A stretch of 28,168 bases of DNA. Origin: a virus. The notes beneath the pieces are model-generated. The model was not told where the DNA came from, searched no databases, and saw only the letters and a program-made list of their open reading frames with translations. A program made the position numbers and the translations under genes. How positions within the stretch are numbered: the stretch's first letter is position 1; each line of letters starts with the position of its first letter. The stretch lies in the IMG/VR virus record IMGVR_UViG_3300027908_000023, positions 70,369-98,536 of that record; one strand, 5' to 3'. Shown here piece by piece: positions 1 through 28,168 of this stretch.

Positions 1-163
1 TTGCTTTGCTGCACTTCTCGCAATAATCATTGACGCTTCCATGTGTGTGCGTCCAGCCTTGTTTCTTCATAGCACGGCGCATGAGCAAAATGGCATCGCG
101 CTCGTTGCGGCGTATATCACCGAGAACGCCGCACTGGTTGCAAAGAATAGAAACCCTGATCAT
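1..163 (-). CDS. small Zn-ribbon-like phage protein, runs off the window
   Basis: Hand translation MIRVSILCNQCG...GWTH...YCEKCSKA (two CxxC). ATGA overlap with the upstream ORF; not in the ORF track. Confidence 0.55.
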   Translation of the reverse strand, partial: MIRVSILCNQCGVLGDIRRNERDAILLMRRAMKKQGWTHTHGSVNDYCEKCSKA

Positions 164-333
164 CGTCTTCTCTCCATTGCCGGCGAAATCTTGTCTTCCC
201 AGGTTTCATCGCCGTTACTCCAGCCAACGCGATACTTGCCGTCCTTGATCTCAAGGATAATGCCGACAAGGCTCTCCCCGTCCTCGATGATGGTGTAGCT
301 GTCATCGACCTGCCAGTCACGCTCTTGGCTCAT
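160..333 (-). CDS. hypothetical protein (57 aa)
   Basis: Hand translation MSQERDWQVDDSYTIIEDG...RRR*; GGAG RBS; ATGA coupling on both sides. Confidence 0.6.
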   Translation of the reverse strand: MSQERDWQVDDSYTIIEDGESLVGIILEIKDGKYRVGWSNGDETWEDKISPAMERRR

Positions 334-485
334 CTTGATTTCTCCACAGGACGAATGGTCACATTCTCGCCATCACCACCGGTGACACGCCACATCTTCA
401 TCATCTCGATCAACCCGGCCGCTTGATGGACTTCACCGGGTTCCGCGTAAGGTCCGGGCAAGAGGATGACTTCGTTGCTCGTCAT
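330..485 (-). CDS. hypothetical protein (51 aa)
   Basis: Hand translation MTSNEVILLPGPY...VEKSR*; stop overlaps the next ATG. Confidence 0.45.
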   Translation of the reverse strand: MTSNEVILLPGPYAEPGEVHQAAGLIEMMKMWRVTGGDGENVTIRPVEKSR

Positions 486-497
486 GGCTCATGCTCA

Positions 498-710
498 TTA
501 CCAGTCAATAACTTGCCCGGTCTGTTCATCGACGTTCCACGCACGCCGACTTCCCTTGCGATAGCGATGGACGATCTCATAGAAGTTGTTCTCGGGCCTG
601 TCAGGATCGGGAATGTAGTTCACCGTCCACTTGCCGCGTCCTATTCGCGGATGCAGCCTCCGAACGGCAGCCAGAGCTTCCTCTGGGGTTCGTATCGCCA
701 CGGTTGTCAT
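498..710 (-). CDS. hypothetical protein
   Basis: Fits the minus-strand gene string; ATGA overlap at 707-710. Confidence 0.6.
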   Translation of the reverse strand: MTTVAIRTPEEALAAVRRLHPRIGRGKWTVNYIPDPDRPENNFYEIVHRYRKGSRRAWNVDEQTGQVIDW

Positions 711-946
711 CGGCCGAACCTCATCTTGAGCGAATCACGAAACGAAGGATCGTCAGTCCGCACACGGCAATCAACGGCCAGGCACCTGATCGCCTTCCGC
801 GCCTTGGCATGGACTCGGTGCATGTACGAGCCACCTTGCCCATGCGCCCCTGATCCGGTCGCGGCGGCGGCCAAGATGATCGCGTCAATCATCTTGAAGA
901 AGCAGTCGGTTACATCGCCTGTCGTAAACTCATCAATGTTGGCCAT
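707..946 (-). CDS. hypothetical protein
   Basis: Start MANIDEF after AGGAG; coupled to the downstream gene. Confidence 0.55.
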   Translation of the reverse strand: MANIDEFTTGDVTDCFFKMIDAIILAAAATGSGAHGQGGSYMHRVHAKARKAIRCLAVDCRVRTDDPSFRDSLKMRFGR

Positions 947-986
947 CTTTTCGTCTCCTCTTTCTTTTGGCAACCTTCTCATGGTC

Positions 987-1313
987 TTATTCGCGAACCT
1001 GCATGGCAGATTTCATCTCGCTCGCCATTTTTTCGACGGGCATCAGTTTCAGGCAGCCACCCATGCAGCATATCTCACATGCGGCCAGCACGCCCCAGGC
1101 CGCGAGCCGGTTGGTGATGCGCCGATTGCCGTTGTCTTGGTTGGTGCGCCCTGGAAAAATCTCCGTGATCGGCACCCAACGGCCGTCACCATTTGGGCTG
1201 GTGGTATTACTGACACCGGAATCGCCAGCGTTCTTGCCCAGGTAGCGACTGAGGAAGTCGAGGACTTCCACCTGCCGTGATGACAGGCGATGATTGTTGA
1301 TCGTGGTGGACAT
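987..1313 (-). CDS. possible winged-helix DNA-binding protein
   Basis: LSSRQVEVLDFL N-terminal helix resembles LexA-N/wHTH starts; GGAGG RBS. Confidence 0.4.
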   Translation of the reverse strand: MSTTINNHRLSSRQVEVLDFLSRYLGKNAGDSGVSNTTSPNGDGRWVPITEIFPGRTNQDNGNRRITNRLAAWGVLAACEICCMGGCLKLMPVEKMASEMKSAMQVRE

Positions 1314-1323
1314 GGATGACCTC

Positions 1324-1539
1324 CTAACTGATGGCCGCACTGAGTTGTTCGATCACGATACGGAACGCTCTGGCCTCGCCTTCATGATAAGCGCCAAGCA
1401 CTTTGCTGAGTCCTTGCACGGCATTATACTCTGCTGATCTCTGGCTGATCTCCAGCCTCTCCAGCAGGGCACGAACACGATCCAGACGCAGAGAATCGCG
1501 GGCGGCTTCGTCGGTTATGGTCGGTGTGATGGCATTCAT
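1324..1539 (-). CDS. hypothetical protein
   Basis: ATGA overlap at 1536-1539; fits the operon. Confidence 0.55.
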   Translation of the reverse strand: MNAITPTITDEAARDSLRLDRVRALLERLEISQRSAEYNAVQGLSKVLGAYHEGEARAFRIVIEQLSAAIS

Positions 1540-1766
1540 GTTTTCTCCCTCTTACCGTGGATCATCTCACCGATGACACCATAGAGTTTCTCGCTGACTT
1601 CCCTTACCAGCCGCGCGCGAATGATGAAGTCTTCACCGCTGCTCTCGACCGGCTCAACGGCGATCACGCCCTTGATCATCCGGATGGCGTTGAGCATTGA
1701 CTCCGCATCGTCCTCGCGGATGTCCTGCGTGAAGGCGACCGTGCAGCCTTTGAAACGTGTGGTCAT
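1536..1766 (-). CDS. hypothetical phage protein
   Basis: Start MTTRFKGCTVAF after GGGGA RBS. Confidence 0.6.
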   Translation of the reverse strand: MTTRFKGCTVAFTQDIREDDAESMLNAIRMIKGVIAVEPVESSGEDFIIRARLVREVSEKLYGVIGEMIHGKREKT

Positions 1767-1776
1767 TCGGTTCCCC

Positions 1777-1992
1777 CTAGTCGTATTCTGGATCAAGCTG
1801 CTTGCCGCAGTTACAACATTTGTAATCATCGCAGTCGTAGGACGGATGCTCGTCGTCGTAGCAGAAGCAGTTGCCGCGCCCATCAGGCCCATCGCCTCTA
1901 TCTCCGAAGACGCGCTTGGCGAGATCCTCTGGAGGCATGCAGGTCTTGCAGAAATCGTAAGGGTCGCTTCGGCTGTCGCGGATTCTTGGCAT
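1777..1992 (-). CDS. Cys-rich (CxxC) hypothetical protein
   Basis: CKTC...CCNCG motifs; start MPRIRDS after GGAG (a longer start is possible). Confidence 0.55.
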   Translation of the reverse strand: MPRIRDSRSDPYDFCKTCMPPEDLAKRVFGDRGDGPDGRGNCFCYDDEHPSYDCDDYKCCNCGKQLDPEYD

Positions 1993-2060
1993 TGGTGATT
2001 CTCCCAAAGTCTTGTTTGGCATAACAACAAGATATTCGCTCGCCATCAGTCGCCATTTCA

Positions 2061-2327
2061 TTATTTTCTCGCTTTCGCCTTCGTCGTGATTGGCACCACG
2101 CGACAGGTGCCGCGCTCCACGTCGAATTCCAGCGCCACCGCATCGTCGCCACCCCGGCCGCGTTCGACGAAACCGTGGACAAACCTGACGAACTTCGCCT
2201 CCAGGCGCGTGAAGCGCGTTGCTCGATCCTCTTCATCCAGGCTGATACCGTCGAGCCTTTCGGCAATAGACTCCCTGATGCCACGGCGGATGGAATCCTT
2301 ACCGTCCAGTCGAAGTGTGAATCTCAT
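2061..2327 (-). CDS. hypothetical protein
   Basis: AGGAGG RBS; fits the operon. Confidence 0.6.
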   Translation of the reverse strand: MRFTLRLDGKDSIRRGIRESIAERLDGISLDEEDRATRFTRLEAKFVRFVHGFVERGRGGDDAVALEFDVERGTCRVVPITTKAKARK

Positions 2328-2342
2328 CGCATTAACCTCCTG

Positions 2343-2570
2343 TCACTCCAGATACCCCGCTGCCCGCAACGCCTCTTCCACGGTTGATACGTCAGTTTCC
2401 ATGACGACCCGCCAGGAGCCGACCCGTCGCGCTGCCGGCAACAAGCCGCGCTCGTAGAGCCTACGGATCTTCCACACCGGCACACCCAGACGCCGGCCCA
2501 GATCGCCCAACGTCAGATAGGAGCCAGCGCCGGCCGGTTGGGGCTTGCTTGTGGAAGATCGGCGGGACAT
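2343..2570 (-). CDS. MerR/excisionase-type HTH protein
   Basis: YLTLGDLGRRLGVPVWKIRRLYERGLLPAARRVGSWR matches the MerR-like HTH-wing pattern. Confidence 0.75.
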   Translation of the reverse strand: MSRRSSTSKPQPAGAGSYLTLGDLGRRLGVPVWKIRRLYERGLLPAARRVGSWRVVMETDVSTVEEALRAAGYLE

Positions 2571-2580
2571 GGATCGCTCC

Positions 2581-2631
2581 GTTAGTTTGCTTACTAACTG
2601 CCATGATAGGAAGGAGTCCGGATCGTGTCAA
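2581..2631 (-). promoter_or_regulatory. sigma70-type promoter with a downstream palindrome (operator candidate)
   Basis: TTGACA (2631-2626), 17 nt, TATCAT (2608-2603); inverted repeat GTTAGT-N6-ACTAAC at 2581-2598 before the HTH gene. Confidence 0.7.
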
Positions 2632-2660
2632 GAGGGAATTCTGGAATTGTTCTGAGAGGA

Positions 2661-3077
2661 TCAGCCCCGGCAGTCGGCCAGCAGCTTCCTAGCTTCCTCG
2701 ATGATAGGCACGATGGAAGAGGTTCTGTCCCAGGCCGCGACGAGATCCTTGAGAAGCGCTATGGCAAGGTATTCGGTGGTATGCTTGCGCAAAGGCAGAA
2801 GGCTATCCGGCAAACTTAGGTCATTGTCCACCATCACCTGGATGGCCTCTACCAGATCGTTGTGGAGGCGGTTGTTCTCAGACCCCAAATAGCGCACTCT
2901 GGTGTTGAGGCTGGTGATTTGCTTGGCCTGCGCTCTGATCTTCTCGTCGCGCTGAGCGACGATCTCCGGCGCGTGAGCGCGGAGGAATTCTTCTCTACCC
3001 TCTTGAGGACCGTAGGAGCAGCCGGGAAGATGGACGCGGTTGCCGGCTTCATGACATTCTGGGCATTTGCGGCTCAT
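2661..3077 (-). CDS. hypothetical protein (N-terminal CxxC, coiled coil)
   Basis: CPEC...H...C then a heptad-like stretch; ATGA overlap. Confidence 0.6.
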   Translation of the reverse strand: MSRKCPECHEAGNRVHLPGCSYGPQEGREEFLRAHAPEIVAQRDEKIRAQAKQITSLNTRVRYLGSENNRLHNDLVEAIQVMVDNDLSLPDSLLPLRKHTTEYLAIALLKDLVAAWDRTSSIVPIIEEARKLLADCRG

Positions 3078-3772
3078 GGGAGTTTTCCTTGCGTCTCAAG
3101 AAGTGCCAGCGCTCTTCGCAGCGCCAGGATGGCAGGATTCTTGGCGAGCGACTGTTCAACCCAGTGCGGCCGAAAATCTACTGTTGGCGGTCGTGGCGCT
3201 GTAGATTCCGAATCCAGATCATCCCAGGCTTCCGCAAGAGCGCCACGCTCAACATATGGCAGAGCCAGGTTGCAGACATCGCGGAGCGAGCATTCCAGTT
3301 CCTCAATTCGCCTTTGAGGGGAAATGTATTCGCGTCCCTGTTGACGTGCCTCAATGAATCGCTGGCAGTTCTCAATCGTCACCGCTGTATCGCTTGCCGG
3401 CCTGGTGTCGCCTTCAGGAAGCGCTGAATAAAGAATGCCGTCGTCCAAATGACATCGATCATCGCCGCGCTGATCGCGATGCCAACGGATGAGCCTCTCC
3501 AGTTCAATGAGTCGGCGGATCGCTGCCGGCCAGCCAATTTTCCATGCCGGAGAACGTACCGTCATCGTCGGCTCAAACTGCTCGCAATAGCGCAGGTCAG
3601 CCTGCCAGTCGCGCGGCACTTTTTCTCCTTCGCCAAGATAGCCTGTCCCCAAGCAAGAATCACATTTTCCGGCAGGCGCATCGTATTGTTCCGTGTTCAG
3701 GTTATACATGCCCGCCTCTTGCTGGCCGGTGCCACCGCAGCGTTCGCACTGGAAACGAATTAACCGTGTCAT
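3074..3772 (-). CDS. phage protein with a DnaJ-type Zn-finger N-terminus
   Basis: CERCGGTG and CDSCLGTG (CxxCxGxG) motifs. Confidence 0.65.
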   Translation of the reverse strand: MTRLIRFQCERCGGTGQQEAGMYNLNTEQYDAPAGKCDSCLGTGYLGEGEKVPRDWQADLRYCEQFEPTMTVRSPAWKIGWPAAIRRLIELERLIRWHRDQRGDDRCHLDDGILYSALPEGDTRPASDTAVTIENCQRFIEARQQGREYISPQRRIEELECSLRDVCNLALPYVERGALAEAWDDLDSESTAPRPPTVDFRPHWVEQSLAKNPAILALRRALALLETQGKLP

Positions 3773-3849
3773 CAATAGCTTCCAAGAAACCCCTCGCCTT
3801 CAGGCATGGGGAGAACCAAAACTTTTCCACATTTTCCTACCACCAACCC

Positions 3850-3878
3850 TTGACTCAGGAGCCAATCACTCCTATGAT
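3850..3878 (+). promoter_or_regulatory. sigma70 promoter giving a probably leaderless tnpB mRNA
   Basis: TTGACT (3850-3855), 17 nt, TATGAT (3873-3878); ATG 6 nt later at 3885 with no RBS. Confidence 0.7.
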
Positions 3879-3884
3879 ACCTAC

Positions 3885-4985
3885 ATGAAGCTCACGATTC
3901 AACTGCAACTGCTGCCAACCAGCGAACAAGCCACCATCCTGCTTGACACGATGGCGCGTGTGAATCAAGCTGCCACGTTCGCTGCGCAGCAAGGCTTTGA
4001 CAACGGCGTTTTCAGCCAACCGAGCATTCACAAGCTCGCCTACCGTGCCATCCGCGATCAGTTCGGCCTGTCCGCTCAACTGGCCGTGCGTGCCATCGGC
4101 AAGGCGGTGGAGACATTCCAGCGCGACAAGACGATATGCCCCATGTTCCGCCCCGATGGAGCCATTACCTACGATGAACGCAACATGGGCTTCAAGGGCG
4201 TGGACAAGGTTAGTCTGAGTACCTTGGCAGGCCGGCAGATCATCGGCATGGTCTATGGTGAGTATCAGCGTGAGAGATTCGACCGCATCAAGGGACAGTG
4301 CGATCTCGTCTACCGTGACAATAAGTTCTTCCTCATAGCCAACGTTGATCTTCCGGAAGCGCCGCCCCTGGAGATCAAGGCGTTTCTGGGCGTTGACCTT
4401 GGCCTCATCAATCTTGCCACGACGAGCCAGGGCGAGATGTTCAGCGGCGAGACGGTGAACCGCACACGCCGGCGTTGTGCGACGGCCAGAAAACAATACC
4501 AGCGGAAAGGAACGCGGAATGCCAAGCGACGATTGAAGAAGATCGGCAAACGCCAGTCGAGGTTTCAGACCTGGCGCAACCACAATATCGCCAAGCAGAT
4601 TGTCCAGACGGCAAAGGCACTTGGATTCGGCATCGCGATGGAGGATCTGACCGACATTCGCGAGCGGATCGAAGACACGGTTGGCCGTAGAACAAGACGG
4701 AGATTCGGCAACTGGAGTTTCCGGCAGTTGAGAGACTTCGTGTCCTACAAGGCACGCCTCGCCGGTGTGCCGGTCTGTCTGGTTGACCCGCGCAATACCT
4801 CTCGCATTTGTAGCAAGTGCGGCTATTGCGACAAGGCCAACCGCAAGACTCAGGATCGGTTTCTCTGCCTGCACTGCGGATTCTCCCTGAATGCCGACCT
4901 GAACGCCGCTGTCAACATCTCGTTGATAGCTTGGGATGCCTTTGTAAACCATCCCGAAAAGCAGCAGTCTTGCGTCTTCTCTTAA
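3885..4985 (+). CDS. tnpB: RNA-guided endonuclease TnpB
   Basis: MKLTIQLQLLPT start; RuvC-I GVDLG, RuvC-II IAMEDL, Zn finger CSKC/CLHC, RuvC-III NADLNAAVNI; DED triad intact. Confidence 0.95.
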   Translation: MKLTIQLQLLPTSEQATILLDTMARVNQAATFAAQQGFDNGVFSQPSIHKLAYRAIRDQFGLSAQLAVRAIGKAVETFQRDKTICPMFRPDGAITYDERNMGFKGVDKVSLSTLAGRQIIGMVYGEYQRERFDRIKGQCDLVYRDNKFFLIANVDLPEAPPLEIKAFLGVDLGLINLATTSQGEMFSGETVNRTRRRCATARKQYQRKGTRNAKRRLKKIGKRQSRFQTWRNHNIAKQIVQTAKALGFGIAMEDLTDIRERIEDTVGRRTRRRFGNWSFRQLRDFVSYKARLAGVPVCLVDPRNTSRICSKCGYCDKANRKTQDRFLCLHCGFSLNADLNAAVNISLIAWDAFVNHPEKQQSCVFS

Positions 4986-5093
4986 CGGAGACTAGCTGCA
5001 AAGCCTCATGCCTTTAGGCGCGGGGTAAGTTTACCGTGCATCCTCCAAAGACTTGAGGATAGCACACTGCCAACAGTGAACGCAATATCACTG

Positions 5094-5519
5094 TTAAACT
5101 TCATGGCGATTCGAGCCGCCGCACTCAGCGGTTCCACCCACCTTGCCGCAGCAGACGTTGCCGGAGGCGTCCACGTCGCCACCGACGTTCAGGCAGTTCA
5201 CGCTCATTACGGCGGAGACATTGCCCATGACATCGCCGCACTGAACCGAACCACCAGCGTCCAGGTCGCGGCCGATACTGCCCGTCACCTGGCAGGAGCC
5301 ACCGCACTCGACGTTGCCGGCAACATCGCCATGAACCTCGACATTGCCATGTTCGACATCCAGTTTGCCGACCTGGCCTTCGACGACGATCTTGACTATG
5401 CCGGAGAGTTTGTCTCCCTCATGCCAAGGCTGGCCGTTGACATAGATTGTATTTCCTTTGATCGACACGCTGGAACCATCCGGAACCGTGATGGATCGCC
5501 CACTGATGTTGATGTTCAT
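5094..5519 (-). CDS. beta-helix repeat (bactofilin/polymer-forming-like) phage protein
   Basis: Repeated GxV units (GNVEVHGDVAGNVECGGS...GDVMGNVSA...GGDVDASGNV). Confidence 0.6.
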   Translation of the reverse strand: MNINISGRSITVPDGSSVSIKGNTIYVNGQPWHEGDKLSGIVKIVVEGQVGKLDVEHGNVEVHGDVAGNVECGGSCQVTGSIGRDLDAGGSVQCGDVMGNVSAVMSVNCLNVGGDVDASGNVCCGKVGGTAECGGSNRHEV

Positions 5520-5521
5520 GA

Positions 5522-5941
5522 TTAACAACCTTTCCTGATCCAGAAACATTCCGGCATCTGAAAAACCGCACTGATCCAGTCCGGACAACGGCCGCGCGCG
5601 AATAGCACGACACCAGCGACGTAGTGCGGCCGTTGGCTCATGTCAACGCCGTCACGCTGATAAGCCGCAACGCGAGCCCTCTCCATCGAACCGCCGCTCG
5701 TCAACACGTCATCGACGATGAGATGCGGCCCATAGCCACGAAGATGCTGCATGCAAGCCTCCGCCAGCTTCGACCCGCCGCGCGGCACGCCTTCCACGCC
5801 GCAGAATGGTCCGACGAGAATCCGGATCATCTCAGCCAGTGTCGTGATGTCCTGATCCGTGAGAGCATCGCATTCCAACTTCCACGAGGAATGTGCGCCA
5901 CTGTTGAGTGCGAAGTCACCGGACTGGAAAATATTTGTCAT
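5522..5941 (-). CDS. type I phosphoribosyltransferase, orotate-PRT-like
   Basis: GDFALNSGAHSSW (OPRT-like N-terminus), GVPRGG, and PRPP-binding loop LIVDDVLTSGGS. Confidence 0.85.
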   Translation of the reverse strand: MTNIFQSGDFALNSGAHSSWKLECDALTDQDITTLAEMIRILVGPFCGVEGVPRGGSKLAEACMQHLRGYGPHLIVDDVLTSGGSMERARVAAYQRDGVDMSQRPHYVAGVVLFARGRCPDWISAVFQMPECFWIRKGC

Positions 5942-5943
5942 GG

Positions 5944-6444
5944 TTATCCTCTCGCGATCCCATACGGCACCGGCTTCTCTGTGACCTTGAGGAACAGCGG
6001 ATGTCTCGGCTGTCCACTCTTCGTGACGCCCAGGCATTCAGGCTTGATACCGTTCTCATGGATAAGTTTCAACACCCACTTGTTCTGATCCAGCAACGTC
6101 CCACCAGCGCCCCACGCGACCATGACGCGCCGACCCGTGACCGCTTCCACGATATGCTGATCGTTGTCCGGACCTTCGGGGTCGTCGCACTTGAGGAGTT
6201 CTTTTGGATCAGTCGCGCGCCAGGCGAACAGGTTCACGACTACCAGTCCACCGTTGCCCCAGCGCCGGGAGAAGTTTACAACCCTTGTTACGGTAGGATC
6301 GTCAACCTCGTGGTCTGCCGTGCTGGGATTGAGCATTATCCAGCACACTTGCGGACCAACTGACCATTTGCGACTAAGGCGATAGCGATACTTGCCGCAA
6401 GGAGAGAGGATAGCCGAGTAGTGGGTGAACAGATCGCTCGTCAT
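5944..6444 (-). CDS. DUF1643 family protein
   Basis: YRYRLSRKW, IMLNPSTAD...DPT, VVNLFAWRATDP, AWG and PRHPL signature. Confidence 0.9.
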   Translation of the reverse strand: MTSDLFTHYSAILSPCGKYRYRLSRKWSVGPQVCWIMLNPSTADHEVDDPTVTRVVNFSRRWGNGGLVVVNLFAWRATDPKELLKCDDPEGPDNDQHIVEAVTGRRVMVAWGAGGTLLDQNKWVLKLIHENGIKPECLGVTKSGQPRHPLFLKVTEKPVPYGIARG

Positions 6445-7256
6445 GATGCGCTCGCCTCCCGTGGTTCTTCGCCATCAAAGATCACCCCGATGCGGTTCAC
6501 CACCTTGCCGAAGGGCGGCATGGCGATCTGTCGGTATTCGGTTCGCTTGACAACCAGTCCCGGATTCTTTCTCGCCTCGTGCAGCGGCGGCAAGACGCTC
6601 AACTCGTCCACCGTGAAGGCTCGCTCAACAATCCGGCGCTGGACGAAGGTGCCGCGCTTGAAGAACGCCGGATAGTTGTTAAAGTTGACACCTAACTGGA
6701 AGAGCATTTCCTGCATCTCGGAACCGTTCTTGTTCTCCAGCTGCTTGTGCGAAAAGTAGTGCCGCGCCGCCATGCTGATGGCGTTCTTCGTGGCATCCTG
6801 TTCGCGCCAGAGAAAAGCGTTCGCGCACTCCATCTGGTTAGGGAGATTGAACACCCTGGCATCGAAGGTCGGCATCTTGGCGCGGTAATTGTCCGGCAAC
6901 CTTTCCGCACACAGGCGATAGAAATACACGCTTGCCATCGCTGCCAACTGACTGACCATCTTCTGAATCCGGCCGGCGAAGAAAATCTCTTCTTTCACGT
7001 CGCGTGCCAGCCAGGCCAGGCTGATCTCGTCGGACTGCGTGTAGCCGATGACGGCGTTGGTTTCTTGAACCAGCCAGGTCGTGGTATCGACCATCATTCC
7101 CGACAGGCGTTCATCGTAGGGCCGTGCCATGCCCTTCGTGAAGGAGCTGAAGCAACGGCCGTCGATCCGGACATAGACGGGCAACAGCGGGATGAAAGTT
7201 CTTCCCGCCTCGATGCGCTCATAGAGCTTCATGCGGTCGCCGAGATCATCGCTCAT
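6441..7256 (-). CDS. thg1: tRNA(His) guanylyltransferase Thg1-like protein (3'-5' polymerase)
   Basis: LGDRMKLYE, VRIDGRCFSSFT, GYTQSDEISL, FDARVF, WREQDATKNAI, FKRGT; catalytic Asp residues present. Confidence 0.93.
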   Translation of the reverse strand: MSDDLGDRMKLYERIEAGRTFIPLLPVYVRIDGRCFSSFTKGMARPYDERLSGMMVDTTTWLVQETNAVIGYTQSDEISLAWLARDVKEEIFFAGRIQKMVSQLAAMASVYFYRLCAERLPDNYRAKMPTFDARVFNLPNQMECANAFLWREQDATKNAISMAARHYFSHKQLENKNGSEMQEMLFQLGVNFNNYPAFFKRGTFVQRRIVERAFTVDELSVLPPLHEARKNPGLVVKRTEYRQIAMPPFGKVVNRIGVIFDGEEPREASAS

Positions 7257-7963
7257 TAGCTATCTCCTTTATCCCCCACATACTTCCCGGCGATCTCCAG
7301 ACACCGTTCCACCTTCCCAAGATCCAGCCTGTCTTCTTCGTCCCGAACTCCCGACTCCATGTCAACCCAGATTTCGCGCTCACCGACCACCTGCTCCAGT
7401 CTCTTGAGTCGCTCTTCCAGGTTGTCCGGCGATAACCCACCCGCATAGCCACACAAGAGATCCTCTGGCGGCGCGGGGTCTTCCCTGGCTGCCACGCCTT
7501 GACCACCCGAGGCATCGAAAAGCACACTGGCCTTGCCACCCTCCAGAATCTTCCGTGCCAGCACCAGCCCGGGTTGTCGATAGCTGCCGATCTGAATGAT
7601 GTATTCAGGTCCTGGTGCCAGACAAGCCGCGACGGCTTTCATGTCCGCGATCTTGTTCATCGAACGCGACACGTTGAGCTGCACCCTCTGATAGCGCGCC
7701 AACCGGATAGCGAGCGGCCACTCTCCCGAGCAGATGTCCATGACGTACCGGCCGCAAAGATGCGCGGAGATGTTCAGGAGATGCGCGTCCATCGCGTAGA
7801 ACTTCTCGCGCCATGTCAGTGATGGATAACGCGCCTTGCCGGAGCGTGAATCAGAGAAGAGGATTCCCCACTCCACATAGGGATAGCGTTCCGAGAGGGC
7901 GAACAGGTCCTCATGTTTCACCTGATCATCGGCACCGCTGAACGTGACGTGACGAAGTTTCAT
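7256..7963 (-). CDS. PRAI(TrpF)-like TIM-barrel phage protein
   Basis: VTFSGAD, EWGIL, AHLCG, LFDASGGQG, GYAGGLSPDN, WVDMESGVR; phosphate-binding end resembles PRAI. Function unknown. Confidence 0.7.
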   Translation of the reverse strand: MKLRHVTFSGADDQVKHEDLFALSERYPYVEWGILFSDSRSGKARYPSLTWREKFYAMDAHLLNISAHLCGRYVMDICSGEWPLAIRLARYQRVQLNVSRSMNKIADMKAVAACLAPGPEYIIQIGSYRQPGLVLARKILEGGKASVLFDASGGQGVAAREDPAPPEDLLCGYAGGLSPDNLEERLKRLEQVVGEREIWVDMESGVRDEEDRLDLGKVERCLEIAGKYVGDKGDS

Positions 7964-8595
7964 CGGTCGTCCTCCGGTTCGGATACGTGCCCCATCAGCG
8001 ACTCCAGCGAAATTGCCTTGTTGGTTGCCTGATACATGGCTGGCGTGTTAGCTTCCAGCCAATCGTTGACGGTTTTCTCGATCTCGCGGAGGTCGGCCCT
8101 GAAGTCGTGGCTGCTCGTATCCTCATGGATGTCGTCGCAGAGGAAGTCCATGACCTCGAATTGACGAATCTGCACCTTTTCGCAGATACAAAGGCGCAGG
8201 TCTACCAACTTCAGGATCGGCTCGCCGGCATTAACATCCATCATGTATTCATGAAGGTCTTCCTCTGACCAGAACATCTGGTCGCTGTCCCACGCACATA
8301 CCGGAAATTCGCCGTCCCATTCAGCGCATTGGACGCTCTGCCAACGCTCCTCGCTCTGGCGATCCTGACACGCCTGGCAAAAGCGATAGGGCTTGCCGAC
8401 CCGTCCGGCGCAGCCATCTGTTTCACAGGGCAGATCAGTCGCGCAACACCAGCGTGCCATCCTTTCAGCGCTTTGGTCGCGTGATGGATCGCCGAAGAAA
8501 CAACCACACTTCTTACAGGCCCATCCCGTAACGCTGACCACATGAGCGTTGTCCTCGAAGCGTATCATGGTGGCATCGGGTTTCTTCATGGTCAT
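7960..8595 (-). CDS. Cys-rich hypothetical phage protein
   Basis: GWACKKCG...ARWCCATDLPC...CQAC; coupled ORF. Confidence 0.65.
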   Translation of the reverse strand: MTMKKPDATMIRFEDNAHVVSVTGWACKKCGCFFGDPSRDQSAERMARWCCATDLPCETDGCAGRVGKPYRFCQACQDRQSEERWQSVQCAEWDGEFPVCAWDSDQMFWSEEDLHEYMMDVNAGEPILKLVDLRLCICEKVQIRQFEVMDFLCDDIHEDTSSHDFRADLREIEKTVNDWLEANTPAMYQATNKAISLESLMGHVSEPEDDR

Positions 8596-9086
8596 TTCCT
8601 CACGAGAATATCGATTAACCTCTCAGCATCGCTGCCTGTCATACCGTTCATGCCGAACGTCTGCACCAGTTGAATTCCGAACTGACCGTATCCCAGGAAG
8701 TCCGGCTCTTCATCTGAGAGATCATCGACCGCCGCATAATGTTTGACTTCAAGATGCTTGTCGAGCCAACGCCGCGCCAGAGCGCCACGATGATATGGCG
8801 GCCGCGACTCTGGATCAAAGTCTAAAATGCCGATGATCGGACTGTAATCGTCGCGGAGCCAAAGCAAGCCATGAGTGCGCAACAAGTATTGGAAGCCACC
8901 CAGCCTCATGCTTTCGCCCAAGACCATGTAACGCCATGCCGAACTGATAACGAGACGGCAATCGGTCTGGCGAATCACATGGTTCAGATGGTCAATGCAA
9001 TGAGCGTCGATGCCGCAGATGCCGGAATCGGCATGCTTGGCATGGTTGTTCAACACACCGTCCACGTCGAGAAATAGCGCTTTCAT
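8592..9086 (-). CDS. HAD-family phosphatase (Swiss-Army-Knife RNA-repair-type HAD domain)
   Basis: LFLDVDGVLN (DxD), VISSAWR, YAAVDD, and the G(L/M)T C-terminal motif. Confidence 0.85.
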   Translation of the reverse strand: MKALFLDVDGVLNNHAKHADSGICGIDAHCIDHLNHVIRQTDCRLVISSAWRYMVLGESMRLGGFQYLLRTHGLLWLRDDYSPIIGILDFDPESRPPYHRGALARRWLDKHLEVKHYAAVDDLSDEEPDFLGYGQFGIQLVQTFGMNGMTGSDAERLIDILVRK

Positions 9087-9298
9087 TCGACCGTCTCCCA
9101 CTCTTCAAGAAACTCCGTGTCGTGCTGAAGTCTCAGCGTGTGCGGCATCTCCTCATAGCTGCCATGCTCGACAAATATATGATGTCCACCGATGTTCCGA
9201 CACTCGATCCAGTGGTGTGGATTCATTTTCGACCACACGACCGGCCGAACGCGATGACCACCACCCTTACATAGATTCAACGCTTCGATGATGTCCAT
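9083..9298 (-). CDS. hypothetical phage protein
   Basis: MDIIEAL...EEWETVE end pattern common in small phage proteins; coupled. Confidence 0.55.
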   Translation of the reverse strand: MDIIEALNLCKGGGHRVRPVVWSKMNPHHWIECRNIGGHHIFVEHGSYEEMPHTLRLQHDTEFLEEWETVE

Positions 9299-9540
9299 TA
9301 TTTCTCCTCCGGCCCATACAGCATCGTCATTCCATCCATCGGATACTCCGGATCAACGCCGCGCCGCGCTAGGCCGAGCTTCTTGATCGCTGCATCGCAG
9401 CCAAGTTGACAGGGCGAGAAATCGTAGTTGCCAGTCATCTCCCAGACCTTATTGGCAAACTTTTGTTTGTCGATTGGCCCATCCTTGGCCAATAAGGTAA
9501 AAATGGTGTTGAACAGTTGGGCGCTAGTTCGGTCAGCCAT
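9298..9540 (-). CDS. hypothetical protein
   Basis: AGGAG RBS; TAATG coupling. Confidence 0.6.
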   Translation of the reverse strand: MADRTSAQLFNTIFTLLAKDGPIDKQKFANKVWEMTGNYDFSPCQLGCDAAIKKLGLARRGVDPEYPMDGMTMLYGPEEK

Positions 9541-9550
9541 TCGTTTTCTC

Positions 9551-9922
9551 CTATAGCAGAGATTCTCCGCGCTTCAGTTTCTCGATCCATTCAAGAACCT
9601 GACGCAATGCATCCCTGCCTTCGTTAGCATCACGCCACTTCGTAAAGTCAAGTTCGCCGTAGATGCAGCGCTCCAACTCAAGTAGAAGGCTGATGCCGAG
9701 TCGCTTTTCCTCGATGGCCTGGCGAGCGTAGACAGCGGCATCCAGAATCTCCTGGTACAGGTCAATCAGGGCATCCCGGCCGTTGTTGACCTGAAGTGGC
9801 GTGCCATACTTGTCAATGCCGTGCTGGCGTCGATCCTCCATGTCCTTCAAGACCAGCAACCAAACATCACCGGTCATCTTCTTCGGGTCCGGCTGGTCGC
9901 TGATCAGACTGTTCGTCGCCAT
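9551..9922 (-). CDS. conserved all-alpha phage protein (possibly MazG-like)
   Basis: RRQHGIDKYGTPL...DLYQEILDAAVY pattern; the activity is an inference. Confidence 0.55.
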   Translation of the reverse strand: MATNSLISDQPDPKKMTGDVWLLVLKDMEDRRQHGIDKYGTPLQVNNGRDALIDLYQEILDAAVYARQAIEEKRLGISLLLELERCIYGELDFTKWRDANEGRDALRQVLEWIEKLKRGESLL

Positions 9923-10217
9923 TGCCTTGCTCCTTCCTCTTGGGTTCATCGGTTACGAGAATCAACCTGGCGATCTCCACATCCCGCTGCGTCACCAGAT
10001 CCTTGATCATCGGCGCGAACCGCTCACAGATTTCGCGAACCGCCGGCCGCTCGTCACACTTTTTACAGACATCGGGAGCCACCATGCAGCCAGGGATGAT
10101 ACCGCGACAGGTCAAGCAGTATTCCTTGCCGCAAGCAATGCACACCAGCAAGTAGCGCTCCAGGCGATGACAGACATCGCAGTAGGTTTCCTCGTGGGCG
10201 GGGATGGTCTTTCTCAT
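9867..10217 (-). CDS. Zn-finger hypothetical protein
   Basis: CDVC, CIAC, CLTC and CKKC motifs. Confidence 0.6.
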   Translation of the reverse strand: MRKTIPAHEETYCDVCHRLERYLLVCIACGKEYCLTCRGIIPGCMVAPDVCKKCDERPAVREICERFAPMIKDLVTQRDVEIARLILVTDEPKRKEQGNGDEQSDQRPAGPEEDDR

Positions 10218-10483
10218 GGCAGCTTCTCCGCAACCTTACAGCCTTCCCGTGTCAACGAGTACATCTTTCGCGCCCAATCGACCTTACAAACAACGTGCCC
10301 GTCCACCCAGCCCTTGGCTTCCAACGACCGCAACACCGCCGAGCCAGCCAGGCAGAGATTGCTCGACTGGCCACCACTCTTGTTCAACAGGCCGGCGCTC
10401 AACAAGTGCTGGCCGGCGTCGTTGGTGGAGACGGCCGGGCGCTTGAGGAGCAAGCGGATGATCGATTCTTGGCGTGGTGTCAT
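10214..10483 (-). CDS. winged-helix-like protein
   Basis: MTPRQESII...LRSLEAKGWV...YSLTREG (MarR/PadR-like wing). Confidence 0.55.
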   Translation of the reverse strand: MTPRQESIIRLLLKRPAVSTNDAGQHLLSAGLLNKSGGQSSNLCLAGSAVLRSLEAKGWVDGHVVCKVDWARKMYSLTREGCKVAEKLP

Positions 10484-10890
10484 GATTGCTCCAGTTGTTT
10501 CGCCTTCGCCGCATCCAGATAAGCGGCGGCACGATCAAGCAGTTCCGGATTGTCATTGAACTTGCCGATGCCAATATTGCAGTTTCCGCAAAGAATGCCG
10601 CGAACCTTGCCGGTTTTGTGACAATGATCCACATGGGAATGTTTGGTTCTCTTATCGCCAAGTTGCTTCTTGCGACAGATAGCGCACAACCCGCCCTGCG
10701 CGGCGACCATTCGGCGGTAATCCTCAAGCGTCATGCCATAGGCACGAAGGTCCCTGTTCTGGCGACTCTCGGGATGCCGCCTGCTGCTGCGTTTGACTCC
10801 TTCAATGATTTTCTTTCGGTATTCGGGATCGTTCTTGTATTTCTCGCGACGATTGGCGTTCCACGCCGCCGTCCATTCAGGAGTTCTCAT
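10480..10890 (-). CDS. endonuclease VII domain protein
   Basis: YGMTLEDY...QGGLCAIC...HVDHCHKTGKVRGILCGNCNIGIG. Confidence 0.92.
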   Translation of the reverse strand: MRTPEWTAAWNANRREKYKNDPEYRKKIIEGVKRSSRRHPESRQNRDLRAYGMTLEDYRRMVAAQGGLCAICRKKQLGDKRTKHSHVDHCHKTGKVRGILCGNCNIGIGKFNDNPELLDRAAAYLDAAKAKQLEQS

Positions 10891-10911
10891 TGCGCAATCC
10901 TCAGAAGGATG

Positions 10912-11418
10912 TCATCCAGCCTGTTGACTCGCTTCTTCTTGAAAGAGGCGAAGGTATGCAACCGCCATCTTGATCACTTCCGAATCATCCTTGAAATTGC
11001 CGATGCCTTGATTGCAGTTCGTACAAAGCAGCCCTCGCACCAGATTTGTCTCATGGCAATGGTCAACGGCAAGCCTCTTCTTGGTATTATCGGCACCACC
11101 TTCTCGCCCGCAAATGGCACACTTGCCGTCCTGCTCAGCAACCATCCGGTCATAATCCTCAAGGGTCATGCCGTATTTTCTTAACACCTGGCGCAATCGA
11201 GTTCGTGGATGCCTTCTGGCAGAATCGCGAGCCTGATCCTTGACAGTTTTTCCGAGCCCGACCGCCTCGAACAAGCCAGCGCGACCCTTGCGGATGGCCC
11301 ATTCCGTCAGGAATGCCTGGAAGGGCTTGAACTTTTCGCAGAGCGCCAGCGGCGCGAAGCCATCCATGCCACCAATCTGGCTCTTGCGCTGGAGGAATTC
11401 GGCGTAGGTTGTGCTCAC
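10912..11418 (-). CDS. chimera: SF2 helicase N-terminal fragment (to Walker A) fused to an endonuclease VII domain
   Basis: YAEFLQRKSQ...PFQAFLTEWAIRKGRAGLFEAVGLGKT, then directly KYGMTLEDY...CAIC...VDHCHETNLVRGLLCTNCN. Confidence 0.8.
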   Translation of the reverse strand: MSTTYAEFLQRKSQIGGMDGFAPLALCEKFKPFQAFLTEWAIRKGRAGLFEAVGLGKTVKDQARDSARRHPRTRLRQVLRKYGMTLEDYDRMVAEQDGKCAICGREGGADNTKKRLAVDHCHETNLVRGLLCTNCNQGIGNFKDDSEVIKMAVAYLRLFQEEASQQAG

Positions 11419-11549
11419 TTCTTCGCCTCCTTGCGCGCAGCATCAATAGCGCGGCGAATCAACTCCGCAATACTCAATCCGGTCTTCTTGGATTGCTCCT
11501 GAAGCCAGATGATCTGCTGCTCAGTCAAGTGGTAGTTGACTCTCTTCAT
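11415..11549 (-). CDS. ribbon-helix-helix (CopG-like) regulator, 44 aa
   Basis: Hand translation MKRVNYHLTEQQIIWLQEQSKKTGLSIAELIRRAIDAARKEAKK*; GTGA overlap with the next gene; below the ORF-track cutoff. Confidence 0.85.
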   Translation of the reverse strand: MKRVNYHLTEQQIIWLQEQSKKTGLSIAELIRRAIDAARKEAKK

Positions 11550-11585
11550 GTCTGTAGTCTATACAGACCGGTGGTCGGCCGTCAA
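11550..11585 (-). promoter_or_regulatory. leaderless-type promoter with an overlapping palindromic operator
   Basis: TTGACG (11585-11580), 18 nt, TAGACT (11561-11556), 6 nt to ATG; inverted repeat GTCTGTA-N5-TACAGAC at 11550-11568 covers the -10. Confidence 0.65.
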
Positions 11586-11604
11586 GCCAAGAATCCGAAA
11601 ATTC

Positions 11605-12408
11605 TCACCCATTCTGCCAGACGCACTCAATCTTGCGTTTCTTGACCTCTGCCCCGGAGGCATTATTGGGCAGATCAAACTCCGTCAGTTTCCACCCATG
11701 CCTCTCATGGAGAACATCGTAGATCGCGTGGTGATACATGCTGACCAGCGCCTTGCCTTTGATGGTCAGCAGCAGATCGATCAACTCTTGATGCTCTTCA
11801 TCGGTCATCTCATGTTCATACTCACCCGTTGAGGCGCGGGTATCGTGGATGTATGGCGCGTCGATGTAGAACAGCGTATTCTCCCCATCCTGTTGCCGGA
11901 TCACGTCCAGAGCTGGCCGGTTGAGGATCACCACGCGCTTGAGCCGGGCATGCACGGCCGGAAGTCCTTCGATGCAGGTCAGCCAGGCGCTGGCCTGTTC
12001 GTTCATCCCTCGCCTTGTGCGGTTGCGTGACAGCGTGGCGAAGTCCTTCATCCGACCGGCAAGCGATTGACGGCAGTGGATGAAGAAGGCCACGGCATGG
12101 CTCACGTCGATCTCATCAAGGAGTAGACTCCGGTTCGACTTCTTCCACTCCCATTCGGAGAAGGGCACGGCGTCGATCCGGCGCTTGAAGAGATCGAATG
12201 CCTTGTCGTCCTGGAGGACACGCCAAAAGTTGGTCAGGCCGACGTGGATGTCCCCGACAACTTCTGAGTAGCCTTCCGGCTCAGAAGCCAGGGTGAAACT
12301 TAACCCGCCGGCGTAGGGCTCGACCCTATGGATATGCGGAATCTTACTGGCGATCTCCCACAAGCGAGAGGCCAGGTATGCCTTGCCGCCGAAACCACCT
12401 AATGCCAC
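11605..12408 (-). CDS. DNA adenine methyltransferase (Dam/D12 class), 5' end apparently disrupted
   Basis: GGKAYLA, VEPYAGG (motif I), FYIDAPY (motif IV, DPPY variant); the usual PLKWH segment lies upstream out of frame. Confidence 0.85.
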   Translation of the reverse strand: MALGGFGGKAYLASRLWEIASKIPHIHRVEPYAGGLSFTLASEPEGYSEVVGDIHVGLTNFWRVLQDDKAFDLFKRRIDAVPFSEWEWKKSNRSLLLDEIDVSHAVAFFIHCRQSLAGRMKDFATLSRNRTRRGMNEQASAWLTCIEGLPAVHARLKRVVILNRPALDVIRQQDGENTLFYIDAPYIHDTRASTGEYEHEMTDEEHQELIDLLLTIKGKALVSMYHHAIYDVLHERHGWKLTEFDLPNNASGAEVKKRKIECVWQNG

Positions 12409-12459
12409 TTCAGCGGAAGTGTAAGATCCCGCGAAGTGGCATTAGCTCCTTTCTCTTTA

Positions 12460-12696
12460 TCAGACATGCTTGACTTCTCCTATTGAGTTCATCGCCCGCT
12501 CAATTTTCTCCACCACCGCTGCCGGCAGTGCATTCCTCCTGCGCTCTGGATCGCTGATCGCCTCGTAGACACTCAGGATGTTGGTAGCACAGGAAGGACA
12601 CCAGCACTGCCATGCGTACACCGAACTGTAGCTACACTCTGACCGTTCCACCAGAGCACGGATGAGCGGATCGTCCTCGGAGCGATAATCGCTCAT
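12460..12696 (-). CDS. hypothetical protein
   Basis: ATGA coupling; CWCPSC. Confidence 0.55.
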   Translation of the reverse strand: MSDYRSEDDPLIRALVERSECSYSSVYAWQCWCPSCATNILSVYEAISDPERRRNALPAAVVEKIERAMNSIGEVKHV

Positions 12697-13073
12697 GAGA
12701 CGCCCCCCGTTTCCTCAACCTCAACCACGGTCAACAGCGCCGCCAGGCACATATGTTCTGGCTCCATGTCCAGACTGGTGATGATCCCCTTCCGCTTGGG
12801 TTGTCCTGGCAATATACCGGCAATGCAACTCTGGAGTTTCCTGTTATAGCTATCTCGCAACTCGCTGTCCAGAGCGAACAGTTTGTGAACCTCCCAGGCA
12901 TGCGGGACGTGGTTCACCGGGTCGTAGGTGCCGGCGTTGAACATGGGGAAGTTATCTTCGTTGAGCCAGAAGCCGTCCTCAAGGTGCCAGTTCATGACCA
13001 TCTCGGCGATGAGCGTGGCACGGTCGGCAGCGCTCATGTGTTGCCAGGCGGCGATCAGTTCTTCGCGGGTCAT
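12693..13073 (-). CDS. phage ABA-sandwich-like domain protein
   Basis: LIAEMVMNW...YDPVNHVPHAWEV...PEHMCLAALL pattern. Confidence 0.55.
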   Translation of the reverse strand: MTREELIAAWQHMSAADRATLIAEMVMNWHLEDGFWLNEDNFPMFNAGTYDPVNHVPHAWEVHKLFALDSELRDSYNRKLQSCIAGILPGQPKRKGIITSLDMEPEHMCLAALLTVVEVEETGGVS

Positions 13074-13255
13074 CGTCGGCCCTCCTTGGCCTCCAGGATT
13101 TCGACTCGCTTCTTGAGTTCATCGCACTGCTCTTTGGTGTGCTGGTAGTCTCTGGCGAATTTGTCAAGGCCGGCTGCGAACGCCACAAAAAACATAATGA
13201 AAGTAAAAAACACAGCAACGCAGCCTGCATCCTTTTTGTCATCTTCGTATGACAT
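13070..13255 (-). CDS. small membrane protein with coiled coil
   Basis: Hydrophobic CVAVFFTFIMFFVAFAAGL segment; AGGAG RBS. Confidence 0.6.
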   Translation of the reverse strand: MSYEDDKKDAGCVAVFFTFIMFFVAFAAGLDKFARDYQHTKEQCDELKKRVEILEAKEGRR

Positions 13256-13265
13256 CGTTGGCTCC

Positions 13266-13538
13266 TCATGCTGCCTTAGCTTCCACGCTCTCCACCAGCG
13301 ACCCCGCCAGTTCGGCCAACTCTGCGTAGTTGTAGCCTGACTGGATGCTGCACGTCAGAGCCTTCAGCGGCACACCACAGTAGATCAGCAGCGCGCCACG
13401 CTGACGGGCATTGGACGGCATGGTGAACATTCTCCTGGCAACCTCTTCCACGGAAGAAGACGTTTGCCAGGTACGAATGAAGTTCCGCACGTTGTCGAGA
13501 TCGTGCTGAGTACAACAAACCTTGGTGCTTCTTGGCAT
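13266..13538 (-). CDS. HTH-like hypothetical protein
   Basis: FIRTWQTSSSVEEVARRM...GVPLK. Confidence 0.55.
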   Translation of the reverse strand: MPRSTKVCCTQHDLDNVRNFIRTWQTSSSVEEVARRMFTMPSNARQRGALLIYCGVPLKALTCSIQSGYNYAELAELAGSLVESVEAKAA

Positions 13539-13649
13539 AGCTAGGATTCCTTTCCGTTTGTGACCATCGCCGCCAAAGCTTCGCGCGGCGTATTGTGGTA
13601 AGATCCATCACCGTCCTTGAGCGTCCAGCACGGGAAGCCAGGCTCGCGA

Positions 13650-15032
13650 TCAACGTGAACGATGCCGAACTGCCGGAGCGCTATACGCTCCATGCGCTCC
13701 GCTTGCAAGTGCAACTCGCGTGAGGTTGCCTCCAGACGAGCCACCTGATCCATCATGGGGTAGTGTCCTAACAATGCGTTGCCGGGTAGTGTCCTTACAT
13801 CGCGTTGGCGACTTCGGACTTCCTGTTTCATCGGATCGGCTTACCTCCCCGGACGTATGCCCGGTTCGACAGAGGCCGATTCCTCCACAGTTCGCGCCGA
13901 CCACTCTCAGCGCGCGAGCGTGAATCACCATACCGGAGGCTCTATCTCTCTCACAGCAGAGCCCACAGGGACAATTATGGAGACGCTCATTGAGACTCTT
14001 GTACTTTCTTGCACCACAAGCCGGGCAGTCCTGGCTTGTGTATCTCGCGTTCACTCCGATCGCATGACGGCCAGCGTTTGCAGCTTTGCTCGTCAGCAGC
14101 CGGAGGAACGATCCCCAGGCGGCATCGTGGATGGACTTGGCGAGAGGCGATCTGCACATGCCGCGAATGTTGAGATTCTCGAAGCCGATCAGATTGTACT
14201 GATTCACCAAACGACGCGCGGTCTGATGGGCGAAATCTCTACGCTGAGCCTGAATGCGCTCGTAATGCCTGGCAAGACGCCTGACCGCCTTGCGGCGGTT
14301 CCGAGAGCCTTTCTGCTTGCGGGATACCTGTTTGTGCAGGTGTTTGAGCTTCCGCTCAGACTTGCGATAGAACCTGGGATTCTCAATCTTGTCGCCGTTT
14401 GCCAGGACGGCGAAGGTCGTCAGGCCAACATCAAGGCCAGTGCTGGTCTGGAGAGACTCAACAGGGATTTTCTCCGGGATCTGGATGCCAGTATCGATGA
14501 CGACCTGAGCATACCAGCCGGAGGCACGATGGATAACGCGAAGCAACAACTGCTTGGCAATCGGTCCGGTGTCGAACATGCCGCGAGCCGTGACTTCGCC
14601 AAGAACCGGAATACGGATCGCGCCATCATGGATGTAGTTGCCGTGATGAAGATACTCCATCGACCGATAGCGATGATGGGCGCGGAACCTCGGATAACCC
14701 GGTTTCTCGCCAGCCTTGAGGCGACGGAAGAAGGCATCCATGCCTCGATCCAGACGGCGCAGCGAGTCGCGCAGGAAGACGACCGGAACCGGAGTCAGCA
14801 TCGGAATATGGGCACGCCAATCCTTCAGAATTTCGCACTGCCGAACAAAGCCGATGGATTCCTTCCTGCGCTTGTAGGCTTTTGTCCTCATCTCCAGCAT
14901 CTGATTGTAGGTCCAGCAACACGCGCCAAGCCAGGATTCAAGAGTATCTTCCTCTGTCTTGGACAGATAGAGCTTAAATTCCAGTGTCTTCTGGATCGTC
15001 CGGAGACCAGAGGCTTTCTTCTTTCTGTACAT
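13650..15032 (-). CDS. tnpB: RNA-guided endonuclease TnpB; the ORF reads out through the TIR
   Basis: KTLEFKLY, GYPRFR, RuvC-I GLDVGL, RuvC-II IGFENLNIRGM, DAAWGSF, Zn finger CPAC/CPC, RuvC-III ERDRAS; no in-frame stop inside the element. Confidence 0.93.
   Translation of the reverse strand: MYRKKKASGLRTIQKTLEFKLYLSKTEEDTLESWLGACCWTYNQMLEMRTKAYKRRKESIGFVRQCEILKDWRAHIPMLTPVPVVFLRDSLRRLDRGMDAFFRRLKAGEKPGYPRFRAHHRYRSMEYLHHGNYIHDGAIRIPVLGEVTARGMFDTGPIAKQLLLRVIHRASGWYAQVVIDTGIQIPEKIPVESLQTSTGLDVGLTTFAVLANGDKIENPRFYRKSERKLKHLHKQVSRKQKGSRNRRKAVRRLARHYERIQAQRRDFAHQTARRLVNQYNLIGFENLNIRGMCRSPLAKSIHDAAWGSFLRLLTSKAANAGRHAIGVNARYTSQDCPACGARKYKSLNERLHNCPCGLCCERDRASGMVIHARALRVVGANCGGIGLCRTGHTSGEVSRSDETGSPKSPTRCKDTTRQRIVRTLPHDGSGGSSGGNLTRVALASGAHGAYSAPAVRHRSR
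13785..13900 (-). ncRNA. putative omegaRNA scaffold overlapping the tnpB 3' end
   Basis: CTGTGGAG...GATGAAACAGGAAG motifs of the kind I recognise at tnpB 3' ends, then hairpin GTCC-GAA-GTCGC-CAAC-GCGAT-GTAA-GGAC; boundaries approximate. Confidence 0.55.
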
Positions 15033-15039
15033 GGACGGA

Positions 15040-15068
15040 AGTTTACCAGATGGGCGGAATGGTGTCAA
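15040..15068 (-). promoter_or_regulatory. sigma70 promoter inside the element, probably leaderless tnpB mRNA
   Basis: TTGACA (15068-15063), 17 nt ending TGG, TAAACT (15045-15040); 7 nt to ATG at 15032. Confidence 0.7.
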
Positions 15069-15182
15069 GGGCGGTTGGGAGAAAAAATCAACGCGATGTT
15101 AGGACACTACCCATCATGGCATCGAACAGGTTCAAAACACCGAGAGGCGTCAAGAGGATTTTCCCTTCCGTCTTCATTGCCA

Positions 15183-15725
15183 TCAATGCCCCTCCTTCTT
15201 GGCAATCCGCTGTATCCACAGCAACAACACTTCCAGATAGTTCAAGAAGCACAGATCCACCAGCAGCGACACTTCGCAGAAGCCGTCTTCCAGTTGATCG
15301 GTGAAGCGCTCTCGTGCTCGCTCCTCCAACCTGTCAATCCTCTTGAGCATGCCGGTCTGATGCACCAGATGACCTGGCAGCGGGTCATCGGGGTACAGAT
15401 CACCCAACGTGAGCCAGATATTGCTGATCCGCCGAACCAGTTTGAGCGACAGTTTCGAGAGTCGAACGACCGGCACTGCTCCGGGTGGTGGTGGCTCATC
15501 CTTATCAAGAGAGATTTCGTGCTCGACACAGTGGATGATCTGAGCTTCTGAGGACGACTCATCAGCATCGGGCGGACGCTGGAGCAGCAATCCTTCCAAC
15601 CTCTCTGCGATGGCGAGCGTCTTGCCTTCACGCACCAGCGCGGCCGAGGCACCGACCGCGCGAGCGATGCGGTTCAGCGTCGCGCGATAGTCCTTCAGGA
15701 GCGTGGCGTCATCGGGTGGTGGCAA
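15183..15725 (-). CDS. hypothetical protein
   Basis: Fills the operon; TTG start after GGAGG; TGATG coupling. Confidence 0.55.
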   Translation of the reverse strand: MPPPDDATLLKDYRATLNRIARAVGASAALVREGKTLAIAERLEGLLLQRPPDADESSSEAQIIHCVEHEISLDKDEPPPPGAVPVVRLSKLSLKLVRRISNIWLTLGDLYPDDPLPGHLVHQTGMLKRIDRLEERARERFTDQLEDGFCEVSLLVDLCFLNYLEVLLLWIQRIAKKEGH

Positions 15726-15727
15726 AA

Positions 15728-16084
15728 CTAATCCTCCAGAGTATGCTTAACTTTCTTCTCTGTGACCACGCCATCGTTAACCGAATAGCCTGAGAATGAG
15801 TCACCACGTTCCCAGGTTAGAAGAATCTCGGCTGAGCCCGTGGTATGACGGAGAATCTCTTCGAGGTTTTCCGTATCGCGTGAGTTGCAGCCACACCACC
15901 AGAGATGCTTGATGACCGATACGGTTCCAGATTCATCTGCTTCGCAATCGGCAAAGTCTTCCAGGAGGTTACACTCGGCAAGTTTATTCTCCTTCCGCAT
16001 CTTGCGGTAGAGTCGGCCGGCAATGGCTCGGTCGATGGAGAGTTTGCCATTGAGGTATCCACAACTGCTGACATTGTAACCCAT
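15728..16084 (-). CDS. hypothetical protein
   Basis: GAGGAGG RBS; fits the operon. Confidence 0.6.
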   Translation of the reverse strand: MGYNVSSCGYLNGKLSIDRAIAGRLYRKMRKENKLAECNLLEDFADCEADESGTVSVIKHLWWCGCNSRDTENLEEILRHTTGSAEILLTWERGDSFSGYSVNDGVVTEKKVKHTLED

Positions 16085-16100
16085 CGTCAATCCTCCTCAT

Positions 16101-16481
16101 TTACAGCGCCCCTGCCTCGCGCAACTGATCGATCATATCACCAACACTCCTGACCTCAAGACAAATACCGCCAACCGCACGAACATTGGTCTGAAACGCC
16201 AACTGATCAGGATTCAACTTGCCACGACCAGTCTTGCATTCGCAACCGAAGAACACGCCTTCGTGAATGCGCGTGACTGGTGATCCAGCCAATCCCTTGC
16301 GCCTGACGCGCTGGATAATACCCAGGATGTCCGGCGTGCCAGGCGGACTGAACTGGACATAGCTTCCCTTGGCGTTGCGAAGACCTCCACTGTTCTGCCG
16401 CCAACAGGCGATACCCAATTTGTGGAGTGCCTTGAGGCAATCACCCACAAGTGTTTTCTTGGTGGATTCGCGCATGGCCAT
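16101..16481 (-). CDS. VRR-NUC (PD-(D/E)XK) nuclease / resolvase
   Basis: WRQNSG, GTPDILG, CECKT, LNPDQLAF, GG...VRSV. Confidence 0.85.
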   Translation of the reverse strand: MAMRESTKKTLVGDCLKALHKLGIACWRQNSGGLRNAKGSYVQFSPPGTPDILGIIQRVRRKGLAGSPVTRIHEGVFFGCECKTGRGKLNPDQLAFQTNVRAVGGICLEVRSVGDMIDQLREAGAL

Positions 16482-16681
16482 CAGGCTGCCCTCTTGATCT
16501 CATCGGGAATATCTACTTGGCTTGTGACTGTTTGTTTGCCATGCCAGGCGATGATGCGATGATAGATCCACTCGCACAGTCCGAACAACATGCCAGCCAC
16601 GATGAGGCCAGCGAAGCCAAGAACAACATGCAAGGCGATACCCTCCATGAGAAAGTCAAGACATTGCTTCAGAGGCATCAT
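16481..16681 (-). CDS. small membrane protein
   Basis: One long hydrophobic helix; coupled. Confidence 0.5.
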   Translation of the reverse strand: MMPLKQCLDFLMEGIALHVVLGFAGLIVAGMLFGLCEWIYHRIIAWHGKQTVTSQVDIPDEIKRAA

Positions 16682-17148
16682 GCCGCTTTCCTTTCAGAAA
16701 CTCCACGCTTGCTCACCCGATCCCACATAACAATGCTCCCCGCTGTCGAAACATTGAGGCACACCTTCGTCGGTGCGATCTGCACGCGAAGATGACATTG
16801 ATCAAGGATGCTACCGCTCAGCCCGTGATCCTCCGCGCCCAAAAGATAGACGCAACGATCCGGGTGGATAAACGTCTTCAGATCAAAGCTGTCTTCCGTC
16901 AACTCCACGCCGGCAATCGGACAGGAATAAGGCAGATGCGAAATCAGATCATCCATGTCGGCAAAGTGCAGCATCGGCACATGACACCAGGCTTTCGTTG
17001 TATCGCTCGCCTGCCGTTTGAATCTGGCACCGACCGTGAAGACGAAATCAGCACCGAACGAGTAGGCCGACCGCCACATGGTCCCTTGATTGCAGTCGTG
17101 CTTGCCATGCCAGATGCCGATACCGAAATAGCCGCGCTTGACCATCAT
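16678..17148 (-). CDS. SpoU/TrmH-family (SPOUT) RNA methyltransferase
   Basis: NQGTMWRSA (motif 1), LLGAEDHGLS (motif 2), CLNVSTAGSIVM (motif 3). Confidence 0.9.
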   Translation of the reverse strand: MMVKRGYFGIGIWHGKHDCNQGTMWRSAYSFGADFVFTVGARFKRQASDTTKAWCHVPMLHFADMDDLISHLPYSCPIAGVELTEDSFDLKTFIHPDRCVYLLGAEDHGLSGSILDQCHLRVQIAPTKVCLNVSTAGSIVMWDRVSKRGVSERKAA

Positions 17149-17429
17149 GCCGCCCTCCGCTCTTGCTTGTCCGGGTTGGCCTTGCCGAGCATCTTGTCCC
17201 GGAGCGTCTCATAGTGACCGAACGAGTTGCGCAGCGCCATAACCTCGGGTTTCAAGAGCGCCGCCGCGTCTTGCCAGCCGTCATCGTGGCCTTTCTGGTA
17301 GCCGATCTCGTAGCCTTTCTCCACCGAGATCCGGCAAACCTCGCGGCAGATCAAAGCGAATCCCAGAAGGATCAGCGATCCTCCAACAATTCCGACCGTC
17401 CACATGAGCCATTCCATTGTCTCGATCAT
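17145..17429 (-). CDS. membrane-anchored protein with GYxxG repeats
   Basis: TM helix then KGYEIGYQKGHDDG. Confidence 0.55.
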   Translation of the reverse strand: MIETMEWLMWTVGIVGGSLILLGFALICREVCRISVEKGYEIGYQKGHDDGWQDAAALLKPEVMALRNSFGHYETLRDKMLGKANPDKQERRAA

Positions 17430-17443
17430 CCGTGACTTCCTGC

Positions 17444-17547
17444 TTTCATTTAGTATTTTGCAGTTTGCATTCAGTATTTTGCATTCATAGAGCCACACGC
17501 GAAATACTGCAAAATAGAAAATGCAAAGTGCAAAAGGCAGAATTCAG
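17444..17547. repeat. 104-bp heptamer-built palindromic element, copy 1 (degenerate right arm)
   Basis: Six 7-mers TTTCATT TAGTATT TTGCAGT TTGCATT CAGTATT TTGCATT, a 20-nt loop, then six imperfect complementary 7-mers. Confidence 0.85.
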
Positions 17548-17921
17548 TTTTCCTCGCCGGTTTCAAGCCACTTGAGCATACCGCCAAGTGCCTTCGGCAA
17601 CTCGCTGGCACTCATGCCACCCTCTGCCGTCGTGCCATTGCTATGAACCATGTCCCAGCGCATCCCGTGCGGCCCCAGCACTTCGACGATGAGTTCGCGG
17701 CCGTCGCGTTCCCAACCCATAATAATTGTCTTCTTGTTGGTCAATGCCAATACTTCTGGATCACCGGCGTTACTCTCCTCGATGACATCCGTGAGATCGA
17801 GCATCGCGGCGCGAACCGGCTCGGGACATTTCTTGGCCAGCGGCGAATCCCACTCGTCGCGGAACTCCGCCAGGCAATGAATGATCAGTGCGGCATCGCG
17901 CAAGGTTTCTTTGGTCAGCAT
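17544..17921 (-). CDS. hypothetical protein
   Basis: Fits the operon; GGAGG upstream. Confidence 0.6.
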   Translation of the reverse strand: MLTKETLRDAALIIHCLAEFRDEWDSPLAKKCPEPVRAAMLDLTDVIEESNAGDPEVLALTNKKTIIMGWERDGRELIVEVLGPHGMRWDMVHSNGTTAEGGMSASELPKALGGMLKWLETGEEN

Positions 17922-17923
17922 GC

Positions 17924-18520
17924 TTATTCTTTTCCTCCAAGCTCCACGAACCTCTGGAGAAACTCGCGCCTGGCGCGCTCAGGCGTCCACGCTTCCAGTT
18001 TTATCGGGAACACTTCGGGCAGTTCCCAGAGTTTCCAGTTATCAACCAGCGTGTCGTAGAGCCAGCGCGCTTCCGTGGCAAGCATCACGTTGTCGGCATG
18101 ATGCACGCTTTCTGGCATCGGCCAAGTGAGGCCAAAGCGTTCGATGATGACCTGAGTAATCTTGTCCTCAAGCCAGGTATAGGGCTTGACCTCGCCCTGA
18201 TAATCAATGAGCAGATGCCGTTTGACCGGTCGCGGCATGTCGATCCCGACAATTCCTTCAGCCGTATCGTGAAGTAATCCCCAGAGACAGATAGAGATTT
18301 CCTGCTTGCTGCTCTGGAGAACCTCTGAGACATGGACACTGTGCTGCGCCACGCTCAGGTTGCTTTCGCCGCCGAAACGATGGATGTTTGAGAGAGAATG
18401 AGCGATGTCGGTGATGGAGACATCCTCTGGCCGGTAATCGAGACACCACACCTGCCGCCCTGAAACGCACTGCCGCCAGTCACCGACACGCGGCCGCTCT
18501 TTGTCGTCGCTCGCTGACAT
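17924..18520 (-). CDS. HD-domain 5'-deoxynucleotidase (YfbR/YfdR-like)
   Basis: DIAHSLSNIHRFGG, SVAQHSV, GLLHDTAE, DMPRPVK, HADNVMLATE. Confidence 0.9.
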   Translation of the reverse strand: MSASDDKERPRVGDWRQCVSGRQVWCLDYRPEDVSITDIAHSLSNIHRFGGESNLSVAQHSVHVSEVLQSSKQEISICLWGLLHDTAEGIVGIDMPRPVKRHLLIDYQGEVKPYTWLEDKITQVIIERFGLTWPMPESVHHADNVMLATEARWLYDTLVDNWKLWELPEVFPIKLEAWTPERARREFLQRFVELGGKE

Positions 18521-18564
18521 GCTTTGTCTCCGTTGCAACACAATCTCTTTCCTCTACTGCCGAA

Positions 18565-19194
18565 TCAAGGCAACTTCCATACCTGATTGGCCATCACGCC
18601 CAGCCGCCACAACGGCCAAGCATCGATGAAGCGCAAACAATCTGAAAACGCATCTTTACTCCCCTCCATTGGAACCACCCAGCGATGCGTGAAGGTCATT
18701 TGCTTTTGTCTGGCATAGTTCTGCCAGTCGCGCAACAACCTCACGCCGTTCCAACCGGCACGAAGGATGATCTCTCCCGCACCGTAGAGCGTGTTCATCT
18801 GCTCTGGCTTGCCGTCCGGCATGAGCGAGATGAAGTCGCAATACCTCTCGCGAAACTCGGCCTCGCCCTGTCCGGTCGTGGACATGCCGATGCGGACGTT
18901 GAGTTTGCGCAGTTCTTCCAGTAAAGGCTCCAGGTCGTGCTCGCACGGCTCCGCACCGCCAAGCCAGACCCACGGGCAGGATTTGGTATCGTACAGAAGC
19001 CGACTGACCCGTTCGGCGACCTGCTCACCGGAGAACTTGTCTGCCGGGCGCGATAGCGGACAAACATTCTCGTCCATGTCAGGACCAGATGCGCCGGCGA
19101 ACGTCACCTTGATGATCGGCGTGCCGAGCAGGTGTCCGCAATCGCGGAAGGATCTGGCGACGTTGGCGACGGGATAGAGGACGGACATGATCAC
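18565..19194 (-). CDS. QueE-like protein lacking the radical-SAM CxxxCxxC motif
   Basis: Collinear with QueE (YPVANVARSF..G..LGTP...FAG; LGGAEP; ISLMP; WRLGVMANQV), but the cluster loop reads AGASGPDMDENVCPLS. Confidence 0.65.
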   Translation of the reverse strand: MIMSVLYPVANVARSFRDCGHLLGTPIIKVTFAGASGPDMDENVCPLSRPADKFSGEQVAERVSRLLYDTKSCPWVWLGGAEPCEHDLEPLLEELRKLNVRIGMSTTGQGEAEFRERYCDFISLMPDGKPEQMNTLYGAGEIILRAGWNGVRLLRDWQNYARQKQMTFTHRWVVPMEGSKDAFSDCLRFIDAWPLWRLGVMANQVWKLP

Positions 19195-19706
19195 CCCTCC
19201 GGGAACAGTTCCAGTTGAACCATCCGCTTGTGCAGGTCGATGTAGTGTTGCGACTCCAGCGCGTTGAGGCCATGACGCTGAGCGATCTCAGTGAAGCCTC
19301 CTACGGTCATATCGTGCAATCTCATCCTCAGCTTCGGCCGATTGGCGTTGTCGTACTTGATCGCACCGGTCTTCTTGTCACGAACCACGTTCAGATGGGT
19401 GAGTTCGTGCTCCAGGAGTGCCAGGCGCTCAGGCTCGGAGTCATGTTCTTCCCACCAATCGCTGTCAACGTGAAGCGAGCAATCCTTGGCACCCTTGACA
19501 CGCTGCTCGTAAGGCGTGATCTTGATGATGGCGGCGCATGGATAGCCGTGAAGTTGCAGGGCGGATTTCTTGCTCTTTCCTGATGCTTCGGCCATCATGG
19601 TTTTGATCGTGACATCGGCCTCGATCAGTTCTTTGAAGGAGTGATGCTGCTTGGCTTGTTCCAGAAGTTCAAGGACAGCTTCTGGTGGTGGGAAGAGAAC
19701 GGGCAT
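19191..19706 (-). CDS. putative phage metallopeptidase
   Basis: ALLEHELTH (HExxH) and RLHD...GF.EIAQRHG. Confidence 0.8.
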   Translation of the reverse strand: MPVLFPPPEAVLELLEQAKQHHSFKELIEADVTIKTMMAEASGKSKKSALQLHGYPCAAIIKITPYEQRVKGAKDCSLHVDSDWWEEHDSEPERLALLEHELTHLNVVRDKKTGAIKYDNANRPKLRMRLHDMTVGGFTEIAQRHGLNALESQHYIDLHKRMVQLELFPEG

Positions 19707-19724
19707 GGGACTTTACCTCTTGGG

Positions 19725-20057
19725 TTATTGTTGTTTGACCACCGCCACCCACACCACGGCCTGCCGGCCACTTCGCGTCTTTCGCGTTCGTCCCGAATCC
19801 TTGATGAATCCCTGATCCAGACACTCAATCCGCCGTGGCCGTTGCGTGGACGGGTTCATACTCAATTTCGTCTGAATTTCTTCGTCCGTCAAGCCCACTT
19901 CTCCCGATTCCCGGATCGCTGTCAAGACTTTGAGTTGGAGTCTGCCGGTCAGCGGCTCTATGCTGGTTGCGGCCTCTTTTGAGGTTGGCGAATGCTGCTG
20001 CGCTGGTGGCGTCAGCGGTTCAATCTCTTTGAGGAACAGGTCGCGCTGTGCTGCCAT
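19725..20057 (-). CDS. winged-helix DNA-binding phage protein
   Basis: TSKEAA...GLTDEEIQTKLSMNPSTQRPRRIEC...TRSGRQAVVW. Confidence 0.75.
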   Translation of the reverse strand: MAAQRDLFLKEIEPLTPPAQQHSPTSKEAATSIEPLTGRLQLKVLTAIRESGEVGLTDEEIQTKLSMNPSTQRPRRIECLDQGFIKDSGRTRKTRSGRQAVVWVAVVKQQ

Positions 20058-20077
20058 GACAGATGCGCCTCCGGTGC

Positions 20078-20251
20078 CTAGAGGTATTTATCTAACATGC
20101 TAATAGCAATCCACATGACGAGAACAAGACCTCCCAGCGCCAGGACGGCGCAGAAGCCGAACCACCAGGCGAACCGCCGTGTGCGCTGATCGATGCGACG
20201 TTGCATCTCATCGAAGGAATCGAATTCTTCGTTGTGCTTGAAGAGAGTCAT
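20078..20251 (-). CDS. small membrane protein (57 aa)
   Basis: Hand translation MTLFKHNEEF...FAWWFGFCAVLALGGLVLVMWIAISMLDKYL*; ATGA overlap. Confidence 0.6.
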   Translation of the reverse strand: MTLFKHNEEFDSFDEMQRRIDQRTRRFAWWFGFCAVLALGGLVLVMWIAISMLDKYL

Positions 20252-20660
20252 GATTGCTCTTTCTCCTCATGATCAGCGAGCCATTGATCCGCCACCACCA
20301 GCGCCTCATAGGGGCATTTGAACTCGCCGCGATGCTCTGTATGCATGTCGAATTCCAGCGGCATGTCGTAACCATTGATGGTTCGTACCCGCCAATACAG
20401 GCCAATCTTATGCCTGGACATCGGCACCACGTAGAGGCCGCGACGTATCATCACATCATGGGCGTTCCGTGCCAGGGCGATGAAGTGGGCGTTGGTGCCG
20501 ATGGGTTCGGGACCTTCGGGTTTGCCGCAATCGTTGAGGCCATAATGGCTCGACATGCAGGTGGTAGAAACCGGCACGCCGTTGGCATCGCGGACCAAGC
20601 CCCAATCGTCATGCTCTAACGGACGAACACGCCACGGTGCCGGCGAGAGTTTGTTGAGAT
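20248..20660 (-). CDS. phage protein (Ead/'TPGPW'-like) whose start lies in or before the CRISPR repeat
   Basis: LNKLSPAPWRV...NAHFIALARNA pattern; the only in-frame starts upstream of this motif are inside the mini-array. Confidence 0.65.
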
Positions 20661-21193
20661 GTTGCAATCTTCCTCCCATTGCACTGGCTGTTGTTACCAC
20701 GGATCAGGTACAGGTCTATCCGCTGACCATCGGGGGTTGCAATCTTCCTGCCATTGCACTGGCTGTTGTTACTATCCAGAATCGGCAAATCGCGCCAACC
20801 TTCCAACTCTTCGCCTGGATGAATACGGATACTCAATCCTCTGGCCACCAAATCAAAGCGGCGATCAGATTCCTCTCGGCAAGGCCGTCGTGGTCCTGGA
20901 TAAACTTCGGCGCTGCGAACTGTTTCCCAGAAGCCATGAACCTTGGCGAATTTGTCCTTGCCGTCCAGCAGAATACGCTCTACTTCGATCTGTCGTAACT
21001 CCTTCAACAACGACAAGAGTTCTTCAGCATCATAGTCCGCTTCAAACCAGGATGCCAGCAGGCGAACCGCCGGGAAACCATAACCATCAACAACCTGGAG
21101 GTTAAACCCGTGTGGCTTCGGATCGTGAAAGATCAGCAGATTGAGCGCCAGCAACTCTTGCTGAATGGCGCTGACGAGTTCCGCTTCGCTCAT
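20609..21193 (-). CDS. hypothetical protein reading through the mini-array
   Basis: Start MSEAEL after GAGGAG; the repeats translate as NNSQCNGRKIAT twice. Confidence 0.55.
   Translation of the reverse strand: MSEAELVSAIQQELLALNLLIFHDPKPHGFNLQVVDGYGFPAVRLLASWFEADYDAEELLSLLKELRQIEVERILLDGKDKFAKVHGFWETVRSAEVYPGPRRPCREESDRRFDLVARGLSIRIHPGEELEGWRDLPILDSNNSQCNGRKIATPDGQRIDLYLIRGNNSQCNGRKIATSQQTLAGTVACSSVRA
20661..20772 (-). CRISPR. mini-array: two type-B repeats and one 38-bp spacer
   Basis: Repeats 20661-20697 and 20736-20772, GTTGCAATCTTCCT(C/G)CCATTGCACTGGCTGTTGTTAC; the second is identical to 27845-27881. Confidence 0.9.
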
Positions 21194-21203
21194 GGCTGGC
21201 TCC

Positions 21204-22568
21204 TCAGAATCCGCGCACCTGATTTTCAGCGAAGAGCGTCCGGCCACGGTCGTAATCCAGGGTGATGTCCCCCACGGGGCCGTTGCGGTTCTTCTCGACC
21301 TGGACAACCAGTTCACGCGGGTTGTTGTCGGCATCAGGCTGATGGAGCATCAACACCACGTCGGCATCCTGCTCCAATTCTCCAGATCCTCTCAGATCAG
21401 AAAGTTTCGGCCGGCTGTCGGCGCGGGATTCGACCTCGCGATTGAGCTGCGCCAGCGCTAGTATTGGGATATTTAGTTCCCGCGCCAAGAACTTCAACCT
21501 CCTTGAGATCGCGGCCAATTGCTCGTGCCTCGGATCGCGGCGATTGTCTGGCTCAATCAGTTGGAGATAATCAATGACTACCAGGCCAAGCGGGATTTCC
21601 TCCTTGCGCGTCTTGGCGCGGAGAGCGAGCCTTCGCGCGTTGCTGGCGATCCTCAAGACATTCTGACCTGGGCTGTCGTCGATCCAGAACGGCAGCGCCG
21701 ACAGCGCATCACCAGCCTGCCCGATCAGACTACTCTCTTCAGGAGTTATCCGGCAATGCTTGAAGGCGCGCTGTTCGACACCGGAACCGGCACAGAGCAA
21801 CCGTTCGGCTAAATCCAGACGCGACTGCTCCAGACTGGCAAAGAACACGCCAAGAACCTCGCCGGCACGCCGTGCCAGCGCGAGCGATAGCGCGGTTTTG
21901 CCCACAGACGGACGGGCGGCAAGCAGAATCAATTCCCCGGGCTGCCAGCCGGCCGTCATGGCATCAAGGCTGTCGAACCCCGACGAGATGCCGGATACCT
22001 CGCTGTGACTCTTGGCTCTCTGATCGAGCCGGTCATAGACCTCGTGGATGATTTCCGACATCTTGTACAGGTTACCAGAAACGCCCATCGTCGCGATGGC
22101 GAAGATGCGTTTCTCAGCACTTTGCAAAATCTCCTCTGCCGAACCGGCCGCACGCTCGGCTTCTTCGGATATGATCTGCGCCGCGATGGAGAGTTCGCGA
22201 AGGATCGAGGCGTCGCGAACTCGTTCCGCATGGTAGACCGCGTTGGCACCGGTCGGAACCTCGTCCCACAAGCGAGCCAAGAAGGTATGCCCCTCCATCG
22301 ACTTTTCGCCCGGCCGATCCGCCAAGCCACCCAACTGCGACAACTCGTTGCGGCGATGGAGCAGGTCCGCCACGCTCACCAGATCGATCGGTTTGGCCTT
22401 GTCGTAGAGTTCCAGTTGTGCCTGATAGACCAGTCCGTGCGCATGGTCGCGAAAGTTCTTCGCGGCAAGCAGTGGCGCTATTTCCGCCAAGACGGTTGGC
22501 CAGCGGAAGATACCACCGATGACGGCGCGCTCACTGTCGTTCAAAACTCGCAACTTCTCTTCGCTCAT
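21204..22568 (-). CDS. dnaB: replicative DNA helicase DnaB
   Basis: AARPSVGKT (Walker A), VIDYLQL, LAQLNR, LSDLRGSGELEQDAD, KNRNGP. Confidence 0.97.
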   Translation of the reverse strand: MSEEKLRVLNDSERAVIGGIFRWPTVLAEIAPLLAAKNFRDHAHGLVYQAQLELYDKAKPIDLVSVADLLHRRNELSQLGGLADRPGEKSMEGHTFLARLWDEVPTGANAVYHAERVRDASILRELSIAAQIISEEAERAAGSAEEILQSAEKRIFAIATMGVSGNLYKMSEIIHEVYDRLDQRAKSHSEVSGISSGFDSLDAMTAGWQPGELILLAARPSVGKTALSLALARRAGEVLGVFFASLEQSRLDLAERLLCAGSGVEQRAFKHCRITPEESSLIGQAGDALSALPFWIDDSPGQNVLRIASNARRLALRAKTRKEEIPLGLVVIDYLQLIEPDNRRDPRHEQLAAISRRLKFLARELNIPILALAQLNREVESRADSRPKLSDLRGSGELEQDADVVLMLHQPDADNNPRELVVQVEKNRNGPVGDITLDYDRGRTLFAENQVRGF

Positions 22569-23632
22569 TAGACGGCCCCATTGCCTTGAGTTGACGCATC
22601 ACTCGTCTGAACTGCTGATCGCTCACCTGAAGCGATTCCTGACGGGTTTCCGACCGCGTGGCGCGCGGCGTTGATCTCTGCCATCGACGGCCCATCGCGC
22701 AGATGCGGTTTCGAGAACAGCGGGTCGGGCGTTTGCGGCTTCTTTTCTGGTTCTCGGTTGATTGCCGATTGGATCTGGTTTTCCGGCAGGTACATTTGCC
22801 AGTTGCCGGTTTCCTCGAAGAACGCCTTGGCCGATTGTCGGGCTTTTTTGAGGATTTCGTTCTTGCGGCAATGGGCCGCGTAGGCGTCGGCACAGGCTTT
22901 CAATTGCTCAGGCGTTTTGCCGGCATCGAGCAAGGTCAAAATCTCCGGGACGGCGAACGACTGGTGGATCGTCTGAACGGTTCGCTGGTAGTGCTCGAAG
23001 ACCTTCTTGGCACCTGGGAACAAATCCGGCCGGTCAGCGGCCAGGACGAGCCGGCGCGGAAGATTTTGCGCAGATTGCACGGCCGGCGCAGCAAATCCAT
23101 TCTTCGCCTCTTCGCTGATCTTCTCCGAAGGAACAACCAAACTATCCCCCTCTGGGGGTTTGGGGGTTGTATTTAATACTGTTCTGTCCTGTACTGTAGG
23201 CGCAACATTCGTGACAGGCTCGCGCAACGATGGCGCAACATCGGTTGCGCTGGCGCGCAACACTTCTGCTTGACTTTTCTGGTTAGCTCGACTTTTCTGC
23301 ATACGTTTCGCGGCCGACAGGCGCTTTTTAGCGGAATTCCCCATCCAACGCTCAAAGTTTACGAATTCGATACAGCCGTTGGTTTGCCTCATCCAACCCA
23401 CCTGACACATGGCTGGCACGAAGCGGTTCATCGGTGCCGAACAGACGTGTGACAACTGCGCAACAGAAACGTAGCGCAAGAAGCCATCCGCCGACTGGCC
23501 ATCCGCCCAGCTCCACAGTTGCAAGAGCGCGAACACGGTTTCAGCGATCGACAGACCGCACGCTTCCGCGAGGTAGAGCGTCTCCTCTTTGTGGGGTAGA
23601 TCCTTGCAGTAAGGAATCCAGTCACCGGCCAT
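22568..23632 (-). CDS. phage replication initiator (lambda O-like position)
   Basis: MAGDWI...LLQLWSWAD N-terminal domain, basic KKR..AKRMQKSR linker, directly upstream of dnaB, contains iterons. Confidence 0.75.
   Translation of the reverse strand: MAGDWIPYCKDLPHKEETLYLAEACGLSIAETVFALLQLWSWADGQSADGFLRYVSVAQLSHVCSAPMNRFVPAMCQVGWMRQTNGCIEFVNFERWMGNSAKKRLSAAKRMQKSRANQKSQAEVLRASATDVAPSLREPVTNVAPTVQDRTVLNTTPKPPEGDSLVVPSEKISEEAKNGFAAPAVQSAQNLPRRLVLAADRPDLFPGAKKVFEHYQRTVQTIHQSFAVPEILTLLDAGKTPEQLKACADAYAAHCRKNEILKKARQSAKAFFEETGNWQMYLPENQIQSAINREPEKKPQTPDPLFSKPHLRDGPSMAEINAARHAVGNPSGIASGERSAVQTSDASTQGNGAV
23160..23261. repeat. putative replication origin: 11-bp-phased GCGCAAC iterons
   Basis: GCGCAAC at 23200, 23222, 23233 and 23255, inverted at 23244; adjacent CTGTN pentamers and AT-rich TGTATTTAATACT. 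Confidence 0.65.
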
Positions 23633-23984
23633 GAGCGCTACCCTCCTGCCAGGCACGATCAGGAGCGGTATAGCGGTTGTGAAGGAAGCGGTCAAGAGAT
23701 CGCGTCCAGCCGGGAATCCGCACGCCGGAATCGTCCTCGACCAGCCAGCCGCGCTCTACCAATGCCACGAAGAAGGCCATGTCTGTGTTGTCGATGACCT
23801 GATGAAGCTGATGGATCTTGGCCAGGCCGAGCATCCCATCCATCCCGTACTGTTCGACGTAGAGCCATAGATCAAGAAGCGAAAGCAGCACTTCCGAGAC
23901 GTTCCGGTTCAACTCCTGAGCCAACAAGAAGACCTCGGAGCGCTTCGCCAGGCTTCGATGATACGGAACCGCCTTTGCTGCCAT
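23622..23984 (-). CDS. stand-alone paralog of the initiator N-terminal domain
   Basis: VPYHRSL..RSEV..LA...VSEVLLSLLDLW...DG...ALVERGWL aligns by eye with IPYCKDL..KEET..LA...IAETVFALLQLW...DG...AMCQVGWM. Confidence 0.65.
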   Translation of the reverse strand: MAAKAVPYHRSLAKRSEVFLLAQELNRNVSEVLLSLLDLWLYVEQYGMDGMLGLAKIHQLHQVIDNTDMAFFVALVERGWLVEDDSGVRIPGWTRSLDRFLHNRYTAPDRAWQEGSAHGR

Positions 23985-24023
23985 CGCGTCTCCTCCAGGT
24001 GCCAACTTCGCCAGCCTTCTGCC

Positions 24024-24344
24024 TCATCCGCACAGCGCCGCCCCCGGACAGGCCATCACTTCTTCCTCGAACAACTCCACCCTCTCCCTGGCAATCGTGC
24101 CCGTACTGGACTCGATGACCGAACAGCCGTAGCAAAACGCGACCCCACCGGCAAATCCACTGGCGATCTGTTCCACCACCACGTAGCGCGTTCCTGAAGC
24201 GCCCAGGTGATTCTTCGCCCGGTGAACCAGCACGGCACCGATCGCGTGCTTGAAACCGAGCCAATCAAGCGAGCGCTGACGTTCCGCGCTGGCAGTTGAT
24301 TCCTTGACGCGGTTGCCGTTGCTATTAGTTTTTACCACGGGCAT
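24024..24344 (-). CDS. hypothetical protein
   Basis: AAGGAG RBS before MPVVKT. Confidence 0.55.
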   Translation of the reverse strand: MPVVKTNSNGNRVKESTASAERQRSLDWLGFKHAIGAVLVHRAKNHLGASGTRYVVVEQIASGFAGGVAFCYGCSVIESSTGTIARERVELFEEEVMACPGAALCG

Positions 24345-24504
24345 GGTTTCGTCTCCTTGTGTTTGGGCCGGCTTCATATAGTTCGACCTCTGGAGATAGT
24401 CAAGGCTATTATTTTAGCGGAATCTGGATGCGGCTCAAGAGATGGCGGCGCGATTATCAGGAATGGAGAAAATGCGTGAAAGTGTAATCGCTAAAACAGT
24501 GGAA

Positions 24505-24608
24505 TTTCATTTAGTATTTTGCAGTTTGCATTTTAGATTTTGCATTGTTCAGCACATGGCTTGATGAATGCAAAATCTAAAATGCAAACTGCAAAATACT
24601 GAATGAAA
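24505..24608. repeat. 104-bp heptamer-built palindromic element, copy 2 (42-bp arms, 41/42 complementary)
   Basis: Arms 24505-24546 and 24567-24608, 20-nt loop; first 28 nt identical to copy 1. Confidence 0.92.
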
Positions 24609-24690
24609 GAAATCGCCTCCGCGCCGTCGATCGACAACGAGCCGATCCGCCGTTCGCAACGTGCGTCGCAAGGGGAGCGGAGATTGACAT

Positions 24691-24727
24691 GTTGCAACCT
24701 TCATCCCGTTACACCGGGCATTGTTAC
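24691..24727 (-). CRISPR. solitary CRISPR repeat (type C)
   Basis: GTTGCAACCTTCATCCCGTTACACCGGGCATTGTTAC, identical to 27995-28031 and 28070-28106. Confidence 0.92.
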
Positions 24728-24900
24728 GAATTTCATGTCAACTCGACGACGCAGAGGCAATGTGAAAATCCTTCGCGGTGTCCTGGAACCACAAGTTCCT
24801 TCCCCCAACCCACCTACTTGCCAAGGAAAAACCCACATGGTGCCATCGGAACGGAACGCACCACCATATGAGCCGGACACCGCGAAGAAACCAATCCGGC
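24728..24900 (-). promoter_or_regulatory. CRISPR leader-like region
   Basis: No convincing ORF; perfect 13-bp inverted repeat CTTCGCGGTGTCC (24771-24783) / GGACACCGCGAAG (24875-24887) near the repeat. Confidence 0.5.
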
Positions 24901-24972
24901 AGGGATCGCAACAGCGACCCAGAACGCATAAAAGCAAGCCAGGATGCACTGCCGTGATTGATGAAGTGTATG

Positions 24973-25206
24973 TTATTCCACACCATCAAAACACTTGCCA
25001 GAGTGAGCCTTTTTCTTGATCCAGTACAGCGCACTGATCGACCATCTCTCGATGATGGCACGGTTAACTTTGCCCCAATCCACCTTGTCGCGCTCGCTGG
25101 AGCGTAGCGCCAGGCAGTAGGTCTTGGCGATGTCGAGTCGCACGGAAGACGGCTCAGCGATCTCGTCAAGGAGTGTTCTTTCGCACGTCATCAATTCCCA
25201 GGGCAT
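24973..25206 (-). CDS. hypothetical phage protein
   Basis: GGAG RBS; VDWGKVNRAIIERWSISALYWIK. Confidence 0.65.
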   Translation of the reverse strand: MPWELMTCERTLLDEIAEPSSVRLDIAKTYCLALRSSERDKVDWGKVNRAIIERWSISALYWIKKKAHSGKCFDGVE

Positions 25207-25208
25207 GG

Positions 25209-26372
25209 CTACTGTTCTCCCTGCATGGCCGCGCGTTCCGCGTCGTCATCGCCCGATACCGCCGGCATGGCTTCCAGTTCCTTGAGGAGTTTCTGCCCGT
25301 CGGTTTCCGTCATGGCGTTGACGAGTGCCGGGATCTTCAGTCGCCCTGCGAGGTTCTCCAGGTCATCGGGGAAGATTTGTTTCTCGGTAATCAGCGTGTT
25401 GATCTTCTCGCGTGTCTCGGCCGTGATGGCAACCGTCACGGTTCCGCTAACTGCCGCGCTCTGTTGTGCCTTGAGATGATCCAGCACCTGAGCGCTCCGC
25501 GATCCAACTGCTGGCAAGGCCGGTTGTCCAGCATTGCCAGCACCGGCCGCGCCAGCGCCGCTCGTCAACCCGCGTTCGTCCACATCGCCGCCCGGCAATG
25601 CGGCCAGGGTGAGTTTCGATCCGGTTGCCTTGCGATAGGCTGCCTGGTAGGCATCGCCAATCGCCTTGCCGATCAGCTGAGACGACTTGGCAGCACCGTG
25701 ACACTCGACCGTGAAGGCTTGCCCCGGTTTGTCGTCGGTGCCGATCAGTTGATCGTTCTTTCCGTCCATGAGCCAGGAGAGTTTCACTCTCACGCTCCAC
25801 TGGCCGTCGCGATTCACGGGCTGGCCAGGCGCGATGGTGATGTCCGAGATGCCGGGAAGTTCCTCGAACTTTCTCCGCCAGCCGTTCTGGGTCACGAAGC
25901 ACTGGCCGGCGATGATGTTGAACTCGTTGCCGATGAGATAGAGTCCCTGGATCAGCGCTGTCACGACGCAGTTGCGGACTTCTGGAACCGTGTAGGAATT
26001 CGGGTTGCTCTTGCTCGGACGATCGCAGCGGAAACCGTTCTGATCATTCATGAGCGGCATGACGTGCCTGGTCATCAGGTCCTCGGAGAGTTGCTCTCTG
26101 AGTGCCCGGATGCCCTCTGCCATGAGCAGCGCGCGTTCCGTATGACCACTTGCCCGGTCGATGGCCTGCGCATAACTGATCGCCGTGGTATCGATCTTGC
26201 GAGCGTAGGAGAGCAGTTTGTCGTCGAGCCTGGCGACGGGGAACGTCGGCGCTGAGCCATGTTGCGATTCCACGACCGCCGCGCCGGTCGTGGTTGCACT
26301 TGCTGGAGAGGTTGCTGTCTCGCCGAGCGTTCGTTGCTCCTGGCCTCTTCGGGATGTATCTATTTTAGCCAT
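25209..26372 (-). CDS. probable single-strand annealing protein (divergent RecT/Redbeta-like)
   Basis: Directly downstream of YqaJ; GLYLIGNEFNIIAGQCFVTQNGWRRKF resembles the RecT/Bet core; low-complexity linker and small C-terminal domain. Confidence 0.5.
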   Translation of the reverse strand: MAKIDTSRRGQEQRTLGETATSPASATTTGAAVVESQHGSAPTFPVARLDDKLLSYARKIDTTAISYAQAIDRASGHTERALLMAEGIRALREQLSEDLMTRHVMPLMNDQNGFRCDRPSKSNPNSYTVPEVRNCVVTALIQGLYLIGNEFNIIAGQCFVTQNGWRRKFEELPGISDITIAPGQPVNRDGQWSVRVKLSWLMDGKNDQLIGTDDKPGQAFTVECHGAAKSSQLIGKAIGDAYQAAYRKATGSKLTLAALPGGDVDERGLTSGAGAAGAGNAGQPALPAVGSRSAQVLDHLKAQQSAAVSGTVTVAITAETREKINTLITEKQIFPDDLENLAGRLKIPALVNAMTETDGQKLLKELEAMPAVSGDDDAERAAMQGEQ

Positions 26373-26374
26373 AG

Positions 26375-27256
26375 CTATTGCTCCTCAGAAAGATTCCTTG
26401 CCGGCACATGAAGCCTCATCTGCCCGGCCTTGGTTACCTTGCGCGTGATGACTCTGCCGTCACTGAGTTTACCAGCGCCGGCACAACCCAGCGCCTCGAT
26501 GATTCGACACTTGTAAGATTCCCTGGTGCGTTCCATCTCGCTGAGTTGTTCGCCGAGTCCCACATAGGCATCGGCAACTTCTTCCATCTCTGTATCGAGT
26601 TCTATACTCTTTGTTTCGTCTGGATGAAAGAGCAAGTTAAGTATTTTCGCCGTGTTGGGATGTTGATAATCGAACGCTGGCGGCTCCTGCCGGCAAACCC
26701 TATCCCATAACTCTGAGGCAGCGGTCAAGAGCAGTTGCTGTATCTCTTGATTGCGCTCCACGGTATAGATTCTAAAATCGCTGCCGCCAACCAACACCGC
26801 GACATCGACGCTCTCTATCTCCAACTCCACAGCCGAAAGCATCTGCCATTGTGTCTGGCAAAAGTAGTATTCAGGAACCTGATCGGTTCCGGGCGTACCC
26901 CAACCTTTGCGCTCGTCAGTGCGCTTAATCTCGACAAACTTTCTCTCGTTCCTGATTCCACGGTCGGGTGTGGAGATGACCCAACGGTGTTCAGGGTGTC
27001 TTAGAATTGGCGGATCAAACTGGAACAACTCGTGGCCGGTTTCCAGAGCGTAGACCTGTGCGATGACATCTTCCAGGAGCCGGCCCCACTCCATTGAGGG
27101 ATTGTCGTAGTCCAGCGACTTTCCCAGCTTGTCGGCATATACGTCAAGTGGTCCACCCCAACTTGGAGGAGCCAGGCCGACCACCTTGGCGATCTCGGAA
27201 GCGCCGATGCCGCTACGGCGTTCGGCTAGCCAGATCGTGCGCTGTTCAGGTGTCAT
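26375..27256 (-). CDS. YqaJ/lambda-exonuclease-family recombination nuclease
   Basis: WLAERRSGIGASE, WGRLLE, STPDR, VEIKR, YFCQTQWQM. Confidence 0.95.
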   Translation of the reverse strand: MTPEQRTIWLAERRSGIGASEIAKVVGLAPPSWGGPLDVYADKLGKSLDYDNPSMEWGRLLEDVIAQVYALETGHELFQFDPPILRHPEHRWVISTPDRGIRNERKFVEIKRTDERKGWGTPGTDQVPEYYFCQTQWQMLSAVELEIESVDVAVLVGGSDFRIYTVERNQEIQQLLLTAASELWDRVCRQEPPAFDYQHPNTAKILNLLFHPDETKSIELDTEMEEVADAYVGLGEQLSEMERTRESYKCRIIEALGCAGAGKLSDGRVITRKVTKAGQMRLHVPARNLSEEQ

Positions 27257-27615
27257 CTGGTTCCTACTCCATGCAGTTCCTTGAGAAGATCATCTATCAC
27301 CAGTGCCAGTTCTGCTGCCGCATCCTCTAATCTTGTTGTGTCCCACCATGCAGCGAAAATGCGAAGTTCTCTTGAAGTATTATGCCAGAGCCAGCAGCGA
27401 TACTCCAGACGAAACGCCTCGGGTTTTCCCTTGCCGTGATAGATCAGGAATGCGAAGGGATCAAGTGCGCCGATCGTTCCTGAGTTGTTTTCGATCAACC
27501 ATTTTCCCTGGCAGAGCGCCATCTTGTGCGTGCCATGAAGCAGATCAAGCAGAGATCGCAGGGTCGGCACTGAGACATCCGCTGCCAGCTTCGCGAAGGC
27601 TTTGGGGCCGGTCAT
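27253..27615 (-). CDS. hypothetical protein
   Basis: GAGG RBS; ATGA coupling to the YqaJ gene. Confidence 0.55.
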   Translation of the reverse strand: MTGPKAFAKLAADVSVPTLRSLLDLLHGTHKMALCQGKWLIENNSGTIGALDPFAFLIYHGKGKPEAFRLEYRCWLWHNTSRELRIFAAWWDTTRLEDAAAELALVIDDLLKELHGVGTR

Positions 27616-27698
27616 GCGGCAGTCCTCTCGTTCTGTTTCAGTTCGCGCCGGGCGAAGAGGCCACCCAGCGTATCGGCGTGGCGTTTTATCATAGGTTT

Positions 27699-28168
27699 GG
27701 CGCAACCTTCAGGCCGTTGCACCGGCCATTGTTACGCATCGGGGGCCATTTTGCCATACTTCTCAATCCTGCAGTTGCAACCTTCAAGCCGTTGCACCGG
27801 CCATTGTTACTGCAACGGCTTGAAGGTTGCAACAACTGAGCAGAGTTGCAATCTTCCTGCCATTGCACTGGCTGTTGTTACGAGGCGTCGGTTCGACTCT
27901 GATACCTCACCCGACCGCTGCGTTGCAACCTTCAAGCCGTTGCACCGGCCATTGTTGCCGTGAATCGCCCGCTGACCGGATTGACCAGATGACAGTTGCA
28001 ACCTTCATCCCGTTACACCGGGCATTGTTACGCCGCTGATAACGCTTGGACGACCGTGGCGCAGATCAGGTTGCAACCTTCATCCCGTTACACCGGGCAT
28101 TGTTACTTTGTACCGTTTTGCCCGTCCGGTGCGCGTCTCAATGTTGCAACCTTCATCCCGTTACACCG
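27699..28168 (-). CRISPR. CRISPR array with heterogeneous 37-bp repeats (at least 7 repeats, 6 spacers), cut off by the window end
   Basis: Repeats start at 27699, 27774, 27845, 27922, 27995, 28070 and 28143 (partial); spacers are 38, 34, 40, 36, 38 and 36 bp. The degenerate repeat at 27699 suggests the trailer end, so transcription on minus (repeat ends ...GAAGGTTGCAAC). Confidence 0.95.

Follow-up and report, generated by a model that had tools for sequence, protein, structure and literature searches.

The window (the whole stretch of 28,168 nt of soil phage DNA that was analysed) harbored the trailer end of a main CRISPR array (27699..28168, minus strand) and two satellite loci built from the same repeats. 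One was a mini-array of two repeats and a spacer (20661-20772, minus strand), in which an exact type-B repeat (20736..20772, minus strand) was followed by a 38-nt spacer (20698..20735, minus strand) and a terminal repeat, B' (20661..20697, minus strand), with one mismatch to B. The other was a solitary, exact type-C repeat (24691..24727, minus strand), located in intergenic space, with the YqaJ block on one side and the initiator-dnaB block on the other. Neighboring genes, all on the minus strand, encoded a YqaJ/RecE-like exonuclease (26375..27256), a putative annealase of 387 aa (25209..26372), a replication initiator (22568..23634) and a DnaB helicase (21204..22568). In the main array, type B occurred once only (27845..27881, minus strand), and exact C copies were found at 27995 and 28070. 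A preliminary description of this DNA had reported the type-B mini-array, the base-for-base recurrence of C and a common orientation of the repeats; all three held, with the mini-array consisting of one exact and one near-exact B, and the orientation, identical for all in-window copies, being settled by the location of the cas gene together with the degenerate trailer repeat.

No cas gene was present in the window itself, whose end was a contig break within the array. A second assembly of the same phage (100% identity over 11.8 kb) revealed the full array and a cas12m gene (P0003, 724 aa; L010:6455-8629) outside the window, about 460 nt past its end, so that the network described earlier as cas-less had its effector next to it; the label cas-less should be withheld from any array that runs into a contig end. 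The first array repeat started 10 nt past the cas12m stop codon, and the array encompassed 13 repeats and 12 spacers, with about 450 nt beyond the window end. From the gene onwards, the repeats were nine of type C, then A*, B, A and the degenerate trailer A* (27699-27735). Nine of the 12 spacers were distinct, a three-spacer block being duplicated, and read depth over the duplicated unit in the raw-read graph (37.9 vs about 16) matched the duplication. A circular contig with the array wrapping round was ruled out, the contig not being circular.

P0003 was assigned to Cas12m by sequence (best PDB match Cas12m 23vw, E 5e-36), by profile (PADLOC Cas12u1, E 9e-47, residues 40-640 over profile positions 24-528 of 533) and by predicted fold (model pLDDT 63; four best matches 8hhl, 8pm4, 8hio and 8hhm, E 4e-23 to 3e-18). 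It displayed a C4 zinc finger and the WED His-Arg pair at 278-279. As read from its sequence, the RuvC triad was N352/G543/D631, two of the three acids being lost, and the nuclease site is predicted to be degenerate and non-cutting. Cas1 had no match in the 98.5-kb record (G000), and no cas Pfam family was found among the genes called within 10 kb upstream of cas12m. The phage carries a type V-M system that stands alone, cas12m being directly followed by the 13-repeat array. Cas12m works without a tracrRNA, processes pre-crRNA by a cut inside the repeat that does not depend on RuvC, and silences DNA by binding rather than by cleavage. Four tnpB genes were also present, two of them within the window and all at least 12 kb from the array, and one in-window product scored E 6e-43 against Cas12f2; TnpB/Cas12f was rejected as effector since the true effector adjoined the array and the two tnpB genes examined had their own element ends.

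All three repeat types (A, B and C) folded into the Cas12m pseudoknot. Its cells were paired in 94% of cases, six of the nine pairs showed double-sided changes, and none of 500 shuffles matched the paired cells and covariation score, the pseudoknot model being derived from the same sequences, which makes the slid-pair control lenient. The invariant positions G14 and A36 agreed with the G:A pair of PMC10442227. The Rfam search gave no match. Cas6-type cleavage sites, as proposed in the preliminary description, and Class 1 (Cas6-processed) repeats in general were discarded on the basis of this topology and of the lack of a Cas6 match in G000, the latter a weak test, as the family was recovered from no more than 2 of the 14 control genomes.

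Scanning the whole record for further copies yielded an exact B inside a small ORF (G000:7773-7809), and L009 added another in an intergenic position (L009:4764-4800). L009 had been considered as a second phage; this was dropped, L009 being a continuation of the same phage. Only four satellite loci, two inside the window and two outside, were thus counted across the 115 kb examined of the 132.6-kb scaffold. All four were on the sense strand and at least 3 kb away from the array or effector, two lay among small unrelated genes, and three carried type B. The next-best match in the 98.5-kb record, outside the repeats, had 13 mismatches in 37, so the repeats were not chance occurrences, and the satellites were exact or one base off the array repeats and therefore young. 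Scans of genomes and viral contigs with exact and degenerate repeats found no match, and searches retrieved no close relative of the phage; among contigs, no joint that skips a repeat was seen.

The satellite sites differed in their surroundings. In B', the change C23G broke a scaffold stem pair and created GGAGG 4 nt ahead of the in-frame TTG, at 20667, that starts a publicly called 139-aa ORF (20248-20667; L010:16590-17009), and this repeat seems to have been recruited as the ribosome-binding site of the downstream gene. The exact B at 20736 interrupted a coding-like ORF that started at 21196 and was stop-free up to the repeat, and the B at G000:7773 lay 15 nt into its small ORF, a 44-aa frame being continuous only without the repeat. 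The B at L009:4764-4800 was followed by a 37-38-nt sequence resembling a tRNA 3' half. With the C repeat at 24691 removed, its flanks formed a 10-bp perfect inverted repeat with seven pairs across the junction, a configuration reached at 0.3% of random junctions, and these flanks were computed to be able to sequester the seed of C. No satellite displayed a target-site duplication, and the phage promoter motif was absent within 1 kb upstream of every one of them. Folding energy of the satellite flanks was unremarkable, and scans for sigma-70 promoters and terminators stayed at chance level.

Those array spacers and satellite guides that were searched yielded no external protospacer, and no PAM could therefore be inferred; the 38-nt mini-array spacer likewise yielded no target. 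The oldest spacer, S1 (27736..27773, minus strand), matched the phage itself, as L009 belongs to the same phage: its 3' 29 nt were identical to L009:8633-8661, adjacent to a solo, transposon-like inverted repeat, and its PAM-proximal 5' 9 nt did not match there. Spacer S2 (27811..27844, minus strand) combined 11 unique nt with 23 nt exactly reverse-complementary to repeat A. An 11-nt seed match to the phage itself was found for 3 of 14 guides against 0.86 expected (P ~0.04), with no shared PAM, and no weight is placed on this excess. Against the region upstream of cas12m, the satellite guides had 6-7 mismatches in 17, on which account a crlRNA autoregulator was rejected; array spacer T3 alone reached 14/17, a match found post hoc.

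Dispersed repeats were also found in two unrelated Cas12m phages, whose Cas12m was only 25-29% identical to that of this phage. Outside the cas-adjacent array, G001 (153 kb) had 58 copies against 1.2 by chance and G002 (106 kb) had 13 against 0, while all seven smaller Cas12m records (7/7) had none. These satellites were nearly all intergenic, and many were multi-repeat mini-arrays, on either strand and often between convergent genes. The protein-bound scaffold was kept and the unbound first 7 nt were lost: in G002, identity was 0.92 over nt 30-36 vs 0.49 over nt 1-7, and in G001, pairing persisted in 47 of the 55 changed pseudoknot cells. In the structure of Cas12m2, the first seven repeat nucleotides are disordered (PMC10442227). 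To judge from these sequences, the present phage may represent an early stage of a pattern found in unrelated large Cas12m phages. The shuffling of repeats by the YqaJ/annealase pair, suggested in the preliminary description, gained no support: the phage with most satellites had no YqaJ match, and one phage with YqaJ had no satellites. Searches with the 387-aa protein gave no demonstration of annealase identity (fold model pLDDT 40).

The reading we favor, tentatively and at a little less than an even chance, is that the satellites serve as guide cassettes lying apart from the array, which the Cas12m of the phage would process, with cleavage of the carrier mRNA as a by-product. Host Cas1-Cas2 would add spacers in trans, and recombination would recently have moved repeats or repeat-spacer pieces out of the array. 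The satellites would then be transcribed within phage polycistrons, cut and loaded by Cas12m, each giving an extra guide made of the repeat and the next ~17-20 nt, possibly directed against phage competitors, mobile elements or loci of the host, and the mRNA carrying the satellite would be cut in passing. Tolerated or useful copies may persist and be worn down to a minimal scaffold, resembling what is left of older satellites in other phages with Cas12m, B' having perhaps been co-opted for translation instead. The normal size of the 38-nt mini-array spacer and the spacer-sized tRNA half after the L009 copy speak for guide cassettes; against them stand the lack of external protospacers and of a promoter motif within 1 kb, the two satellites in coding-like sequence, which look like damage rather than design, and the loss of two RuvC acids in a protein whose processing activity is only predicted. 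Selection is unreadable from the copies here, which are exact, and the evidence for it comes from phages with a distant Cas12m.

The preliminary description had named a full cas operon just past the window, with the satellites as random relics, as a finding that would refute it; a cas12m gene was indeed there, and the second part, in which a recombination-prone array sheds neutral or mildly harmful repeats that land anywhere and survive briefly with no selected role here, is rather unlikely. It agrees with the youth of the copies, the disruption of coding-like sequence at two of the four loci, the absence of dedicated promoters and targets, the mosaic array (three repeat types, a duplicated block and an anti-repeat spacer) in a genome full of mobile elements, and the view of Shmakov et al. 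(10.1101/2023.03.03.530964) that many single repeats are spurious duplications. However, the sense strand at four of four loci would be a 1-in-16 outcome by coin toss, older satellites of G001 and G002 kept exactly the protein-bound scaffold, and the architecture recurred in unrelated large Cas12m phages. Scattering of one array by mis-joined identical repeats is extremely improbable. Repeats exceed k=31, so unitigs alone cannot pair flanks across identical copies, but unique gene blocks of 3-4 kb had repeats at both ends in raw-read unitigs (~16x depth; two runs, both possibly of the source sample), which argues that the dispersion was not a mis-join; JGI and ENA assemblies agreed at 100% wherever they overlapped.

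The earlier idea that repeats within transcripts are cut to release guides is plausible, a task that would fall to Cas12m, an effector that processes its own repeats by cutting within them (PMC11013384). Its stronger form, an mRNA-processing regulon in which Cas12m in place of Cas6 would chiefly split the early polycistron into blocks by cutting or capping it, or else occlude translation starts, coupling its level to replication genes, is unlikely. The co-directional order of cas12m, array, yqaJ, C, initiator-dnaB and mini-array, with repeats bounding functional blocks, fits such a regulon, as do the overlap of B' with the ribosome-binding site and start of the next gene and the B close to the start of a gene at G000:7773. 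Against it, loci were few and two lay among unrelated genes, the B' scaffold was weakened exactly where the ribosome-binding site was gained, making control of that start by Cas12m less credible, and the satellites of G001 and G002 were often mini-arrays on either strand between convergent genes. Solitary viral repeats are known as inhibitors (PMC11656645; 10.1101/2024.10.29.618823), and the excess of type B at satellites over the main array and the sequestrable seed of C could suit RNA anti-CRISPR decoys (Racr/SRU), Cracr-type guides against a host or co-infecting Cas12m using repeat B or C, or a sink titrating the phage's own Cas12m. This is very unlikely: the phage encodes the cognate effector, no host effector need be invoked, and the degenerate repeat pattern was unmatched in GTDB collection genomes, from which the host may be absent. 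Returning to guide cassettes, it is conceivable, somewhat short of an even chance, that large phages with a non-cutting Cas12m repeatedly spread the crRNA handle into a distributed guide and RNA-processing network that their own Cas12m would read, of which this phage would be the founding step, with insertion sites legible and one repeat mutated into a translation start signal.

Like type V-M systems (MmCas12m2, GoCas12m, MsCas12m; PMC10442227, PMC11013384), the system has a single effector beside an array with no adaptation genes found, a 36-37-nt pseudoknot repeat, a degenerate RuvC and a zinc finger. Unlike them, it is phage-borne, its 724-aa effector bears insertions and a tail, its N/G/D triad is absent from the triads listed in those papers, and three covarying repeat types share one array with copies dispersed genome-wide. 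Viral mini-arrays and SRUs, Racr and Cracr (PMC11656645; 10.1101/2023.03.03.530964; 10.1101/2024.10.29.618823) are alike in having solitary repeats or repeat-spacer-repeat units in a virus; they borrow or inhibit a host effector, usually from their own promoter, whereas this phage itself carries the cognate effector and has the units inside polycistrons. The presence of cas12m excluded the class of cas-less viral mini-arrays or orphan arrays, and no host genome with this phage's repeat was found in the genome scans, though solitary exact repeats were present. The crlRNA/CreR mini-arrays of cas loci also place extra repeat-derived RNAs near a system able to repress transcription, but the satellite guides here lacked a match to the cas12m upstream region and the satellites were distant.

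Phage-encoded Cas12m has been reported only recently, and genome-wide Cas12m repeats were undescribed in the literature searched. MvCas12m of myxophage MV-1 (10.64898/2026.09.14.751636) is likewise a phage cas12m with an adjacent array, without cas1, cas2 or cas4 and with spacer targets not found; it differs in its 610 aa and retained D-E-D triad, and the passages on Cas12m in that paper mention a single array, with no repeats dispersed elsewhere. Should the satellites prove functional, the phage would use a programmable repressor with guides throughout its transcripts, which would blur the line between CRISPR array and mRNA. Their exactness makes this genome well suited for studying the exit of repeats from an array and the reasons for their initial retention, and it supplies a compact Cas12m with an unusual, apparently dead active site that seems to accept three scaffold variants.

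The three repeat loci of the preliminary description were present at their described positions: a mini-array (B'-spacer-B, 20661-20772) whose first repeat differed from B by a single base, a solitary C repeat (24691-24727) and the in-window part of the main array (27699 to the window end, minus strand), which included exact copies of B and C. The reading of these loci as cas-less did not hold, since cas12m was found directly before the array, roughly 460 nt beyond the window. The window forms the terminal stretch of IMG/VR record G000, which is linear, 82% complete and contains genes for terminase and portal. A degenerate repeat pattern led to a metagenome contig (L009) where the same repeats adjoined a long ORF, and a look-up of the window's YqaJ protein led to a 132,578-bp scaffold (L010), which shared 11,794 nt with the record at 100% identity and ran on through the array into the long ORF of L009. 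The stop codon of this gene (L010:6455-8629, 724 aa) was located 10 nt before the array start. As the array started after this gene and its far end was a degenerate trailer repeat (27699), its minus-strand orientation was fixed. The complete array encompassed 13 repeats and 9 distinct spacers, with a duplicated three-spacer block consistent with doubled read depth over one of these spacers. A sigma-70-like promoter match within the cas12m 3' end (L010:8604-8632) would place the transcription start close to the first base of repeat 1; sigma-70 matches as a whole were at chance level.

The 724-aa protein is a Cas12m: Cas12m structures were its best PDB match (E 5e-36) and all of its top four fold matches, and its best PADLOC profile, covered over the whole model, was Cas12u1. 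The residues at its RuvC positions (N352, G543, D631) make DNA cutting unlikely. Characterised Cas12m does not cleave DNA, uses a single crRNA and processes pre-crRNA inside the repeat by a RuvC-independent route (PMC11013384). The repeats had been proposed as Cas6-type cleavage sites; neither Cas1 nor Cas6 was found in the 98.5-kb record, and the repeats instead form a stem-plus-pseudoknot scaffold. This scaffold, described for Cas12m2 (PMC10442227), was displayed with compensatory changes when A, B and C were aligned with seven other phage Cas12m repeats. The locus is almost certainly a phage-encoded type V-M system.

Scanning the whole 98.5-kb record added one exact B (G000:7773); this copy and an anti-repeat spacer aside, nothing else in the record had fewer than 13/37 mismatches to the repeats. 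Within the 115 kb examined, repeat copies outside the main array (satellites) occupied four loci, each in sense-strand orientation. An exact, intergenic B (L009:4764) was followed by a tRNA 3'-half-like sequence of spacer size. The C at 24691, also intergenic, had flanks that together made up a 10-bp inverted repeat spanning the junction (0.3% of random junctions, about 1% allowing for four sites), which suggests a clean insertion. The mini-array split an ORF that was coding-like up to the repeat, and adjoined a second coding-like ORF without its own start. The single change in B' broke a stem pair and gained a GGAGG 4 bases before an in-frame TTG, taken as start by the public gene call; B' therefore appears to have been co-opted as a ribosome-binding site. 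The B at G000:7773 lay 15 nt into a small ORF, the frame of which was continuous only when the repeat was left out. No target-site duplication was found at any of the four satellites, which look like recent insertions or replacements. The suggestion that YqaJ shuffles the repeats was not borne out: in the small set of phages compared, YqaJ was neither necessary nor sufficient. The genome encoded a second candidate recombinase, an Erf-like single-strand annealing protein (G000:61114-61959). AT-rich, heptamer-based long inverted repeats occurred in three copies (17444-17543, 24505-24604, L016:1-31), one of them located downstream of the solitary C at a distance of about 90 nt, and similar sequence was present in further contigs from two public runs.

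The target searches carried out gave no external protospacer. Spacer S1 had a match in the genome of this phage itself that covered its 3' 29 nt and left out the 9 PAM-proximal nt. As Cas12m reads some 17-18 PAM-proximal bases, binding at this site is improbable; S1 is most simply read as directed against a related element, or as an escaped self-target. S2 was mostly anti-repeat. Array spacer T3 matched 14/17 nt at a site some 140 nt upstream of cas12m, which, as a post hoc observation, hints at possible autoregulation. S4 had an 11-nt seed match (13/17) at the yqaJ start codon and RBS (27249-27259), not significant alone.

Ten other viral records encoded Cas12m relatives (25-29% identity), all without Cas1 and nine with a clear array directly 3' of the gene. 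At L022:8650-9300, a Cas12m-like gene was followed by a series of degenerate repeats that did not resemble the pseudoknot type. The largest relatives, phages G001 (153 kb) and G002 (106 kb), each had only a single ORF in common with this phage. They carried further repeat copies, 58 at about ten loci in G001 (two further full arrays included) and 13 at about four loci in G002, nearly all satellites being intergenic by crude gene calls; seven records of 37-69 kb, several of them incomplete, had no satellite copies. Among satellites picked by the central core only, the 3' scaffold was kept and nt 1-7 were lost (0.92 vs 0.49 in G002, 0.81 vs 0.56 in G001), and in G001 47 of 55 changed pseudoknot cells were still paired. 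Nucleotides 1-7 are disordered in the Cas12m2 structure (PMC10442227). Of the evidence obtained for selection of dispersed copies as Cas12m substrates, this conservation is the best, and it comes from other phages (G001 and G002). G001 also harbored two Cas12m-like genes (8796-10439 and 57298-59025), the first of them followed by a second repeat family, and one more array of 18 repeats (105.8-107.2 kb) with a near-identical leader and no effector match alongside. In G002, an array spacer matched the phage's own genome at 31/36 nt (G002:219 and 52338-52364).

For this phage, we tentatively favor satellites as outlying guide cassettes, read by its own Cas12m; no phage promoter motif was found within 1 kb of any of them. 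That they are neutral relics seems somewhat doubtful, and an mRNA-processing regulon is improbable. Decoys are very unlikely, and an artefact is scarcely credible: unitigs from the two public runs (about 16x depth) contained 3-4 kb gene blocks each flanked by repeats at both ends, which, as these runs may be the source sample, confirms the assembly and not a wider occurrence. What gives the finding particular value is the young age of the copies in this phage. V-M systems are already known on plasmids and prophages. Phage Cas12m (10.64898/2026.09.14.751636) is likewise known, as are viral single repeats (PMC11656645); in the papers searched, no case was found where these are combined into genome-wide handles that serve the phage's own effector.

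The record also contained four tnpB genes in total. An element with tnpB as sole cargo (13751-15119) was bounded by terminal inverted repeats (13759 and 15097-15111), with CATCATGG as its duplicated 8-bp target, and a solo copy of its inverted repeat adjoined the S1 self-match (L009:8633-8690). An IS200/605-type tnpB (3780-5035, ATG at 3885) had hairpin ends and was inserted against the phage gene direction.

Follow-up and report, generated by a model that had tools for sequence, protein, structure and literature searches.

A solitary 37-nt CRISPR repeat in a non-coding gap of a phage genome would most likely act as a single fixed guide RNA, or as a decoy, for the Cas12m effector that the same phage encodes, as judged from its sequence and genomic context. 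The repeat lies at positions 24691-24727 of the window, the 28,168-nt stretch of DNA that we analysed, on the minus strand in crRNA sense, and is identical to type-C repeats of the main CRISPR array at 37 of 37 positions.

The window forms the final 28 kb of a 98.5-kb phage record in IMG/VR, and the phage derives from soil. A 132.6-kb assembly from another source extends beyond the window edge and is 100% identical to the window across 11.8 kb, which is the overlap of the fetched piece of that assembly with the window. For genome-wide searches we used 113 kb of phage sequence assembled from identical contigs, which covers all but approximately 19 kb of the 132.6-kb assembly. The main array, which is the source of the lone-repeat type, occupies positions 27699-28168 of the minus strand with its cas-distal end and runs past the window edge; in the 132.6-kb assembly it comprises 13 repeats and starts 14 nt after the stop codon of cas12m. 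The 724-aa Cas12m homologue matched a solved Cas12m chain (E 4.6e-36) and, weakly, the Cas12f1-like TNB domain, and its identity to other Cas12m homologues is at most 34%. By homology, the phage carries its own type V-M (Cas12m) system, cognate effector included. Type V-M systems have already been described on plasmids and in some prophages.

Along the minus strand, cas12m is followed by the array, by genes for a 120-aa protein, a RecE-like exonuclease, a 387-aa protein and a 77-aa protein, by the gap that holds the lone repeat and then by the replication genes, which include those for an initiator-like protein and DnaB. The lone repeat is located 3.9 kb downstream of cas12m on the same strand and 3.0 kb from the near end of the main array, with the array and four genes between it and cas12m. 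All 18 repeat copies present in the 113 kb run in a single direction, that of the window minus strand, together with the array, cas12m and the phage genes. The gap itself spans 628 nt between the 77-aa gene (24973-25206, minus strand) and a 106-aa gene (24024-24344, minus strand), and its G+C content is 49%, compared with 58% for the genome. A coding reading of the gap was rejected, as its open reading frames, including plus-strand frames of 138 aa and 60 aa, lack the codon-position GC pattern typical of real genes and gave no protein-family match.

On the minus strand, the repeat is followed after 83 nt by an AT-rich palindrome (24505-24608) whose arms span 47 nt. The preliminary description had reported this hairpin correctly as a feature, with slightly different dimensions (a 42-bp hairpin at 82 nt). 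The palindrome folds with a z-score of about -13 on both strands, recurs in a second copy at 17444-17543 and probably represents an operon boundary or a terminator; sigma-70-like promoters on the minus strand follow just beyond it (24480-24453 and 24438-24411). If these palindromes delimit operons, the gap with the lone repeat would form the 3′ part of a cas12m–array–recombination block. An Rfam search returned no family at threshold and only spurious microRNA-like matches on the AT-rich palindrome.

The repeat had been described as a perfect type-C copy with no partner at spacer distance, and both parts of this statement were borne out. Three repeat variants, A, B and C, make up the window array that starts at 27699, and its type-C copies at 27995, 28070 and 28143 are identical to the lone repeat. 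Local alignment with all three variants on both strands revealed no partner repeat above genomic background within 160 nt on each side, and the lone repeat is also solitary in the sense of the Racr definition, having neither a full nor a partial repeat within 100 bp. Decayed repeat copies were not found in the 113 kb of the phage. The perfect identity of the lone repeat is explained equally well by a recent neutral insertion.

Searches for relatives returned little beyond the phage itself. The repeat pattern had no other occurrence in IMG/VR, and in the JGI metagenomes it was recovered from the same phage alone, at 100% identity. Neither the gap nor the array had a BLAST match among GenBank phages and plasmids. 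Locus searches by protein, using the 387-aa neighbour and Cas12m, found no related locus; the 387-aa protein has one distant homologue, which is non-syntenic. Among related contigs, the sole one with a visible array (L019) has no solitary repeat, and two others end just after cas12m.

The crRNA sense is assigned to the window minus strand because the array is downstream of cas12m and co-directional with it, because the repeat pseudoknot falls in the expected register on this strand, and because the degenerate array repeat lies at the cas-distal end. In the related phage Cas12m locus L019, the array is likewise downstream and co-directional, and the repeat ends as published Cas12m repeats do. 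On the minus strand, helix 1 of the pseudoknot pairs repeat nucleotides 10-13 with 20-23 and helix 2 pairs nucleotides 15-19 with 31-35, followed by A-C. This register is that of the solved PmCas12m and MmCas12m2 scaffolds and is also present in the Tf and Ms repeats; in scaffold numbering, the helices are (-28..-25)/(-18..-15) and (-23..-19)/(-7..-3), followed by A(-2) and C(-1). Across the seven repeat variants of the phage, 98.4% of cells are paired, with two compensatory pairs, both in helix 1, and sliding the pairing partners by 1–3 columns lowers the pairing to 14–41%. Every structural feature of a type V-M repeat that we tested is present in the lone repeat.

The plus-strand sense was rejected in view of the solved scaffolds, the related locus L019 and the pair counts. 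Two hints had initially pointed towards it: a palindrome at the repeat end, similar to the 5′ terminus of published repeats, and a self-match of the array spacer 27736-27773, which matches the phage's own DNA (L014:4031-4059) over 29 nt at its plus-strand 5′ end. This self-match is PAM-proximal only in the plus-strand sense and points against the minus sense. When the spacer is read in the minus sense, all nine seed positions are mismatched to L014:4031-4059, and such seed mismatches would spare the phage from its own spacer guide.

The sequences flanking the lone repeat are complementary, as had been noted, with a perfect 8-bp pairing of 24684-24691 with 24734-24741 and a 7-bp pairing of 24662-24668 with 24747-24753, and minimum-energy folds of either strand place the repeat in a large loop. 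The flank-to-flank duplex reaches -25.4 kcal/mol, which is equalled by 0.15–0.8% of shuffled flanks and by 13–17% of random positions in the GC-rich phage genome. Considered by themselves, the two short flank stems have only modest significance.

A stronger signal comes from a larger predicted structure of approximately 150 nt on the minus strand (24612-24761), which includes the repeat, which we call domain 2 and which consists of a 19-bp closing helix (24743-24761 with 24612-24630) and three arms. Its predicted energy is -76.9 kcal/mol (z -6.6, reached by 0 of 200 shuffles), compared with -53.6 kcal/mol (z -1.3) on the plus strand, and this strand difference of 23 kcal/mol is approximately two standard deviations beyond that of random windows. 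In the predicted fold, the lone repeat forms the apical loop of arm P2, whose 9-bp helix (24734-24742 as the 5′ strand, paired with 24683-24691, on the minus strand) closes the loop that holds the repeat and includes a TTGACA box in its 5′ strand; the other two arms are P3 (24646-24681, minus strand) and P4 (24631-24645, minus strand). The earlier proposal of a repeat displayed in a large loop is retained for the folds of either strand, with the amendment that in the larger fold the 19-bp closing helix displaces the second flank stem (24662-24668 with 24747-24753). When exactly the 37 nt of the repeat are removed, P2 becomes a hairpin of 10 bp closed by a 7-nt loop and domain 2 is equally significant (z -6.7); the predicted fold thus tolerates the insert in the P2 loop.

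A second predicted structure, domain 1 (24769-24889), immediately precedes this region on the minus strand and adopts a three-way junction with a 15-bp closing helix (-61.8 kcal/mol, z -5.8). The 13-bp inverted repeat that the preliminary description had placed upstream (24771-24783 and 24875-24887) is real and forms part of this closing helix, in a structure separate from that of the repeat. No notable structure was found around the other extra-array repeat units.

Directly 3′ of the lone repeat on the minus strand, positions 24674-24690 constitute a 17-nt candidate guide, the only possible guide of the unit. In the predicted fold, its nucleotides 1–8 are part of helix P2 and nucleotides 10–15 part of helix P3, and this pairing of the seed could block use of the guide and could favour a decoy-like role. 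A six-nt segment between P2 and the repeat (24728-24733, minus strand) ends in T-T-C, and in a repeat-less version of the site this PAM-like TTC would directly precede the 17 nt of the guide. As a target signature, the TTC at the 5′ junction is suggestive only: a YTN triplet occurs by chance at one site in eight, and a PAM-like triplet is found at the 5′ junction of one of the four extra-array units, that of the lone repeat alone, which is chance level. The PAM applied here is taken from relatives with at most 34% identity and may not be that of the phage Cas12m.

Targets of the candidate guide with two or fewer mismatches were absent from the 113 kb of phage sequence searched, in which the best match carried three seed mismatches and no PAM. 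The sole PAM-flanked match in the phage spans 7 nt and adjoins the unit itself, and IMG/VR contained no YTN-flanked exact match to the candidate guide; the gap as a whole had no match in GenBank phages either. On its minus strand, the gap contains no sigma-70-like promoter upstream of the repeat, by a consensus that may not be that of the host; no phage late-promoter motif occurs within the window, and the TTGACA box has no usable -10 partner.

We tentatively favour, at somewhat less than even confidence, the reading that the lone repeat is a stand-alone crRNA-like unit that would be bound and processed by the phage's own Cas12m and would either direct the enzyme to a target or simply occupy it. 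Published Cas12m enzymes require no tracrRNA and trim both ends of the crRNA themselves, 2–3 nt into the repeat and 17–18 nt into the guide, which yields a crRNA of approximately 33 nt of repeat and approximately 17 nt of guide. They bind DNA flanked by a 5′-TTN or 5′-YTN PAM over a 17-bp heteroduplex without cutting it, and thereby block transcription. The stand-alone reading follows from the need of these enzymes for one repeat and 17 nt alone: because Cas12m self-processes without a tracrRNA, a single repeat followed by any sequence would be a complete guide gene if transcribed in sense.

Under the stand-alone reading, the minus strand would be transcribed together with the gene block or from an unrecognised promoter, the phage Cas12m would bind the repeat pseudoknot, and, if it behaves as the published enzymes do, it would cut a few nucleotides into the repeat and approximately 17 nt into the sequence that follows. 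A crRNA-like RNA of approximately 50 nt with a fixed guide running from 24690 to 24674 would be released. The phage's own locus would be protected, with the end of the repeat occupying the PAM position, and the repeat-less version of the site, with its TTC PAM, would be the only sequence that the guide is known to fit. The likeliest target, if there is any, would be a related phage without the insertion; without a target, the unit might occupy Cas12m as a non-targeting RNA. The core of the preliminary description, a crRNA-like or decoy RNA presented in a loop, is kept in this proposal, and its framing is changed, since the phage encodes the cognate Cas12m.

The repeats found outside the array elsewhere in the phage bear on this proposal and on its main competitor. 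The 113 kb contain four extra-array loci: the lone repeat, a two-repeat mini-array of 112 nt (20661-20772) and two type-B units (genome positions 7773-7809, and L014:162-198), all in array orientation. When exactly the 112 nt of the mini-array are removed, two called genes become a single open frame of 330 codons; with the mini-array in place, the downstream half-gene starts inside a mini-array repeat, behind a ribosome-binding site created by the single repeat change of the mini-array; a full-length homologue of the split gene was not found. Likewise, removal of exactly the 37 nt at 7773-7809 restores a 45-codon open reading frame that has a strong ribosome-binding site and whose stop overlaps the start of the gene that follows. 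The unit at L014:162-198 is followed by a sequence that resembles a tRNA 3′ half (T-arm and acceptor). As a tRNA gene this locus was discarded, as ARAGORN detects a tRNA neither with the repeat in place nor after its removal, and the T-arm/acceptor sequence had no exact match in a search of one genome per species. From these junctions, the repeat units in the phage genome look like exact insertions into pre-existing sequence, and the lone repeat fits this pattern.

Such insertions could be of no consequence to the phage. A neutral origin, in which a repeat was copied from the array by illegitimate or recombinase-assisted recombination and tolerated in a non-coding hairpin loop, is possible and should be taken seriously, though we consider it doubtful; Cas12m may then bind the repeat incidentally with no benefit to the phage. 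It would account for an exact repeat seated in a loop whose surrounding fold is intact and equally significant without it, for the interruption of the 330-codon frame by the mini-array and of the 45-codon frame at 7773-7809, which suggests spread regardless of the surrounding sequence, and for the lack of a target in the 113 kb of phage or, with a YTN flank, in IMG/VR and of a promoter in the gap. A RecE-like exonuclease encoded beside the array is a possible agent of such copying. Against neutrality, all four extra-array loci share the array orientation, which has a probability of 1 in 16 by chance, and all three solitary copies are perfect, whereas repeats within the array vary. Moreover, the change that gave the downstream half-gene its ribosome-binding site implies that at least the mini-array insertion is old enough for adaptation.

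A Racr-like decoy, which would occupy Cas12m without guiding it and so damp or time the phage's own enzyme or inhibit a related Cas12m, from the host or from a competing element, that recognises the same repeat, is in our judgement unlikely. The flanking helices would then stabilize the RNA and mask the guide. Precedents exist: solitary intergenic phage repeats inhibit CRISPR systems, including type V-A, as does non-targeting crRNA, and SRUs beside cas12a have been proposed as inhibitors of the cognate effector. The repeat lies within a very stable predicted fold, the seed of the candidate guide is sequestered in P2 and P3, and the absence of a guide target in the sequences searched would be expected of a decoy. 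However, the cognate effector belongs to the phage itself, with cas12m 3.9 kb upstream on the same strand, which makes a plain anti-CRISPR role paradoxical, and a Racr directed against a host system, as first suggested for this repeat, is not the natural reading. A decoy also fits poorly with the lack of a promoter within 250 nt upstream, with the absence of recognised acr-like neighbours among the genes examined around the repeat, and with the failure to find any other system with the same repeat in the viral, metagenome and genome collections searched.

A more speculative extension of the stand-alone proposal, to which we give little credence, treats the repeats as insertion units, each of which would turn its neighbouring sequence into a Cas12m guide that fits only the repeat-less allele. 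Among the units, 24691-24727 is the only one whose repeat-less allele would carry a canonical TTC PAM. If this were true, Cas12m would silence or out-compete relatives that lack the insertion, or would drive the spread of the insertion. The logic would resemble that of TnpB, which with its guide RNA polices transposon-less sites, Cas12m being a CRISPR descendant of TnpB.

It is very unlikely that the unit is a self-regulating guide that brings Cas12m to the TTC-flanked 7-nt match at 24732-24741 and blocks transcription that crosses the gap towards the replication genes. The plus strand at this site, which in minus-strand direction lies immediately before the lone repeat, does present TTC and 7 nt identical to guide nucleotides 1–7; Cas12m silences by binding, and partial-match crRNA-like RNAs regulate promoters in other systems. 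Yet only 8 of the 17 guide positions match, against the 17-bp heteroduplex of Cas12m, the 7-nt match arises simply from the hairpin stem, and the TTGACA box lacks a -10 partner, so the idea of an autoregulatory guide against its own leader was not upheld. The remaining suggestion, an empty array in which a leader and a perfect single repeat in a non-coding region await spacer acquisition, can be set aside as most improbable, given that Cas1 was not found in the 98.5-kb record and is not listed among the genes around cas12m, that the stretch following the repeat belongs integrally to the fold and is neither leader-like nor spacer-like, and that independent assemblies from several samples share the same single repeat.

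Solitary phage repeats are known as anti-CRISPR decoys against hosts, and stand-alone guides are known from CRISPR transposons; in this locus, a perfect lone repeat occurs together with a non-cutting Cas12m that the phage itself carries. If the unit is active, the phage would use hard-wired Cas12m guides or decoys outside its array, a repeat in a stable hairpin loop would offer a simple natural design for expressing a single guide for a compact DNA-binding effector, and how repeats leave arrays would become testable. If it is neutral, the locus still documents the spread of exact single repeats within one genome.

Compared with the type V-M crRNAs of MmCas12m2, GoCas12m, the Ms and Tf systems and PmCas12m, the lone unit shares the 37-nt repeat, the pseudoknot register, the A-C end, the lack of a tracrRNA and an effector homologue encoded on the same strand, and in both cases one repeat with approximately 17 nt would be a complete guide RNA. 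It differs in that the unit is embedded in a larger predicted fold and that its candidate guide is native phage sequence; the phage Cas12m, with 724 aa, is also longer than its relatives of about 550–610 aa. With Racrs (Camara-Wilpert et al. 2023, PMC10651486), it has in common a solitary, intergenic and perfect phage repeat that could compete for the effector. Racrs, however, are defined as not cas-associated and mimic a host system, whereas this phage has a cognate effector and an array of its own; moreover, their definition includes a promoter within about 250 bp upstream, which a sigma-70-like scan did not detect at the lone repeat, where the promoter type of the host may differ. The Racr literature that we consulted for this comparison reports no type V-M example.

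Standalone repeat-like elements (Shmakov et al. 2023) and the SRUs beside cas12a resemble the lone repeat in placing an extra-array repeat within a few kilobases of a type V effector, and the V-A SRUs, too, have no known conserved pattern of targets. The V-A SRUs are only weakly similar to the repeats of their systems, whereas the lone repeat is identical to the array repeat; the lone repeat also has no partial match to a cas promoter. CreA is alike in being a repeat-derived RNA that puts the effector to a use besides immunity. It consists, however, of two repeat-like elements and a pseudo-spacer that matches the adjacent toxin promoter; the lone repeat has neither a second repeat nor a toxin gene, and we rejected the analogy on these grounds. 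More generally, crRNA-like regulators (CreA, scaRNA/tracr-L and mini-arrays) need a partial, PAM-flanked match of about 10 nt or more to the promoter of a cas, toxin or defence gene, compared with 7 nt next to the unit itself here, and the second, often degenerate repeat or anti-repeat that they contain was not found beside the lone repeat on either strand.

By analogy of architecture, the nearest match to the lone repeat is the delocalized crRNAs of CRISPR transposons (V-K and I-F CASTs; PMC11656645), in which a mobile element likewise carries a non-cutting type V effector together with one repeat and its short fixed guide outside the array. CAST units differ in their atypical repeats, in guiding homing beside tRNA genes or glmS and in working with transposition proteins; no transposition genes appear in the Pfam lists for the regions that we examined, and the repeat of the phage unit is a typical one. 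The CAST parallel is closer for the sister unit at L014:162-198, which is followed by the tRNA-3′-half-like sequence.

The second solitary repeat in the phage, a perfect type-B copy at genome 7773–7809 (L010:7773–7809, L010 being a piece of the phage record), is an exact 37-nt insertion that follows the fifth codon of a small gene. Removal of these 37 nt in silico regained a 45-codon open reading frame that has a strong ribosome-binding site and whose stop codon overlaps the start codon of the gene that follows. At window 20661–20772, a single open frame, 330 codons long, is interrupted by the two-repeat mini-array, an exact insertion of 112 nt. The half of the frame that lies downstream starts at a TTG within the repeat, and the ribosome-binding site ahead of the TTG is made by the sole base change of the repeat.

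Analysis of the non-coding gap that holds the lone type-C repeat (window 24691–24727, minus strand) revealed a 121-nt three-way-junction fold on the minus strand at 24769–24889 (−61.8 kcal/mol, z −5.8), which contains numerous G–U pairs on that strand and matched no Rfam family. Two AT-rich palindromes of approximately 104 nt each (window 17444–17543 and 24505–24608) flank the replication gene block on both sides, are identical over their first 28 nt and fold with z of approximately −13 on either strand. Rfam microRNA matches to these palindromes were rejected as spurious. A promoter-like motif of the phage, consisting of TAAAT and CGAA separated by a gap of 12–16 nt, has 24 copies on the minus strand and none on the plus strand; its range is genome 8863–62030 (L010–L013, pieces of the phage record), plus one copy approximately 10.5 kb beyond the window end. 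Because zero copies fall inside the window, promoters of another kind appear to serve the cas12m, recombination and replication region.

In the main array, the cas-distal spacer (window 27736–27773) has a 29-nt match to the phage's own DNA at L014:4031–4059 (L014 is a part of this phage and includes cas12m and the array beyond the window edge). The matched site takes in the descending arm and the T-tract of a 20-bp GC-rich terminator-like hairpin together with the sequence downstream of them, and lies upstream of a 50-aa gene, approximately 2.4 kb ahead of cas12m. In the sense orientation, all nine PAM-proximal positions are mismatched. Further along the array, past the window edge, a 219-nt block of three repeat–spacer units is present in two tandem copies (L014:8800–9230); the duplication is either genuine or an artefact of assembly.

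The nearest homologues of the phage Cas12m are proteins of 554–598 aa with 28–34% identity, encoded on three contigs (L018, L019 and L020) that are all phage-like (DnaB, HNH, lysozyme, ParB). In two of these contigs, the sequence stops approximately 170 nt past cas12m, and no repeat is visible in that short stretch. The phage that carries Cas12m also encodes a 389-aa TnpB with IS605 OrfB and Cas12f1-like TNB domains, located amid structural genes (L012:7281–8450, genome 47281–48450).

The third solitary repeat, a perfect type-B copy, lies at L014:162–198. On the sense strand, the 40 nt past it (L014:199–240) resemble tRNA positions 36–73, that is, the T-arm and the acceptor 3′ strand, and lack the 5′ half. 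ARAGORN identified no tRNA here with the repeat either kept or removed, and a search of one genome per species gave no exact match to the tRNA-like sequence. The repeat unit together with its tRNA-like sequence is reminiscent of attP cores and of the delocalized, tRNA-directed crRNAs found in CRISPR transposons.

Follow-up and report, generated by a model that had tools for sequence, protein, structure and literature searches.

The 28,168-nt stretch of viral DNA analysed here (the window) ends in a row of short repeats that differ from one another, and this raises two questions: which effector would read such an array, and why are its repeats mixed? The earlier note had proposed a cas-less phage array that borrows host Cas proteins. 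The window makes up the final 28 kb of a linear 98.5 kb IMG/VR viral record, and this record breaks inside the CRISPR array; cas genes seemed to be missing because of this contig break. Including 28 kb on other contigs, 126 kb of phage sequence was examined in total. In our reading, the phage probably encodes a type V-M (Cas12m) system, the feature being the half of its CRISPR array that lies away from the effector gene, and one effector would read all of the repeat variants. The phage comes from soil and is of 132 kb scale.

Repeats and spacers within and beyond the window

Seven 37-nt repeats were found at positions 27699 to 28168 in the order A* A B A* C C C, with the last C cut by the contig end, and they were separated by unique spacers of 38, 34, 40, 36, 38, and 36 nt. 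A degenerate consensus of the repeats matched the window six times, with 0.00 matches expected by chance. The repeat positions and order given in the earlier note were confirmed exactly, as were its three consensus sequences and the numbers of differences between them (A/B 7, A/C 4, and B/C 9). The elements of the array and the first gene beyond it are as follows:

27253-27616, minus strand: 120-aa phage gene without a family assignment, the first one downstream of the array, starting 82 nt past the terminal repeat
27699-27735, minus strand: terminal repeat, A-type (A*, three changes), degenerate, farthest from cas12m; covariance-model score 36.4 bits
27736-27773, minus strand: 38-nt spacer S1, the guide belonging to repeat A with the hairpin-locked scaffold
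27774-27810, minus strand: repeat variant A; covariance-model score 44.8 bits
27811-27844, minus strand: "spacer" S2, 34 nt, carrying an inverted partial repeat
27845-27881, minus strand: repeat variant B, of which the phage has three identical dispersed copies
27882-27921, minus strand: spacer S3, 40 nt
27922-27958, minus strand: repeat variant A4 (A* with one change relative to A, column 2 U>C)
27959-27994, minus strand: spacer S4, 36 nt
27995-28031, minus strand: repeat variant C
28032-28069, minus strand: spacer S5, 38 nt
28070-28106, minus strand: repeat variant C, second copy
28107-28142, minus strand: spacer S6, 36 nt
28143-28168, minus strand: repeat variant C, cut by the contig end

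The terminal repeat has the 3′ end GCGCC rather than GCAAC, and its T>C change at column 24 turns G9-C24 into a Watson-Crick pair. Positions 27811 to 27833 of S2 reproduce the last 23 nt (3′ part) of repeat A in inverted orientation, and the covariance model recognized this segment as a partial match on the opposite strand. Together with the adjacent repeat, this inverted copy forms a perfect 23-bp hairpin (z −5.6), and it is probably the scar of a rearrangement at the B/A junction. Using consensus signals, neither a sigma-70-type promoter nor an intrinsic terminator was found in or after the array, and no terminator was detected between the terminal repeat and the downstream 120-aa gene. In Rfam, the repeat matched neither a CRISPR-DR nor any other family, and only sub-threshold miRNA-like matches to a long palindrome were returned.

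The mosaic repeat order was identical in three other assemblies (L013, 640/640; L012, 289/289; L011, 668/668 for the window tail). Since these independent assemblies from other samples share the exact order, a chimeric assembly, which the earlier note had named as a possible refutation, is excluded. The YqaJ gene adjoining the array also has an identical sequence on short JGI and Logan contigs and on the 132.6 kb ENA scaffold L011, which represents the same phage in the opposite orientation to the window. On L011, the full array comprises 13 repeats (L011:8640-9558), or 10 if a duplication of three units is an assembly artefact. Beyond the window end, six more repeats in the order D D D C C D lead up to a cas12m-like gene at L011:6455-8629, where the fourth variant D is C with one change that restores a loop base. 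Spacer S6 occurs twice in the longer scaffold within the duplicated three-unit block, and this duplication would explain why three separate assemblies break inside the array.

The effector gene adjoining the array

The gene at L011:6455-8629 lies just past the window end, encodes a protein of 724 aa, and is followed on the same strand by the array, which starts 10 nt after the stop codon. Inspection of the sequence beyond position 28168, which the earlier note had recommended in search of a leader or cas genes, hence yielded a cas gene and no leader, only 10 nt being present between cas12m and repeat 1, and the notion of a cas-less array relying on host Cas proteins had to be given up.

Several lines of evidence assign the 724-aa protein to Cas12m. 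In a phmmer comparison with the PDB, it matched entry 23vw, annotated as Cas12m, with an E-value of 4.6e-36 and UnCas12m4a with 6e-6. Its best PADLOC model was Cas12u1 (E 8.8e-47, residues 40-640 against positions 24-528 of the 533-position profile), and V-U1 is the former name of V-M (PMC10442227); no NCBIfam model matched the effector. An AlphaFold model of the protein reached a pLDDT of 82 and a pTM of 0.79, with the last ~75 residues disordered. When this model was searched with Foldseek, ranks 1 to 4 were held by GoCas12m (8pm4) and MmCas12m2 (8hhl, 8hio, and 8hhm) with target TM scores of 0.67-0.77, and 8pm4 and 8hhl reached an E-value of 1e-23 at target TM scores of 0.76-0.77. By comparison, the best Cas12f match had an E-value of 2e-11, and no Cas12f chain exceeded a target TM score of 0.56. 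By these matches, the model has the Cas12m fold, which comprises WED, REC with a coiled-coil insertion, RuvC, and TNB. An exhaustive HMMER search of 1.8 billion representative proteins returned 436 matches below 1e-30; the effector was at most 37% identical to any protein and none exceeded 50%. Its best relatives had 34-37% identity and lengths of 540-650 aa. Because the effector is this divergent and 120-150 aa longer than its relatives, its properties may differ from those of the characterized Cas12m proteins. Judged by its sequence and predicted structure, it is a deep-branching, enlarged, and divergent Cas12m (type V-M).

The putative catalytic residues were located in an alignment of 52 sequences. 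The RuvC-I position is occupied by N350, RuvC-II lacks the glutamate and has D547 three residues on (G544 to D547, GKVD), and RuvC-III retains D631 in the motif DQD. Both CxxC pairs of the TNB zinc finger (CWHC and CSLC) are kept, and a RuvC-II without glutamate but with a nearby aspartate was likewise seen in the other Asn-type relatives. The effector triad read from this alignment is N-D-D, matching the published class that binds without cutting. The Cas12m proteins with the triads D-E-D, H-D-D, and N-D-D all bind DNA in a PAM-dependent manner without cutting it, and they use no tracrRNA and process the pre-crRNA independently of RuvC (PMC11013384). In the phage, the only anti-repeat detected by a tracrRNA search of the 126 kb was the 23-nt inverted partial repeat inside S2, which looks like a rearrangement scar.

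Within the 126 kb examined, this Cas12m is the single CRISPR effector, which speaks against the suggestion that the array feeds guides to several Cas variants. A Cas12f-like protein had also been considered as the effector of the repeat, on account of a presumed resemblance to Cas14a repeats and of a 366-aa TnpB/Cas12f-like gene in the window (3885-4985), and this candidate was dropped once the adjacent Cas12m was found. The TnpB/Cas12f-like gene belongs to a large TnpB-like family and has no repeat or anti-repeat nearby.

Based on the published biochemistry of Cas12m and on the co-orientation of gene and array, cas12m and the array would be transcribed together, probably as one transcription unit. 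Cas12m would then cut the precursor inside the repeats, independently of RuvC, and the resulting crRNA of about 50-60 nt, consisting of the repeat scaffold and the downstream spacer, would guide the protein to PAM-flanked double-stranded DNA. There, Cas12m would bind without cutting and block transcription or replication, with competing mobile elements or host genes as the likely targets.

The crRNA scaffold and the origin of the repeat variants

The functional RNA is probably encoded by the minus strand of the window, since this strand is co-oriented with cas12m, places the degenerate repeat at the far end of the array, gives the more stable fold, and carries a Cas12m-like scaffold. The minus-strand repeats fold at −12 to −16 kcal/mol compared with −5 to −6 kcal/mol for the plus strand. 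Each comprises a 5′ U-ACAA element, a GCC/GGC-type stem, a loop UGCAAC that pairs with the 3′ tail GUUGCA, and an AC end. In a hand alignment, variant D shared 27 of 36 positions with the crRNA scaffold of ApCas12m (PMC11013384, Table S5).

The seven variants of the phage were further aligned with the repeats of four related Cas12m loci. Across these five loci, a small sample of related sequences, the 3-bp stem and the 6-bp pseudoknot were paired in 97.7% of 261 cells, and seven of the nine pairs showed double changes. The covariation score was 0.53 compared with at most 0.11 for slid controls, and none of 500 shuffles reached this value. On the phage and its closest relative L018, 98.9% of the cells were paired. 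The 3′ tail of the repeat also covaries with the 5′ end, which is compatible with the triplex-pseudoknot core in the GoCas12m structure (PMC11013384).

Within the phage, C differs from A by a G-C to C-G exchange at columns 10/23, a change from C-G to a U-G wobble at column 17, and one unpaired column, and B differs from A by a C-G to U-A exchange at columns 20/30 and five unpaired columns. The changes in both A* copies keep or strengthen pairing. No pairing was lost through paired-column substitutions in A, A4, the terminal A, B, C, or D, with two double compensatory changes within the phage, and B′, a copy outside the array, alone breaks a pair (stem pair 10/23). The stem covariation described in the earlier note was therefore borne out in part: the exchange of G-C for C-G at columns 10/23 in C stands, but the change described as G-C to A-U is better read as the pseudoknot pair 20/30, which goes from C-G to U-A in B. 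Since the paired-column changes keep pairing in all array variants, these are structure-preserving functional variants, and the view that they do not reflect random decay was upheld, B also being found exact in four places.

The mixing itself proved to be common among related arrays. The repeats were all distinct in L018 (4/4), which also lies in a phage context, in L023 (3/3), and in L024 (13/13), each array with compensatory changes, and only L021 was uniform. In these relatives, heterogeneity runs across the whole array and is not confined to the distal end. Heterogeneity with covariation is a trait of the clade, since three of four arrays from related Cas12m loci show it, and the assumption that mixing is unusual for this subtype fell on this comparison. 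Routine mixing in arrays of the subtype, which the earlier note had itself named as a refutation, was thus observed in this sample. The premise that Cas1-Cas2 keeps arrays uniform does not apply here either. No match to Cas1 or Cas2 was found in the 98.5 kb record, and the Pfam hits from the further 28 kb (L011/L015/L017) included none either. The Cas1-Cas2 and AT-rich leader of an adaptation-competent array were thus both absent from the 126 kb examined, although the host could supply Cas1-Cas2 in trans.

Further copies of the repeats occur elsewhere in the phage, with exact B at three loci and exact C at one, giving five repeat copies over four dispersed loci. Two solitary B copies lie outside the window, and the other two loci lie within it:

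20661-20772, minus strand: mini-array consisting of B (20736-20772), a 38-nt spacer, and B′ (20661-20697)
24691-24727, minus strand: solitary repeat, exact C, intergenic, in the array orientation, flanked by short inverted repeats

All of the dispersed repeats are intergenic and on the cas12m strand at 3-90 kb from cas12m, and the B copies span 100 kb. A covariance-model sweep of 160 kb found no further diverged copies. The putative promoter motif AAK-N16-CGAA was absent within 1.5 kb upstream of cas12m, the array, the solitary C, the mini-array, and the solitary B nearer to cas12m, and the other solitary B had one loose match about 1 kb upstream. In L018, a solitary repeat lies about 70 nt upstream of its cas12m.

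The earlier idea of recombined units can be kept in a restricted form. Shuffling of units is plausible, given the further B and C copies in the phage and the 23-nt inverted scar at the B/A junction, and the duplicated three-unit block also points to it, but an origin from different arrays or hosts found no support. In the absence of Cas1-Cas2 and a leader, the units would not be renewed from a single template. Mutation would instead drive them apart, with the scaffold fold preserved by selection, and duplication and recombination with the dispersed exact B and C copies would reshuffle them, while one effector would continue to read all of the variants. The heterogeneity within this array and within three of the four sampled relatives amounts to a natural mutagenesis experiment, in which covariation supports a stem and pseudoknot core of the Cas12m crRNA. 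The variants show which scaffold positions tolerate change, and this would help in designing multiplex Cas12m arrays that resist recombination, whether for CRISPRi or for base editing.

A more speculative extension, which we consider unlikely, is that adaptation-free phage Cas12m arrays are hard-wired guide cassettes whose scaffolds co-evolve unit by unit and whose divergence is itself selected, with the solitary B and C copies in polycistronic early transcripts acting as Cas12m-dependent RNA-processing or regulatory sites. If so, repeat divergence might protect the array against deletion by the phage YqaJ/annealing recombination system encoded beside it, and one nuclease-dead Cas12m would both act against competitors and organize the gene expression of the phage itself.

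Alternatively, just the proximal D/C units might be functional, and the A and B units in the window would be old, drifting remnants without a role at the trailer end. The array is indeed polar: next to cas12m, the D and C units are separated by no more than a single loop base, A4, B, A, and the terminal A make up the distal units, and A-type repeats are confined to this distal part. Spacers are 36 nt long proximally and an irregular 34-40 nt distally, the 3′ end of the terminal repeat is changed, and one A unit is sequestered in the 23-bp hairpin. The distal units could therefore be partly inactive. As an account of the A and B units as a whole, however, decay is quite unlikely, because every paired-column substitution keeps pairing, including the two double compensatory changes, B is identical in four copies over 100 kb, and heterogeneity in the relatives is not limited to one end.

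Comparison with known systems

The closest known system is type V-M, represented by MmCas12m2, GoCas12m, and the Ms, Tf, Ap, Un, Pp, and Mk orthologues (Wu 2022; Omura 2023, PMC10442227; Bigelyte 2024, PMC11013384). The phage locus shares with it the effector fold and sequence family, the noncanonical RuvC triad of the N-D-D class, and the TNB zinc finger. The arrangement is also shared: one effector gene precedes an array in the same orientation, whose 36-37-nt repeats have a stem, a pseudoknot, and an AC end, no adaptation genes lie nearby, and the carrier is a mobile element. It differs in the size of the effector (724 aa compared with ~540-620 aa), which includes the disordered C-terminal tail of ~75 aa, and in that the array abuts the gene without a leader, has non-identical repeats, and is accompanied by extra repeats scattered in the genome. 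V-M systems are known from plasmids and some prophages and are thought to act in competition between mobile elements (PMC11656645), whereas the carrier here is a phage of 132 kb, in whose annotated regions no integrase was noticed.

The Cas12m identity of the gene, its adjacency to and co-orientation with the array, the crRNA scaffold, and a fold kept in A, B, C, and D are the observed parts of the system. Given the agreement in effector, fold, triad, array, and scaffold, we therefore assign the array to a phage-borne type V-M system. In consequence, a seemingly cas-less mosaic array is reclassified as part of a complete system, and a very divergent 724-aa N-D-D Cas12m on a 132 kb soil phage is added to those known. 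The assignment also raises the question of how adaptation-less arrays evolve on mobile elements and what role solitary repeats play beside their own effector.

CasPhi/Cas12j and CasLambda/Cas12l are similar in that a phage carries a single small Cas12 and an array without an adaptation module. However, they are active nucleases of other Cas12 branches, and their structural similarity to the present effector is far lower (target TM 0.2-0.33).

The dispersed repeats invite comparison with two further groups. Isolated repeats outside an array are also known as CreA/CreR, tracr-L, and the solitary repeats upstream of cas12a (Shmakov 2023, bioRxiv 10.1101/2023.03.03.530964), and the repeat in L018 similarly lies just upstream of cas12m. 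Those in the present phage, in contrast, lie 3-90 kb from cas12m, and no partial match to phage promoters was detected in their pseudo-spacers. Intergenic single repeats and a one-spacer mini-array in a phage likewise recall Racrs and the cas-less viral mini-arrays (Camara-Wilpert 2023, PMC10651486; Koonin & Makarova 2024, PMC11656645). These elements mimic host repeats and lack a cognate cas gene, whereas the repeats here match the phage's own array and effector, no host array is known, and cas12m is present on the phage.

From these parallels, it might be argued that the repeats serve mainly as RNA decoys or regulators, either Racr-like mimics or crRNA-like molecules that titrate or redirect the Cas12m of a host or competitor, and not as guides. 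The five copies at four dispersed intergenic loci, co-oriented with the phage genes, the solitary repeat of the closest relative L018, and the known solitary repeats upstream of cas12a and viral Racrs fit such a role. It is nevertheless very unlikely, since the phage has its own effector, the partial self-targets of the pseudo-spacers do not exceed chance, and no V-M array bearing these repeats has been recorded from a host.

The sources and targets of the array were sought in public sequence collections. Searched as exact and loosened consensus, the repeat family had no match in 185,579 species genomes or, outside the same phage, in IMG/VR, and in the JGI metagenomes it was likewise found in the same phage only. 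The search for hosts and pure arrays suggested by the earlier note thus came out negative in these collections, and with no array of this family outside the phage, there is no evidence for different host sources. A distant-mode search with the whole array found no protospacers in cultured phages or plasmids, and the proposed check of the spacers against IMG/VR, done with three spacers as exact 26-mers, gave no match. A self-target search at 24 nt with up to six mismatches returned about nine weak hits with five or six mismatches compared with about one expected from shuffled guides; none was convincing, and an 11-12-nt seed search remained at chance level.

The initial reading of a cas-less phage array recombined from the arrays of different hosts, either feeding several host Cas variants or recording host switching, is hardly tenable, for the three or four repeat types in one array, the rearrangement scar at the B/A junction, and the documented use of host Cas by viral solitary repeats and by mini-arrays without cas genes (PMC11656645, PMC10651486) would be in line with it, but the cognate effector gene abutting the array already contradicts it, the repeat family is confined to the same phage in the collections searched, all variants fit one scaffold, and related Cas12m arrays are similarly mixed.

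With respect to the setting of the type V-M cassette, ARAGORN found no tRNA, the small genes on either side of cas12m and the array had no match in PHROGs or Pfam, and related-loci searches with the TnpB-like protein and with YqaJ returned no relatives. The nearest relative of the flanking replication module carries neither cas12m nor an array, and the cassette is therefore accessory to the phage.

Predicted anti-repeat hairpin in the array and block duplicated in the scaffold

Repeats B and A of the phage Cas12m array are separated by a 34-nt "spacer" (window 27811-27844; L011:9413-9446 in the 132.6 kb scaffold of the same phage) in which the 3'-terminal 23 nt of repeat A recur as a perfect inverted copy. 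In a minus-strand transcript, this copy pairs with the next repeat over 23 bp around a 14-nt loop (fold z -5.6), and in this modelled hairpin the scaffold of the next repeat is locked. The geometry resembles that of a single-guide RNA, with the order anti-repeat, loop, repeat and guide. The inverted copy may have been left behind by a rearrangement, or it may act as a block to processing or as an RNase III site.

Three repeat-spacer units occur twice in the 132.6 kb scaffold (L011:8750-8968 versus L011:8969-9187), and the IMG/VR record and two JGI contigs all end inside or beside this duplicated block. Since three assemblies break at the block, the truncation of the window was attributed to the duplication or to population heterogeneity at this location.

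Repeats outside the main array

The solitary C repeat is enclosed by short inverted repeats (window 24655-24760), namely GAGTTGACATG / CATGTCAATCTC and TGCGTCG / CGACGCA, which in RNA would pair into a stem and display the repeat in its loop. On the minus strand, solitary C is followed 82 nt downstream by a near-perfect, AT-rich 47-nt palindrome (window 24505-24608; 94% complementary, 10-nt centre), which precedes the next gene and is rich in TTTGCA motifs. Its Rfam score was no more specific than that of a generic long hairpin; it may serve as an operator, as an origin or as a hairpin for processing.

The mini-array of repeat B and its altered form B' is overlapped by the 3' part of a 194-aa ORF predicted by the gene caller (window 20609-21193; L011:16064-16648). 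The 75-nt repeat period of the mini-array is in frame with this ORF, which had no Pfam or PHROG support and was rejected by a GC3-based caller.

Repeats at related Cas12m loci

The closest Cas12m relative, L018, has a phage-like context and carries a solitary degenerate repeat (L018:3894-3930) approximately 70 nt upstream of the cas12m start codon. Its position resembles that of the solitary repeats upstream of cas12a, which have been proposed to autoregulate. At the Asn-type Cas12m locus L024, a 13-unit array (L024:4167-5039) consists entirely of distinct repeats, with a mean of 5.9 differences, a compensatory stem change from GCC/GGC to GTC/GAC and a unit spacing of 61 to 74 nt.

T-arm-like hairpins and TnpB-like genes

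Two hairpins resembling a tRNA T-arm were located in the 132.6 kb scaffold:

L011:199-235, CCAGG-TTCGAGT-CCTGG
L011:6395-6430, CCCGG-TTCGATG-CCGGG

One immediately follows a solitary B repeat, and the other precedes the cas12m start by approximately 45 nt, with a possible 7-bp acceptor-like pairing around 110 nt further upstream. Neither ARAGORN nor Rfam called a tRNA at these hairpins. Genes for an RNA ligase and an HD-domain protein are located nearby.

The phage encodes four TnpB-like genes, and no repeat or anti-repeat was found near any of them:

Window 3885-4985, plus strand, 366-aa TnpB-like protein; closest structures AsCas12f/Cas12f (E 3e-26)
Window 13650-15068, minus strand, ISDra2-like TnpB (E 1e-46)
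G000 (whole 98.5 kb record) 38951-40360, minus strand, protein resembling mimivirus Fanzor2/L79 (E 4e-21)
L017 (further contig of the phage):1325-2431, minus strand, 368-aa TnpB-like copy near the other genome end

The family of the 366-aa protein, with 60-76% identity, was represented on many contigs, several of which were 100-140 kb long.

Follow-up and report, generated by a model that had tools for sequence, protein, structure and literature searches.

An inverted copy of the repeat scaffold occupies an old spacer slot of a Cas12m-like CRISPR array in a soil phage and may mask the last guides in cis

The stretch of DNA analyzed here, in the following called the window, comprises 28,168 nt and forms the end of a 98.5-kb virus record in IMG/VR, which belongs to a soil phage of ~132.6 kb in total. 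The genes of the window make up a phage replication and recombination module, and its final 470 nt (27699-28168) are a CRISPR array with repeats of 37 nt. The array is interrupted by the end of the 98.5-kb record and is continued in the 132,578-nt ENA scaffold L015 (scaffold_31), where it extends for another ~450 nt beyond the window up to a leader and a Cas12m-like gene. The full array comprises 14 repeats and is a mosaic of four repeat variants. On the plus strand of the window the repeats follow each other in the order A', A, B, A*, C, C, C, with C and D types past the window end, so that there is no simple A/B switch at the position for which one had been proposed. The spacer of main interest, s2, is 34 nt long, the remaining spacers 36-40 nt. 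The features of the region are given below in window coordinates, except for the effector gene.

26375-27256, minus strand: RecE/YqaJ-like exonuclease, located after the 120-aa gene
27253-27615, minus strand: gene of 120 aa, 82 nt downstream of the array and co-directional with it
27699-27735, minus strand: terminal mutated repeat A', with the 3' end GCGCC instead of GCAAC; the conserved A(-2) is gone
27736-27773, minus strand: oldest guide, spacer s1 (38 nt), with a self-match in the phage genome over the 29 PAM-distal nt
27774-27796, minus strand: scaffold half of repeat A and one arm of the hairpin (positions 15-37 of the transcribed repeat, equivalent to -23 to -1)
27797-27810, minus strand: 5' 14 nt of repeat A, the hairpin loop (GTAACAATGGCCGG on the minus strand)
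27811-27833, minus strand: anti-repeat, the PAM-distal 23 nt of the s2 slot and an exact inverted copy of the scaffold half
27834-27844, minus strand: the 11 nt unique to s2, its PAM-proximal seed end (TCTGCTCAGTT on the minus strand)
27845-27881, minus strand: repeat B, which would provide the scaffold of the s2 guide
27882-28168, minus strand: younger part of the array with s3, A*, s4, C, s5, C, s9, C, the last C being cut by the record end
L015:6455-8629, plus strand: Cas12m-like effector of 724 aa (P0121), just beyond the window end, with no Pfam hit

A further contig, L014, is the remainder of the same ~132.6-kb phage. It was also considered as a competitor phage targeted by s1; this was rejected, as both its array ends and the flank are identical in L015. 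In L015 the block s9-s10-s11 is present twice together with its repeats (L015:8859-9114), either as a true duplication or as an effect of scaffolding, and both the IMG/VR record and L014 break within this region.

Five observations support transcription of the array on the minus strand of the window, as the first-pass annotation had guessed, with a start at the leader beside the 724-aa gene. The effector gene is directed towards the array, with ~10 nt left between its end and the first repeat, and in this gap there is a sigma70-like promoter (TTGAAT-17-TAGAAT), which is a weak, consensus-only match. The mutated repeat A' lies at the far end; the equivalence of its lost adenine with A(-2) is taken from the Cas12m2 crRNA (PMC10442227). 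In the relative L018 the array is likewise found downstream of its gene and co-directional. Moreover, the G-U pairs of the repeat helices exist on the minus-strand RNA only and become A-C mismatches on the other strand. In this orientation s1 is the oldest and s2 the second-oldest spacer. Compared to repeat A, A' carries three changes within the 23 nt that are paired by the anti-repeat. A terminator was not found between the array and the 120-aa gene.

The effector P0121 aligns with Cas12m structures in the PDB (23vw, E 4.6e-36; UnCas12m4a, 6e-6; Cas12m2, 0.02). The alignment retains the zinc-finger CxxC...CxxC and DQD motifs, while RuvC-I has an N instead of the first aspartate (GVNLNWR vs AIDLGWR). 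N-D-D variants of RuvC have been described for DNA-binding, non-cutting Cas12m (PMC11013384). Homologues of P0121 carry PF07282. Its nearest relatives are 26-34% identical, have 554-608 aa, which makes P0121 ~140 aa longer, and are located on phage-like contigs. From its sequence, the phage thus appears to encode a divergent type V-M-like CRISPR system that, judged by its family, would bind DNA. The repeat network had been called cas-less in the earlier reading, which does not apply to the whole phage since the Cas12m-like gene adjoins the array. A search of the 98.5-kb record for Cas1 found none, and genes called in another ~28 kb contained no Pfam domain of Cas1, Cas2 or Cas4. For Cas12m effectors a tracrRNA was tested for and none was found, and they use a single crRNA of 50-60 nt (PMC11013384). 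By analogy, the RNA requirements of P0121 are presumably those of the Cas12m family.

Type V-M systems (PMC10442227, PMC11013384) resemble the present one in the homologous effector with an altered RuvC-I residue, in adaptation genes not being seen, in the co-directional array with repeats of 36-37 nt and in the 3' pseudoknot-type scaffold with an AC tail. They are plasmid- and prophage-borne (PMC11656645), and the system described here is carried by a mobile element, too. However, type V-M effectors have ~580-610 aa compared to 724 aa here, where identity to the nearest relatives is 26-34%. Their PAM is 5'-TTN, whereas the candidate flanks here read CCT. In contrast to type V-M, four repeat variants are mixed in the array, and mini-arrays and solitary repeats are scattered among the replication genes. 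Viral mini-arrays and solitary repeat units (Racr) have been described in the context of competition between viruses (PMC11656645); as in our phage, phage-borne repeats are combined with spacers that are seemingly aimed at other phages. Unlike in the Racr-type cases, an own effector is encoded here instead of that of the host being borrowed, and the anti-repeat unit has no counterpart there.

On the minus-strand RNA the repeats form the helices 10-13/20-23 and 15-20/30-35, which are followed by an AC tail. When the seven repeat variants are compared, 98-100% of cells of these helices are paired, and the positions 10/23, 13/20 and 20/30 show compensatory changes. A comparable arrangement is known from the Cas12m2 crRNA, in which a helix of -22 to -17 with -8 to -3 is followed by A(-2) and C(-1) (PMC10442227). 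The anti-repeat at 27811-27833 (TGCAACGGCTTGAAGGTTGCAAC) is complementary to 27774-27796 in 23 of 23 positions, with 14 nt between the arms, and its span coincides with the -23 to -1 scaffold of the following repeat. Its complementarity to repeat A* (27922-27944) is just as complete. In a scan allowing three mismatches it was the sole minus-sense copy of the repeat, and dinucleotide shuffles gave 0 matches. Accordingly, the exact 23-nt reverse complement of the start of repeat A with its 14-nt loop, as reported before, was confirmed and is not expected by chance. The remaining 11 nt (27834-27844) had been described as matching no repeat junction in the window, and this was found to hold for the 98.5-kb record and ~28 kb more of the phage as well. 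Outside the array no other anti-repeat longer than 13 nt was found in ~126 kb of the 132.6-kb phage. As a side observation, nine of the 11 unique nucleotides of s2 (CTGCTCAGT) recur in the array repeat of L018 (GCAACAAGAGCTGCTCAGTGC...), which is probably chance.

The unit is real DNA and not an assembly artefact, because other assemblies, and a unitig whose depth is that of the phage, show it unchanged. It is identical in L015 and in the 2.5-kb contig L017 (JGI 3300001471), so that, with the IMG/VR record, three assemblies agree. L015 and L017, together with the Logan contig L016, were retrieved by way of the neighbouring RecE/YqaJ-like protein. Besides, a 100-nt Logan unitig spans 27774-27873 with 0 differences and has a depth of 16 compared to 16.6 for the flanking phage contig. 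The unitig comes from Logan contigs of two soil runs that look like one data set filed twice. The sources are perhaps related soil samples, and their support is independent of the assembly and not of the population. A fold-back chimera from library preparation or assembly has almost no probability left: amplification can yield short inverted duplications and one Logan contig (L016) ends inside repeat A just before the unit, but three identical assemblies and a full-depth unitig come with no reported alternative path and a normal repeat B follows the unit in register.

For the 71-nt unit a 23-bp hairpin with -42 kcal/mol and a z-score of -6.8 is predicted, compared to -13.8 kcal/mol for repeat A alone, and this hairpin is retained in the in silico minimum-energy fold of a 236-nt context. 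The pairing should be fast, because the anti-repeat is transcribed first and lies only 14 nt away. As modelled, the duplex of 23 bp would abolish the pseudoknot scaffold that is bound by Cas12m-type proteins. Similar effects are known from other types, as repeat-pairing hairpins block both binding and processing by Cas13b (PMC13187072). The crRNA of s1 is consequently predicted to be lost or reduced. The same probably applies to that of s2, because positions 12-34 of its guide would sit in the duplex. In principle, an effector that is bound co-transcriptionally might outcompete the hairpin.

The explanation that we prefer, and to which we assign about equal chances of being right or wrong, is that the scaffold was copied in inverted form, by accident, into an old spacer slot of the V-M-like array of the phage, and that masking of the last guides in cis is the predicted effect. 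In the transcribed sense s2 is composed of 11 nt of ordinary spacer sequence (18 nt, if the match described below is real) and of 23 nt of the inverted scaffold half. An accident at the DNA level inside the array would have made the unit. This may have been a template switch during replication, seeded on the palindromic repeat end GTTGCAAC, which would have overwritten the PAM-distal part of a normal spacer. Alternatively, a stretch of array DNA could have been captured as a prespacer, and we consider both origins to be about equally plausible. In the pre-crRNA the anti-repeat would be made just before repeat A and would zip with it into the 23-bp hairpin, which would hide the pseudoknot scaffold needed for Cas12m-type binding and processing. 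The s1 guide, and probably the s2 guide, would mature poorly or not at all. The two oldest guides would thus be masked in cis by the unit, which would be neither a tracrRNA nor a working anti-CRISPR guide.

Since the repeat end is the palindrome GTTGCAAC, pairing between this end and a spacer containing GTTGCAA is possible in either orientation. In IMG/VR, the 5' end of a gene (L011/L012, two contigs of one phage) agrees with s2 over the first 18 nt of the spacer (TCTGCTCAGTTGTTGCAA), and this match ends inside GTTGCAA. Its 5' flank is CCT, as is that of the sole other credible protospacer, which belongs to s12 and lies in L021 (a 22-nt match with codon-level similarity beyond, as read from the sequence). 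This CCT flank is based on two cases and differs both from the TTN of known Cas12m and from the TTC of L018. The match in L011 is suggestive and may be chance, with ~0.2 hits expected for a 20-nt pattern according to a rough estimate. A template switch would be expected to exchange the distal part of a normal spacer for an inverted copy of the repeat, a pattern that agrees with s2; this is suggestive and not proof. The replaced part could be dispensable, as it lies beyond the 17-20 nt used by Cas12m; in Cas12m2 the heteroduplex of guide and target has 17 bp only (PMC10442227). The complementarity of 23/23 beside the decayed A' fits a recent event and equally fits selection for pairing. For s9, s10 and s11 there was no hit in IMG/VR, and nothing but noise came from BLAST comparisons of the array with GenBank phages and PLSDB plasmids. 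A second spacer matching the records L021, L011 or L012 was not found.

The kind of mechanism that we propose is known, and what is new is its placement in the spacer slot of a phage Cas12m-like array. Leader-repeat hairpins have been described for type II-A (Liao et al. 2022) as well as for VI-B and others (Migur et al. 2026, PMC13187072). There, pairing between a repeat at one end of the array and another part of the transcript prevails over the fold of the repeat itself and prevents binding or processing by the effector, which is likewise predicted here. However, the pairing sequence in these systems is part of the leader, is imperfect and conserved across many systems, and masks the first repeat of guide-repeat arrays. 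In our case it is a perfect inverted copy of 23 nt in a spacer slot, it concerns the last repeat but one in a type V array, where the repeat precedes the guide, and it is known from one phage. Engineered Cas12a arrays are a further comparison. In these self-processing type V systems, folding of a spacer with the adjacent repeat is reported to reduce the yield of the guide that follows (CRATES, PMC6610086; array separator, PMC8478413). The pairing there is fortuitous and partial, whereas the complementarity described here is natural and covers the whole scaffold.

If the masking is true, a natural control at the level of the guide is written into a spacer slot. It would extend the leader-repeat hairpins of types II-A and VI to type V and to a phage-borne, DNA-binding system, and it would show that palindromic repeat ends can rewrite spacers. 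A unit that is merely the product of miscopying would be a curiosity in the evolution of arrays. The context is a soil phage of 132.6 kb with a divergent effector of 724 aa, an array of mosaic type and, scattered elsewhere, mini-arrays and solitary repeats. Together with the self-targeting spacer of L018 described below, the phage context points to phage CRISPR systems that serve silencing and self-regulation.

Self-matches were found in our phage and in a relative. The 29 PAM-distal nt of s1 match L014 at 8633-8661, while the 9 PAM-proximal seed nt differ. The site in L014 forms the 3' arm of a hairpin of 19 bp, at a distance of 5 nt from a solo copy of the terminal inverted repeat of a TnpB-carrying element (window 13751-15119); the mismatch of the seed could mean escape by rearrangement. 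In the distant relative L018, a phage-like JGI contig, the first spacer of the array matches the opposite strand of the Cas12m-like gene upstream of it in 36 of 36 positions with 5' TTC (L018:2900-2936 and L018:3243-3278), which makes it a candidate for autorepression by a non-cutting effector. As far as can be judged from these sequences, self-directed silencing seems to be used in this family of Cas12m-like proteins.

The first-pass annotation had offered a cis silencer of processing as one of three options. As a predicted consequence of the unit this option stands, based on the RNA folding and the Cas12m literature. As a selected function, with the anti-repeat being maintained to hold the terminal guide or guides off, it is unlikely in our view, and it is the main rival of the accidental copy. 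There are two possible reasons for such a function. [quoted passage not shown] The silencer might also toggle, as the upstream repeat A* is equally complementary and two partners, A and A*, are therefore possible. The perfect pairing of 23/23 next to a decayed terminal repeat and the exact cover of the -23 to -1 scaffold agree with selection. Moreover, the masked s1 is the sole spacer with a significant self-match (29 nt), the first spacer of L018 fits its own effector gene in 36/36 positions with a TTC flank, and the mechanism has a published precedent (PMC13187072). Nevertheless, the seed of s1 (its first 9 nt) already mismatches the self site, so that there would be no obvious gain, and the terminal repeat is already mutated, which is the usual solution for repeat-guide arrays. 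The array of L018 is also without an anti-repeat, and relatives for a conservation test were not found in the collections searched. In IMG/VR no close relatives of the effector were found, and most contigs with distant homologues end directly behind the gene. The nearest relative of the RecE-like protein is 45% identical, and no array was found at a distant RecE-like relative. The more specific view that the anti-repeat is a selected built-in anti-scaffold, which would keep chosen guides (the self-matching s1, or s3 via A*) off or conditional, is less probable again; if it were true, the spacer slot would serve as a regulatory RNA element of the array.

Behind this ranks the capture of a repeat-spacer junction, either of a competitor or of an earlier A-type array of the phage itself, whose crRNA would direct the effector to an array; we consider this CRISPR-against-CRISPR option quite improbable. 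The source would read TGCAAC...GTTGCAAC followed by AACTGAGCAGA, i.e., an A-type array with a spacer beginning AACTGAGCAGA. The length of the unit and its position in a spacer slot agree with a capture, and the spacers of the phage appear to target other phages, as s12 does in L021. Besides, in type I-E adaptation arrays can serve as hot spots from which spacers are captured. However, the search for the junction that had been proposed was carried out in IMG/VR, JGI metagenome contigs, GTDB genomes and the full array of 14 repeats, and none of them contained it. A 20-nt junction pattern had two hits only in IMG/VR, both in coding sequence without a repeat. This absence is weak evidence against a capture, because the whole repeat family was seen only in this phage and is missing from all other contigs of these collections. 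In IMG/VR there were 0 hits both for the 23-mer of repeat A and for a degenerate pattern of the repeat, the search of GTDB genomes resulted in one chance hit in a coding region beside a protein-synthesis operon, and that of JGI metagenome contigs returned one contig, L014 of the same phage. Further arguments against a capture are that neither Cas1 in the 98.5-kb record nor a Pfam hit for Cas1/2/4 in ~28 kb more was found, that the guide's own hairpin would hinder loading, and that the 18-nt match to a phage gene offers an alternative source of the seed.

Outside the array, the phage encodes TnpB-family proteins, which are of interest for the last alternative.

Window 13650-15068, minus strand: ISDra2-like TnpB-family gene of 472 aa (PDB 8h1j, E 1e-45)
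Window 3885-4985, plus strand: TnpB-family gene of 366 aa, closest to Cas12f structures (9nzq, E 3e-26)
L025:1325-2431, minus strand: third TnpB-family gene

The 366-aa protein belongs to a family of >4000 proteins annotated as IS605 OrfB. It had been suggested that the unit is a built-in tracr-like anti-repeat, in which anti-repeat, loop, 3' end of the repeat and s1 form a fused guide that is needed by the Cas12m-like or a TnpB/Cas12f-like protein. We regard this as very improbable. The order of anti-repeat, loop, repeat and spacer does mimic an engineered sgRNA, natural sgRNAs encoded by phages exist for Cas9 (bioRxiv 10.64898/2026.06.01.729453), and with the 366-aa gene (~3885-4985) a TnpB/Cas12f-like protein is present. 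However, the effector beside the array is Cas12m-like and this family needs no tracrRNA (PMC11013384). Moreover, the 23-bp duplex would remove the very pseudoknot that these proteins read (PMC10442227). An upstream structured scaffold is absent, and neither a promoter- nor a terminator-like site of its own was found in the unit. The TnpB-like proteins belong to large IS605 OrfB/TnpB families with their own guide RNA at the gene end and are located 13-23 kb away. Besides, a perfect duplex of 23 bp is unlike the known imperfect anti-repeat pairings. In a search of the unit against Rfam no family was found, and only generic hairpin models of miRNA precursors appeared below the threshold. Compared with tracrRNA, tracr-L and vsgRNA (bioRxiv 10.64898/2026.06.01.729453), the unit likewise joins anti-repeat, repeat and guide in one RNA, and vsgRNA is phage-borne as well. 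These RNAs, however, serve tracr-dependent effectors (Cas9, some Cas12), are located outside arrays and have extra effector-binding stems, whereas here the family is tracr-independent and the duplex would abolish the scaffold. Accordingly, complementarity to the repeat is present (23/23), while a separate gene outside the array and a tracr-dependent effector family are not.

The dispersed repeats of the phage showed some further features. A B-type mini-array and solitary C and B repeats (window 20661-20772; 24691-24727; record 7773-7809) are intergenic and co-directional with the genes and with the main array. If they were processed by the effector, long transcripts of replication genes would be cut. 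A solitary repeat B (L014:4764-4840, identical to L024:9770-9846) is followed in the transcribed direction by a 40-mer with GGTTCGAGTCCTGG, which by eye resembles the T-arm and the 3' part of the acceptor of a tRNA. ARAGORN and Rfam found no tRNA beside this repeat; the tRNA-like 40-mer might be the core of an attachment site or a guide directed against a tRNA gene. Just upstream of the solitary repeat C there is an AT-rich inverted repeat of 47 nt (window 24505-24608), which is 94% complementary with a loop of 10 nt and represents a possible origin or operator.
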